DNA from: Scenedesmus sp. PABB004
Lineage: Eukaryota
DNA length: 64,000 nt
Reading direction: 5' to 3'
Assembly: GCA_014905635.1 (NCBI GenBank)
Contig: JABVCE010000007.1
Location: 992,001-1,056,000 of the forward strand
The notes below the pieces were generated by a model. It was not told where the DNA came from, did not search any database, and saw only the letters and a program-made list of their open reading frames with translations. Every line of letters begins with the position of its first letter. Positions within the stretch are counted from its first letter, which is position 1. A program made the translations under genes and the position numbers. Below, piece after piece: positions 1 through 64,000 of the stretch.

Positions 1-445
1 AAAAGGCGTTCCGCAGCAGGTGTTTGACCGCGGCCTTGCTCGCCGCTGCGGCGCCCCTGCCGTCCTTGCGCACCGCAGGGCTGGCCTCACGCGCAGTCTG
101 CGCCGCCGCTGCCGCGGTCGCCGCCGACTCTGCCTGAGCCCGCCTCTGGCGCAGGCCCGTCACCAGTCGCCGGACCTGCGCGCTGAGCTGGCTGCCGTCG
201 GCCTCCGCGGCGGCGCACGCAGCGGCGGCGGCGGCAGCGGCCTCCGCCTCCGCCTGTGCCGTTGCTGCTGCGGCCGCGGCCTCTGCCGCTGCGCGCTCGA
301 CCCGCTGCTGCTGCCCCGGCGTGCCCGCGTTGGCCGCCAGCCTGTTGAAGTGCCCTGCGCGCGCGGCCGCCGCGCGCTGCTCCGCGGAGAGGTCGGCGAC
401 CGCCGCCTCGCGCCACCGGGTGCGGCGCGGCGCTGGCGCCGCCAT
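1..445 (-). CDS. 5' part of an unknown Ala-rich protein, running off the left edge
   Basis: ATG at 445 (MAAPAPRRTRWREAAVADLSAEQRAAAARAGHFNRLAANAG...) stays open to position 1 and lies just downstream of the SR gene poly(A) signal; no recognisable domain. Confidence 0.4.
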   Translation of the reverse strand, partial: MAAPAPRRTRWREAAVADLSAEQRAAAARAGHFNRLAANAGTPGQQQRVERAAAEAAAAAATAQAEAEAAAAAAAACAAAEADGSQLSAQVRRLVTGLRQRRAQAESAATAAAAAQTAREASPAVRKDGRGAAAASKAAVKHLLRNAF

Positions 446-627
446 GGGGCTCGCCCGGCCATGCGCGCGGACGGAGGGGCGCGGCGGGGTCACTGTCTGC
501 GCGAGGGGGCGCCGTGGTCAGGCGAACGAGCGGCGAGCGCCGCCGGCGGCCCCCGCGTCCTGAACCGCCGCTGCTGCTGCTGCCGCCGACCGCGAGCGTC
601 GCAAATCGGCGCACGAGACGGGCCCCG

Positions 628-632
628 TTACA
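628..632 (-). terminator. TGTAA polyadenylation signal of the SR gene
   Basis: TTACA on + strand ~130 nt past the SR stop; TGTAA is the chlorophyte poly(A) signal. Confidence 0.55.
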
Positions 633-761
633 AACCGCCCTCTCATCCCACCAACAGTTCACATTCTGGCAGCCCCGCCCTCGCCGTAGCCCCCCGTCGG
701 TCATCGGTCAGGTGCGCGTTGCGCTGCGCGAGCAGCCCCAGGGTCACCGAACGCCCGCGCG

Positions 762-2559
762 TCACGCGAGGCTGCGGCTGCGGCTCCGGCTGCGGCTCAG
801 GCTCCTGCTCGCCTCGCGCCGGGCCGGGCTCGCGCTGCCCGGGCGCGCGGGGCTCGCGCTGGCGCCGCGGCGCGCGGGGCTCGCGCTGGCGCCGCGGCGC
901 GCGGGGCTGCGCCCGCGGCTGCGGCTGCGCGACTTGTCGCCGCCGCGCGCGGGGCTGCGGCTGCGGCTGCGCGCCTTGTCGTCGCCGTCGCCGCCACCGC
1001 CGCGCGCGGGGCTGCGGCTGCGCGACTTGTGGCCGCGCGAGCGCGAGCGCGAGCGGCTGCCGCCGCGGTCCCGCGTGTCCACCTTGACACGAATGTAGCA
1101 CCTGGGCGCGCCGCGGCGCGCGCGGCTCGGCCGGCGGCCCCGCTTGCGGCCGGGGCCGCAAGCGCGCGCTGCCCCTCGCGCCGTGCGGCCCGCGCCGCAC
1201 TTGTCAAAGGGGTTTTTGAACTCGGTGTCGTCGAGGCGGCGAATCGCGGCGGCCATGTCCTCCGCGGTCGTGTAGTCCACCAGGCCCGTGAGGCTGTCGC
1301 CGTCCTTGATGACCTGCGGGCGCGGCGGCAAAGGGCGTGGGCGCCGGGGCGCGGCGCCGGGGCGCGGGCGCGGGCGCGGGCACCGGGGCGCGGGCGCCGG
1401 GGCGCGGGCGCCGGGGCGCGGGCGCCGGGGCGCGGGCGCCGGGGCGCGGGCGCCGGGGCGCGGGCGCCGGGGCGCGGGCCGCGGGCTGCGCTGGGCACCT
1501 GCGCAAAGGTGACGTCGCCTGCCTTGCGCATGTGGTCCTTGAGGTCCTGCCAGGAGCACGTGATGGGCAGGCCGGTCACGATGACGCGGTGCGCGGTGCG
1601 CCGCGACGTGCTGCCGCCGCCGCCGCCGCCGCCGGTGCGGACGTAGCCGCCGCCGCCGCCGCCGCCGCGGGCGTAGCCGCCGCCGCCGCCGCCGTCGTAG
1701 CTGCGCACGCAGGCGGGCAGCGCGGTGAGCGCGGCGGCGGGGCTGCGGAGGGCGCGTCAGCGCGCGGGCGCACGAGCGCGCCGCGGCCTCGTGCGCACCG
1801 GCCGCCGCCGCCGCCGCCGTAGCCGCCGCCACCTCCGCCGTAGCCGCCGCCGCCTCCGCCGTAGCCCCCGCCGCCGCCACCGCCGTGACCGCCGCCGCCG
1901 CCGGCGCCGCCGCTGCCGAGGAAGGCGCCGCCGGGGCCACGCCGGCCGCCGCCGCGCGAGAGCTCGACCTGCGCGCGGCGGCGCGGTGCGGCGCGGCGCG
2001 TCGGTCCGCCGCGGTGCGCCGGCCTGCGCCGCCGGCGCCGCCGCGCGCCGGGGCCCGCCGTGCGCCGGGGCCCGCGCGGCGCGCGCGCGCACGCGCAGGC
2101 GGCGGCCGAACGCCTCGCGGCCGTCGTTGCGCTTGACGGCGTCGTACGCGTCGTCGGGGTGGTTGAACTCGACAAACGCAAACGACGGCGCGCCGGGCGG
2201 GTGCCCGGGCTTGATGTCGATCGAGGCGATGCGGCCGGAGCGATAGAAGATGTCCTCGAGCTCCTGCGAGGCGGGGGCGGGGGCGTAGGGGTGTGGGCGC
2301 GGGAGAGGCGGCGGCGGCGGCGCGTGCGGCGGGGCCGACGGTCGCGTGCGGGCGCCGGCCGCGCGGCGCGCGCGCTCACGCGCTCGCGGATGTCGCCTGC
2401 GCGCGGCGCGGCGCGGCGCGGCGGGCGGCGGCGGTGAGGCGACGGCCGGCGACGGCAAGGCGGCGGCGGCGTGGAGGCGGCGCTGCGGCCACCAGGCCAG
2501 TGCGCGCGTGCCGCGTGCCGCGCACCCGGCAGGCCGGCGACGTAGACCACGCACGTCAT
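762..2559 (-). CDS. Ser/Arg-rich splicing factor, SRSF1/SR34-like (RRM, Gly linker, pseudo-RRM, RS domain); multi-exon
   Basis: Spliced peptides [35 protein letters not shown]...[51 protein letters not shown] (SWQDLKD signature), [29 protein letters not shown] tail ending at TGA 762-764. Confidence 0.93.
1383..1480. repeat. Intronic 14-bp tandem repeat (GGGGCGCGGGCGCC) x~7
   Basis: Directly visible tandem copies inside an SR-gene intron. Confidence 0.85.
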
Positions 2560-3148
2560 GGCTCAGTCAGTCCGTCGCCTGGTCGTGGGCGCGGCGGCGG
2601 CACGCGCGCAGCAGCAGCAGCGGCGGGCGTCGGCCGCCGCCCGCGGTGGCCCGCGCATCAGCCGTGCTCGTCGCGGCGCGTCAGCCGGCGGCGATCCAGG
2701 CGCGTCCGATCCGCCGCGTCCGCGAGCGCGAGGCGCCGCCAGAGCTCGCGTCCCCCGGCCGGCGCGCGCCAGCTCGCGTCCCCGCCTCCGCGCGCGCGCG
2801 TCCCGTCCACGACCGCGCGCGGCGCCGCGATCCCCCATCCGTCCGCGTGTGGGCGGGCGGCCTGGGGCCGCAGGGCGCGGCGCGGCATCCGCGCGCATCA
2901 ACGCCCCGCCCCGCGCGCTGCGGGGTCGTGCGTGGCAGGTCGCCGGCTCAGCGCAACGGGATCACTGCCCACCACTCGGGGGCCGCACCTGCTGGGCGAT
3001 CGAAGAGCTGGGTGGACCAGGAGCAGGCCTTGCTGCTTGCAGCGGCGGCGTCCGGGCCACGCGGCTGTGAGTGCGGCTGTGTGTGAGTGCGGCGGCGCAA
3101 GCAAGCCCTCATTGCACGAGCAGCCAGGGGCGCCGCGTCGCACGGCAC

Positions 3149-6100
3149 TCAACCCTGAGCCCCGGCGCCGCCTGGCGGCTGCTGCTGCGCCGCCCCGCCC
3201 GGCGCCGCCGCCGCCGCCGCCGCCGGCTGCTGCGCCCCGCCGCCGCCGTCCCGCGCGGCCGGCCGGCCGCCGGCGTAGGCGCCGGCCGCCGCCGCCTGCT
3301 GCTGCTGGCGCCGCAGCAGCAGCACGCCCGCGAGCGACGCCAGCAGGATCGTGAGCAGCACCGAGTCGGGGTCGGCCGCGCCCAGCGCGCCCCACACGCC
3401 GCCGCCGCCGCCGTTGCCGCCGCCGCGCTTGTGGCGCGCCTTGGCGGCGCTGCTCCCGGGCGGCGCGCCCGCTGCCGACGGCGTCGTGCGCGCCGCGGCG
3501 CCGGCGGGCGGCAGCTGCAGGCCGTCGCGCATGTGCAGCACGGCCGGCAGCTGCCCCGACTGCCGCGCGACCGCGTCGCGCAGGCGCGCGAGTGCCGCCG
3601 CGGCACGCCACGCCGCGCAGCGCCCCAGCACCGCGGCCGCGGCGCGTTCGAGCCGCATCACCGCCGCCACGACCTGCACCGGCGCGCGCATGTGGTCCTC
3701 CGCCTGGCCCAGCGCGCGCGCGAGCAGCGCGTCGGCCTTGCTCCCGTTGGCCGGCAGCTCCTCGCCGCGCGCCCACAGCCACGCGAGCTCGACCGACGCC
3801 TCGGGGTCGCCCAGCAGCGACGCCTCGGCCAGCCACGCAACGGCGGCGCGGCGCGCGCGCACCCGCAGCGCGCACAGCGCCGCGACGCCGCGGCCGCCGG
3901 CCGCCTCGCCCTCGGCGGCCGCGCCGGCAGCCGCTGCTGCCTCGCCACCGCCGCCGTCGCCGCCGCTGCTGCCGCCGCCGCCGCCGCCGTCATCGCTGCA
4001 CGGCCCCGTGCTGCTGCAGCTCGTGAGCACGTGGCGCGCGGCCGGCGCAAGCGCGTGCCGCGTGCGCCCGGTGGCGAGCGTGGCGCCGCCGACGGGCGGC
4101 ATGAACGCGTCCGGGTCTGCCAGCAGCGCCTGGTGCAGCAGCGGCACGCGCGGCTGCGGCGCCAGCGGCGGCGGCGGCGGCTCGCCCCCGCCCGCCGCCG
4201 CCGCGTCCCCGGCGGGCCCCGAGGCGCTGCCAGCTGCAGCGCCGCCGCCGTCCCCGCCGCTGGCTGCAGCGCCGCCGCCGCTGTCGCCGCCCGCCGCGCC
4301 GCCGCCAGCGGCCACAGTGGCGCCTGCGACCGGCGGCGGCGGCGCCCGCGCCGCGAGGCCGGCCTGCGTCGGCTCCAGTACCACCGACTCGTCCAGCAGC
4401 AGCTGCGCCAGCTGCAGCATGCTGGTGGTGTGATTGAGCATCGCGGAGCTGCGACAGTGCGCGCCGCGGCAGCGTCGGCGGTCAGCCCGCGCGCGGCAGC
4501 CCACGCACGCGGCAGCCCACGCACGCGGCAGCCCTCGCGCGCGACAGCCCTCGCGCGCGGCCGCGCACCGCTGCAGCATGTCTGCCGCCGCCGCGAGCGC
4601 GCGCGGGCCGCCCGCGCCCTCGCCGCGCAGCAGCGCCCACGCCGCGTTGGCGGCCGCCGCCTCTGCGCCGCTCTCCGCGAGCTCCAGGAAGCGCAGCAGC
4701 GCCGACGTGCGCGCGTGCGACGGCGGCGCGGGCGCCAGCGGCGACGCGGCCGCGTCGTAGTCTCGCAGCGCCGCCGCCGACGCGTCGAGCCACGCGCTGC
4801 GCGACGACACAAACTGCCAGAGGTGGCGCTCCGCGGCGCCGCAGTTGTAGCCCGCGCCGCCGTGCGCTGCGGCGGCGCGCGGCGGGCGTCAGCGCGGCGG
4901 CGGCGTGCGGCGCCGCACGCGGGCCCCGTGCGCTGTGGCGCTGTGGCACTGTGGCGCGCGCCCACCTTTGTCCTTGAGGTGCAGCAGCGCGATGGAGTAT
5001 GGCGCCTTCCAGTGGCCCAGCGCGTACGCGCGCTCATAGTGCTTCAGCGCCGCGCCCGCGTCGCGCGGCGTGCCGAGGCCTGCGCGCCCGCCGGGCGCCG
5101 CGCGGCGCGCGGGCGCGGGCGCGGCGTCATTCGGTGGTTCAACGGGCGCCGGGGGCGGCAAGAGCGGCGCGGGCCGCGGTGGCGGCGCGGCGCACCCGCG
5201 GCGGCGAGCTGCCCGAGGTTGAAGTGCGACTCGGCGTTGCTCAGCCCCGCGCCGCGCTCGAACCAGCGCCGCGCCGCCGCGACGTTGGGCGGGCCGCCGT
5301 CGGCGCCGTGGAACGCGAGCACGCCGAGCCCGTTGGCGGCCGCGCCCACGCCGCGCTCGAGCGCGCGCTTGAAGTAGGCCTGCGCGCGGCGCGGGGCGCG
5401 GGGCTCGGCGCTGCGCGGCGCGGCGCGGCGCGGCGCGGCGCGGCGCTGGGGGCCGCCCGCGGCGCGCACCTGCGCGCGCTGCGGGTCGCGCGGGCCCGCG
5501 AGGCCGCGCAGCGCCATGTACCCGAGGTTGTACAGCGCGTACGCGTCGCCGCCGTCCTGCAAAGCACCACCCGGGCGCGCGCGCGGGCGGGCGGCGGCCG
5601 CTCGCCGCTTGCGGCCGCTTGCGGCGCGCGCGGGCGGCGCGCGTGCGCGTGCGCGGTGCGCGTGCGCGGGCGCGGGCGCCGCGCGCACCGCGGCGGCGAC
5701 AAAGTCGTGCAGCGCGCCCGTGGGGTCGGCCGGCATGCCCCTGCGGCGCGGCGCGGCGCGGCGGCGTGGGCGGCGGCGCGTCCGCCGCCGCGCCAGCCGG
5801 CCCCGGCGCGCCAGCGCGTGCCGTCACAACGCGCGCGCACCGTCCGATGAGCTTCCGGTAGCCCAGGCGGCGCAGGCTGTACGCGTCGCCGTGCAGCGCC
5901 GCGTCGGCGGCGAGCTCCGCGCCGAGCTCCGCGTCGTCCGGCGGCGGCGCGGGGCTGCCCGCGTCGACGTGGCGCTCGCGCAGGCGAACGAGGTCCGCCA
6001 CGGCGTCCATGTTGCTCGCCTGCGCGCCGGCGGCAAGGCATGCCCGCGGCGCGGCGTGAGCGGCGGCGCGCGGCGGCGGCGCGTGCATGCGCGCCCCGGC

Positions 6101-6937
6101 CCGGCGCCGCGGCGCGCCTTCTCCGCCTGCGCCAGGACGGCGGCCGCGGCCTGCTTGAGCCACGCGAGGCCCTTGGGGCAGCTCGGCGCGACGCCGCCGC
6201 GGCCGAGCAGGTAGCGGTCGGCAAGCGCCAGCTGCGCCTCGACGTAGCCCACGCGCGCGGCGGCCTCCAGCCACTGGAGCTCGCGCCGCTCTGCCGCGGG
6301 CGGCTGCGCGGCGCCGTCGCCGTCGCCGTCACGGTCGCCCGCGCCGGGCGGCGGCGGCGGCAGGTGCTCGGCGACCAGCCCCGACGCGGAGAGTGCAGCG
6401 AGGATGAAGCCGGCGCGGCCGAGCGGCCGCCACGCGGCCGCGTGGCGCCTGCCGTGCCGCGCGCGCCGCGCGAGCGGCCCGGCGCCGCCGCTGGCCGCGC
6501 CGCCGGCGGCCTTCAGCCCGTGCGCGCGGCTGCGCAGCGCCGTGCGCGACTGAGCCCGCGGCTGCGTGTGCGCGCGCAGCGCGTCGGCGACCTCCACGAG
6601 CAGCCGCAGCCCGCCCGGCACGTCCATGCCCGCGGCGCCGCCGCCGTGCAGCAGTTCCTCGCCGAGCGCCAGCCGCTCGCCGAGGCGCCCCGCCAGCGCG
6701 ATGCCGTCGTCATCATCCCCGGGCACAGCTGCGTCGGGCACCGGAGGGCCGCCGTCGCCGCCTGCGGCGGCGGGCGCGGCCTGAGCGCGGAGCAGCGGCG
6801 GTTGCGGGCGCGCGCCGGCGCCGCGCCGCACCCGCGGCGCCGCCGGCCGCCGCCGTCGCGGCGGCGCAGGCCAGGGCGAGGCCGAGCGCCAGCCAGGCGG
6901 CGGCACTGGCCCTGGGCGCCCGCCGCTGCGCCCGCAT
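3149..6937 (-). CDS. HRD3: HRD3/SEL1L-like ERAD component (signal peptide, SEL1-like repeats, C-terminal TM); multi-exon
   Basis: N-terminal hydrophobic AAAWLALGLALACAA; SEL1 repeats (EAQLALADRYLLGRGGVAPSC, ALYNLGYMALRGLAG, AANGLGVLAFHG, SHFNLGQLAAAGLGTPRD, GHWKAPYSIALLH); C-terminal TM DSVLLTILLASLAGVLLLRR. Confidence 0.82.
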
Positions 6938-7301
6938 CGGCAGCAAGGGGGGCAAAAAGGCCGTGGGCTGGCCTGGGCGCGCGTGCTGTGCGGGCCGCAC
7001 GCGCGCGCGGCTGCCCGGCGGCCTGCGAGGCGCCGCGGGCGAGGCGCCCACCAGGCCGCAGGCCGAGGGCAGAGGGAGCGGCGGCCGCTGCTGGTTTTGC
7101 CGCGGAGCGAGCGCCCTCGTGCGGCTGCCCGACGCCCTGCGCCACTCTTCTCCCGCAGGCGCTGCACCAGCGCGGGCCGAGCCTCGCACGGCCCGCCAGC
7201 ACCACCACCGCGGCGCAGGGCCCTCTCCGCGCGCGCTCGCGCCAGGATCGGCGCGGCCCGCTGGTGCCGCCGCTGGGCGAGTCCCTGAGGCGCCACACGC
7301 C
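6938..7301. promoter_or_regulatory. Short bidirectional intergenic region between divergent HRD3 and mTERF genes
   Basis: ATGs at 6937 (-) and 7302 (+) are ~365 bp apart, head to head. Confidence 0.55.
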
Positions 7302-9304
7302 ATGCCCCGGCCGGCCGCCGCGGCGCGGCAGGCGGGCTGCATCGCCCGCCTGCTGGCGTGCGCAGGGGCGGCCCCCTCCGGGCTCCCCGCCGGCGCCAGC
7401 GCCGGCGCACGTGGCGCCAGCGGCCTGTCGGCGGCTGCCGCGGCGCGGCAGGCCGCGGCGGCGCCCGGGGGCGCGGGCATCCCCGGGCGCAGCAGCAGCG
7501 CCGCCCCGGCGTGCGAGCAGGGCCACTGGGACGCCGGCGTGCTGGAGGGGCACAACTTCGTGCTGTGGCAGCAGGTGGCCGGCCTGAGCGCCGCGCAGGC
7601 GCGCGCGCTGCTGGCGGACGAGGCGCCGGCGCTGGCGGCATTCCTCGCGCCGGGCACGTTCAGCGCGGCCGCGCTCGCGCGCAACACGCACGCCCTGCGC
7701 GCCCTGGGCTGCCTCGGCGGCGCGGAGCTGCCGCCGCGGCTGCGCGGCGTGCTCGCGCTCGCGCCGCCGCGCGCAGTGGAGCAGGCGCTCGCGGCGCGGC
7801 GCCTCGCGGCGCAGCCGGGCGCGCCCGCGCCGGCGGCGGCGCTCGCGGAGCACCTGCAGGCGCTCATGTCGCAGGCGGGGCGGCGGCAGCTGTCGCCGCA
7901 GCGGGCGCAGGCGGCGCAGGTCGCGCAGCTGCTGCCGCTGCTGCGCGCGCGCGCCGAGCAGCAGCGCCAGCCGGCGCCCGGCGCCGCGGCGCAGGGCGGC
8001 CGCGACGCGCCGTGGGAGGCAGTGGCGCTGGCGGTGATGCGCGGCCTCGGCCTCGTGGCGCAAGAGGGCGCCGCGCCGCGCGCCGCGCCGGCCAGCGCCG
8101 GCGACACGGGCGGCAGCCCCACCGCCGCGTGGGCGGGCGGCGCCGCGGGCGCGCAGCTGGCGCCGGCGGCGGCACAGCAGCAGCAGCAGCAGCAGCAGCG
8201 CGCCTACACCACGGCGGCGCAGCAGCAGGTCGCGGCGTCGCAGCTGGGCGGCGGTGGCGCCGCGCTGGCGGCCGCGCTGCGGCGCACCGCGCGCAGCGTC
8301 GCGTACCGGCGCCGGCCCGAGCCCGAGCCCGGCGCGGCGCAGAGCCTCGCGGCGACGCTGCTCGACCACACCGGCATGGCGCCGGGCGAGGTGCTCGGCC
8401 TGCTGACGGCGCGGCCGTCCGTGCTGTGGGCGGGGCGGCAGCCCGGCGCGCTGCGCGCGCTCACCGACGCGCTCGGCCCCCACCTGGGCCCCGACGCCAT
8501 CCGCGGCCTGCTGCGCCGCTGCCCCGGGCTGCTCGCGTGCCCCGAGGAGGCGGCGGCCGCCGCGCTCGACCTGCTGCTGCGCCGGCTGCGCCTGAGCCCG
8601 GAGCAGGCGGCGGGCACGGTGCTGCGCCACCCGCGGCTGCTGCTCGCCCCGAGGGCGGCATGCTCAACGCGTGCGCGTTCCTGGTCGGCCAGGGCGTGTC
8701 GGCGCGCGACCTCGCGGCCATGGCCGCCGCCAGCCCCGCCTGGCTCACGCGGCCGCTGCCGGAGCTCACGGCGCAGTGGGCGTTCCTGACCGGCTCCGCC
8801 AAGGTGGGCGCCGGCGGCGGCGCGCACGCCCGGCGGCCGCGCCCGCACTCACAGGGCGCGCCCGCGAGCTCACACACGCACACACACCGCCGCCCGCCCC
8901 GCGCCCGCGCGCCTCGACAGGCGTCGCTGCAGGATGTGGTCATGCTGCCCGCGCTGCTGAGCCTGCCGGTCGCCAGCGTGCTCGGGCCGCGGCTGAGCTA
9001 CGCGCGGAAGCGCCAGGTCAAGCTGCTGCTGCCAAGCCACGCGGCGCTGCTGCCGCCGCTGCCGCAGCAGCAGTGGCAGCAGCACCGGCTCGCGCCGCTC
9101 GAGTTTTGGGTGACCGCCCCGGAGCGCCGCATGTGCGCCGCGCTGGGCCTCGCGCACGACGACTTCACGAGGTGCGGAGGCGCGCGCGCGCCCGTGGCGG
9201 TCGCCAGCGCGCCGCGCCGCCGCGCCTCACGCGGCGCGCCCCGCGCCGACCGCAGGTTCAAGGCCGCCTGGGCGCGCGTGGACGCCGCGAGCCTGAGCTG
9301 CTGA
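7302..9304 (+). CDS. mTERF-family organellar protein; multi-exon
   Basis: Repeats such as AIRGLLRRCPGLLACP, AAGTVLRHPRLLLAP, AMAAASPAWLTRP, DVVMLPALLSLPVASVLGPRLSY match mTERF modules; Arg/Ala-rich transit-like N-terminus; TGTAA at 9383-9387. Confidence 0.75.
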
Positions 9305-9995
9305 TGCGCCGCGACTCCGCCCCGCTCAAGCCGGGGCTGACGCGTGATAGGTCCGGGGGCGCTGCAGGTGGTGTTGATGCTCTGTAAATTCCCGCGCGCG
9401 CGCCCGGCAGCCGCGAGCGAGCGCAGCCATGCGGCCAGCCGGCTCGCTCGCTGAGCGCACCGGGCGGCCCGCCGGCGGGCGCCCAGCGGTCAGTGCGGTC
9501 AGCGGCTGCAGCGCGCGGCCGCACGCGCGGTCGGCGGCCGGGCGCCGCGCACGTGCCTCGCACACCCGTGCACATTGCGCCCTGCAGCCACGCCGCGCGC
9601 GGCAGCCGGCGAGCGCGCCGTCGCCCGCGCAGCTCCGCTGCGCCGCTGAAGCGCCCGCCGCTGACGGCGAGCCTCCCGACCCCCCGGCCGGCGTGAGTCG
9701 GCGCTCCGGCCGCGCGTTCCGTCCCTCCCAGCGCCGCGGCCGCTGAGCGCCCGGGCCGCACGAGCGGCAAAAGGTGGGCGCTGCGGGCTGCTAGGCGCCG
9801 AGGCGCGCTCGCGAACGCTTTCTGGGTCTGCTTCGAAGCTCACGAGCTGAGCGGCGGAGCCGCAGCCCCCCGCCCGCCGGGCGCCGCTGCGCGCTGCTAC
9901 CCGGCCCACGCCGGCCGCCGCCGCGCCGCGGCCGCCTGCGCTCACCGTGCGCGCCCCCGCCTGCCGGCGCGCAGGCCCCGGCAGCAGCGGCGGCG

Positions 9996-11446
9996 ATGGC
10001 GCTCCGCCTCGCGTGCCGCGCCGGCGCGCGGCCCGTGCTGCGCGTCTCGCCGCCGGCGGCCAGGCGCGTGCGCGGCGCCTTCCGTGGTGTGGCGCCGCCG
10101 AGGACCAGCCATGTCCAGCCGCAGGCGGCCAGCCTCGCCTCGGCCCTGCCGCCACCCGCTCAGCGCGCGCGCCAGCCTTGCCCGCCGGCGGACGTCTTCA
10201 TTGAGGGCAGGCTGTGCGCCGAGCTGGTGGGCCTGGAGCAGCTGCTGGAGCGCATGCGGGTGCGCGCCCCCGCTTGGGTGCACGGCGCGCGCGCGAGCCG
10301 CGCTGCGCCTGCCTCGTCCGACAACGCGGCTGCGCTGGCGCCGCGCAGGCGGCCGGCGCGGCGTTTTGCAGCGCGTTCACCACGCGCGGGGCAGCCAGCG
10401 CCGGCGGGGTCCAGGTCCAGCGCGTGGCCCTGGTCGAGGGCGGCCAGCTCGTGCACGGCAGCAAGGACGCGACGCTGGACGCGCTGAGCAGGGCCTGTGG
10501 CGGTCACCCGGGGCTGTACCTGTGCGTGCTGCGCGGCGCGGGCAACGCCACCGCCGTGTACCACGGCACGTCGGGCAACCTCCTGGACCGCCTGTCCGGC
10601 TACCTGCACGTCGCGCCGGACGGGCACAGCGTGCTGGGCTTTGGCGACAAGGGCACGGCGGACAAGTACAACCAGATGCAGGACGTGCTGCTGCGCAACA
10701 GGCTGGCGCTGGACCTCTGGTGAGCGCCGCGCGGCGTGGGTCCGGCGCGCGGTGGGCGCCTGCGCCGGCGGCAGCTGACACCGCCCCGCGCGCCGCCGGC
10801 CGCTGCTCGCCTGCCGCAGGGTCGCGCCCATGCCCGGCGCCGGCGAGGGCGCCGCGGCGGCCGAGGCGGCGCTGCTGCGACGCTTTGACTTCGCATACAA
10901 CAGTGCAAGCAACGGCGGCCTGCGCGACATCGACCTGGCGGGCCGCGGCCAGTCCAAGCTCATGCTGCCGGTCGACGTCAGTGCGCTCGAGGTGGAGGCG
11001 GCGCTCGCAGTCGCGCTGCGCGGCAAGCGCCTCAACCGGCTGAAGGTGCTCTGCCTGCGCATGGGCATGAAGGTGCCCTCGGCCGCGCCCAAGCGCGAGG
11101 TCATGGTGCGACGGCGGGCGGCCTGGGCGCGCAGCGCGGCGGGGGCAGCGCCCTGCTCGCCGCGCTGCTGCGCCGCCGCTCACCCCAGCGCCGCCGCCGC
11201 TGCCTGCGCGCGCGCGCCCAGGCCCTGCTCGAGTCGCGCGTGATGGAGGCCGCCGGCGGCGACGCGCGCCGCGCGCCGGTGGTGGCGGCTGCTGAGCTGC
11301 AGAGCTGGGACCTGTGGCCGCCGGGCTTCCACGAGGGAGCCTACAAGTATGAGCTGGAGGAGTACTGCCGCGAGCACCACCTGGACTGCAGCGGCCGCAA
11401 GAAGGACCTGCGCGCGCGCGTGGCGGAGCACGTCGCGCGCCGCTGA
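9996..11446 (+). CDS. GIY-YIG nuclease-domain protein (EFFECTOR OF TRANSCRIPTION-like) with C-terminal SAP-like domain(s), copy 1; exons 9996-10259, 10349-10719, 10820-11105, 11222-11446
   Basis: GT-AG splicing keeps the frame; motifs PGLYLCVL...VYHGTSGNLLDRLSGY and LWVAPM...AAEAALLRRFDFAYNSASNGGLR resemble the plant ET GIY-YIG domain; C-terminal YKYELEEYCREHHLDCSGRKKDLRARV fits the SAP consensus. Confidence 0.75.
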
Positions 11447-12303
11447 GCGCGGCGGGGTGCGCGGTCGCCGGACCCGCGGCGCTGCGCGGCGCGCGCGGCG
11501 CGCGTCTTGGGCGTGAGTGTGACGCGGCAGTGTTGATGGCTGCAAGTGCGGCCGGCGCGGCGGGAGGTCGGGATCGGTGCAGCAGGAGCTCGGGGTGCGC
11601 GGAGCGCCATCGCGTGCGCGCGCCCAGAAAGAAGCCAGCCGCGCATGCCGCTGGCGGTGCCGGGCGTTGTGCAACGGGCGGGCTGGTAATCATCAGTTGC
11701 TGGTTGCGCTTGACGCACGCCCACGCGGGCTAAGAGCGGCCGGGCTTGCCGCGCGCGCCGTCGGGCGGCGGCGCCGGCGGCGGCGGCGACGGCGGCGGCG
11801 GCGGCGGCGGAGTTGGCACCACCGCGCGTGCCTCGCAGACCCGTGTGCGCGCCCTGCAGCCACGCGCGCCAGCCAGCGAGCGCGCCCGCGGCCGCGCAGC
11901 TCCGCTGCACCGCCGAAGGGCCAGCCGCTGACGGCGGGCCCCCCGACCCTTCGCGAGTCGTGAGTTGCGCTTGGGACGTGGTTTCCGTCCCTCCGGCCCA
12001 GCGCCACGGCCTCAGCGCCTTCGCAGCGAGCGGGAGCGGCGAAAGTGTCGCCGCGGCAAAAGGTGGGTGCTGCGGGCTGCTAGGCGCCGGGGCGCGCTCG
12101 CTACCGCTTCCTGGATCTTCTTAGAAGCTTTTGGGCTGCGTGGCGAAGGCGCAGCCCCCGCGCCCGCTGGCCGTCGCCGCTGCGCGGGCGTGCCGCTCCC
12201 ACGCCCGCGCCGGCCGCCGCCGCGCTGCGCCGCGGCCGCCTGCGCTCACCGTGCGCGCCCCCCACCTGCCGGCGCGTGCGCAGGCCCGCATGCTGCGGCG
12301 GCG

Positions 12304-13344
12304 ATGGCGCTCCGCAGCCTGGCGCGCGCGGCGGCGCTGGTGCCAGCCGGGCACGTGAGCGCGCTCTGGCGCGGAGCAGTGCCGGCGCGCGGCGGAGCCC
12401 CGGCGCGCTGGGGCCTGCACCGGCAGTATGTGAAGCCGCCCCTACTTGCTGGCGGCGAGCCAGCGGGCGGTCAGCCTTACATCAAGGGCAGGCTGCCGGC
12501 CGAGCAGCTGCACCTAGAGGAGCTGATGAAGCACCTGCAGGTGCGCGTCCGCGCGGGTGCAGGGTGCGCTGCGACTGCTCTTGTCCCACGCGGCAGCTGC
12601 GCTGTCACCGCGCAGGGCATTGTGGTTTCCAGCGCTGCGCCTGGTCTCGTCCCACGCACCCCCTACATTCTCAACGCGCAGGGCGAGCCGGTTTGCAGCG
12701 CGTTCGCCGTGCGCGGGGCAGCCAGCGGGGTTGAGGTCTACCGCGTGGCCGTGTTGGAGGGCGCCGAGCTCGTGCACGGCAGCAAGGACGCGACGATGGA
12801 CGCGCTGCGCGAGGCCTGCGGCGGCCACCCGGGGCTCTACGTCTGGGTGCTGCACAACGCCGAGGGCAAAGCTGCGGCCAGTTACCTCGGCAGGGCAGGC
12901 AACATTTACAAGCGCAACACGGGCTACGTGCACGCCGCACCGAACGGGCACAGCGTGCTGGGCTTTGGCGACAAGAAGACGCAGGGCAAGTACAAGACGA
13001 TGGAAAACGCGCTGGACAACAAGCTGTCGCTGGACCTCTGGTGAGCGCCGCGCGGCGTGGGTCCGGCGCGCGGTGAGCGCCTGCGGTCGGCCGCGCGCCG
13101 GCGGCGGCAGCTGACACTGCCGCGCGCGCTGGCTGCCGCTCCCTTGCACAGGCTCATGCCCATGCGCGGCGCGAGCGTGCAGGCCGTCAAGCAGGCTGAG
13201 GAGGAGGGGCTGCGGGGGCTTGATTTTGCGCTCAACACCGTGCACAACACTGGCAGGCGGCCCATCAGCCTGGTCAACCAATGGCCCTCCGAGTATTTCA
13301 TGCAAGTTGGCCGGCTCGACAGCACGCGGTGGCGGGGCCGCTGA
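12304..13344 (+). CDS. GIY-YIG nuclease-domain protein (ET-like), copy 2, no SAP domain; exons 12304-12540, 12616 (or 12682)-13040, 13152-13344
   Basis: Paralog of copy 1: PGLYVWVL...SYLGRAGNIYKRNTGY, LWLMPM...QAEEEGLRGLDFALNTVHNTGRR; same intron positions. Confidence 0.72.
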
Positions 13345-14009
13345 GCGCGTGCGGCGGCTGAGCATGCGGCCCTGCGCGGCGCGGTGGGGTGGCGCAGCTT
13401 GCGGGTGGGGGCGGCGCGGCTTTGAGGCGGCGCGGCTGCGTCGATGGCTGCGTTGACGGCGCCGGCACGGCGCGGGAGGTCGGGATCGGTCCAGCAGCCC
13501 CGGGCGGGTTGGCGCGCCATTGCACTCACAAGAATAAACCAGCCGCGCATGCCGCTGGCGGCGCCGGCTGCCCTGTGGCGGCCGCGCCGGCTGCTCTGTG
13601 GCGGCCGGGCCGTGTGACGTGATTAGTCATGCGCTCGGTCGGCCGCGCGTGTGACGAGGCCGATCGGGCGGGCGGACGCACAACAGGCACCGTCAGCAGC
13701 AAGTCCGGCCATTTTTCACAAGCTCCCAAGCCCTGCAGGCTGGCGCCGCAGCGCGCACGACCGCCGAACGCGGCCGCCCACGCGCGGGGTGCCAGCGGCC
13801 GGGCTGGCCGCGCGCTGTCCAGGCTGCAGCGGCGCGCTCACAGCACACCGCTCGCCCGACTGCCGGCCAGCGCCGCGCGCGCCCAGACCCGCGGCGGCAC
13901 GCGGGCGCGTCCAAGACCGCGGCGTTTTACCGCGCCGCCGCGCGGCCGTGTGCGAGTTCCGCGATCTCTGCCGCGCTCCGTCGACGTTTTCATACCACGC
14001 CCCAGCATC

Positions 14010-15452
14010 ATGGCGCGCCTCACCGCGCTGCTCGCGCTCCTGCTGGTCGCAGCGCGCGGCAGCGGCGCCGCCGATGCCGGCGCCGCCCCCGCCTCCGCCT
14101 GGCTCGCGTCGACGCGCGCGGCGGGCCACGCCCAGGACGCGCTGTCCCAGACGGTCGCGGCCTTCATGGGCGGCCGGCCGACCGCCGGCGGCGCCGCCGG
14201 CAGCGGCAGCGGCAGCGGCGCGGCCGCGGGCCTGCTCCACGCGCCCAAGCTGATCCAGGCCGCGCTGCAGGGAGCCCTCGCTCCAAGTGACCACGCAGAC
14301 GGCGGCCTGCACAGCGTGCTCGAGGGCTCCGCCGCGCTCGCGCCCGCGGCGGCGCAGCTCGCGAGCAGCCTGCTGGTCAACGAGCTCGCCACGCCCGGCG
14401 CGCGCGCGGTGGAGCGGCTGCAGCAGCTCGGCCAGATCGCGCTTGACCTGCAGGGCCAGGCCGAGTGAGCCCCGCGCGCGCGCCCGTGGGCCCTGCGGGA
14501 GGGAGCCCGCGCGCGGCCACCCGCCATCATCGCCCCCCCCCCCCCCACACGCGCGCCGCGGGCCCGCCGCCGCCCTGCGCAGGGCGTGCGGGGCGTACAC
14601 CTTCACTCCCGGCGGCGCGCGCGTGAACGCCAAGTGGACGGGCCCCACCTTCACGCTCACCGCGGCGACCGGCGCGTGCGAGGTGCTGCCGTCCCTCACC
14701 GGCGCGGGCAACACGCGCTGGACGCAGGCGCAGACCGTGCTCTCCTGCACCGCGCCCGCCGTGTCGTGGGCGTGGACGCCGCTGTCCTACGCCGGCGCCT
14801 CGCGCGAGCTCACCGAGCTCACGGGCCCCAAGTGCGCGCCCGAGGTGACGCTGGGGTCGCCGGTCGAGGTGACGCTCTACGGCGGCGAGCCGGGGCTCAA
14901 GTTTGACAGCGAGAAGGACTTTTACGCCGCGGTGACGCTCAACAAGACCTTTGACTTCAGCACCCGCGAGCTGCGGTGCGGCGGGGTCGCGAGCGCCGCG
15001 GCGCGGCGCACGGCGGCTGCGCGCGGCGGGGCGGCTGCCGCGTGGCGCGGAGCGGCAGCCGCGCGCGACCGACCGCCGCGCCGCGCCGCGTGGCCGCAGG
15101 GCGGCGGCGGCGAGCCTGCAGGCGAAGCTCGACGCGGGGCAGCTCAAGCTCGAGGAGCTGCTCGCCGCCGCGGCGCCCGACGGCGACGCCGCGGTCATCC
15201 TGCCCGCGCCCGCGCAGCTGCACGAGCGGCTGCTGGCGGGCGCCGGCGCGGCCAAGGCCGCGGCCGGCGATGCCGCAGCCCAGCTGCTGGCCGAGCTGTC
15301 CAAGGGTGCGCGCGCGCGCGCGCGGTGCCGGCGGCGCCGCGCCCAGTGGGACGCCTCCCCTGACCGGGACCTCGGCCCGCCCCCCGCCGCCCGCAGGCGC
15401 CCTGGCCAAGGGCGTCGGGCGCAGCATGTTTGCCAAGCGGGCCTGGGCGTGA
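14010..15452 (+). CDS. Secreted protein of unknown function; multi-exon
   Basis: Signal peptide MARLTALLALLLVAARGSG; introns from 14465 (GTGAGC) and 14976 (GTGCGG); beta-rich Cys-containing exon ACGAYTFTPGG...KWTGPTFTLTAATGACEV...FDFST. Confidence 0.65.
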
Positions 15453-15909
15453 GGTGACTGGCAGCAGGGCAGGGCGGAGCACAGGCGGGTGATCAGGGCG
15501 CGGAGGGCGGGCGTTCGGAGCAGGGCGCGGGCTGGGCACAATTGCAGTTGGGCGGCGGCGCGTGATCCAGCTGCGGTTGGAATGAAAGCGAATGGAAGCG
15601 AAGCGAGCGCGAGCGGAGGGAGGAGCGACGCGGAGCGGCTCGCACCGACGTGAGCGCTTCCACCGCGCCGCCGGGCGGCTCCGGCGATCGCCGCCGCCCC
15701 GCGCACGCACAGGCGCGCGCAGCCCCCTCCCTCGCTGCCGCCCCTGCCCGCCCTCCTCGCCCGCCCCCGCCCCCGCCGCGCCCCTCGGCGCCGCCGCCGC
15801 GCCAGCCCCGCCACCCCGCCGCGCCAGCCCCGCCACCCCGCCGCGCCAGCCCCGCCACCCCGCTTCGCCAGCCCGCCGCCCCGCCGCACAACGCCGTCAC
15901 TCGGCGCCG

Positions 15910-18900
15910 TCACTTGTTCATCACGCCGCGGTGCAGCTGCTGCAGGAAGTCCGCAAAGCCCAGCTGGCCCTGGCTGCGGTCCTCGACGAACAGCGGCACC
16001 ACGTGCGCCTCGAGCGGCGTGCCCTGCCGCAGCGCAAACGCGGGCGCAAAGCTGCTGCTGTGCCGCGCGCGCAGCGCGGCGAGCACGCGGCAGACGCGCG
16101 CGGAGAGCGCCGAGCCCTCGCGCGGCGGCTCCAGCGGCAGCGTCGACGGGTCGACGCCCGGGTTGGCGCCCTCGGGGCCGAGCACCTGCGCGGGGGCGCG
16201 CGTCGCACGGCGGCGGCGGCGGTGTCAGCGGGGGCGGGCGCTCGGCGCGCACGCCGGACGGGCCCGCCCGCGCGGCGCGGGCTGGCGCCGGCGCCGCGCC
16301 TGCGTGAGCCACGCGGGCGAGGCCTCGCGGCCGAGCCAGAGCACCAGCAGCTGGCCGTTGTCCAGCAGGTACACGCCGCTCGAGTGGAGGTACGCGAGGC
16401 TCGCCGGCACCGCGCCCGCAGCACCACCTGCGCCGGACGGCGCGGCCGCGGCGCCGCGCTCGACAAAAACTGGGCGCGCCGGGCGCGCCGCGCTGCATGC
16501 AGCGCCGCACACGGATCCTCTCGCTCCCCGCGGCGCCGCCCGCCCGCCCCGCGCGCCCAGGTGCCGCCGCCGCTCCCGCCGCGCACCTCTCCCTTGTCCT
16601 GGTTGCCCCAGGCGGGCGAGTCGTCGAGCACGTAGACGTCTGGGTAGGCCAGCGTGAGCGTCTCGTCGACCGGCGCGGCCATGAGCATGTGCGCCGCCGC
16701 GGCGCGCTCGTCCGCCGACACGTCGCGCCCCGAGCCCCTGCGCGTCCGAGTTGTGCGCGGCGCGGCGTCGGCCCCCCCGCTGGCCGCGCCTGCGCGACGC
16801 CTCCGTGGACGCGCACGTGCACGTGCACACACAGACACAAACAGATGCACAACAGCCGGGACAGACACACACAGGCGCAGCGCGCAGCAGCACGTGCGCG
16901 CGCGCCTGAAGGCGGTGCTCTTGATGAGCCCCATCACGTAGGCGGGCAGGTAGCGCAGCGTGGCGGGGTAGATGAGCGCGCCCGGGTTGCGCACGTGCGC
17001 GCCGTGCAGCAGGCGGTACTCCTTCAGCGACAGCGACAGCTTGGTCTGCGGGAGGGGCGGCGTGCGGGGGCGCGGGGCAGTGGTGCGCGAGGCGTGGTCA
17101 GGCGCGCGAGGCGCGGACGGGGGGCGTGAGGCGCGGAGGGGGCACGGGCGTGGGAGGGCCAGGACGCTGGCGGCGGCGCGCAGGGGGTGCAGAGGCGCGG
17201 CGGGCGGGCGGGCGGGTGCGGCGCACCATGAGCGCTGTGCGCGTGTCGTCGAGCTTGGCCATGAGGGTCTTCTCCACGCCCAGCTTGGCGAGCAGGCAGG
17301 CCGTGGCGCCGCCGTCGGCGGCGCGGTACAGCTCCGACAGCTCCGTCAGCACCGGCAGCATCATCGTGTGCACCCTGGCGCCGGCGGCGGCGGCCGCGAC
17401 GCGGCGGGCGCGTTGGCGGCCGCGCGTCGGCGACCGCCTCGGGCGCGGGCACGGCGGCTGGGGCGGCCAGGGCGCGGCGCGGGGTGCCCCCGCACCTGAT
17501 GCGGCGCTCGCCGTTGCTGCTTGTGTGCAGCAGCGCGCACTGCACGTACGCGACGGGGCCGTTGACCAGTGTCTCCTCGTGCCCGATCTGCACCGCAAAC
17601 GCCTTGTCCGGGTCGCACGTCGGCAGCGCGAGCAGGTCGGTGCTGCGGCGCGGCGCGGCGGCGGCGGCGGCGGCGGCGCGGGCGTCGGCGCGGCGCCCCT
17701 GCGCGGCGCGCTCCGCCGGCGCTCGCGCCGGCGCAGGGGCGCGCGCGCCGCTGCCGCCGCTGCCGCCGCCGCCGCCGCGCGCGGGGTTCTACCTGCGGTT
17801 GAAGAAGTGGCCGTGGAAAGACCCGATCTTGAGCCCGCGGCTGCAGCGGATGCGCATGACCGCCTCCCACGCGGTCGCGCGCGTCAGGTTGCGCGTGAGC
17901 TCGGCCGCCAGCTTCGGGCCGTCGCGGGGCGCGTTGAACCCCGGGTAGTGGTAGACCTGGCAGGGTTTAGGGAGGAGGGGTGCCGGCGGTGCAGGCAGTG
18001 AGCGGGTTCAGCGCGGCGGCGGCGGGTCGGCGGGTGTGCCACACGTGCGCCCCGCAGCCCCCGGCAGCAGCGCGCGGCGCGGCACAGCTCCGGCGCGCGC
18101 CTGGCCGCAGGTGTATCGCGGGATGGCGGCGAGCGACGCGAGGTCGGCGTAGCCGGGCGCGCCGAGGAAAACGTCGAGGCTGATCTGCCGGCTGCTCGCC
18201 TCGCCGGCGTAGCGCTTGAAGAACGGGTCCTCCGGGTTGCGCAGCCCCGGCTCGCGGTCGGTGCCGTAGAGTGAGAGGTTCTCCCGGCTCGGCTTGAGCT
18301 TGCCGGGGCCGAGGCTCGGCGGCGCGGCCTGGAAGAGCAGGAGCTTGCCGCCGACGTGGCCCATGACCAGGAAGGCGGCCTGTGTGTGTGTGTGTGTGTG
18401 TGGTGGGGGGGGGGCACGGGGGAGCGGCGCGGGGGAGAGGGTGAGTGAGTGAAGCGGGGAGGGCGAGTGAGGGCGGCAGGCGGGGCGGCGCGGCGGGGCG
18501 AGGGACGGGGAGGCGCGGCGGCAGGGTGGGCAGCGAGCGCGCGCGCCTGCAGCGCGGGTCCCATCGCCGAGTCTGCGCTCGTCGCGGGCGAGTAGCCGCC
18601 CGGCAGCGCGTCGAGCAGCGCCTCGACGACGGGGCGGCTGTCGCGCAGGTTGACAAGCAGGTCGTCCGGCAGCGGCAGGAACGGCTCGTCCAGCTCCGGC
18701 ACGACCAGCATCTGGCGGGGGTCGAGTGAGACAGGCGGCGGCGGGCGGCGGGGCGCGGCGCGTGGGCGTGAAGAAGGGGGGTGAGCGGCGCGGCGGCGCG
18801 GCGTGCCCAGCAGTGTGCCCAGCGCGCGCGCGGCGGGCCAGCCCGGCCCAGCGCAGCCCGGCGCAACCCGGCGCAGCCCGGCGGTGCGTCGTGCCTGTGG

Positions 18901-21733
18901 CGCGGCGAGCGAGGCCTTGAGGTTGTAAAAGTGCAGCGCGCTGTCGTAGGTGAGGAAGCCCACGAGCGTGCGCTCATCGCCGGGGAGGGCGTCGAGGGAC
19001 GCCCGGATCGCGTCGCACACGACGCGCACCATGCCGCTCGCGTAGGCGGCGGCGCTGACGTCGATCGCGAAAAAGTAGACCGGCGGCATCGGCGGCCGCA
19101 CCTGGGGGTCAGCGTGCGCGGGGGCGCGAGGGAGGAGGGGTGGGTGGCGCGGCGGGCGGCGGCGGTGGTCAGCGGCGCGACAGGCGGCGGGCGGGCGCGA
19201 GGAGGGGGGCGAGCGGCGGCGGGCGGCGGCGCAGTGCGCGGAGCAGTCAGTGCGAGGGAGGGGTGAGCGGGGCGGGCGGCGCGCGCGGCGCGGCGCACCA
19301 TGTACTCCTGCGGCGCGACCCACTCGACCGTGCCGCAGCTCAGCTCGGGCCGCTCCGCGACGTCGCGCCTGCGCGGCGGCGGCGCGGCGCGGCCGCGCGC
19401 TCGGCGGCCGCCCTGCGCCGCCGCCCTGCGCCGCCGCGCGCAGCGCTGCCCGTCCCGCCCAGTCTGTCTCTCTCCCTCTCCCTCTCTCCCTCTCTCCCTC
19501 TGTCCGTCACACGCACCGCACGCCGTTGGCGTCGAGCGTCGCAAAGTACTCGACCGGGACCTCGTTGAGCATCGCGCACACGTTGCACTTGAAGCGCCGC
19601 CCGCCGTCGACCCACGTGCAAAAGGGGTTCATGTAGGTGCGGCAGCGCCGGCACCGCACGATGCCCTGGCTGCCGAGCGGGATGACCGGCACGGACCGCC
19701 CCGCCGCCTCGTCGGCCATCGGCCGCACGATGATGCCGAGCGGCAGCTGCCACCTGCGCCGCGGCGGCGGGCGCGGCGGCGGGCGGCAGGCCCGGCGGGT
19801 GCGGCGGCGGGCGCGGCGGGCACGGTCAGACCACGCCGGCCGGGCAGGCGGGGGGCGCGGCGTGCGCGCGCGCCCAGCGCACCGCAGGCGCAGCGCGGTG
19901 CTGTTGGGCACGCCCACGACGGTGGGGCGCATGTTGTCGGCGCTGCAGTTGGCGCGGTCGTAGAGCGGCTGCGGCGCGCGCGCGGCGGCGCGCTCGTCGC
20001 CCACGGGGCGCGGGAACGTGCGGCTGTCGGCCTCGGGCGCGCCCGGGCCCGCCGAGAGCAGCAGCGACTCAAACTGCTCGACCAGGCGCTGCGGCGGCGC
20101 GGGTCGGCGCGGTGCGGCGCGGGTCGGACGGCCGCGGAGCGGAGCGCGCCGGGCGCCGGGCGCCGCCGCGGCAGCGCGCGCGCCCTCACCTGGCCCGCGT
20201 ACGCGTCGTAGCCGCCCGCTGCGCCGCCGGGCACGGGCGCGCCGCCGCCGGGCGGCATGCCCATGCCTGGCATCGGCGGGCGCGGGCCCATCGGCGGGCC
20301 CGGCATGCCTGCGCGCGGCGGCGGCGGGGTGGAGGGTGAGCCGCGGCGGGGCAGGGCGCGGGGCGCGGGCCGGCCGCCGGCCGGCAGCTGACGGTGAAGC
20401 AGCGCGCCGCGCCGCGCACGCACCCGGCGCGAAGCCCGGCGCGCCGCCCGCGGGGCCGGGGCCGCCTGGCAGGGGCGGCCCCTGGGGCCGGAAGCCCTGC
20501 GGCGGCCCGAGCGGCATTGCGCCGCCCGGCATCGGCGGCGGCTGCTGCTGCGGCTGCTGCTGCTGCATTGCAAACCCTCCCGGCGGCTGCCCCGGCGCCA
20601 TGCCACCCGCCATCGGGCGCGGCGCTGCGCCCATCTGGCCAGGCGGCATGCCAGCAAAGCCGCCGCCCCCAGCGGCTGCTGCTGCAGGGCGCCTGTGGAG
20701 CAGCAGCGCGCGCGTGTGCCACCACGTGGGTGGCTGCGCGGGCAGGGCGCGCGCCTGCACATGCGGCGCCGCCGCCAGCCAGCGCGCACCTGGCGGCCGC
20801 GGCCCCCAGGGGGCCCTCCGAGCGGTCGCGGGTAGCCTGCCTGCGGCCCTGGCGGCCCCTGGAACGCCGGCGCGCCGCCGGGCGGGCCCTGGAAGGCCGG
20901 CGCGCCGCCGGGCGGGCCCTGGAACGCCGGCGCGCCGCCGGGCGGGCCCTGGAACGCCGGCGCGCCGCCGGGCGGGCCCTGGAACGCCGGCGCGCCGCCG
21001 GGCGGGCCCTGGAACGCCGGCGCGCCGCCCGGCGGGCCCTGGAACGCCGGCGGGCGCGCCAGCGGGCCGCCCGGGGCCCCGCCGGCGCCTGCTGCTGCGG
21101 CATGCCCGGCGGCGCGAACGGCGGCCCGCCCATGCCTCCGGGCGGCCGCTGCAGCGGCTGCATGCCCGGCGGCGCCATGCCCGGCGGCGCCATGCCCGGC
21201 GCGCCTGCGGCGGCGGCGGTTGCGGCAGCGTCGAGCGTCGACGGCACGCTCGCAGCCGGCACCGCGCGCTGCTGCTGCCGCGGGCAGCGCACCCGGCGGC
21301 ATCATCATGCTCCCACCCGGCCCTGCCATGGGACCAGGGCCCGGCGCGCCGGGCGGCGGCCCGAAGCCGCCTGCAGCGCAGCGGCGGAGCGGTTGGCGGC
21401 CGCGGCGGCGCTGCCGACGCCGGCCCCGCCCGCTGCGGCAGGCGCGTGGCCGAGCGAGCGGCGTGCTGCCGGCGGGGCCGCCCAGGCCGGGCGCCGCGCC
21501 CGGCAGGCGCTGGCGGGCCGATCACGGCGCAGCAGCACGCACCTGGGGCGCCAGGCGGCCGCGGGCCCGGTCCCACGCCCTGACCCGGGTAGGCACCTGC
21601 GTCGGCATCACGCGTGAGCGCGCCCGCGACCCCTCACCGCGCGGGCAGGTGGCCGGCAGCTGGTGCAGCCTCCCGGCCGGCCTCTCTCCGCACCCGGTGC
21701 GCCCGGCGGCTGGCCGCCGTAGTAGTTCGACAT
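15910..21733 (-). CDS. SEC24: COPII coat protein Sec24 (Sec24A-like); multi-exon
   Basis: Zn finger IVRCRRCRTYMNPF...[87 protein letters not shown], gelsolin SSGVYLLDNG; Pro/Gly-rich N-terminus from MSNYYGGQPPG. Confidence 0.95.
20856..21066 (-). repeat. Coding 30-bp tandem repeat encoding (PPGGAPAFQG) x~7 in the Sec24 N-terminal region
   Basis: GGCGGGCCCTGGAACGCCGGCGCGCCGCCG repeated on the + strand. Confidence 0.9.
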
Positions 21734-22214
21734 CTCCGCGCTGCGCTGCGCTCCCGCCCGGCTCCGCTAGACAGACATGGCGGCGGCGGCGGGCGGCTGT
21801 TGCCGGTGCGGCGTGCTGCTCCCTCGCAACGCGCGCGCGCGTCGGCGGCGCTTGCGGCTTGGGCGTCGGTCGGAGGCGAGCTGCGGATGATCTGGGGCCC
21901 GTGGCTGGCCGCGGCGGGAGACCGCCGCTGCTCTCCTGGGGTTCAGGGTGCGCCGCCGTCGCGGGACCCGTGCGCCGCAACGGCGGCAGCCGCGGCGGCA
22001 GCCGCGGGCGCGCCAGCGCACATGATTACCGCCCGCTGCCGCACCGCTCCGACGCCGAAAACCAACAACGCGCGGCCGGCCAGGGCCCCCGCCGCCGCGC
22101 CAACGCAATGCCGCCGCCGCGCCGCCGCCACGCGCGGCTGCCCAGACGCGCGGCGCGCTCACTGCGCTCGCTGCTCTCACTGCGGCGCTCGCCGCGCGCT
22201 CGCTGCGCGCTCGC

Positions 22215-22856
22215 TCACTGCGAGTACGGCACTATGCTGCCCGGCTCGTACGCAAAGGGCTCCTGCAGGCCGAGCATCGCGTCCAGCGTCACCTTCAGCA
22301 GCAGCGCGCCGCCGCCGAGCGCGAGCAGCGCGAGCGCCGCGCTGCCGGGGCGCCGGAACGCGGCGAGCACGGGCTGGACCATGACGTAGCCGGTGCCCAG
22401 CATGACCGTCACGAAGTAGCGCCCGTACTTGGCGACGTTGCCCCAAAACTCCTCGCCCTCCGCGACGTCGGCGAGCGCCGACGCGGCCACGTGGTGCGCC
22501 GCGCCGCCGTCCGCCGCGGCCGCGCCGCCCGGCGCCGCCAGCGCGACCGCGAGCGCGGCCGCGGCGAGCAGGCCGCACGCGGCCGCGCCGCCGCCGCCGC
22601 CCGCGGCGCGCGCCCACAGCAGCGCCCACGCGCCGCCGTCGGCCCGCGGCGCCGCCGGCGCCGGCTGCTCCTGCGCCTGCGACGTCTGCTGCTGCTGCTG
22701 CTGTGCGACCGGCTGCGCCCGCGCCGCCGCGCGCAGCCCGCGCGGCAGCGGCGCCGCCGCGGCGCCGGCGCGGCGCGGCAGCAGCGCGGCCGCCGCCGCT
22801 GCCGGGCGGCGCGCTGCGGCGCGGCTGCCGGCGTGGGTGCGCGCTAGGCAGGCCAT
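22215..22856 (-). CDS. Ycf33/DUF751-family plastid membrane protein, single exon
   Basis: EEFWGNVAKYGRYFVTVMLGTG...LLLKVTLDAMLGL matches the DUF751 pattern; transit-like N-terminus from ATG 22856. Confidence 0.8.
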   Translation of the reverse strand: MACLARTHAGSRAAARRPAAAAAALLPRRAGAAAAPLPRGLRAAARAQPVAQQQQQQTSQAQEQPAPAAPRADGGAWALLWARAAGGGGGAAACGLLAAAALAVALAAPGGAAAADGGAAHHVAASALADVAEGEEFWGNVAKYGRYFVTVMLGTGYVMVQPVLAAFRRPGSAALALLALGGGALLLKVTLDAMLGLQEPFAYEPGSIVPYSQ

Positions 22857-23276
22857 GGCCGGGCGCACGGGGCAATCGCGGGACGGGGCGCGCTGCGCGG
22901 CCTCGGCGCGATGCGGAGGTCTGGCGCGCGTGGGGGTGTCGCTGCGCGAGTGCGGCGTGGCCGGGTGGCCTGCAATGGTCGCGCGGCGTCGGAGGCCGCC
23001 CCCCCCCCCCCCCCCCGCCTGCTGCTGAGCAATTGCCCAGGTTTCTGCTGCAGCAAGTCGCGGTGCTGCCGCCGCTCCCTCTCGCGGCCGCAGACCGCCC
23101 CCCTCCCACCCGGAGCTGCCGCCTCCTCGCCGCCCGACTCGGCGCCCGTCGGCGCGCCGCCGCCGCCGCAACCGCCGCCGCGCAGCAGCGAGCGAGCGAG
23201 GCCTGCCCCGCGTGCGCACCAGCAGGCGCCGTGCCAGCAGCCACCCGGGGCGCGCAGGCGCGCCAGGGCCAGGGCC

Positions 23277-26200
23277 ATGGCGCCGCCGCCGGCGGAGCAG
23301 CTGCCGCCGCCGCCCCGCCCGCCCGCGCACGAGCTGGCGCGCGTCGCGGCGCGCTGGCCCGAGCTGCAGACGCCCGCCGCGGCCGCGCTGCTCGCGCGCG
23401 CGGCCCAGCTCGACGCGACGTCCGCGTGGCGCGCGCTCTGCCGCGGCCTGCTCGCGCCGGAGCAGCCGTTCGAGCTGCACGCGCAGCTGTTCGCCGCGGT
23501 GCACGGCGACTGGGACGCCGAGGCGCGCGGCCCGCCGCCGGCGTGGGCGCCCGACGACGCCGCGGCGGCGGCGGCGACCAACGTGGCGGCGTTCATGCGG
23601 CGCTTTGACGCCGACCTCGCGTGGGCGGCGGGGCGCAGCGGCGACCCGCGCGCCGACTGGGCGCTGCTGCAGCGCTGCTCGGCCGACAACCCCGAGGCGG
23701 TCTTTGGCGCGGTGCTCCGCGAGCTGGGGCTCGACGCGGGCCTCGCGGCGCCGCCGCGGCGCGTGCTGGCGCTCGAGTCGGCGGCGGAGCCCGACGCCGC
23801 GCGCTGGCTGCCAGGCGCGGCGCTCAACATCGCCGCGGCAGCGCTCGGCAGCCCGCGCGCGCCCGGGCCGGACGCGCCCGCGGTCGTCTGGGCGCCCGAG
23901 GGCGGCGGCGACGCGCCGCGGAGCGTGTCGTGGGCGGCGCTGCGCGCGCGCTGCGCGCGCGCGGCGGCCGCCGTGGCGGCGCGCTTCGACCCGGGCGACG
24001 CGGTCGCGCTGGCGCTGCCGCTGAGCGTGGAGGCAGTCGTGGCCTACCTGGGCGTCGTGCTGGCGGGGTGGGTGTGCGGGCCCAGGACGTGCTGTGGGGG
24101 AGGGGAAAGGCCGCGCGGCACGGGCGGCGGCGCCACACCCCGCCGCGCGCGCCGCCCCACTGCGCGCTCACCCGGCGGCGCGCCCGCCCCGACCCCCACC
24201 CCCGCCCACGCGCCGCGCCGCGCCGCCCGCAGGTGCGTGGTCGTGAGCATCGCCGACTCATTTGCCGGCGCCGAGGTCGCGGCGCGGCTGCGCATCGCGG
24301 GGGCCAGGGCCATCATCACCCAGGCGCGCCGGGGGGAGCCAACCAACGCCGCCCCGCGCGCCGGACCCGCGCCGCGCCGCCGCTCGCGCGCCGCCGGCGC
24401 TCACGCGCGGCGCGGCGCGACGGTGCGCCGCAGGACGTGGTCGTGCGGGGCGGCAAGTCGCTCCCGCTGTACGCGCGCGTCGTGCCGCCCGGCGCGCCGC
24501 CGGCCATCGTCGTCGCCGCGGCGGCGGCGCCGGGCGCGGGGGCGGCGGCGCGGCGACGGCGCTGCGGCCCGGCGACGAGTGGTGGCCCGACTTCCTCGCC
24601 GCCGCGCCGGCCGAGGGCGCGCCGGGGCTGCTGCGGCCGCTGCCGCACACCGCCGACGCGGCGGCGCCGACCAACATTCTCTTCAGTTCAGGCACCACGG
24701 TGCGCGCGCAGGCGCTGCCGTGCCGCGCCGCCGCCGTGCACGCGTGCCGCGCTGCCCCGCTCCCCCCAGCCGCAGCGCGCGCCAGCGCCGCCGCCGAGCG
24801 TGTGCGCGCGCGTGCGCGCGCGCGCCGCGGCGCAGGGCGAGCCCAAGGCAATCCCGTGGGACCACACCACACCGCTGCGCTGCGCGGTGGACGCCTGGAG
24901 TCTGCAGGACGTGCGGCCGGGGGACGTCGTCGCGTGGCCGACGAGCCTGGGGTGGATGATGGTGCGGGGCGCGCGCGCGCGCGCGCGCGCGCGCGCCGCG
25001 CCCAGGCGGCCGCCCTGCGCCCAGCCCGCCGCGCCCGCCCGCGCGCCCGCGCCGCCCCGGCGCCCAGGGGCCGTGGCTGGTGTATGGCGCGCTGCTCAAC
25101 GGCGCGACGATCGCAATCTACGAGGCGAGCCCGCGCGCACACACGCACCCGCGCGCGCGCACCGTCACGCACCCCCCCCCTGCACGCCCGCGCCCGCCCG
25201 CAAAGACCCGCCGGCCTGCCGCCCGGCCGCCGCCGCCGCCGTGCGGCCCGCCCCGCGCGCAGGGCGCGCCGCTGGGGCGCGACTTTGGCACGTTTGTCTC
25301 GCGCGCGCGCGTGAGCATGCTGGGCCTGGTGCCGAGCATCGCCAAGGCGTGGCGGTCAAGCGGGTGCATGGCGGGGCTCGACTGGGCGGCGCTGCGCTGC
25401 TTCAGCTCCACCGGCGAGGCGAGCGCGGCGGAGGACTCGCTCTGGCTCTCAAGCCGCGTCCCCGGGTACAGACCCGTCATAGAGTGAGCGCGCTTGAGCT
25501 CACTCGAGCGCGCGCGAGCTCACTCGAGCGCGCCTGGCGGCGGGCGGGCGGGCGGGCGCGCCGCGCCTGGCGGCGGGTCGGCAGCGCGCGCCGCGCCGCG
25601 CCGCGCCGCGCCGCCTGGGCGGTCGGCGACCCTTGCGCGGCGGCGCCCGCGCCGCCGCGGCGCAGGTACTGCGGCGGCACCGAGATCGGCGGCGGCTTCC
25701 TCGCCGGCTGCATGCTGCAGCCGCAGGCGCCCGCCGCCTTCAGCACGGCCACGCTCGGCGCGCGGCTCGTGCTGCTCGGCGACGGCGGCAAGCAGCACGC
25801 GGCCGGGTGGCCCGGCCAGCGCCACGCGGTCGGGTGCGCCGCCGCGCGGCGCTGCCGCCGCGCGCACTCTGCCGCCGCCGCCGCCGCCGCTGCCGCCGCC
25901 GCCGCCATCCACGCCGCCGCCGCCGCCCGCGCCGCCCGCCCGCGCCGGCGCAGCGAGCTCGCGCTCGTGCCGCCGATGCTGGGGCTGAGCACGCGGCTGC
26001 TCAACCGCGACCACGGCGCCTCGTACTACGCGGGCATGCCCCGCGACGCGGCGAGCGGCCGGCCGCTGCGGCGCCACGGCGACGAGGTCGAGGCGCTGCC
26101 GGGCGGCGGCTGCCGCGCGCTGGGGCGCGTCGACGACACGATGAACCTCGGCGGCATTAAGACCGCCGCGGTCGAGCTCGAGCGCGCGGTGCTGGCGGGC

Positions 26201-26288
26201 GTGCCACGCGTCGCCGAGGTCGCGGCCGTCGCGGCGCCCGGGCCCGGCGGCGGGCCGGAGCTGCTGACGCTCTTTGTCGTCGCGCCGC

Positions 26289-26319
<31 letters not shown>

Positions 26320-26497
26320 GGGGGACGCGGCCGAGGCGCTGCGCGACGCGTGCCAGGCGGCGCTGCGGAGCCGGCTGAACCCGCTGTTCAAGGTGCAGCG
26401 CGTGGTGGTCGTGGACGCGCTGCCGCGCACCGCGTCGGGCAAGGTCATGCGCCGGCTGCTGCGCGACGAGCTCGCGCCGCGCCGGGCGCGCCTGTGA
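23277..26497 (+). CDS. Acyl-activating enzyme 17/18-like (AMP-binding); multi-exon
   Basis: WLPGAALNIA, VVVSIADSF, NILFSSGTTGEPKAIPWDH, WPTSLGWMMGPWL, YCGGTEIGGGF, GRVDDTMNLGGIK, LPRTASGKVMRRLLRD; ends ARL (PTS1-like). Confidence 0.93.
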
Positions 26498-26727
26498 GCG
26501 CCGGCGGCGCGGCGGTTGTGTGGCCCGGAGCCCCGCGTAACGCTGGCGCCGGGCCGCGGCGTGGGCTGTCGCCCAAGCCCCCCAACAGCCCCACAGCGGC
26601 AGCGCGCACAGCCGGCGCGTGGCCACCGCACCGCACGGGAGCGCGCGAGCGGGCGACGGCAGCGGCCGCGCCGCCACCGCCGCCACCGCCGCCCGGCGCG
26701 CCGCCGGGCCGCGCGCGGCGGCGGGTG

Positions 26728-29700
26728 ATGCAGCGGCCGTGCCATGTGCTGCTTGGGCGGCGTCAGGCGCGGCCCCAGCCCCCGGATCGGGCGCACCGAG
26801 CAGGGCCGAGCGCCGCCGCTGCCCCCGCTGCGCACCGGCCCCGCTGGCGGGCGCCGGGCCAGGTGCGCGGCGTCCGCGGGCGTGATCTCGGCGCGGGGGC
26901 GGCCTCGCGCGCCGCTGGGCAGCGCCTCATCGCCCCCGCCCACGCGGCTTGCTGCTGCCCCGCAGGTGCCGCCCGCGCAGCCCCAGGCCGGCAGCGCCAG
27001 CGAGCAGCAGCCCGGAGCTGCGTGCGGCGCCGGGCGCGACGGGCAGCAGCAGCGCCCGCCGCCGCCGGGCGGGCAGCGGCCGCCGAGCGCCCGCCCGCCG
27101 CCAGCGGCGCAGCCGCCGCAGCTGCCGCCGCCTCTGCCTGCGCCGGCGGGCAGTGCCAGCGGCGGCGGCGGCGGCGGCGCCAGCGGCGGCGGCGGCCGCG
27201 AGGGGCGACAGCAGCCTCGCGTGCTGACGGCCCGCATCGGCGCGTGCCGCACCCTGGGCGAGCTCGAGGCCCTGTGCCGCGGCGCCGAGGGCAGCCTCAA
27301 CCCCGTGCACATCAGCGCGGCGCTGGGCGCCTGCGTGCGGCTCGCGGAGCGGCGGCAGGAGCAGCAGGAGGAGCGGCAGCGTGCGTTCGCGGCGTGGGCG
27401 CTGCGCGAGCTCGCGCCGCAGCAGCACCTGTGCGGCGGCAGGGAGCTGGCCAGCGTGCTGTGGTGCGCGGCCAAGCTGGGGCACCGCCCCGGCCCCGCCG
27501 CGCTGGCACAGCTGCTGTCGTGCTTCGCCGACGTGGCGCCCGCGAGCAGCGACCAGGCGAGCTCCATGGTCCTGGTGTCGCTTGTGCGGCTTGGCCACCA
27601 GCCCGACGCGGCCTGGCTGGACGGGGTGCTGCACGGCGTGCTGGCGCGCGCGGGCGCGCGGCGGCAGCGCAGCGCGGGCCCGCAGGCGGCGTGCAACGCG
27701 CTCTGGGCGCTCGCGCGCCTGCAGCAGCCGCACGTCGCGCGCGTCTGGCTGCTGCCGCTGCTGTCGCTCCTGCGCGGCGCGGCGCAGGACGGGGCGACGC
27801 AAGGCGCGGCGGGGCGGCGGCGCGGCAGCGCCAGGAGCGGCCGCCGGCGGCGGGCGGCGTGTGCCTGCAGGCGGCCGCCAACGTGCTGTGGGCGTGCTCG
27901 ACGGTGCTGTGCGGCCGGACCGCGGAGCGCGCGGACGACGGCGCGCCCCTGCCGCCGCCCAAGCTGCTGGCGGCGGTGCAGCTGCAGGCCGCGTGGCTGC
28001 TGGACGCGTGCCAGCCCGGCCTGGCGCGCGCCGCGCCTGCCGAGGTCGTCATGCTGGTGTGGGCGTGCGGGCGGCTGGCCGTGCAGCCCAGCCAGGCGTG
28101 GTGGGGCGCGTTTTGGGAGGCCTCCGGCGCCCTGACGCCACGGCTGAGCGTGCAGGAGAGCGCGGCGCTGCTGTGCGGCGTCGCGCACCTGCACGCGGCG
28201 CCGCCTGCCGCCTGGGTGGCGCGGCTCGCGGAGCACACGCACCCCCACCTGGAGCGCCTGGGGCACGCGCAGCTCAGCGGCCTGGTGTGGGCGTGCGGCA
28301 CGCTGCGCGTGCGCCCGCCCGTGGCGTGGCTGGCGCGCGTGGTGGGGGAGCTCGTGCCGCAGCTGCCCAGCAGCCGCCCGCTCGACGTGAGCCGGGTGGT
28401 GTGGGGCGCCTCCAAGCTGGGCTGGCAGCCGCCGCGCCCCGCGCTCGAGCGCCTGCTGCAGCGCGCCGGCGAGGCCCTGCCAGAGTACAGGTGGGGGCCC
28501 CACCCCGCTCCGCGCGCGCCTGCCGCGCTGCAGCCCTGCGCGCGCCTGCCTGCCCTCCCCCTGGCGTGCCGCGCTGACGGCGCCGCCCTGCCGCCGCTTG
28601 CAGCCCCCACCAGGTGTCTAAGCTCATGCTGGGCTGCGCGGCGCTGCAGGGCGTGGCGCCAGAGCTGCACGCGCGCATGCTGGAGGCCCTCGGCGCCCAG
28701 CTGCAGACGGCGGCGGCGGCGGACGTTGTCATGGCGCTGCGCGCCCTCGCTGCGCTGACGCGCCGGCGGCAGCAGCGGCAGCAGCAGCAGCAGCAGCAGC
28801 AGCCGCGGCAACGGCATCGGCAGCGGCGGGGGCAGGAGCAGGGGCTGCGGGCGCACGCGCTTTGGTCGCGGGGCGCGATGAGCTCCCCGGCAGCCCCACA
28901 GCGGCTCGTCGCCGCGCCGCTGCGCGAGCCCGCCGGCGCGCTGCTGCGCAGCAGCGCCCTGGCGGAGGCGTGGGGCGCAGCTCGCGGCCCTGTCGCGCTG
29001 TGGCAGGGCGAGCACGGGCAGCCGGGCGCGCCGTGGGCGGGCGCTGCGGCGCCGTGGGGCGGCGCTGCGGCGCAGGCAGCCGACGCGGGCGCGCCCGCCG
29101 ACGTGGTGGAGGCGTGCTTCAGCCGCGCCGAGGCACTGCTACCTGGCATGTCCGGCTCTGAGCTCTGTCAGTGCCTCTGGGCGGCCGCGTGGCTGCGGCC
29201 GGCGGCGCTGCCGCCCGGGTGGTCGGCGGCGCTCAACGCCGCGCTGCCCTGGCAGCTGGACGGCCTGGGCGCGGGTGACCTCTGCCTGCTGCTGTGGGCG
29301 CTGCCGCGCCTGCGCGGCCGCGTGACGGTCAAGCGGCTGCTGCACAAGCAGCTGCTGCTGCGCAGCCAGGCGCTGCTGCGGGCCGGGCGCTTCGCGCCGC
29401 GCGACCTGGCCGCGTTTGTCTGGGGCTACGCCCAGGCGTTTGGCGGCGGCGCGCACGCGGCGCCGCCGCGCGCCTGGGTCGACGCGTTCTGCGCGGCCGC
29501 CGCTGCGCAGGCGGCGCGCCTCTCGCCGCGCGAGCTCGGCGTGCTGCTGCGCGGGCTGGTGCTGCTGGGCGTGGACGCGCGGCCCGCCCTGCTCGACCGC
29601 GCCACGCTGGCGGTGGAGCTGATGTCGGCGCGCCTGGAGCGCGCGGAGCTGGCCATGCTCTCCGCCTCGCTGCTGCGCCTGCAGCAGCGCCGCATCGACG

Positions 29701-29963
29701 CGCAGGCGCAGCGGCAGCGCGGGCGGGTGCGGGAGCAGGAGGAGGAGGAGGGGCGGCCGCCGGACGCGGCGCCGCCCGTGCCGCTGGCCGCGCCGCCGCC
29801 CGTGCCGCTCGACGGCGAGTGGCGGCAGCTGTCGCCGGAGCGCGTCGCCGCGGCGCGCGGCGGCGGCGGCGGCGGGGGCAGTGGGGCGCACGGCGTGGGG
29901 TGGCTGGCCGGCGGCGCAGCTGAGCGCAGCGGTGCCAGCCTGGCTCCGGCTGGCAGGCTCTAG
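26728..29963 (+). CDS. Alpha-solenoid OPR/RAP(Tbc2)-like organellar RNA-binding protein; multi-exon
   Basis: Degenerate repeats ELASVLWCAAKLGHRP, ACNALWALARL, AANVLWACS, LSGLVWACGTLRVRPPVAWL, DVSRVVWGASKLGWQPP; LNPVHISAAL N-terminal motif; TGTAA at ~30006; start codon uncertain. Confidence 0.75.
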
Positions 29964-30740
29964 CAGCCGGGGCGTGTTTCCCGGACCTCGCTGTACATCA
30001 TCAGGTGTAAAACACGCATCAGCGCGTCGGCGTGCACGGCGTCACCGGCCCCGCACGCAGCAGCAGCAGCGGCCGGCGGCGGCGTGGGCGTGCGGGCACG
30101 GCGGCCAGCGCGGCCCCGCGCGGCGCTTCGCGCGCGGACGCCGGAGAACCCCACGGGCGCGGTCCTGGTCTGGCCGGCCGCGGGCGCCCAGCAGAAGCGG
30201 AAGCCGGGCCGGCTAACAGTCAAGCCCGCCAAAACTCGCCCCACGACGCACAGCCCCCCATGGGCCTCCCGCCGGCCAGAACGCCGCTGCTCGGCCGCCA
30301 CTCCTCGGTGCTTGGTTTGAGCAACGCGCAGCAGCGGCGCTGGCTCCCGCCGCTGCGGCCAGTCCAGGTCGATGAGCCATCAATGGCGTCAGGCCGGCTA
30401 CAAGAATGACTTAGGGAGGCTGGGTAGTCCTCCGTTATCCCATGGTGAGGCGCACAGCAGCGCAGAATAGCAGGCTTCGTGCTCGCGGCAACGCCGCTGT
30501 ACGCTGTCGCAGCAACGCCGCTGTACATCACGCTGAGAAGTCGTGGCTGCCATGTTGAGGTGTACATCATCACCGAGTTTGAAGAGTTTGTGCTACTGTG
30601 AGTGGCGCTGGCAGCTGCCAGCATTCGCCGCTGATCAGAGCGCTCACACGCCTCCCACGCAGAGTTGATGTGGACGAACTCTCCTCAGCCCGGTGTGACA
30701 TTACTACGAGATAGCCCGCCAGCTACCAGAGGGACAGCGG

Positions 30741-31971
30741 TGCTGCGGCGGCGCGCGCGGAGCGTTTCTTCCGTGCGTACGGCTTCCTTGTTGACGACGT
30801 GGTCGGCGACACGGAGGCCGGCGCTCTGCCCAGGTTGCGGCTGCTGTATTTGTCTTTCTACCTGGTTAGCGCCCTGCACCGCTGCGGCAGCGCACTCTTG
30901 TTTGGCATGTTTCACTTTTACGCGTCCAGCCGTGCCCAGGTGGGCGCACTGCTGGCACTCCACGTCGGCTTTGTTGCGTACCTACCTGCTGTTGGTGCGG
31001 CCCTATGCGCTGCCCTGGATGCTGGCGTGCGACTTGATTGCGTATTCGTGTGAGATTGCCATTCTTGCTGCAGCGGCGGGCTTGATGCATGCACCAGACA
31101 GTGCAGTACTTCCAAAGTTGCTGATTGCGTGTTACTTCATTGATGTGTTTGTGGTGCTCGTGCCTGAGGGCGTGCGCTGTGTGCTGCTAGCACGGGCGTG
31201 GTGGCTCGCCCGGCGAGCCAAGGCGCCGCTCCCCGCCGGGGACGGTAAGCGCGAGGACGCTGCAGTGGATAGCCATGTTGAGCAGCACGAGCGCTGCCCG
31301 GCGGCAGCCACGGGTGGCCTGCGGCACAGGAGTGAGACCGGCGTGGCTCGCGCGTCTGACGCCCAGCAGAGTGTGGCGGCAGCGGCGGCAGCCTCGGCTG
31401 CTGTGAGACGCACACAACTCGGCCGGCATGATTGATATGTTGCTAGCAAGTCGGTTTGTAACTGTATAAGCATGCTGCAACTCGCACACCGCGAGCTGCG
31501 ACTTGTGGCAAATCAGCCGCAACTCTCGCCCGCGCGCGAGCTGCGCGGCTGGTTGGCGCGGATGGGCTGGGATCGGTGCGGTGCGGGAACGCCCGTTGCT
31601 GCCCAGCAACCTTTGACCGAATTGGTGGCCCTTCGTGCGACAGCTGTGCGCTCGGCTCTGGCTGCACGCTCTCGACCCGCCCAGCAGCTCGCAGTCGCTT
31701 CTCTGATGCGTGCGTGCCGGCACGTGACCCCGCTGGCTTGGCGCCGCCAGCAGCCTGCGCATTGCTGCTGCCAGGCTGGCGCCGCGCGCCTGCCCAGGCC
31801 CGTGCGAGCGAGCAGCTCGCTGTGTCGGAGAGCGAGCGGCAGCGCGATGACGAGGATGTGTTACACTGGCGGCACGCTGGGGCGGCGCCCCGCTGCCAGC
31901 ACCAGCGCCCGCGGCGCGGCGGCGGGCGCGGCGTCAGGCGTGGCGGCCGGTGACCGGGGCTGGCCCAGCAA
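30741..31971 (+). pseudogene. Inverted duplicate of 56749-57983: 3' end of the membrane HRGP gene plus its 3' flank, frameshifted
   Basis: Near-identical to the reverse complement of 56749-57983; 4-bp duplication (GCGTACCTACCTGC) at ~30980 shifts the frame; no 5' part; small deletion in the 3' flank. Confidence 0.92.
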
Positions 31972-31996
31972 CCCGCCCAATCCATGCCGCCCTAGC

Positions 31997-32001
31997 TTAC
32001 A
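31997..32001 (-). terminator. TGTAA poly(A) signal of TRRAP
   Basis: TTACA 20 nt past the TAA stop at 32022. Confidence 0.5.
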
Positions 32002-32021
32002 CACCGCCTCGCACCGCGCCC

Positions 32022-34831
32022 TTAAAACCACGCGTGCCAAGTGGGGTCCATGCGGCAGAGGGTCTTGGGCGAGGTGGCCGCGTCCGCCAGGTCCAGCGCG
32101 CTCTGGTGGATCGGCGCGCGCGGCAGCTCGTCCTCTCCCACGCGCGCGGGAGCAAAGTGCTTGAGCCGCTCCGTGACCTGGGAGGCGTGTGCGCGGGGGC
32201 GGCGGCGGTCGTGAAGGCCGCGCGAGCCTGGCGCACGCGCGCCAGCCCCCGTGCCCCTGCGCGCGCGCCCCGCCGCACCTGGTGCGTGTTCTTGACCACG
32301 AGGCTCTTCAGCGTGTCGCTCGGCAGGTGCAGCCCGCCGGGGCCGCCCTTGCCCTTGCGGCTGGTCCAGGCCAGCAGGTCCTCCCTGAAGAAGGAGCCCA
32401 GCACGGCGCCGAGGTTGGAGCCGCGCCCCAGCAGCGCCGCGGCGGCCGCCACCTGGGCGGGGATGAACACACCCTGGGGGAGGGGGGGGAGGGGGGGGGG
32501 CGTCAGAGGACCAGAGGCGGGCAGGCGACAGGCTGCTGCGCGTGCCCTGCGGCACCACATGCCCCCCCTCGCGAGCGCGCGCGCACGCCGGCGGCGCACC
32601 TCGACGCCAAAGGCTGTGAAGAAGGTCGCCAGGTTGCGCGTGAGGCGGTAGGGCACCACCTCGATGCGCTCCACCAGGCCCTTGTCGTTGTAGAGGGGCA
32701 GCAGGTCCAGCTGGAACACCGCGCCGCTCGCCTTGGCCAGCAGGATCTTGGCCGGCGAGCGGCCGCTCAGCAGCAGCATGTGGCACAGCAGGCCTGGCCG
32801 CCGCGGGCGGGCGGGCGGGCGGGCGGGCGGGCAGGCGGCGGGTGGGCGGTGAGCGGGCGGCGAGCGGGCAGGCGTTCACGGCCGCGGCCGCGCGAGGCGC
32901 AGCCAGCGGCGCGAGGGGGCTGCCGGCGGCGTGCCGTGGCCGGGCCCGCGCGCGGTGCTGACCGCTGAGGGCCATCTGGGCGCAGAAGTGTTTCTTGAAG
33001 AGCCAGAGGTGGTTGCACGTGGGCAGGCTCTTGTACACGTACTGGCTGAAGATGTTCTCGCTCACCACCTTGTCGCAGATCTCGGTGAACGCCGCGAGGC
33101 GCAGGCTGTAGTCCGGGTCCTGCCGCCGCGCCGGGGGCGGGCGGGCGGGGGCAATGGGGCAGGTGCGCATGGGAGGAGGTGGGGGGGGGGGGGGGGGGTG
33201 AGGGGGTGAGGCGCGGCGCGGCGCGGGCGCGCGCGGGCGGCGCGGGCGCGCGCGGGCGGCGCTCGCACGGCCGCACGGCCGTGCAGGCCGCGCACCTGCG
33301 CGTACGTGCCCTCCGGCGTGGCCAGGCGCTTCTTGAAGTGCGCGATGGGCATGTCGGGCTCGCGGCCGAAGCGCGCGCAGTTGATGTCATACGCCTCGCC
33401 GTACGCGCAATACGACGGCTCCTCCTCAAACAGCCGCACCTGCAGCGCGGCGCCGCGCGGGGTCGGTCCTCCGCGCCGCGCCGTGCCGCGCCGCCCCGCC
33501 GCGCCCCGGGCCCACCACGGCGCCCCCGCGTGCGGGCCAGGGCGCGCCCACCTGGGGCCACACTGGCACGATGATGGGCGTGTGCCAGGCGAGCAGCCGG
33601 CGCCGGCTCTCCGGGTGGCGGTCAAGCAGGCGGTTGAGGAGGCGCAGCAGCTGCATCATGCGCTCGTCCGCCTGGCCCTGGCTGCTGTTCTGGCCCGTCT
33701 GCGGCGCGGCGGCGGCACGAAAGGGGGTGGGGAGAGGAGGACAGCCCCAGACGCGCGCGTTTTGTGGCGTGCTGGGTGCCGGCGGCGGCAGCGGCGCGGC
33801 GCGGCGCGGCCTCGAGGCAGGCGTGCACCGGGCAGCGCGGCAGGCCCCCCGCCGCGCGCACCTGGACCAGCATGTGGCGCGTTCGGCCATCGCTGCAGAG
33901 CAGGCTGAGGCGCCTGAAGCTGGCGGCGTTGCGGCGCACGATGGCCACGCGCGAGGCGATGCCCTCCAGGAAGACGCAGCTCTCGGCGGGCACCTCGTGC
34001 CCCGCGAGGTACTGCCCGGGCAGCTCCACCTCGCCCAGCTGCACGTCCTGCAGCGCGCGGCACTCCTCCTCCAGGTGCAGGCAGGACGGCATGGCCGCCT
34101 CGAGCTCGGTCGTGAGCCTGCGGCGGCGCAGCGCGGGCGTGGGCCAGCGCCGCGCCCCTGGCGGAAGGGCCGGCGGCTGGCGGCCGGCGGCCGCAGCGCC
34201 GCACCTGTTGCGCCAGGCCTTGAGCCGCTCTGCCAGCTCCCCCAGCGTCGCGGGGAAGCCCGGCGAGTCGGGGTTGAGGTCGTGCAGGAAGCCCTGGCGC
34301 AGCTCGAGGGGCTGCGGCACGCGGGGCGTCAGCGGTGGCTCCGCGCGCGCTCGACGCGCCCCAGGCAGGCGCAACGTGCCCACCTGCATGTGCCTGGGCG
34401 CGAGCTTGCTGCTGTCGCTGGCAAAGCAGGCGCGGCACACGCCCGCCATCTCCTTCTTGAGGTGGGGAGGCACCAGGCCGTTGTTGGCCAGCGGCAGCTT
34501 GTAGCACCTGCACGGACGGGGCAGCGCGGCCGTGGCGCGCGACGGGCCGCACGCGGCGGTGGCACCCGCCTCCCCCCATCCTCCCTTCCTTAATCGCGCA
34601 GGCAGCCCGCACCTGTGCAGCAGGGCTGTCACCACTGCCAGCAGGCGCTCCATGGGCCGCGGCACAAACTTGGACCCCACCTCGGCCAGGAGCCCCTCCA
34701 GCGTGCTGCCCAGCAGCGGGTGTGCGCTGCGCAGGCGCTCCATGACCTCTTTGCCGCACTCAAACGCGGCAGAGTCGGGCGACGGGCCCAGGCCAGCCAG
34801 CGACGCGCGCGCGGCGCGCACGCCCTCGCCT

Positions 34832-34871
<40 letters not shown>

Positions 34872-37800
34872 GCGGCGCACGCGTGTCCTCAAGGAGCGCA
34901 CGGCGCAGCGCCCCGAGCCGGCGGCGCGCCGCACTCACTCTGCTCGTCGCCGCCCGCCGCCTCAAGCGCCGCGGTGACCGCCGCCTCGAGCGCGGCGCGC
35001 TGGCGCGCCTGCTCCTGCATGGCGCGCTGCGCCGCCTCGCGCAGGCCCAGCACAAAGGTGCGCAGGGCGTAGTAGACGGACTGCGGGTGCATCTGCGCTC
35101 GCACGCGCCGCGGGGCAGGCGCGGCGTCGGAGCCGTGGCGCCGCGGCGGCCAGCACCTGCTGCGCGGCCGGCGGGCGCGCGCCGCCGGCGCACCTCGGCG
35201 AGCTGCTTGAGGATGGGCTTGACGCGCGCCGCCTCTGGCCGCGTGAGGCTGGTGAGGAGCTGCGGGATCCACATGAACCATATCCACGGCGCCAGGCTGC
35301 GCGCGTCGACGGCCTTGGACACCTCAGCGCCCACCAGCCCTGCGCACGCGCGCCGGCGGCATCGGGCGTCACGCTGGGCGCTGCGCGGCGGGGTCCGCCG
35401 GCCCCCGCCCCTCCTCTCCGCTGCTCACCCTCGCGGTCGTCGAAGCTGAGCAGGTGCAGCAGCCTCGGAAGCAGGTCCAGCGCGCAGGCGAGCGCCTCCT
35501 CGCTGCGACCCTTGCCGCCGCCCGCTTGCAGCGGCGCGGTGCTCAGCGCGATGCCTTGGACGTAGCAGTGCGCAGCAAACTGCAGCATCTGCAGCGCCGC
35601 GGGGCCCTGCATGCGCGCGAGTAGTGAGGGAGCGGGACGGGGGTGCGGAAGTGTGCGTGTGTGTGTGTGGGGGGGGGGGGGGGGGGGTGGGGCAGCGCGT
35701 GCAGGCGCAGCGCGCTCGGCGCGCCGGCCCGTGCGCGCCGGCCGCGGCGCACGTGCGGCGCTTCCTCGTAACGCGCGTCGCACAGCTGGCCCCAGCTCAG
35801 CCACGCGTCAGGGCACTGCCGCCACAGGCACAGGGCGGTCGACAGCGCGCTGTGCGCGCCGTCGAGGTCGTTGAGCCCCGGCTCCGCCATGAACAGCGCC
35901 TTGAGCCTGGGGGGCGGGAGGGAGGGCAGGCGTCATGCTTAGCGGCGGGGCGGAGGGGCGGGGAGGGGCGGGGAGGGGGGAGGGGGGGGGCAAGAGGCCG
36001 AGGGGGCCGCCGTCCTGCGCCCCAGAGGCCGCGGCGCGGCACCTGAAAATCTCTGCCTGGTGGTGGTGGGCAAAGTAGTCGAGGTTGGTGGTGTTCAGCA
36101 TGTTCAGCCCTGGGGCCGGCGGCAGAGGCAGAGGCGACGGTCGGACATGGGCGCCGGCGCGCGCTGGCAGCTGCGGCGGCGGCCGTCGCACCCGCGCGCA
36201 GGTCGTGCGGCAGCGCCAGGTAGGCGCGCGCCTGCTCGCGGATCTTCACAAACGCCTCCTGCACCTGCGGCGGCGGCGTGGGCATGGGCGCGGGCGCGGG
36301 CGCGTGCGCGGGCGCGTGCGCGGGCGCGCGGGGCGCGGCGCACCTCCATGGCGTTGTAGCCGTACATGTTGTTGATGATGGTGATGCACGTCTCGGGGCA
36401 GCCGTGCCTGGCGGGCGGGCAGGGCGGCGGGCGCGGGGGTGCCCGGGGGTGCGGTGGGCCCGCGCGCAGCCGCGCGCCGCAGCGGCGCCCACGGCGGCGC
36501 CCACAGCGCGCGCCGCGCGTGAGCGCGGCGCGGGCGCACTTGTACGCGATGTGGCCCAGCTTGTTCACGCTCCACGCCTTGTCCTTGTAGCCCATCTGGT
36601 GCAGGTGCGGCGCGACCTCGGACATCGCGTTGAACGCGCTGATGACGACGTTGTAGATGTGGTTGCGCCACAGCAGCACGTCCTGCCAGTGCGTCAGGCT
36701 GTCCCACTCGTTGGGCGTGCGCAGCCTGCGCGCGCGTGGCCGGGGCGCAGCGTCAGCGGCCGAGTGCGCGGGCGTGGCGTGCGCCCGCGCGCGCGCCCGG
36801 CCCGCCCGCGCGGGCGAGGCGGCCCCTGCAGCGCACCGCCACGTCTCGAGGATGTCCTTGGTGTCGCTGTACTGCCCATCGTTGCGGCCCGTCTGGTGCG
36901 TCACGTCGCGCAGCACGCGCCCGCTCTCGCGCAGCTCCACCAGCTGCTGGAACTGCTGCAGCAGGCCGAGCTGAGGCGCGCAGCCCGTGTCGGGCAGCTG
37001 CGAGCGGCGCGCGCGGCACGCGTCAGCGGGGAGGCGCGCGCTCGCAGGCGCAGCGCCGCCGCCCCAGCCGCCGCGCGGCGCACCTGCCACCACTTGCCCA
37101 GCGCGTACTGGAAGCCCTTGTCGATGTGGGCCGAGGCGGACTGCCAGGCGGTGCGGCGCGGCAGGGCGTGAGGCGCGCCGAGGGCGGAGCGAGCTTCAAC
37201 TAAACGGCCCGCCACGCGCGCGCGCAGCGCGCGCAGCGCGCGCAGCCCCCCCCCCCCCCCACCCACCTCGGTGTCCACCTCCCGCAGCGCCGCGTACGCG
37301 GCCAGCAGGCAGGACGAGACGGCGGGCTCCATCTGCGTGCGCGCGCGGCGGCGGCAGCGTGCGCGGGCGCGGCGCCGGGGCGACGACGCGCGCGGGCGGC
37401 GGCCGCGGCACGCACGCCGGGCGCCCGCACCTGCCCGGCGTTCTGTGCCAGCATGCCGGCGAGCGCCTCCCAGTCGTGCAGGCGCCAGAGGCAGTCCATG
37501 GCCAGGGGCAGGGCGTCCGTGGCGCGCGCGTACTCCGCCAGCATGTCCCACTGCGTCAGCGCCTTGGTGGCAGACACCCAGCTGTCGACCCACAGCACCA
37601 TCTCACCCCGCGGGACCTCGCCGCCGCCGGTCTCGCCGCGCGCAGACGGCTGCGTGCGGCGCGGTCCGAGCGGTGACTGGGCGGGCACACGGCGCGGGGG
37701 GGGGGGGGGGGGAGGGGGGGGGGCTCGCGCGCCCGGCGCGCACCGCGATCTGGCCCGCCGCCACGCCGCCGTTGAGGTCGGCCAGCACTGCCTGTGCGCG

Positions 37801-39139
37801 CTCCACCATGCCGAGCTGCAGCAGCGACAGCGCCACGCGCGTGCTGGGATGCGCGCAGCGGCGGCGCCACAGGCCGGCCATCATGTCCTCGTCGCCCACC
37901 TGCCGCACGCGGCGCGGCGGTCAGGCGTGCGCGCTGCGCGCGCGCTTGCGGCCCCGCGCGCGGCGCCTGCACGGCGGCACGCACGAGTCTGTAGAGCTCG
38001 GCGAGCGCGTCGAAGCAGCGCGTCTCGTCGGGGAAGATGATGACGTGGCTCTCGAGCAGCGGGATGGCGATGTGCCACGCGTTGAAGGCCTTGCCCAGGA
38101 ACTTGATGAGCTCGGGCGGGATCTTGGGCTGTGGCTGGCTCAGGCTGATGCCCTCCAGCAGCGCCTGCGTGCGCATGGACGGCCGGCGCGCCGCGCGAGC
38201 GTGAGAGGCGTGCGGCGCGCGGCGCGCGGGTGCGCCGACCCGCGCCCTGCGCAGCCGCGCGGCCGCCGCCCGCACCTGCACCACGTTTGGCCGCGCCATG
38301 GCCTGGCGCTGGTGGTACTCCTTGCTGAGGAGGCTGATGATGGGCTTGGCTAGGTTGATCTGCTGCTGCTTGGCCAGCGTGGCCCAAACGATGGGGAACA
38401 CCAGCACCCACAGGTGGTACGCCACGTACGGGTCAACCTGCGCGGCGCCGCCGCGCGCGGCGTCACCGCGCGCCCTGGGCGTGCGGCCGCCCCAGCGGGC
38501 AGCGGTCCCCCCTCCGCGCGGCTCACCTGCGCATACTCGCGCAGCGGGCCCATCATGTTCCGCACGCTCAGCTGGCCCATGCCGCCGAGGAAGTCCAGGT
38601 GGCTCGCCAGCAGCGCGCGGACGCCCTCCGGCACCTCCGCCTCGCTCAGGGCGATGGCCAGCGGCGGGCTGGCGGCGCCGCCGAGCTCCAGCTCGAGCGG
38701 CGGCGGCGCGGGGGGCTTTGCCGCCGCCGCGGCAGCCGGCGCGGCGGCCGCCGGCGCTGCCGGCTGGGCCTCCTGCTGCGCCGCAGGCAGCGCACTGACG
38801 CCCTGCGAGTGCACCGGCTGCAGCGGGGCCAGCTGCGCCGCCGAGGCCTGCTGCTGCAGCGCCCCGCCGCCCGGCTGCGCCGCTGCGCCCGCCGGCGCCG
38901 CGCCCGCCACCGCAGCGCCGTCCGCGGCGTCGACCTCCATGGCCGCCGGGCCCGCGGCCGGAGGCTGCTGCGGCTGCCCGGCAGCAGTCGCGGGCGCGCC
39001 GCCGCCGGCGGAGCTGTCACCGGCCCCGGCGGCCGTGGCCGCCGTGGGCTGCTCGGCTGCGGGCGGCGCAGCGCCGCCGTCGCCGGCCCCCGCGGCGCCG
39101 GCGCCCGCTGCTGCAGCGGGCGGCTGCTGCGCCCGCAGC

Positions 39140-39175
<36 letters not shown>

Positions 39176-42100
39176 GCCGCCGCCGCCGCCGCCGCTGCCT
39201 GCTGCGCGGCTGCGGCCTGCGCCGCCGCCTGCTGCTGCAGGCTGGGGTTGAACACGTTGGTGCGCGTGCCGGGCAGCAGCGGCGGCGCCTGCGCCGAGTT
39301 GGGCGCCAGCATGATGGGGTCGGCCTCCTTGAGCACCGCCAGGATCAGGTCGAGCGCGCTCTTCAGCCAAAACGTGCCGCTCATGCTCTGCCACTCCTGG
39401 CTGCAGATGATGAAGTGCAGCCGCTCAAACAGGCCCGCCGCGATGAACCTGCCGCGCGGGCGGCGGCGCGGCGGCGCGGCTGGGCAGCGGCGCGGCGGGC
39501 GCAGGGCCCGCGCCGCGCGCCGGGCCCTGCGCGGCGCGCGCGCGCCGCCCGCACCTGTCATACAGCGCGAAGTAGCGCCGCCGGCGCGCGGGGTCGGCGG
39601 CGCGCAGGCCCAGCAGGAAGAGGCGCTCGACCTTGCTGAACACCTCGTCCGGCAGCTCCTGCGCGGGGCGGCGGCGCGCGCGGCGCGGTGAGGCGCGCGC
39701 TCCTCGACGGCAGGCCGGCCGGCCCCGGGGGCGTGCCCCTCGGTGCGCGAGCCGCACCGCGGGCAGCGTCGTGCTGGTGCAGATGCCATACACAATGTCC
39801 AGGAACAGCGCGTGCCAGCGCCCGCAGCTCGCAGGGTCGGCGTCAAAGCGGTCCTGCACGTACGCCAGGCGCTGTAGGAGCAGCACCGCCTCCTTCACCG
39901 TCATCAGCTGCGGGGGCAGCGTCAGCCACTCCTGGTACAGCAGCTGCGGGCGGTGCGGCAGGGACAGGATGGGGGTCGAGCGTGTGGCGTGGCGCGCCCG
40001 CAGCAGGTGCAGGTGCAGCGGCAGGGGGGGGGGGGGCAGCGCCGGCAGCGCGCCGTCGGCGGCACGAGCCCCGGCGGCGGCGGCGCGGCGCGCGCACCAT
40101 GATGCGCATGAAGAGCAGGGGCTCGTTGTACTTGGCGCCATTGGCGGTGATGATGATGATGATCGCCTGCAGCATGCTCTTCTTCAGCTCGCCCGCGCCA
40201 AACGCGCGGCTGCCGATCGCGACCAGGCACGCGTCAAGCACCCAGGCCACGGTGCCGTACTCGGCAGCGGGCAGGTCGCCCGGGCCGGCGGCCGGCTCGG
40301 GCGGCGGCGGCGGCGGGCCCAGCAGCGCCGCGGGGCTCGGCGCGGGCTGCGGGGGCTGAACGGCCGCGCCTCCGGAAGCGCCGGCGTCGGCCGCTGCTGC
40401 GCTGGCGCCCTTGCTGCCGGGCGGCTCCTTGTCGGGCTGCGCCGCGGCGGCCGCTGCCGCGGCGGCCGCCTCCCTGCGGCGCGCCAGCGGCAGCGGGTGG
40501 GGTGAGGGCTTGGGCGCCGGGGCCGCGGAGGCCACGGAGCGCTGGGACCCCAGCGCCCCGCAGCGCCGCCGGCGCCCCCGTCCCACCTGTTGGCCTTGGC
40601 CACCTGCTGGTAGTGCCGCTGGTGCATCTGACCGTTCTGCGCGTTGGCGCACACGTCGCGCGAGCACCTGCGGCGCGGGCGGGGCGCGACGGCTGCGTCG
40701 CCGCGGGCTGTCCAGCAGGGCCGCGCGGGCGCGGCGCATGCACCGCACGGCCGCTCGCGGCGGCGCGCACCGGTTGAGCAGCTTGACCAGGGCAGGCAAG
40801 TGCGCCGCCGCGGTGCTCTCCGGCGCCGCGTCGTGCACCGCCGCCAGCACGCGCAGCGCGCAGCATGCGCCCAGCAGGACGTCGCTGCTGTGGTACACGG
40901 CCTCGGGCGGCGCGGGCGGCTGCCCCGGCGCTGCCGGCGCCTGCTCGTGCGACACCATCTGCGGTGCGCGCGGGGCAGGTGGGCTGGCGAGCAGGGCGCA
41001 CTCCTGGTCCTCAACCCTCAACCCATCCACCACCCAGCGCCGGCGCGAGGCACCACGCACCAGCAGGCTCTGCTGCGGGTCGGTGGCACGCGCCAGGTGC
41101 TGGCGCACGTGCTGCAGCACCGCCGCCTGCAGGGCCCAGACGTCCGGGTCCAGCCCTGCCGCAGCCGCGCCTGCCACGGGCGCTGCTGCCTCGCCGCCCG
41201 CTGCGCCTGCCGCCGGCTGCGCTGCTGCCGCGCCGTCCGCGCCCGTGGGCGCCTGCGTGGGGCCGGGCGCGGGGCCGGGCGCGGGGCCGGGCGCCGGCGG
41301 CGCCACAGCGACCGCGGGCGCGGCGGTGGCGGGCGTGGTCGCGGTCGCCGGCGCAACGGCGGGCGTGAGCGCCGCCGGCGCCGCGGGCGCGACCGCCGCC
41401 AGCGCCGCCGCCGTGGGCGAGGCGGGGTTGGGCCCGACCGCCGGCGCGCCGGGCTGCACCGCCGCGTCCGCCGCGGCCTGCAGCGGCGCGCCCGCCGGCG
41501 GCGGCAGGGGCGGGAGACCGCCTGGCCCCGTCGCTTCGCCGCCCACGCCTGGCTCCTGCTTCACCACCGCGGCGCCGGGTGCGGCGCCGGGGCCCGCCGG
41601 CGGCTGCGCCGCCGCCGGAGCCGCCTGCAGCTGGTCGCGGGGGTTTGCCTCCTGCCAGGGCTGCAGCGCGAAGAGCTTGCCGACGACGCTGCACATGAGC
41701 GCGACCACGTGGCCGGCGCGCAGCTTGAAGCAGGGCGCCAGCAGCAGCAGGAAGTCCTTGGCGGCACTGCGCGCCAGCAGGCGCGGCTGCGCGTCCAGCC
41801 CCCGGCTCAGCACCTCCCAGCCCGTGATGAGGGCGGGCATGGGCGACTTGCTGGCCTGGGCCTGCGGGCGGGGAGGGCAGTGCGCGCGCCATGGAGGAGT
41901 AGTGGTGAGGCGGGGGCGGCGGGAGGGCCCGCCCCGCACGCGCGCGCCCCACCTGCAGCAGGCGCTCGAGGAACGCGCTCATGCGCACGGTGACGTGCGG
42001 GAACAGCGCCAGCGCCTGGCTCAGCAGCTTCAGGGTGTGCTGGTGCAGCGCCTGCACCAGCGTGCGGCGTCGACGGGTGGGCGTGCGGCAGCGGGCGCGG

Positions 42101-45100
42101 GCGCGGGCGGTCGCCGCGAGCGGCGGCGCCCCTCGGCGCGCCCAGGCACCTGCATGTCCCTGTCCTTGTCCTGCCCCTCCCCGATGAGGAAGGCCATGCG
42201 CACGAGGAAGTTGACCAGCACGTGCTCCATGTCCGCCGTCAGCACAAAGTCGTCGTCGCCCTGCGGCGGCTGCGGCGGCTGCGGCTGCCCAGGCTCCGCC
42301 TTGACCGCGACCGCGCCGCCGCCCTCCGCCTTGATCAGCTTGGTAGGCGGCGGCGCCTGGCGCGTGCCGGGCGGGCCGGCCGCCGCTGCTGCTGCGTCGC
42401 GCGCGGCGCCAGGGGCGTCAGGCATGTCGGTGTCGCGCGGGGAGCCCGGCTGCGCCTCGCCAGCAGCTGCGTCCGAGTCGGGCCTGGCCCGCTTGCGGGA
42501 GTCGCCTGGCGACGAGCCCGCTGGCTTCGGGCTGCCGCTGCTGGGGTCGCCGCCCGCCGCCCTGATGGCGTCCCGGCGCTGCGCCTCCCAGGCCAGCAGC
42601 AGGCCCGCGAGGTCCAGGGAGAGCTTGCGGTTCTCGAGGGACGCCTGCGGGGCGCGGCGGCCATGGGCATCACAGCAGCCCGGCGGGCGCCTCTGCCGCT
42701 GCGCGGGGTCGGCGCGGCGCGGGGCCGGCGCGGCCGGCAACCTGCTGCGGCATGCCGATGCGCGAGAGTGTGTTGATCATCTGGCTCATGAACTGCGCCC
42801 GGCTCTCGTAGAAGACGTCGGGGTGCCGCACCACCAGCTGCCACAGCTGCAGCAGGTTGCTCAGCGTCCCGCTCTCGTCCAGGACCTGCTTCTTGGCGTA
42901 CCTGTGGGCCGGCGCCGCGAAGCGCGATGTGGGCACGCACCAGGAGGGCGCGGGCGCTGCGCTGCGTGCCGCCGGGCCGGGCAGCGCGCTCACCTGACCC
43001 AGATCACTTTGCCGTCGTCGCCGCGCGTGCCCAGCTTTTCCACCAGCGTCGGCACCAGGGCGTCCAGCACCTCGCGCATCAGCCCCTTGCGCGGCTCGAG
43101 CTGCGTCACGCGCAGCAGGCTCACCCACACCTGGCATCGGTCGAGCGGCGGCGCGGCGGGCGGCCTCAAGGTCGGCAGGAGCAGACGAGCGGGAGCAGCA
43201 GGGCGGGCGCCGACGACCGGCTGCGACTGCCCGCGCCGCCCCACCTGCGCCACCATGCGCTCGATGCCCGCCGAGCGCGCCTTGCCCTTTTCGGCGCCGC
43301 CCCGCTCGCCGCCAGCCCTGTCCGCGCCCCTGTCGCTGCCGGCGCCGGGCGCCTTGCTGTCGGAGCCCGCGGGGCCCTTGTCGCTGCCGCCGGGGCCGGG
43401 GCCGCCGCCGTCGCCGGGCTGGCTGCCACGGATGGCCTCGCCGCCGCACAGCGGCAGCAGGTGCACCGTTGCGAGGAAGGCCCAGTGGCGGCAGGGCGAC
43501 TCGTCAGGGACCTGCGGCGCGCGCGCGTCGCGGTCAACCAACGCGTTGCGCGCCGCGCGCCAATCCCCTCCCCCCCCCCCCACACACACACACACACACC
43601 GACCCGCGGGCAAGCAGCCGCGCCGGCACGCTGCGCCGTCGCTTCGGCCGCGCGCGCCCCGCCCACCTTGAGGTGGTGCCAAGCGTGCTTCATGAGCACG
43701 TCCCGCAGCGCCTTGTTGGCCGCGATGGCCGGGGTGGCCGCCTTGATGAGCTCCACGCACAGCTGGAGCATGCGGATGCGAAGCGCCTCGCCTGCGCGCA
43801 GCCGCGGCGCGGTCGGCAGGCGCGGCAGGGCAGGCACGCGGGGGAGCCAGCGCTCGTCGCTGGCCCACGCCACGCACCAAACATGCCGGCGTGCGCGTCG
43901 GACGTGCGGAAGACTCCGCACAGCGTGTCCAGCACCTCGGGTGTGAGCAGCTGCTCAGCCTTGCCCTCCGCAGCGCTCGCGGCCAGCAGCGGCAGCACGA
44001 GCTGCCCCAGCAGCGCGCACTGCACCAGCTCCGCGTGGCTGCCCGTGCCTGGCGTCCAAGGGCGACGGGGGGCGGCGCGCGCGGCATGTGAGCGTGCGAG
44101 GCGCGGGGGCGACGGGCCCGCGCCCGGCCGCTGCCTCGGCCGGCGCGCGCGGCCCACCAGCGGTGAAGATGTTGGGCGCGCCCGCCGCAATGGCCGCCTG
44201 GCTGGCCGCCGGCAGCGCGGCGCAGAAGGCCCTGAAGCGCGCTGCCCAGCCCAGCAGCAGCGCGCGCTGGTGGTCGTGCGCGTACGTCTTGGCCACCGTG
44301 GCGGTCACGTAGTCCGGGATGAGCGCCATGTCAACGCTGGTGCGGTGCTGCGCACCACCACCCCGGGCGGTGGCGGGCGGCGGCGGGCGGCGGCGTGAGC
44401 GGGCGGCGGGGTGCCACCCCGCCCCCTCCACCCGCACCCACACGCAACCCGTCCCGCGTTTGCGCAGGGCGGGCAGCAGCGCCGCCGCCCTGCAGCAACA
44501 GCACAGCGCTGCACCCACCCCAAGCGCGTCAAAGAGGTCCAGCAGCGGCTCGCTGAGCTCGTGGTGCGACGCGAGGTAGACCAGCAGGCAGCGCGCCAGG
44601 CGCGGCGCCTCCAGCAGCTGGCCGCGGGGGAGCAGCGCCTCGCGCGCCATGGGCCGCTGGTGGCGCACGAGCGCCGCAGGGCGTGGCAGGGTCAGTGCGC
44701 GGGGCGGGCGGCAGCGGCGGGCAGCGCAGCGCGACGCACGCAGCGCGGAGCCCGCCATCGGCGGCGGCAGCGACGCCCCGCACCGGCGCGCGGCAGGTGC
44801 TCCGCCAGCGCGCCCAGAGCGCGTCAAACAGCTTCGGGCAGCCCGGCAGCCAGTCTGGCTGCAGCTGCGCCAGCAGCTCCACCAGCTGCACCACGCGGTG
44901 GATGGTGGCGGGCTGCGGCGCAGCAGGCGCCGCCGCCGCGGGCTGCGCTGTGCCGGCCACGGCCGCCGCGCCGCCTGCGGGCGCCGCGCCGTCGGCAGCG
45001 CCGCCGCCAGCCGCCGGCGCAGCTGCGCCAACGGCAGCCGCGTCGGGCTCCCCCGCGCCCCCCTGCCGCTCCGCCGGCGCGCCGGCCGGCCCGCCCCGGC

Positions 45101-48100
45101 AGCGCCCTCAGCGGCCGCGCCCTGCGCCACGGCGGGCCCGGCCTCCGCCGCAGCTGCCGCCGCTGCGCCCGCTGGCGCGCCCGCCGACGCGCCCGTCGCT
45201 GCACTGCCTGCGACGCCCAGCAGCGCCAGCAGCCGCTCGCCGCTCGCGGCCAGCTGGTCGCGCAGCGGCCCTGCGTCGGGCATGTGGAGCAGCGCCGAGA
45301 ACGTGTTGAAGTAGCTCGCGCTGGTGAGGCGGGCGGGGTCCAGGAAGTACGCAACGCCCTCGGCGGGGTACCTGCGCAGGCGCGCGCGCCGCCGCGGCCG
45401 AGAGGCGCGGCCGAGGGCGCGTCTGAGGGCGCGCCGCGGCGCGGGCGGCGCATCCCAAAGGGGGGGGGCCTTTCACTCCCGCCGCCGCCGCACTTGTTGA
45501 GGTACTTGAGCAGCGGCGGGCGGTACTCGCTGGTGAGGATGCGCGGCAGCGGCTGCGTGGCGGCGGGCATGCGCGCGAGGCGCTCCTCCAGCTGGATGGT
45601 GAGCACGACCAGCCCGAGCTGCCCCGGGCCCTGCGGGCCGCCCGGCGCGTGTGCGGGGTGGGTCTCCAGGAACTTGACGGCCGTCTTGGGCAGCCGCCAG
45701 AAGAGGTCCAGCACCGCCGCTGCGATGGCCACCTCCTCGCCTGGTCGCGCGCGCCGGCGGGCAAGGCAGGCAGCGCAGGCGGCGTGACGGCCCGGCCGGG
45801 CTGCGGCGGCCCCGGGCTGCGGCGGCGCCCGGGCTGCGGCGGCGCGGCGCGCGGCAGCCCGCGCACCCGACTTCCACTGGAACGGCCCGCTCTGCAGCAG
45901 CGTGTCGGGGTCGAGCCAGTTTTTGAGGTGCTCGATGAGCCGCTCGCCGAGCGTGAGGTTGAACCAGTCGCTGAGCAGCTCGAGCAGGCGGCCGAGGCCG
46001 TGCAGCAGGCGCAGCGTGAGGCGCCGGTAGTCGCCCAGGTGCTGCAGTATGGGGCGCAGGCTGTTCTGCAGCAGGTGCTTGGGGATCTTGCTGGTCGCCA
46101 TGATGCCCGCCAGCCCGCGCCGCGCGGCCGCGTGGATCGCGGGGTTGTCGCTCACGAGGCAGCGGAAAAAGGTGGACGTGATCTCGTCGCGCAGGCCCTC
46201 CGCCTGCGCACGCGGCGCGCAGCGCAGCGGCAGCGCAGCGCAGCGGCAGCACAGCGGCAGCGCGCGGGCGCGGCGCGTGAGCGGCGCGGCGCGTGAGCGG
46301 CGCGGCGCGGCGGCGCCTGGCAGCGCGCTGCGCGGCGGCGCGCGCGCGCGCGGAGCGCGTGCGGAGCGCGTGCGGAGCGCGTGCGTGGCCGCCCCACCCA
46401 CCGGGTAGGTCCTGAACTCCGACCAGCCCATGAGCACGTCCAGCAGCTGGATGCACGCGACGCGCAGCTCGCTGAGCAGCGCGAGCGTGAGGTGGCGCCC
46501 CGGCAGGCGGCTCAGCAGCAGGCTTTCCTCCTTGTCGGCCAGGGCGTGTGCCTCCTTGCCCGCCGCCACCACCTCGGGGCCGGGCGTGAACAGGGCAGGG
46601 TCGACGCTCAGCGCCCACGCGAGGGCAGACACCTGGCCCATGACGACCTGCACGCTCTGCGCGAGTTTGGCGGGGCGGGGCGGGGCGGCGGGGCGGGGGG
46701 GGGGGGGGGGGGGGGTAAGGTTCAGGAGGCGCACGCGAGAGCGCAGCGCCGCACGTGCAGGCAGGCGGTTCCTTCCGCGCCGCACACGCGGCGGCGCCGC
46801 CAGCGCGCCGCGCACCCGCACGGGCAGGATGCGGCGCGCCACGAGCGGCGGGCTGAGCCCCGCCAGCACGGGCGCCAGCCACACCCCCACAGGCACGCCC
46901 AGCTGCTGGCCGAGCAGCGTCACGGCGCCAATCGCGGTCGCGCGGCTGCGCTGGCCGCTGTTGGGGTTGAGCACGACGCCCAGCAGCACGTCGGCCACCT
47001 CGGACGCCCACGACGCCACGGCGCGCGTCACCGCGTCAGCTGCGGGGCCGGGGCGGTCAGGTGAGTGGGGCCGCTGGGCAGCAGAGGGCCTCGCGTGCGG
47101 CCGCAGCGCCAGCGCCCCCCACTCGCCCCCCGCCCCTCCCCGCGGTGCCCCTCGCCCCGCACCCTTGTCCAACTCGCTCTTGGGCCGCGGCGCGGCGGGC
47201 TTGGCGGCAGCCTCCTTGCCGCCGCTGCCGCCGGCGTCGTCGCCGCTCTTGTTGCCGCCAGCTGCCGCCCCAGCGGCGGCGGTGCTGCCAGCAGCCGCCG
47301 CGTCTGCGGGCTGCTCGGCAGCACCGGCCTCGCCGTCGCTGCCACCGACCGGGCTGGCTGCTGGCTGCTGCTCCCGCTCGCCGGGCGTGGCCGCCGCCGC
47401 TGCGCCATCAGTCTCCATGGCCACGGCAGCCTCGCCCGCGTTGGCTGTCGCGGCCTCGCCGACCGCCTGGTCGCCGCCAGCCCCCGCCGCCGCCTCGCCG
47501 CCGGGGGGCTGCCGCTGCGCCGGCTGCGCTTGGTGGCTGCGCCGCCGCCGCTGGCACGCCGGCCGCCTTTCCTGCCGGCGGCCGGCGCGGACTCGGGCGC
47601 TGCTGGCGGCTCCGCGTCGGCCATGTCGGCGTCTGCCTCGCCCCCGCCCGTGCCTGCTGCCCCGGTCGCAGGCTGCTCGCTGCCACCGGCAGCCGCCGCG
47701 TCGGCAGAGGTGGCGGCTGCGCCGCCCGCCGGCGCCGCGGCGGCCTGCTCTGCTGCCGCGGCAGCCGCGGCGGCGGCCGCCGCCTCCGCGTCGGCCGCCT
47801 CGCGCTCGGCAGCTTCGGCGCGCTCCCGCGCCGCCTGCTCCTCGGCCGCCGCAAGCAGGGCCTCGGGGATCTGCTCCCGAGCGTAGCACTTCTGAAGCAG
47901 CTGCGCCAGCGTCTGCTGCGCCTCCTCCAGCTCCACCGTCGAGTGGTCGGGCAGCCACCGCACGACCGCCAGCAGCGCGCGCAGCAGCTGGGGCCCATGA
48001 CAGCGCAGGTAGCCGGGCGGCAGCTTGTGGAGCAGCAGCTTCACGGCCGCCATCCCGCCCAGCCGCGCCGGCCAGGGGTCGTCCCAGCAGCAGTGCAGCA

Positions 48101-50646
48101 GGCGGGGAATCAACTCGTCCAGCACCGGCGGCAGCCCGTGCGCCGCGGCGTGGCCGGGCCCGCCGCTGCCGCTGCCGCTGCCGCTGCCGCTGCCGCTGCC
48201 GCTGCCGCTGCCGCTGCCGCTGCCGCTGCCGCTGCCGCTGCCGTGCGGCACGCCGTCGCTGGCATCGCCCTTGCTGCCGGCCGCACCCCCGCCGGCGCCG
48301 GCGGGGCCCTCGCTGCCCCCCGGCGGCTGCTCGGCGGCCAGCTGCGCGCCCGCCGCACCGCCGCCGCCGCGCTCGCCGCCCCTCGACCCCGCCCACTCGC
48401 GCTGCGCTGCGCTGAGCTTGAGCAGGGTGGACAGGAACACGCTCAGCGCGTCCGCGGCGGCGCGCGCCTTGCTCGGGTTTGCGTCGCACAGCACCTCGAC
48501 GATGGCGTCCAGCAGCAGGTGCACGTCCAGCTCCGCCAGGCCCCGCGGCATCGTGGCCGGCAGCGGCGCCTGGGCCGCGCCCGGCGGCGCCGGCGCGGCG
48601 GCATCGGCCTTGGACAGCGGCGCCGCGCCGGCGTCGCCGCCAGCCGCACCCGTGCCGGCGGCGGGCGCGGCGGGCGCGCCAATCGCGGCAGGCATGGCCT
48701 CGCCCGCCCCGCTGCCCCCGGCTGCCGCGCCGCCGTCTGCGCCTGCAGCTGCGCCGCAGCTGGCGGGCCCCGCAGCGCCGCCCTCGGCCGGCGGCTGCGC
48801 CGCCTCGCCCGTGGCAGTCGGCTGCGCCGGCTGCGCTGACGGCGCTGGCGCTGGCGCCGGCGCCGCCTGCTGCGTGCCCGCAGCGCGCGACATCAGCGGC
48901 GCGGGCGGCGGCGCCTTGGCGCCGGCCGCGAACAGCAGCGCGTAGTGGCGCGCGATCGCCCGGCAGAACGGCACCGCCTGCTCCGCCAGCGCCTCGTCGC
49001 CCGCGGCGGCAATCACGGTGGTGAGCAGGCTCGTGAGCACGCCGCGCTCCGCCACCAGCTGGGTCTTGGTCTTCACCCCCAGCTCCACGCGGCTCGGCAC
49101 CGGCCGCACGCACGGCGGGTGGCTGCCCTCGAGCAGGACCGTTGCCAGCTGCTCCAGCGCACTGCCGGTGGCGCCCGCGGGAAGGGGCGGCGCCGCGGCG
49201 CCGCCGCCTGCCTGGCCCCCGCTGCCAGCGCCGCCGCCGTCCCGCGCTGCGGGCTGCGGCTCTGGGGGCCGGAGGTTCAGCACCGCGGCCAGGCACACCT
49301 GGATGAACGACAGGGCCTGCGGGCGAGCGCAGCGCGCGTGAGCGCGCCGCGGTCGTCAGGGGCGCTGCGGGGGCACGCGGTCGCTGTGCGCCGGGCAGCG
49401 CAGCGCGGCGGGCGGCCTGGCCCACCTGGCGCCGGTAGTACACGTCGAGCGGGCCGCCGCTGGGGCCCACGCCCCGGCCGCCAAAGGCCCCGCCCAGGCC
49501 CGCGGCGGCGCCGTTGAGGCCGCCGGGCGCGAGGCCGGCCCGCGCCAGCGCGACGCAGCGGTCCAGGGGCACCAGGAACGACGTCGCCGGCCTGAACGTG
49601 AGGATGAGGCGCAGGCCGTGCTCCGGGTTGTCCTTGTACTCGAGCGGGGCGGGGTCGCGCAGGAACTTGCGGTTGCGGCCGCCTGCGCGCGCGGCGGGCG
49701 GCGCCCGGGCGCCGCGGTGAGCCCCGGCCCAGCGAGCGCGGGGCCTGACCGTGGCACGCCGCCCTTCCTTCTTGTCCCACCGCCGCCGCCGCGCGCTCAC
49801 CCAGCTTGCCCAGCAGCTGCATTGCCGCGAGCGCGTGCGTGCGACTGGGCGCGGCCGGGCGCAGCAGGCCCCAGAGGCCCGCCATGACGTCGTGCACGGC
49901 GTCCGCCAGCGCGTTCTCCAGGTACTCTGGGTTGAGCGAGTCGACCCACACCTCCAGCGTGCGCAGCCCCAGCCCCACCAGCTCGTCGCTGCCCTTGAGC
50001 GCCAGCGCCAGCGGCCGCACTAGGCGCGGCAGCAGCACCAGCTCCACCAGCACGCGCAGCGCGGCCGGCAGCAGCAGGCAGAGCTCCACCAGCAGCGACT
50101 TGAGGGGCTGCGAGCCGGGCCGGGCCGGGCCGGGGCGCGGCGCCGAGAGCGCTGAGCGGCGGGCGCCCGGGCGCGCGGGCGACTGGCTGCGCGGGGCGGC
50201 GCCGCTGGCCCGACCGCGCGCGCGCGCGCACGCCCCGTCCGCCCACCTCGGTGCAGTTGGGGCCCTCCAGCATGGCCAGCAGCTGGGCAAGCGCGCCGCT
50301 GAGCTGCGGTGCCAGCTCGTTGTAGAGGGCCGCCAGCGGCTCCTGGCTCGCGTGGCAGTGCTTGAAGAGGATGCGCAGCAGCGCGAGGTAGCCGAGCGGC
50401 TCCGCCTCGGCCTGCGCGCGGCTGCGTGAGCGCGGCGGCGGACGCGCGGCGGCGCTGCGCGCGGCGGGCGCCCGGCACGCGCGCCCACCTGGGCCGCCGC
50501 CAGGCACTTTTTGACCAGCTCCCCCAGCGTCGGCACCAGCAGCGCCTCGCCGTCGGGCAGCGTGAGCCCGAGGAATACCAGCCGATACAGCTTCTGCACC
50601 AGGCCAGCCTCCTGCAGCTCGCGGCGGCGCGCACGACCAGGGTGAG

Positions 50647-50686
<40 letters not shown>

Positions 50687-53600
50687 GGAGGGGGGGGGGG
50701 CGTGGCACGCCGCGGCAGCGCGGCGCCGCCGCCGCGCAGCCGGCACGCGCGCCGACCCGTGGCGCTGCGCCCCGCGGGCGCGCGCCGCCACTCACGCTGC
50801 TGCCGTGCTGGCCCAGCACGTGCAGCTTGTGGGCGGTGAGGTAGCGCGCCAGCAGCGCGTTGAACACGCGGCCCACGCTGCTGGCCTGCACCAGGTGCGC
50901 CGCCACGGTGAGCGCGTCGGGGTCTGCGGATCGGGCGCGCGGCTCACAGCCGCAGCGGCGTGCAGCGGGCGGCGGGCGGCCCGAGCCCCCCGCTAGCAAC
51001 GAGCGAGGGAGCCCCCCCCCCCTCATCCGTGACGGGACCGCTGGCCCCGGCCCGCGGCGGCGCACCGGCGAGCATGATGTCAAAGAGCTGCCCCATGCGC
51101 GCGCTGAAGACGTCGGTGAAGTCGCGCGGGTCCATGACCGTGAACATCTCGCCAAAGTGCTCGCAGTACTCCTTGCACTCGCTGCGCGGCGCGGGCGTGG
51201 GCAAGGCGGGCGCGCGCCGTGGGCAAGGCGGGTCGGCCGCGGGCGCGCGGCGCAGGCGGCGCCGCCGCCCTCACCCAAAGTACGCGGCGACCTTGAGGCA
51301 GGCCAGGCCGTCGGTGAGCAGCGCGGTGCACGTGAGCACGTCCTCCTCAGGCATGCCCACCGCCGGCGGTGCGGCGCTCAGCGGCGGCGCGGGCTGCCCC
51401 GCCGCGGCGGCCGCGGCGCGCGCGGCCTCGTGCGCGCGCGCGTTTGCGAGGTGCCGCGTGCAGTAGAGAATGCTGAAGAGCAGCGTCTTGGCGCCAAACA
51501 CGATGTTCTGCACGATGAGCTTGCAGTCGCTGATCTCCTTCTCCTTCTCGCCCAGGCCCTGCGCGCGGGCGGGCCGCGGCCGCGGCGGCGCGTCCGGGCA
51601 CCGCCGTGCGCGCCGCTCCGCGCCGCCGCTCGCCCTGCCCGTCCTCGCCTGCACCGCCACCGCGCGGAGCCCCCACGGAGGGCGGCCGGCCCGCCGCGCC
51701 GTCGCCGCGCCGCGCGCCGCACCTGCAGGTACAGCACGACGCGCGTGTCGGCGTTGTCGGGGTCCCGCATGCCTGCCTGCACCGCCAGCCGCTCCGAGCG
51801 CTCGCGCTTGGCTGCGGTGACAATGCCAGGGATGTCCTGCGGCGCGCGCCAGGCGCGCGCGCGGCCGGGCGGCGTCAGCTGCCCGCCGACGCTGCTCGCC
51901 GCTGCCGCCGGCGCGCGCGCGGGACGCACCTGCGCCAGCGCGCTGAGCTTGCCCACAAAGCTGGCCAGCGTGGTGCTGAGCAGGCGCTGCGCGAGCGCCT
52001 TGGCGGCCAGGTCGGCGTCGGGGCGCTTGAACGCCTGGGGCCCCCGGCGGCGGCGGCGGCGGTGCGAGGTCGGACGGCGCCCGGGCGGGCGTTGGCGCGT
52101 GCGGCGCCGTGGCGGACCTGGTAGAGGCACTCCACGAGGTTGAGGCTGAGCCGCACGCAGGTGCTCTGCGTCGTGAACGGCAGGCTGCGGTCGGCGATGC
52201 AGCAGCCCAGGTAGCTCACGACGCCGGCGAGCTGCGGCAGCGTGAACGCCTTGCGCGTGTGGTGCACGATCTCACAGAACGTCATCACCTGCGCGTCGAC
52301 GGCGCACGCGGCCGCGCGCGTGACGTGCAGCGTGACGTCACGCCCGCCGCCGCCCCGCCGCCGCGGCTCACCGAGAGGGGCTTGAGGCTGTCCATGGCCG
52401 CCATGCTGCTGCCCAGCAGCAGCCCCTCCTCCAGCACCTCGCTGATCACGCCGGCAAAGCAGCCGCTGCGCTGCGGCCCCGTCAGCACGTAGCGCGTCGC
52501 CGCGAGCAGCTCGCGCCGCACCGCGATGCTGTCGGGTGCAGACCTGCGGCGCGGGCTGCCGTGGGCGCGCGCGCTCCGCCGCGCCGCGCCGCCTGCCGCG
52601 TGCGCTGCCGCCGCCGCCTCGCGCCGGCCCGGGCTCTCCTCCTCGCCTGAATAGGTAGAAGAGCGCCGACGTGACGTCGCCGACGTGGCCCTCGAGCTGG
52701 TCCGGGAAGTTGCGCATCATCATGGTCAGGAAGTTCAGCGTGCGCACCTGCGGGTGCCCCGCAACAGCGCGCACGTGCAGGGGCCGGGGCGGGCTCGGGA
52801 TGGGCGCCGCACATGGCGCACGGCGCGCCGGCCCCGCGCGGGGCGCGCGCGAGCGGGAGCCCCGGCGCGCGGCGGACCTGCGCCGTCTTGAGGTCCGCCA
52901 CCGCCGAGAGCACCGCCTCGCGCCACTTGTCCTGCACCGCCTGCCGCCACGCCTCGTCTGCAGGGCCGCCACCGGCAGCGGCGCCGCCGGCGCCGGCAGC
53001 GGCGCCCTCCTGCTGCTCGCCGCCGGCGGCCGCGCCACCCGCGGCCGCGCCGCCCTTGGCCGCGTCGCGGCGCGCGCGCTCGCGCTCCCAGAACGATTCG
53101 GGCACGGGCGGCAGCTGCGCCAGCTCCGGGCCGCGCGTGCACGCGGCCGCCACCATGGCCGGCAGCAGCGGCGGCACGCGCGCCTTGACGGCGCCGGGGA
53201 AGAGCTGCATCAGGAACATCACTGCGCGCGCCGCCGCAGGCGGGGCGCGGGTCGGCGCGGCTTTGTGTGCGCCGCCCCGCATCGCGCGCGGTCGGCGGCA
53301 GCGCGCGCGCGCGGCAGTGGCGGCGCGCGCGGGCGCGGCGCGGCGCGCACGCGGCAGGGGGCACTCCGCCACCATCTTGAGCGAGCGCAGCGTCGGCGAC
53401 AGGTCGTCCGGCAGGGCCGCCGGCACGGCCGCGAACGCGGCCTCGTAGGTCGCTGGGAACTCAGCGTACACCTGCGCGATGAAGGCCACGCACTCCCCAA
53501 AGTGCTCCTCGTAGCCGCCGCCGCCGCCGCGCACGAGGTTTTTGTTGAGGTCGAGCAGCATGCGCATGGCCAGCACGCCGTTGGCCTGGTTGTCGCCGCG

Positions 53601-54016
53601 CAGCACGGCCAGGCACGCCGCGAGCAGGCGCGGCACGTACGGCCGCAGGTGCTCGTTCGGCGGCAGCTTGCTCAGCACCTCCAGCACGCCGTGCCGCAGC
53701 CGCTGCAGCTCGCTGTCCGCAAACTGCGGCGGCGTGGAGGCGAGCTGCCCCAGCAGCGGCTCCAGCAGCGCCGAGAGGAACGCCGGGTACTGCGCGGTGT
53801 GCCAGAGCTCCTGCGCGTCCTTGATCGCCTCGCTCGCCCGGCGCCGCGCGTCGAGGTCTGCGCGCGGGCGGCGCGCTGGGCAGCGGGCGGGCGCGCAGCA
53901 GCGGCGGCGCCGGCGCGCGCCGCTGCCCCCCGCCCGCGGCGCCCCCGCGCAGCCCGGCAGGGCTCACCTGACGCCGGGTCCGTCAGCACGGACGCCAGCT
54001 TGGCGAGCTCCTCCAT
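32022..54016 (-). CDS. TRA1: TRA1/TRRAP, PIKK-family pseudokinase scaffold of SAGA/NuA4; many exons
   Basis: MLEVLSKLPPNEHLRPY, ELCLLLPA...GLRTLEVWVDSLNPEYL, LLGKLGGRNRKFL, LLQNSLRPIL, ELIKFLGKAFNAWHIA, WRLRTPNEWD, VQEAFVKIREQ, WIPQLLTSL, ERMMQLLRLLN, VPYRLTRNL, FATC end MDPTWHAWF*. Confidence 0.96.
48163..48243 (-). repeat. Coding hexanucleotide microsatellite (GGCAGC)n giving a poly-(Gly-Ser) insert in TRRAP
   Basis: (CCGCTG) x~13 on the + strand within an open exon. Confidence 0.9.
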
Positions 54017-54485
54017 GGCTGCGGGCGGGCGGTGCTGCCGCGCGACTGCTGCTGCCGAGCAGCAGCGCCCGCAGCCGAGCCGGCCGCTGATCACGCGCCC
54101 CGCGCGCTCGAGGAGGCGCCCATGCTCCGATCACGCCGCCGCGCCAAGCGCCCGGTCGCGCCAAGCGCCCGCCGTGCTGATGGCGGGCCGCCCGCGGTGC
54201 GAGAGGCTTCGCCTGCGCGCGAGGTGTCTGATCCCGGTCGCGCGGCGCACCGGGGACATGCACGCGGCGCGCGAGCCCGCGGGACGCGTCGGCTAACACC
54301 AAAGTCTTCAAAGTCTCGCGCGCCGCCGCAGCCGCGCAGCGCCGCCGCCGCCTGCTGGCGCCCCGCCCAGACCCACCCACCCGCGGGGTGCCGCAGCGGA
54401 CCCCGATGCTGCGCACGGCTCCGGGGCGCGGCCCCCAGCACCCGCGGCGCACCCCGGCGCGGCGGCCGGGTGCGCAGCCGACCGC

Positions 54486-55402
54486 CGCGGCGCAGGGCAG
54501 GGCGAGGCCCAGCGCCAGCCAGGCGGCGGTACTGGCCCTGGGCGCCCGCCGCTGCGCCCGCAGCGCCTGCAAGGGGGGCAGCAAGGCCGTGGGCTGGCCT
54601 GGGCGTGCTGTGCGGACCGCGCGCGCGCGCGGCTGCCCGGCGGCCTGCGAGGCGCCGCGGGCGAGGCGCCCACCAGGCCGCAGGCCGAAGGCAGAGGGAG
54701 CGGCGGCCGCTGCTGGTTTTGCCGCGGAGCGAGCGCCCTCGTGCAACTGCCCGACGCCCTGCGCCACTCTTCTCCCGCAGGCGCTGCACCAGCGCAGGCC
54801 GAGCCTCGCACGGCCCGCCAGCACCACCACCGGCGCAGGGCCCTCTCCGCGCGCGCTCGCGCCAGGATCGGCGCGGCCCGCTGGTGCCGCCGCTGGGCGA
54901 CTCCCTGAGGCGCCACACGCCATGCCCCGGCCGGCCGCCGCGGCGCGGCAGGCGGGCTGCATCGCCCGCCTGCTGGCGTGCGCAGGGGCGGCCCCCTCCG
55001 GGCTCCCCGCCGGCGCCAGCGACGGCGCACGGGGCGCCAGCGGCCTGTCGGCGGCTGCCGCAGCGCGGCAGGCCGCGGCGGCGCCGGGGGGCGCAGGCTG
55101 GAGGGGCACAACTTCGTGCTGTGGCAGCAGGTGGCCGGCCTGAGCGCCGCGCAGGCGCGCGCGCTGCTGGCGGACGAGGCGCCGGCGCTGGCGGCGTTCC
55201 TCGCGCCGGGCACGTTTCAGCGCGGCCGCGCTCGCGCGCAACACGCACGCCCTGCGCGCCCTGCCTGGGCTGCCTCGGCGGCGCGGAGCTGCCGCCGCGG
55301 CTGCGCGGCGTGCTCGCGCTCGCGCCGCCGCGCGCACTGGAGCAGGCGCTCGCGGCGCGGCGCCTCGCGGCGCAGCCGGGCGCGCCCGCGCCGGCGGCGG
55401 CG
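54486..55402 (+). pseudogene. Decayed direct copy of ~6860-7843 (HRD3 5' end, bidirectional promoter, mTERF 5' end)
   Basis: Colinear high identity with the original; HRD3 ATG changed to CTG; mTERF ATG kept at 54922; ~64-bp deletion, +1 (CACGTTTCAG) and +4 (CCCTGCCTGGGC) indels break the mTERF frame. Confidence 0.92.
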
Positions 55403-55478
55403 CTGCGCGACCTGCGCCGCCTGCGCCCGCTGCGGCGACAGCTGCCGCCGCCACGCCTGCGACATGAGCGCCTGCAGG
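55402..55478 (-). repeat. Inverted copy of mTERF sequence 7853-7929 appended to the duplicate
   Basis: GCTGCGCGACCTGCGCC...GACATGAGCGCCTGCAGG is the reverse complement of 7853-7929 with one mismatch. Confidence 0.9.
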
Positions 55479-55576
55479 CGCCCGCCGTGCAGTAGCGAGG
55501 CGCCCCAGCGAGCCAGGGCGCCGCTGCGGGTGCTGCGCTGTGCGCCTCGCACCCCGCTGCACGCCGCTGCACGCAG

Positions 55577-56477
55577 GGCGCTGCTGGAGCATGGCGTCTT
55601 CATGGAGGGCGTCGTCCTCAAGAGCAACCTGGTGCGCGCGGGCTTGAGAGGGTTTAGCAGCTTGAAAGCTAGGTCTTTGTCGCTCCCGACCTGGCTGCAG
55701 CGTCGCGCCCGCGGGTGCGCAGCCCACTCGCGGCTGCACGCACAGCAGCGCCGCTGCGCCCGCCGTTCAACCCCGGCCGCAGGTCAACCCCGGCAAGGCC
55801 TGCCCCGTGGCTTACACCGTGGACGAGATTGCGCAGGTAGGACAGCGCGGCGGCGGCGCGCCCGAGCCGAGCCCTGCGTGGGCGCCCTGGACGGGGTCCC
55901 CCCTGCTGCGTTGCACGCCGCCGTGCCCGCGCGTCACCTCCTTCTGAACCCCTCCTCTTCCCTGCGCTGCTGCGCGGCGGCGCAGGCCAACATCGACGTC
56001 TTCCGCCGCGTGATGCCCGTGGCGGTGCGCAGCGCCAACTTCTTGTCCGGCGGGCAGAGCCTGGGTGACGCTTGCGCTCGGCTGAGTGCGCTCAACCAGA
56101 AGAAGGGCACGTTCCCTGTCAACCTCTCGTTCAGCTGGTCGGCGGCGCTGCAGGTAAGGCAGCGTGGCGCGTGCGTGCCGTGCCGTGTGGCAAACGGCGA
56201 CGGGCGAGGCGCGGGTTGGGCCAGCCTCGGCCGCGGCTGTGGCGCGCGGGCCCGTTGCGGCGCTGGCATGCGGCGCCGCGCGACGCTGCCGCTCACGCGG
56301 TGCCGCTGCGCTCGCGGCCGCGCGCAGATGCCGCTCTTTGCGCTGTGCCAGGGCTCGCTGAAGCTGCCGGAGATGGAGGCGCTGTACCTGCAGGAGCTGG
56401 CCAAGGCCAGCGCGGCGGCGCGCGGCGAGTACTCGCCGCAGCCGGGCGAGGGCGACCACCGCCCGCCGCGGGCGTGA
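55577..56477 (+). pseudogene. FBA: 5'-truncated class I fructose-bisphosphate aldolase; last four exons (55577-55631, 55783-55836, 55986-56153, 56328-56477)
   Basis: Spliced ALLEHGVFMEGVVLKSNL/VNPGKACP...EIAQ/ANIDVFRRVMPVAV...FLSGGQS...NLSFSWSAALQ/...ASAAARGEY; Schiff-base Lys motif (LKxN) kept; N-terminal exons absent in the window. Confidence 0.85.
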
Positions 56478-57292
56478 CGTGGCGACAATGTAGGGAGAGC
56501 TGGCTGCCGGGCCAGCACACACGCGCTTGAATGCAACAGAGAGCGTTGTTGCGGTGCGGAGCCAGCACGACTGCCTTGAACGCGACGCGGGCAATGTGGC
56601 TGCTCTGTTGGCGACATGACACCCTTTCTGCTGCCCGCACAGCCAGTCCGAACACAGCGTGGCGCTCATGCTGCCCCGCTCCGGCGCGCCCCCACCCCTG
56701 CGTTCAAAAGGGAGCTTTTGCATGGTGGACAGTGCATGCCCAGCGCGTTTGCTAGGCCAGCCACGGTCGCCGGCCGCCACGCCTGACGCCGGGCGCGCCG
56801 CCGCGCCGCGGGCGCTGGTGCTGGCAGCGGGGCACCGCCCCAGCGTGCCGCCAGTGTAACACATCCTCACCATCGCGCTGCCGCTCGCTAGCCGGCACAG
56901 CGAGCTGCTCGCCCGCACGGGCCTGGGCAGGCGCGCGGCGCCAGCCTGGCAGCAGCAATGCGCGGGCTGCTGGCGGCGCCAAGCCAGCGGGGTCACGTGC
57001 CGGCACGCACGCATCAGAGAAGCGACTGCGAGCTGCTGGGCGGGTCGAGAGCGTGCAGCCAGAGCCGAGCGCACAGCTGTCGCACGAAGGGCCACCAATT
57101 CGGTCAAAGGTTGCTGGGCAGCAACGGGCGTTCCCGCACCGCACCGATCCCAGCCCATCCGCGCCAACCAGCCGCGCAGCTCGCGCGCGGGCGAGAGTTG
57201 CGGCTGATTTGCCACAAGTCGCAGCTCGCGGTGTGCGGTCGCGCGAGTCGCAGCATGCTTATACAGTTACAAACCGACTTGCTAGCAACATA

Positions 57293-60200
57293 TCAATCAT
57301 GCCGGCCGAGTTGTGTGCATCTCACAGCAGCCGAGGCTGCCGCCGCTGCCGCCACACTCTGCTGGGCGTCAGACGCGCGAGCCACGCCGGTCTCACTCCT
57401 GTGCCGCAGGCCACCCGTGGCTGCCGCCGGGCAGCGCTCGTGCTGCTCAACATGGCTATCCACTGCAGCGTCCTCGCGCTTACCGTCCCCGGCGGGCAGC
57501 GGCGCCTTGGCTCGCCGGGCGAGCCACCACGCCCGTGCTAGCAGCACACAGCGCACGCCCTCAGGCACGAGCACCACAAACACATCAATGAAGTAACATG
57601 CAATCAGCAACTTTGGAAGTACTGCACTGTCTGGTGCATGCATCAAGCCCGCCGCTGCAGCAAGAATGGCAATCTCACACGAATACGCAATCAAGTCGCA
57701 CGCCAGCATCCAGGGCAGCGCATAGGGCCGCACCAACAGCAGGTACGCAACAAAGCCGACGTGGAGTGCCAGCAGTGCGCCCACCTGGGCGCGGCTGGAC
57801 GCGTAAAAGTGAAACATGCCAAACAAGAGTGCGCTGCCGCAGCGGTGCAGGGCGCTAACCAGGTAGAAAGACAAATACAGCAGCCGCAACCTGGGCAGAG
57901 CGCCGGCCTCCGTGTCGCCGACCACGTCGTCAACAAGGAAGCCGTACGCACGGAAGAAACGCTCCGCGCGCGCCGCCGCAGCATTGCGGACGGCAAGCCC
58001 CTGTTGTGCTGCACGGTCGACGTCTGTTGTTGCATTGTTTGCGGCCGCAAAGGACAAGTGCACGCCGCTGCCCGACGCTGCAGCGCGCGACACGGCGTCC
58101 TCATTGTAGTCGGCAGCATGCCACACACGTGCCATGGCTTCTGCATCGTCGGATGTCAGCTCTGACCCTGTGTAACAACGGCAGTGGGATGCAGTGAGCA
58201 AGCACTAGTATTTGGTGCTGCAGTGCGGCTGCAACGCACCAATATGAGGATTGCTAGCTTCAATTGCCTCACCAGGCAACGACGCCATGCGCAAAAGCAG
58301 TGGGGGCTGCTGGCACCCACCTGCCACATGGCGGGTGCATATGATGTTGCCGGTGCGCAGCTGGCCGGAGTGGCTTTGTGGTCGAGCGGCTGGCAGTGTG
58401 CTGGGGCTGGCCAACTCGTCATCTGAAGCACTGTCCATGGTGTGGTAGTCATTGTCGCCCGGGCTCACTTCGCGCAGAACAAGAGTGGGGTTGTCTTCAC
58501 CACTGCCCAACAAGTCAAGGGTGGCTGGCTTGGCATTCAGCGTTGTGCCTGCACTTTCTTCCCCGTGAAGGTAGAGTCTGGATGTGTTGGTCTTGTTGCG
58601 TGCTTCCGGCTGATCTGTGGAGAACCTCCAAAGAATATAGATCCAGTATATGAGCACTGGCAGCGGCACTAATATTATGCACGCTATGCCTAAGCTGCTG
58701 TGTGTTTTATGTGACGCCACCAACTTGCTCGCACCGTACAGTACTGGGACCATAAGTAGTGTGTGCATCAGCAGTTGGGGCTTGGGGAAGACAAGTAGTC
58801 TGCGTGGCGGCGAGCATTGTTTGCAGCGCTGCCGGCGCGCTGGCAGACGCCGCCCACGCACTGCCCGGCAGTGTAATGGCACACTCACTGTGGGAGGGCT
58901 GAAGGCATCTTGATCAGCCGCCAAACACCTGCTACACCTGCTTGCACAATTGTAATAGCACAAAGCGAAATGGCAAGGGTCAAGCAGGTTATTTGGAGGT
59001 CATGCAAGCCGTACTGTGTTGGTTGGCGAGAGGTCGCTCTTACAGGTACTTCGATGGACACAGTGCTGCCATTGTTGAGTCCGTGCAAGCGCCGGCTGCC
59101 TGCCTGCCTGCGAGCTTCCAAAGCCTCAAGCAGAGACAAACCACACAAGTGGCTCGGTTGCCCCAGTATGCGCCTGGAGTGAGGGCTTCCAAGCTGAGCA
59201 GCCAAAGCAGAAATGTTTGTTGCTGTTGCGAACACTTGTTCAGCAGGCTTGTTTAGATTGGACCAACTGCAGCAAGAGAGCAGGTGGGTGAGCAGCGAGC
59301 AGAAACGGCAAGCGGGCAGGCTTTGGGCAGGCGCACTCACGCTAGGCCCTTGCACAAGCTCAAGTACTCAGCCGGCAACCAAGGGATGGCCAAGCTCACG
59401 GACATGGCAAGAAACTGAGTGTGCCCGACACTTCGTAGCATGCTGCCACCACCACCAGCTGTAGCTGATGACACCGCAGCACTCACCGTTGAAGATGCTG
59501 CGGCAGCGATAGTGACAACTGTTGCAGCACTTGCTGAGCGGTGCCAAACATCAGTCCCAGGCAGGGCAATCTGTCAAGTTGCAGCGGGCGGTGTTAGCGG
59601 AGCCACAACTCAAGCCTAAGCAAAGCCCGAGCAAAGCCCGAGCGACACGCGGCGCGCACCTCAAATTCGTAGTCCGTCCCTGCATTGCCTGCCTGGTCCT
59701 TGTATGCAGCGCCATAGATAGCGATCAAGACCCGTGCTCCTGGCCATGAAGACAACAACATATCATACGCTTGGCCAGTGACCCAACTGGAGTCGTTGGC
59801 CAAGCTGATACCTGACAGTAGCGCATTGGTGATGCCAATGTCAGAAGACGACGTCCAACTTACAGCCTCTGAAAATACAATGCGCGCTTGAATGGATCCG
59901 TCCGCGGCATGAGTAGTGGTAATGTTTGCCACAGTGGGAGCCGACGTATCGAGGTGAACCTGGCGGCGGTTGGCGGCGGTTGGCGTGTGAGCCAGGGCGC
60001 GCGCTGCAAGGCTCGGCGCGCGCGCTATGCGGCAGCGGGCGGCGCCTGCAGGGCCAGCCGGGCGCGCGAATGCTGCCCACCTCGAACGCAGCAGGCGACA
60101 GGTAGGTTTGATTGCCACAAACAGGCCACTCTGCTTGCGCTGGCGTCAGCGCCACCGCAAACTTTCCATCGTAAGGCAACGTGACCAGTAGCTCGCACGT

Positions 60201-63200
60201 GAGTTGGTCCACAGTAGTGCATGGAGCTCTCAAGATGAGCGCCAGGGCGCTGGGCTCTGCACTTGCATCAGGTAGTGCAGTCAGCAACAACCGGCAGTCG
60301 TTGCGGTTCTCACCATCAAGCATTGTTGAAGGACAATATGCTTGATAGATGTCCGGAGATCCAAAATGGACAAGAACGGCAAGGTCTGCTGTGGCTGTTA
60401 CCCCTGGGCTTATCACCGTTGGCGTGATGGCACCAACTTCACAAGCACCATACTGGGGCACAGTAGGCAATGGCGACGGGGACACAGCCGGTGCCGGGTT
60501 GGGCGATGCCGGCTCAGGGCTGGGCGATGGCGGTGGCTCTGGGCTGGGCGACGCCGGCTCTGGGCTGGGCGATGGCGGTGGCTCTGGGCCGGGCGATGGT
60601 GGTGGCTCTGGGCTGGGCGACGGCGATGCAGCCGGCGCCGGGCTGGGCGATGCCGGCTCAGGGCTGGGCGATGGCGGTGGCTCTGGGCTGGGCGACGGCG
60701 ACGCAGCCGGCGCCGGGCTGGGCGATGCCGGCTCTGGGCTGGGCGATGGCGGTGGCTCTGGGCTGGGTGAGGGCAACGCAGCCGGCGCCGGGCTGGGCGA
60801 TGCCGGCTCTGGGCTCGGCGATGGCGGTGGCTCTGGGCTGGGTGAGGGCGACGCAGCCGGCGCCGGGCTGGGCGATGCCGGCTCAGGGCTGGGCGATGGC
60901 GGTGGCTCTGGGCTGGGTGAGGGCAACGCAGCCGGCGCCGGGCTGGGCGATGCCGGCTCAGGGCTGGGCGATGGCGGTGGCTCTGGGCTGGGTGAGGGCA
61001 ACGCAGCCGGCGCCGGGCTGGGCGATGCCGGCTCAGGGCTGGGCGATGGCGGTGGCTCTGGGCTGGGCGACGGCAACGCAGCCGGCGCCGGGCTGGGCGA
61101 TGCCGGCTCAGGGCCGGGCGATGGTGGTGGCTCTGGGCTGGGCGACGGCGACGCAGCCGGCGCCGGGCTGGGCGATGCCGGCTCAGGGCTGGGCGATGGC
61201 GGTGGCTCTGGGCTGGGCGATGGCGGTGGCTCTGGGCTGGGTGAGGGCAACGCAGCCGGCGCCGGGCTGGGCGATGCCGGCTCAGGGCTGGGCGATGGCG
61301 GTGGCTCTGGGCTGGGCGATGGCGGTGGCTCTGGGCTGGGTGAGGGCAACGCAGCCGGCGCCGGGCTGGGCGATGCCGGCTCAGGGCTGGGCGATGGCGG
61401 TGGCCCTGGGCTGGGCGAGGGCTGCACCGTAGGCGATGGTGACGGCGACGGCGACGCAGCCGGCGCGGGGCTGGGCGACGACGGCGCGGGGCTGGGCGAT
61501 GGTGCCAAGAGCACGCAGCCTGCATTTGCTGTGTAGCAAGTCCCCGGCCCCCACTTGACGAAGCACCGAGAAGCAATCCGGCATCCATACTTCGAACTGT
61601 CCGCTTTGCAGCTCGGAGCAGTACAGTTATTGCCGCCAATGGTTGAGTTGGTCGTGCAGCAGAGATCGTTGCTGCATGGTCCCGAGCAAGGGTACGCATT
61701 GACCATTGGGAAAGGGTCACTTGAAGCTGGCGCAGGGCTGGGCGATGGTGATGGGCTGGGCGATGGTGACGGGCTGGGCGATGGAGATGGGCTGGGCGAT
61801 GGCGATGGGCGGGGTGATGGCGATGGGCTGGGCAAAGGTGCGGGGTTTGGCGATGGAGATGGCGATGGGTTGGGCGACGGCGACGGGCTGGACACCGCAG
61901 GTAGCAGCGCTGTCAACTCGTCCACTCCATTGTGCCTCACGCGCAGCGAGAAGTCCCAGTGAAACACAATGACAAGGCGCTCGACACGCGGCCCCGCTTT
62001 GAATTTAAAATCGGTGGGCTCTGGACCATACGTCCACTCACGATAGTGGCCAAGGCGCGCGGCGGGCAGGAAGCTGACTGGGCTGACTTTGTCGCGCCGG
62101 TACCCAGCCACGTTTGCCCCGTCGCTCCAGGTGGGAAATATTTGGTAGTAATCAGAGATGTTGTACGCAGGAACCATGTAATCGCGGTTTATAGCGTTCC
62201 CGTTGGCATCCACGTAGAACCCCTCACAGCCGTATGACCCCGTTCGGGTGTGGGCCATTCGGCCGTTCCCTAGGTCTGCTGCGTCAAGTGTATCAATGCA
62301 GCCAAATGGCATAGCCCAAAAAGCCCAGCCTGGGTTGTAATAGGGCTTTGAGTCAACGCCAATGTAGCTGCTGCCATTGGCGTACGTAGAGGCATATGCA
62401 GGGCCGGTGTTGTTGTTTTGCGAGGGGGTCACTATGTACGGAGCGTCGTACCGGACCAAAGACGCCCAGCGCGACTGGTTGCGCTTTTTATAACTGCCCC
62501 AGTTGTCCCAAGTCTCAATGGACAAAACATCCACTTCCCACGTGGGGCGCAAGCTCTGCCACAGGTCTGCCACCCAAATGATTTGCTCGTCCATTACGTC
62601 AGAGTCGTCCAATGATTTGTAGGGAACATAGTCCAACCCATATGGGTTTGATTTGGGTGATTGATCCCAATACTTCGCGTTGTATGTGGCAGAGATGAGC
62701 GGATGACCAAGGAAGCTCCTGCAACGAATCAAGTGAGCGTGGCAGGCAGCGTACGTGAATTCCGCACGCGGCAAAGCTATTTTGGCGGCTGAGCTGCGCA
62801 AACTCACATGTATGACAGTTTAGGAAGGCCAGTTATCCAAGTTAGCGGTATCGTGCCAAACAATTTGCCATTGCCAGACCAGTCCGTGAAGTCACTGCAT
62901 TCGCGTTGCAAACGGAGGCGTGAGGTGAGGTGATTTTCATGGCGCAACGAGCGACCCCCAACCAACCACCCCAACCACGCACATAATCTCCAAGTTGTGC
63001 AGGGTAGACATATTCGTGTCAGGCTGCACTGTGCCCCAGGCAGCCGGCAGGGTTCCATACACAACTGCTGGCCAGCGGTCCGTTGGCGCAACACCAGCGG
63101 CTTGCAAGTGCGCTTTGAACGGAGCATTGCCTTGCTTGAAGAGCTCGTAGGTGCTGGGGTCCCTAAACAATACGCCCATAGACTGCTGAGGGGTGAAGGT

Positions 63201-63420
63201 AGAATTGTAGCCCAACGCGGTCAAGTTGAGCAAACCGGGCCACTCGGCAGTGGTACCATTGAACGGCATCACGGCTTGCTCTGATGCACGATCCTTCCAA
63301 CCCCACAGCACGTACCTCCCTGCATTCATGCTTTCAGGTACCATCGATGCATCACGCTCCCACTCCTCGGGCACGTCGGCGTCTTCCCAAACAATTGGAA
63401 ACGACAGGTTTCTTATAATT
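57293..63420 (-). CDS. Large membrane-anchored hydroxyproline-rich glycoprotein-like protein: LRR-like segment, Cys-rich module, (Ser-Pro) rod, Ig-like domain, multipass TM region; 5' end beyond the right edge
   Basis: Exons give [19 protein letters not shown]...LPKLSY (LRR-like), long SPSP repeats, [10 protein letters not shown]...ARIVFSEAV...YKDQAGN (bacterial-Ig-like), [30 protein letters not shown] and several hydrophobic helices; TGA at 57293; TGTAA at ~57267-57271. Confidence 0.75.
60470..61500 (-). repeat. Coding minisatellite, ~75-bp unit encoding [25 protein letters not shown]
   Basis: GGGCAACGCAGCCGGCGCCGGGCTG-type blocks recur at 75-bp spacing (e.g. 60771, 60846, 60921, 60996) with 24-bp variants. 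Confidence 0.92.
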
Positions 63421-63432
63421 CTGCGTGCGGCA

Positions 63433-64000
63433 CAGGCGCCGGCGAGCGAGGTGCCGGCGCGCGCACGCCGCCGCCGGCGCGGCGCGCGCTGCGGCTGCAG
63501 CCGCGAGCGGCCGCCTCGCTGGCCAGGCGCCGGCGAGCGAGGTGCCGGCGCGCGCACGCCGCCGCCCGCGCGGCGCGCGCTGCGGCTGCAGCCGCGAGCG
63601 GCCGCCTCGCTGGCCAGGCGCCGGCGAGCGAGGTGCCGGCGCGCGCAGGCCGCCGCCCGCGCGGCGCGCGCTGTGGCTGCAGCCGCGAGTGGCCGCCTCG
63701 CTGTCCAGGCGCCGGCGAGCGAGGTGCCGGCGCGCGCAGGCCGCCGCCCGCGCGGCGCGCGCTGCGGCTGCAGCCGCGAGCGGCCGCCTCGCTGGCCAGG
63801 CGCCGGCGAGCGAGGTGCCGGCGCGCGCACGCCGCCGCCCGCGCGGCGCGCGCTGCGGCTGCAGCCGCGAGCGGCCGCCTCGCTGGCCAGGCGCCGGCGA
63901 GCGAGGTGCCGGCGCGCGCAGGCCGCCGCCCGCGCGGCGCGCGCTGCGGCTGCAGCCGCGAGCGGCCGCTTCGCTGGCCAGGCGCCGGCGAGCGAGGTGC
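63433..64000. repeat. Intronic 91-bp GC-rich tandem repeat, more than 6 copies, continuing off the window
   Basis: CAGGCGCCGGCGAGCGAGGTGCCGGCGCGCGCA recurs at 63433, 63524 and onward at 91-bp spacing; starts just upstream (in gene sense) of the acceptor at 63421-63422. Confidence 0.93.

Follow-up and report, generated by a model that had tools for sequence, protein, structure and literature searches.

The stretch of DNA analyzed here (the window, 64,000 nt) raises the question of whether positions 9996-11446 of its plus strand hold a genuine gene, what kind of enzyme it would encode, and in which compartment that enzyme would act. The original prediction had proposed an EFFECTOR OF TRANSCRIPTION (ET)-like GIY-YIG nuclease fused to SAP-like DNA-binding domains behind an organelle-type presequence. 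Joining 4 exons results in 1146 nt, corresponding to 381 codons plus stop, and the introns of 89, 100, and 116 nt are bounded by GT..AG in all 3 cases. The predicted spliced gene with 3 introns was confirmed in this way, and all motif strings quoted for it were found in place. Judged from its sequence, this locus (hereafter copy 1, the first member of a tandem pair of approximately 2.3 kb) is probably a real four-exon nuclear gene encoding a 381-amino acid, very divergent endonuclease of the GIY-YIG superfamily, with C-terminal SAP modules that would tether it to DNA. The following features were assigned to it:

9548..9995, plus strand: 5' flank or putative 5' UTR, within the duplicated unit and collinear with 11823-12303 upstream of copy 2
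9996..10259, plus strand: exon 1, 88 codons, with an Arg/Ala/Pro-rich, presequence-like stretch at residues 1-65
10260..10348, plus strand: intron 1, 89 nt, GT..AG; its removal is required for the conserved frame
10349..10719, plus strand: exon 2, encoding the nuclease domain's N-terminal half
10511-10519, 10556-10567, and 10589-10591, plus strand: exon 2 motifs GLY, VYHG, and Arg169, respectively, together with a GHSVLGFGDK block
10720..10819, plus strand: intron 2, 100 nt, GT..AG, with an in-frame TGA at the donor
10820..11105, plus strand: exon 3, encoding the nuclease domain's C-terminal half (Glu227 to Asn239, 10860-10901) and, past a linker, the first helix of SAP-like motif 1
11031..11242, plus strand: SAP-like motif 1, residues 283-314, across intron 3
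11106..11221, plus strand: intron 3, 116 nt, GT..AG, splitting SAP-like motif 1
11222..11446, plus strand: exon 4, which carries the second helix of SAP-like motif 1 and, after a linker, the SAP domain (11348-11434), and ends with the stop codon (11444-11446)

Within exon 1, a conserved block starting with FIEGRL extends from residue 68 onward, and removal of intron 3 restores a continuous helix (KREVM/ALLESRV) in SAP-like motif 1. No in-frame ATG lies between the stop codon at 9792-9794 and position 9996. An upstream start codon was considered and rejected, since the conserved, exon-like 5' piece lacks an in-frame ATG in both copies.

In DNA with a GC content of 80%, long open reading frames occur in six of six frames, and the deposited model covering the locus, HT031_002955 from Scenedesmus sp. 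PABB004, is visibly wrong, representing an erroneous fusion of 4 genes. Both observations would fit a gene-model artefact, i.e., an open frame with chance motifs that gives rise to no functional product. However, copy 1 is more than a chance open frame. Its GC content at codon positions 1, 2, and 3 is 0.77, 0.53, and 0.94, respectively, its intron positions are shared with the paralog, and coding indels between the 2 copies stay in frame. While none of 7 off-frame or antisense control ORFs from the same stretch (232-450 amino acids) matched a Pfam profile at E<=0.1, the coding frame matched SAP, above the cut-off of that family, as well as PF19239. Furthermore, using motif patterns composed after the sequence was seen, the pattern's N-terminal half was found only in copy 1 and its paralog when the window was read in six frames (127,996 residues), and 20,000 shuffles of the copy 1 protein yielded the full pattern 0 times. 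We consider an artefact highly improbable on these grounds. It should be noted that HT031_002955 uses the identical 3 junctions for copy 1; since this model is itself a prediction, the agreement does not constitute independent proof.

The tandem arrangement, which had been overlooked in the original prediction, comprises the following additional features:

11523..11663, plus strand: 3' flank of copy 1; its homologous counterpart, 13431-13567, lies 3' of copy 2
12304..13344, plus strand: copy 2, with exons 12304-12540, 12682-13040, and 13152-13344, encoding 262 amino acids without SAP

The 2 proteins are identical at 104 of 198 residues (53%; E 9e-62), with 64% identity for exon 2, and introns 1 and 2 have equal positions and phases in both copies. 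At the nucleotide level, blastn aligned 9548-10907 with 11823-13244, and the 5' flanks (9560-9995 and 11830-12303) share 353 of 427 aligned bases. The SAP-coding segment falls into a non-homologous gap of 616 bp in copy 1 and 187 bp in copy 2, and no second SAP-coding stretch was found in the window by tblastn.

Based on the residues of both copies, it is probable, not proven, that the nuclease part of copy 1 belongs to the GIY-YIG superfamily. The "GIY"/"YIG" pair, expected at a distance of about 10-15 residues, is present as GLY (143-145) and VYHG (158-161) in copy 1, and as GLY (130-132) and SYLG (146-149) in copy 2. This pair is followed within 8-10 residues by an Arg, then a Glu, and an Asn 12 residues further on (R169/E227/N239 in copy 1, within DRL, AEAALL, and FAYN; R157/E215/N227 in copy 2). 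Together with the tyrosines of the pair (Y145 and Y159 in copy 1; Y132 and Y147 in copy 2), the Y/Y/R/E/N set is complete in both copies, with a UvrC-like spacing. In Escherichia coli UvrC, the residues that we take to be catalytic include the Glu and Asn of LLLE...RYN, and their spacing of 12 equals that of copy 1, whereas the distance from Arg to Glu is about 58 residues in copy 1 compared to about 37 in UvrC, and the rest of UvrC is missing from copy 1. A weak alignment to the UvrC N-terminus was obtained with hhalign (P 0.031; 33% identity over 40 columns), in which PGLY was paired with PGVY, VYHG with IYVG, and DRLSGY with KRLSSY, so that the PGxY, xYxG, and RLSxY motifs correspond. The motifs were not aligned when the C-terminal half was compared to UvrC or copy 1 to E. 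coli YhbQ by hhalign, and uvrC was not recovered when the E. coli chromosome was searched with an exon 2 profile.

Among Pfam profiles, the best match was PF19239 (GIY_YIG_domain), which a 377-amino acid version of the protein reached with E 5.9e-4 and 20.1 bits; as this is 1.3 bits below the gathering cut-off of 21.4, copy 1 is to be regarded as a nearest-model match and not as a member of PF19239. Residues 157-250 align with profile positions 66-161 of 163, free of large gaps, and about 30 residues account for nearly the whole score. With exon 3 alone, E 0.0015 and 18.8 bits were obtained for profile positions 132-162 of 163. Of the full GIY-YIG residue set that had been predicted, the residues and motifs are thus present in the spliced protein, with the corresponding profile match remaining below its cut-off. 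PF01541 was not matched by the 377-amino acid protein even at E<=10, an NCBIfam search gave no match, and the pieces of copy 2 matched no Pfam family at E<=10. PF19239 was found neither in E. coli K-12 nor in any of 14 control genomes.

In a language-model atlas, 16 of 30 named neighbor clusters belonged to the set bearing PF01541, and 2 neighbor clusters carried PF19239 in 93% of their members, with bacterial, archaeal, and eukaryotic records among the few members for which a taxon was recorded. The atlas scores (0.90-0.92) were reached by 4-10% of shuffled proteins and rest on low shared-feature counts (120-141). Structure prediction with AF2 resulted in a mean pLDDT of 39 for the nuclease part, both with the 377-amino acid protein and with exon 2 alone, because the alignment depth was 2.

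The clear C-terminal SAP-like motif of the original prediction was substantiated at residues 350-378. On exon 4, SAP (PF02037) reached 26.9 bits against a Pfam cut-off of 23.9, and SAP_new25 reached 33.3 bits against one of 26.3, while for the 377-amino acid string, in which the last 4 residues are absent, SAP fell below (22.8 bits) and SAP_new25 remained above (29.0 bits). AF2 predicted helices at residues 349-358 and 367-376 with pLDDT 75-85. More generally, 2 helix pairs were modeled in the C-terminal part (pLDDT 65-85), for which the usable region spans residues 274-377, and 5 of the 50 VIA-align matches listed had titles naming a SAP or LEM domain. From these models, a second SAP-like helix-loop-helix at residues 283-314, proposed as a possible second SAP in the original prediction, is plausible, but Pfam gave no match for it even at E<=10.

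The biological role of GIY-YIG nucleases is set by the attached DNA-binding module. By analogy with solved GIY-YIG enzymes, as generally known, a single divalent metal ion would be coordinated by Glu227, water activation and phosphate stabilization would involve Tyr145, Tyr159, and Arg169, and Asn239 would brace the fold, with only one strand presumably being cut at a time. Sequence-independent DNA binding would be provided by the SAP domain (residues 350-378) and probably also by the motif at 283-314, keeping the catalytic domain on its substrate. Such a two-part logic would resemble that of I-TevI, LEM-3/ANKLE1, and SLX1-SLX4(SAP), and a covalent GIY-YIG-SAP fusion would represent a natural counterpart of the latter 2 designs. 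The combination of GIY-YIG and SAP domains is moderately unusual; among the listed papers naming both domains, judged mostly from titles and the openings of abstracts, a description of this fusion was not found.

Several known systems were compared with copy 1. LEM-3/ANKLE1 consists of ankyrin repeats, a LEM-like domain, and a GIY-YIG nuclease. Its LEM-like domain is reported to bind DNA by itself and to be required for activity (PMC11975286), and ANKLE1 is also reported to cut mitochondrial DNA (PMC9977882). Like copy 1, LEM-3/ANKLE1 unites GIY-YIG and a helix-extension-helix module of the LEM/SAP class in a single polypeptide. However, the order is reversed in copy 1, with the nuclease first and SAP last, and the module is SAP (probably two) rather than LEM; neither an ankyrin nor a LEM family was found in copy 1 by Pfam at E<=10, and protein searches detected no sequence relationship to LEM-3/ANKLE1. 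In the case of SLX1-SLX4, the GIY-YIG nuclease and its SAP-bearing activator are separate proteins, whereas both parts are fused in copy 1, which, unlike SLX1, lacks a RING-type domain (Pfam, E<=10). Plant ET proteins combine a GIY-YIG domain with C-terminal Cys/His ET repeats that bind zinc and DNA (PMC6585611). These repeats are missing in copy 1, with SAP in their place: the C-terminal 140 residues contain the SAP motifs and only 3 Cys, and no repeat or zinc-finger family was matched (Pfam, E<=10). Copy 1 is therefore not an ET protein, and of the "ET-like" label, the replacement of ET repeats by SAP holds up while membership in the ET family does not. The label went back to the pattern WAPM...FDYAWN..SNG, taken as a putative ET-type GIY-YIG signature, and its sole measurable, putative link is the sub-threshold match to PF19239.

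These comparisons bear on the possibility that copy 1 is a nuclear structure-specific or repair nuclease, similar to LEM-3/ANKLE1 or SLX1-SLX4, or an ET-like nicking regulator, with its basic N-terminus being a disordered, GC-driven low-complexity tail. Nuclear or cytoplasmic enzymes that act on chromosomal DNA are known to pair SAP or LEM with GIY-YIG (PMC11975286), and ET proteins with a GIY-YIG domain are nuclear (PMC6585611). Moreover, a presequence-like composition is common in this genome. We nevertheless regard this alternative as rather unlikely, considering that ankyrin, LEM, RING, and ET repeats were not found, that orthology to nuclear nuclease families was undetectable in protein and PDB searches, and that the amphipathic periodicity of the copy 1 N-terminus ranks among the top 4% of background ORFs (see below).

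For the favored reading, a probable and very divergent GIY-YIG-SAP endonuclease, relatives were also sought. A phmmer search against 1,835,955,588 representative proteins returned solely copy 1's own protein, and so did a word-indexed search of longer proteins (1 of 5685 candidates). When near-length proteins were searched in the same way with residues 95-265, 0 of 4155 candidates were retained at E<=10. No relative was found in a scan of viral contigs or in 2 scans of prokaryote genomes, and phmmer matched no PDB chain at E<=10. A single JGI metagenome locus was rejected as a false positive, as the match was in the wrong frame, opposite what appears from its peptide to be a bacterial glycyl-tRNA synthetase gene. 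Similarly, the exon 2 profile matched only the glutamate 5-kinase C-terminus in the PDB (E 0.73) and again a glutamate 5-kinase-type sequence in the E. coli chromosome (E 0.19), neither of which is significant. By sequence comparison, the proteins of copy 1 and copy 2 are fast-changing and without detectable relatives elsewhere, the latter being an aspect that the original prediction had overlooked. A conserved-looking enzyme may hence be an orphan beyond placement by sequence search.

The lack of relatives in representative proteins as well as in metagenome, viral, and prokaryote scans would also be expected for a decaying or selfish lineage-specific nuclease pair, i.e., a recent orphan duplicate, perhaps derived from a mobile element or virus, which evolves neutrally or in an arms race and in which one or both copies have no conserved cellular job. 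Between the copies, exon 2 is 80% identical in nucleotides, compared to 83% in the 5' flank and 89% in intron 2 (93% in its first ~45 nt), and dN/dS is about 1.1-1.2 over the domain (1.13-1.19), although dS is depressed by a GC3 of 0.87-0.94. Since conservation of the exons does not exceed that of the flanks, these values make relaxed constraint on at least one copy possible. The absence of Pfam matches for the pieces of copy 2 points in the same direction, and a parallel is provided by Arabidopsis ET3, which is a partial tandem copy of ET2 lacking the DNA-binding repeats and is considered a pseudogene (PMC6585611); copy 2 is likewise a tandem partial duplicate devoid of the DNA-binding part. 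However, the frames of both copies are intact, 6 of 6 coding indels between them are multiples of three, compared to 7 of 24 in flanks and introns, and both have retained the 5 catalytic residues as well as long stretches of identity (22 of 27 and 12 of 13 residues). Decay or selfish propagation of the pair therefore appears improbable to us. A high-copy transposon was rejected, as there are 2 copies in the window and both occur in one deposited protein only, which spans them.

Besides its catalytic function, the probable endonuclease poses the question of its compartment. The original prediction envisaged an organellar enzyme with a mitochondrial or plastid presequence. In this reading, a cleavable presequence of ~65 residues would mediate import, and the enzyme would act on mitochondrial or plastid nucleoids in repair, processing of recombination intermediates, or DNA turnover. 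The first acidic residue of copy 1 is found at position 66, the first 60 residues contain 11 basic ones, including Arg at positions 4, 8, 12, and 16, and the hydrophobic moment of 0.65 was exceeded by just 4% of 160 background ORFs. Copy 2 likewise begins with MALR and is free of acidic residues ahead of position 52. Between the copies, conservation is also lowest at the N-terminus (dN about 1.0), as is usual for targeting peptides. However, the background ORFs, which were ATG-started, came from the 80%-GC window, and are mostly non-genes, lack acidic residues in their first 60 amino acids in 40 of 160 cases (25%), and 29 of 160 additionally have at least 8 basic residues. In such a genome, a presequence-like composition has little diagnostic value. 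Moreover, the hydrophobic moment of copy 2 (0.35) lies under the background median of 0.39, and SAP proteins are, as is generally known, mostly nuclear. Of the predicted organelle presequence, the Arg-rich, acid-free N-terminus and its high moment were thus verified, while the composition proved unspecific. As the first ~65 residues resemble a targeting peptide, import of copy 1 into mitochondria or the plastid is a tentative possibility, which we keep outside our core claim; if imported, it would add one more nuclease to the short list of green-algal nucleoid-associated enzymes.

Precedents for SAP or GIY-YIG domains in plastid-targeted proteins exist among green algae. They include CreCNS, which has a transit peptide and 4 SAP domains and resides on chloroplast nucleoids (PMC4758235), and, in Chlamydomonas, the predicted plastid GIY-YIG proteins Cre16.g671950 (PMC5700999) as well as CrNFU1 and GRX6 (PMC8003979), none of which is reported to carry both domains. 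Protein database searches with copy 1 revealed no similarity to these proteins. A more far-reaching reading, which we deem quite unlikely, would be that the tandem pair represents nucleases that belong to a fast-evolving family, undetected beyond this genome, and are imported into organelles, with the SAP-containing copy docking on mitochondrial or plastid nucleoids and nicking or degrading organelle DNA, and the SAP-less copy serving as a partner or modulator. Possible roles would then include copy-number control, clearance of damaged genomes, and selective elimination of one parent's organelle DNA. If true, this would offer a molecular candidate for the organelle-DNA-degrading activities of chlorophytes, the genes for which are still poorly known.

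Finally, the genomic neighborhood had been put forward in the context of organelle import, with an mTERF gene described as directly upstream of copy 1. This neighbor corresponds to the following feature:

7289..9304, plus strand: ORF forming the last part of a putative mTERF-like gene, with its stop codon at 9302-9304

While the upstream ORF was confirmed, its identity as mTERF was not secured, as the Pfam match at residues 438-517 of HT031_002955 (E 0.0013) reached 18.1 bits compared to a cut-off of 23.1. An mTERF-like neighbor would be in line with an organellar role of copy 1, but gene neighborhood carries little weight in eukaryotes.

The gene at 9996-11446 (copy 1), a putative GIY-YIG nuclease with a C-terminal SAP part, is accompanied by a tandem paralog without SAP (copy 2), which the original prediction had missed. 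Both lie in a window with a G+C content of approximately 80%.

Predicted exons of copy 1 and copy 2
9996-10259, + strand: copy 1 exon 1, predicted splicing
10349-10719, + strand: copy 1 exon 2, predicted splicing
10820-11105, + strand: copy 1 exon 3, predicted splicing
11222-11446, + strand: copy 1 exon 4, predicted splicing
12304-12540, + strand: copy 2 exon 1
12682-13040, + strand: copy 2 exon 2
13152-13344, + strand: copy 2 exon 3

Joining the four exons of copy 1 yields 1146 nt of open reading frame coding for 381 aa, with introns of 89, 100, and 116 nt that all follow the GT..AG rule, and the spliced product contains every peptide string reported from the first inspection, which confirms that observation. 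Copy 2 (262 aa, 2.3 kb downstream) shares 53% identity with copy 1 (104/198 residues, E 9e-62) as well as the position and phase of introns 1 and 2. Several lines of evidence agree in predicting that copy 1 is a gene: the GC content by codon position (0.77/0.53/0.94); the Pfam matches of the coding frame, unlike seven off-frame or antisense control ORFs from the same DNA (232-450 aa), none of which matched at E<=0.1; the paralog itself; and the indels between the copies, which are multiples of three in 6/6 coding cases compared to 7/24 in flanks and introns.

A protein search with exon 2 retrieved one deposited match, "hypothetical protein HT031_002955 [Scenedesmus sp. PABB004]" (1582 aa), which is 100% identical to exon 2 of copy 1 and reuses its three splice junctions, although it is itself a prediction. 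This model spans approximately 7289-15500 and merges an mTERF-like gene, copy 1, part of copy 2 (omitting its last exon), and a fourth gene downstream. Since it skips the in-frame stop of copy 1 at 11444-11446, it is a chimeric prediction and not independent proof of the splicing. Furthermore, both copies are preceded by a conserved noncoding 5' piece without an in-frame ATG, which argues for independent 5' ends of the two copies and for an mTERF-like gene distinct from them. Elsewhere, an ORF at 54909-56477 (+) opens with approximately 40 residues nearly identical to the ORF at 7289 and continues with the stretch used by HT031_002955 as mTERF-like N-terminal part (EGHNFVLWQQVAGLSAAQARALLADEAP...), which suggests that the 5' part of this gene underwent segmental duplication within the window; no GIY-YIG copy adjoins it.

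The nuclease part of copy 1 is probably a GIY-YIG domain, and its motifs form a complete set kept in both copies.

GIY-YIG motif residues in the two copies
GLY motif: Y145 in copy 1, Y132 in copy 2
VYHG / SYLG motif: Y159 in copy 1, Y147 in copy 2
Arg: R169 in copy 1, R157 in copy 2
Glu: E227 in copy 1, E215 in copy 2
Asn: N239 in copy 1, N227 in copy 2

The Glu-to-Asn spacing of 12 in both copies equals that of E. coli UvrC (LLLE...RYN). An hhalign comparison of copy 1 plus copy 2 exon 2 with the first 106 residues of UvrC paired three motifs (PGLY/PGVY, VYHG/IYVG, and DRLSGY/KRLSSY) at 33% identity over 40 columns, a weak match at P 0.031. Controls pointed against this match: the C-terminal half gave no alignment with UvrC, the comparison with YhbQ failed to pair the motifs, and uvrC was missed when the E. 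coli chromosome was searched with an exon 2 profile. With a regular expression written post hoc, after the sequence had been seen, the six-frame translation of the window (127,996 residues) matched the N-terminal motifs in the two copies only, and the full pattern was matched by 0/20,000 shuffles of the copy 1 protein. The best Pfam match was PF19239 (GIY_YIG_domain; E 5.9e-4), in which residues 157-250 cover profile positions 66-161 of 163 and most of the score is supplied by exon 3 (18.8 bits, profile 132-162); at 20.1 bits it falls below the cut-off of 21.4, and copy 1 is therefore not assigned to this family. PF01541, another GIY-YIG model, was not among the Pfam matches of copy 1, and the pieces of copy 2 matched no Pfam model. 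In the ESM Atlas, the neighbors of residues 136-256 were mostly GIY-YIG clusters: 16/30 named neighbors belong to the set carrying PF01541, and PF19239 is present in 93% of the members of two clusters. Few features are shared, however, and scores in the observed range of 0.90-0.92 are also attained by 4-10% of shuffled proteins. The block before the GIY motif (10400-10510, residues ~105-142) weakly and nonsignificantly resembles the C-terminal part of glutamate 5-kinase, a PUA domain (E 0.73 against PDB, 0.19 in the E. coli chromosome).

Exon 4 alone exceeded the Pfam cut-offs for SAP (26.9 bits, cut-off 23.9) and SAP_new25 (33.3 bits, cut-off 26.3); for a 377-aa string lacking the last four residues, SAP fell to 22.8 bits and SAP_new25 was still above its cut-off. 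AlphaFold2, run on an alignment of two sequences (mean pLDDT 39 overall), placed helix-loop-helix pairs at 283-292/303-317 (pLDDT 65-79) and 349-358/367-376 (pLDDT 75-85). The proposed combination of nuclease and SAP holds, with exon 4 above the Pfam cut-offs for SAP and a probable GIY-YIG assignment.

The two copies are collinear from 9548-10907 with 11823-13244 and from 11523-11663 with 13431-13567. The SAP-coding part lies within the intervening nonhomologous gap, which measures 616 bp in copy 1 and 187 bp in copy 2, and therefore SAP would have been either lost by copy 2 or gained by copy 1. A tblastn search of the window found neither a third copy nor a further SAP-coding stretch. The spacer between the copies contains a GGC/GGCGGC triplet run (11770-11810).

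Over the domain, dN/dS between the copies is 1.13-1.19 (pN 0.25-0.28, pS 0.23-0.24), a value inflated because the high GC3 (0.94 and 0.87) depresses dS. Nucleotide identity is 80% in exon 2, 83% in the 5' flank, and 89% in intron 2, and conservation of the proteins is patchy, with blocks of 22/27 and 12/13 identical residues around a stretch of 14/31. We read this as fast evolution under constraint; constraint may also be relaxed on one of the two copies. A parallel to copy 2 is Arabidopsis ET3, described in PMC6585611 as a tandem partial duplicate of ET2 that lacks the DNA-binding repeats, as copy 2 lacks SAP, and is considered a pseudogene. Within intron 2, the initial ~45 nt (10720-10764 and 13041-13085) are 93% identical, more alike than the exons (~80%), pointing to gene conversion or to a conserved element in the intron.

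A phmmer search of 1.84 billion representative proteins returned only HT031_002955, word-indexed protein searches returned the same entry or nothing, and no match to the copy 1 protein was found in the PDB. The single match in a metagenome scan was a false positive, and scans of viral and prokaryote genomes revealed no relatives. The family therefore looks like an orphan at the protein level. The original prediction had called the nuclease ET-like, after the land-plant EFFECTOR OF TRANSCRIPTION proteins; the GIY-YIG part of that description is retained as probable, whereas an ET-type origin of the domain is only a proposal. Copy 1 does not belong to the ET proteins, as it lacks their defining Cys/His repeats. 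According to PMC11975286, LEM-3/ANKLE1 joins GIY-YIG to a LEM-like domain that binds DNA, and the nuclease SLX1 works with the SAP domain of SLX4, a two-part logic that copy 1 resembles. However, Pfam detected no ankyrin, LEM, or RING domains in copy 1, and its domain order is reversed relative to LEM-3/ANKLE1, which sets it apart from both families. Copy 1 would represent a putative GIY-YIG nuclease joined to a DNA-binding partner that is new for this kind of enzyme, and it belongs to a fast-evolving and apparently orphan tandem pair.

The original interpretation is supported in part, and the organelle-type presequence is retained as a possible feature. The first acidic residue of copy 1 is at position 66, 11 of the first 60 residues are basic, and Arg occurs at 4, 8, 12, and 16; of 160 ATG-started ORFs in the window, only 4% attain its hydrophobic moment (0.65). 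However, 40/160 of these ORFs, mostly non-genes, are acid-free in their first 60 aa, so that composition carries little weight as an argument here; in copy 2, the first acidic residue is at position 52 and the moment (0.35) is under the background median. Precedents in green algae are CreCNS, which carries a transit peptide along with four SAP domains and is located on chloroplast nucleoids (PMC4758235), and predicted plastid GIY-YIG proteins of Chlamydomonas (PMC5700999; PMC8003979). We consider import of the copy 1 protein into an organelle possible, yet less likely than not.

Furthermore, a 992-aa open frame at 59841-62819 (-) is located where the GC content drops to 0.57-0.70, as it does nowhere else in the window. 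Its globular ends, both rich in Cys and Tyr, enclose a very long (Ser-Pro)n repeat region, and the product resembles a hydroxyproline-rich cell-wall glycoprotein. Tandem repeats of ~190 nt occur at the right end (~63300-64000), seen as repeated peptides in several frames.
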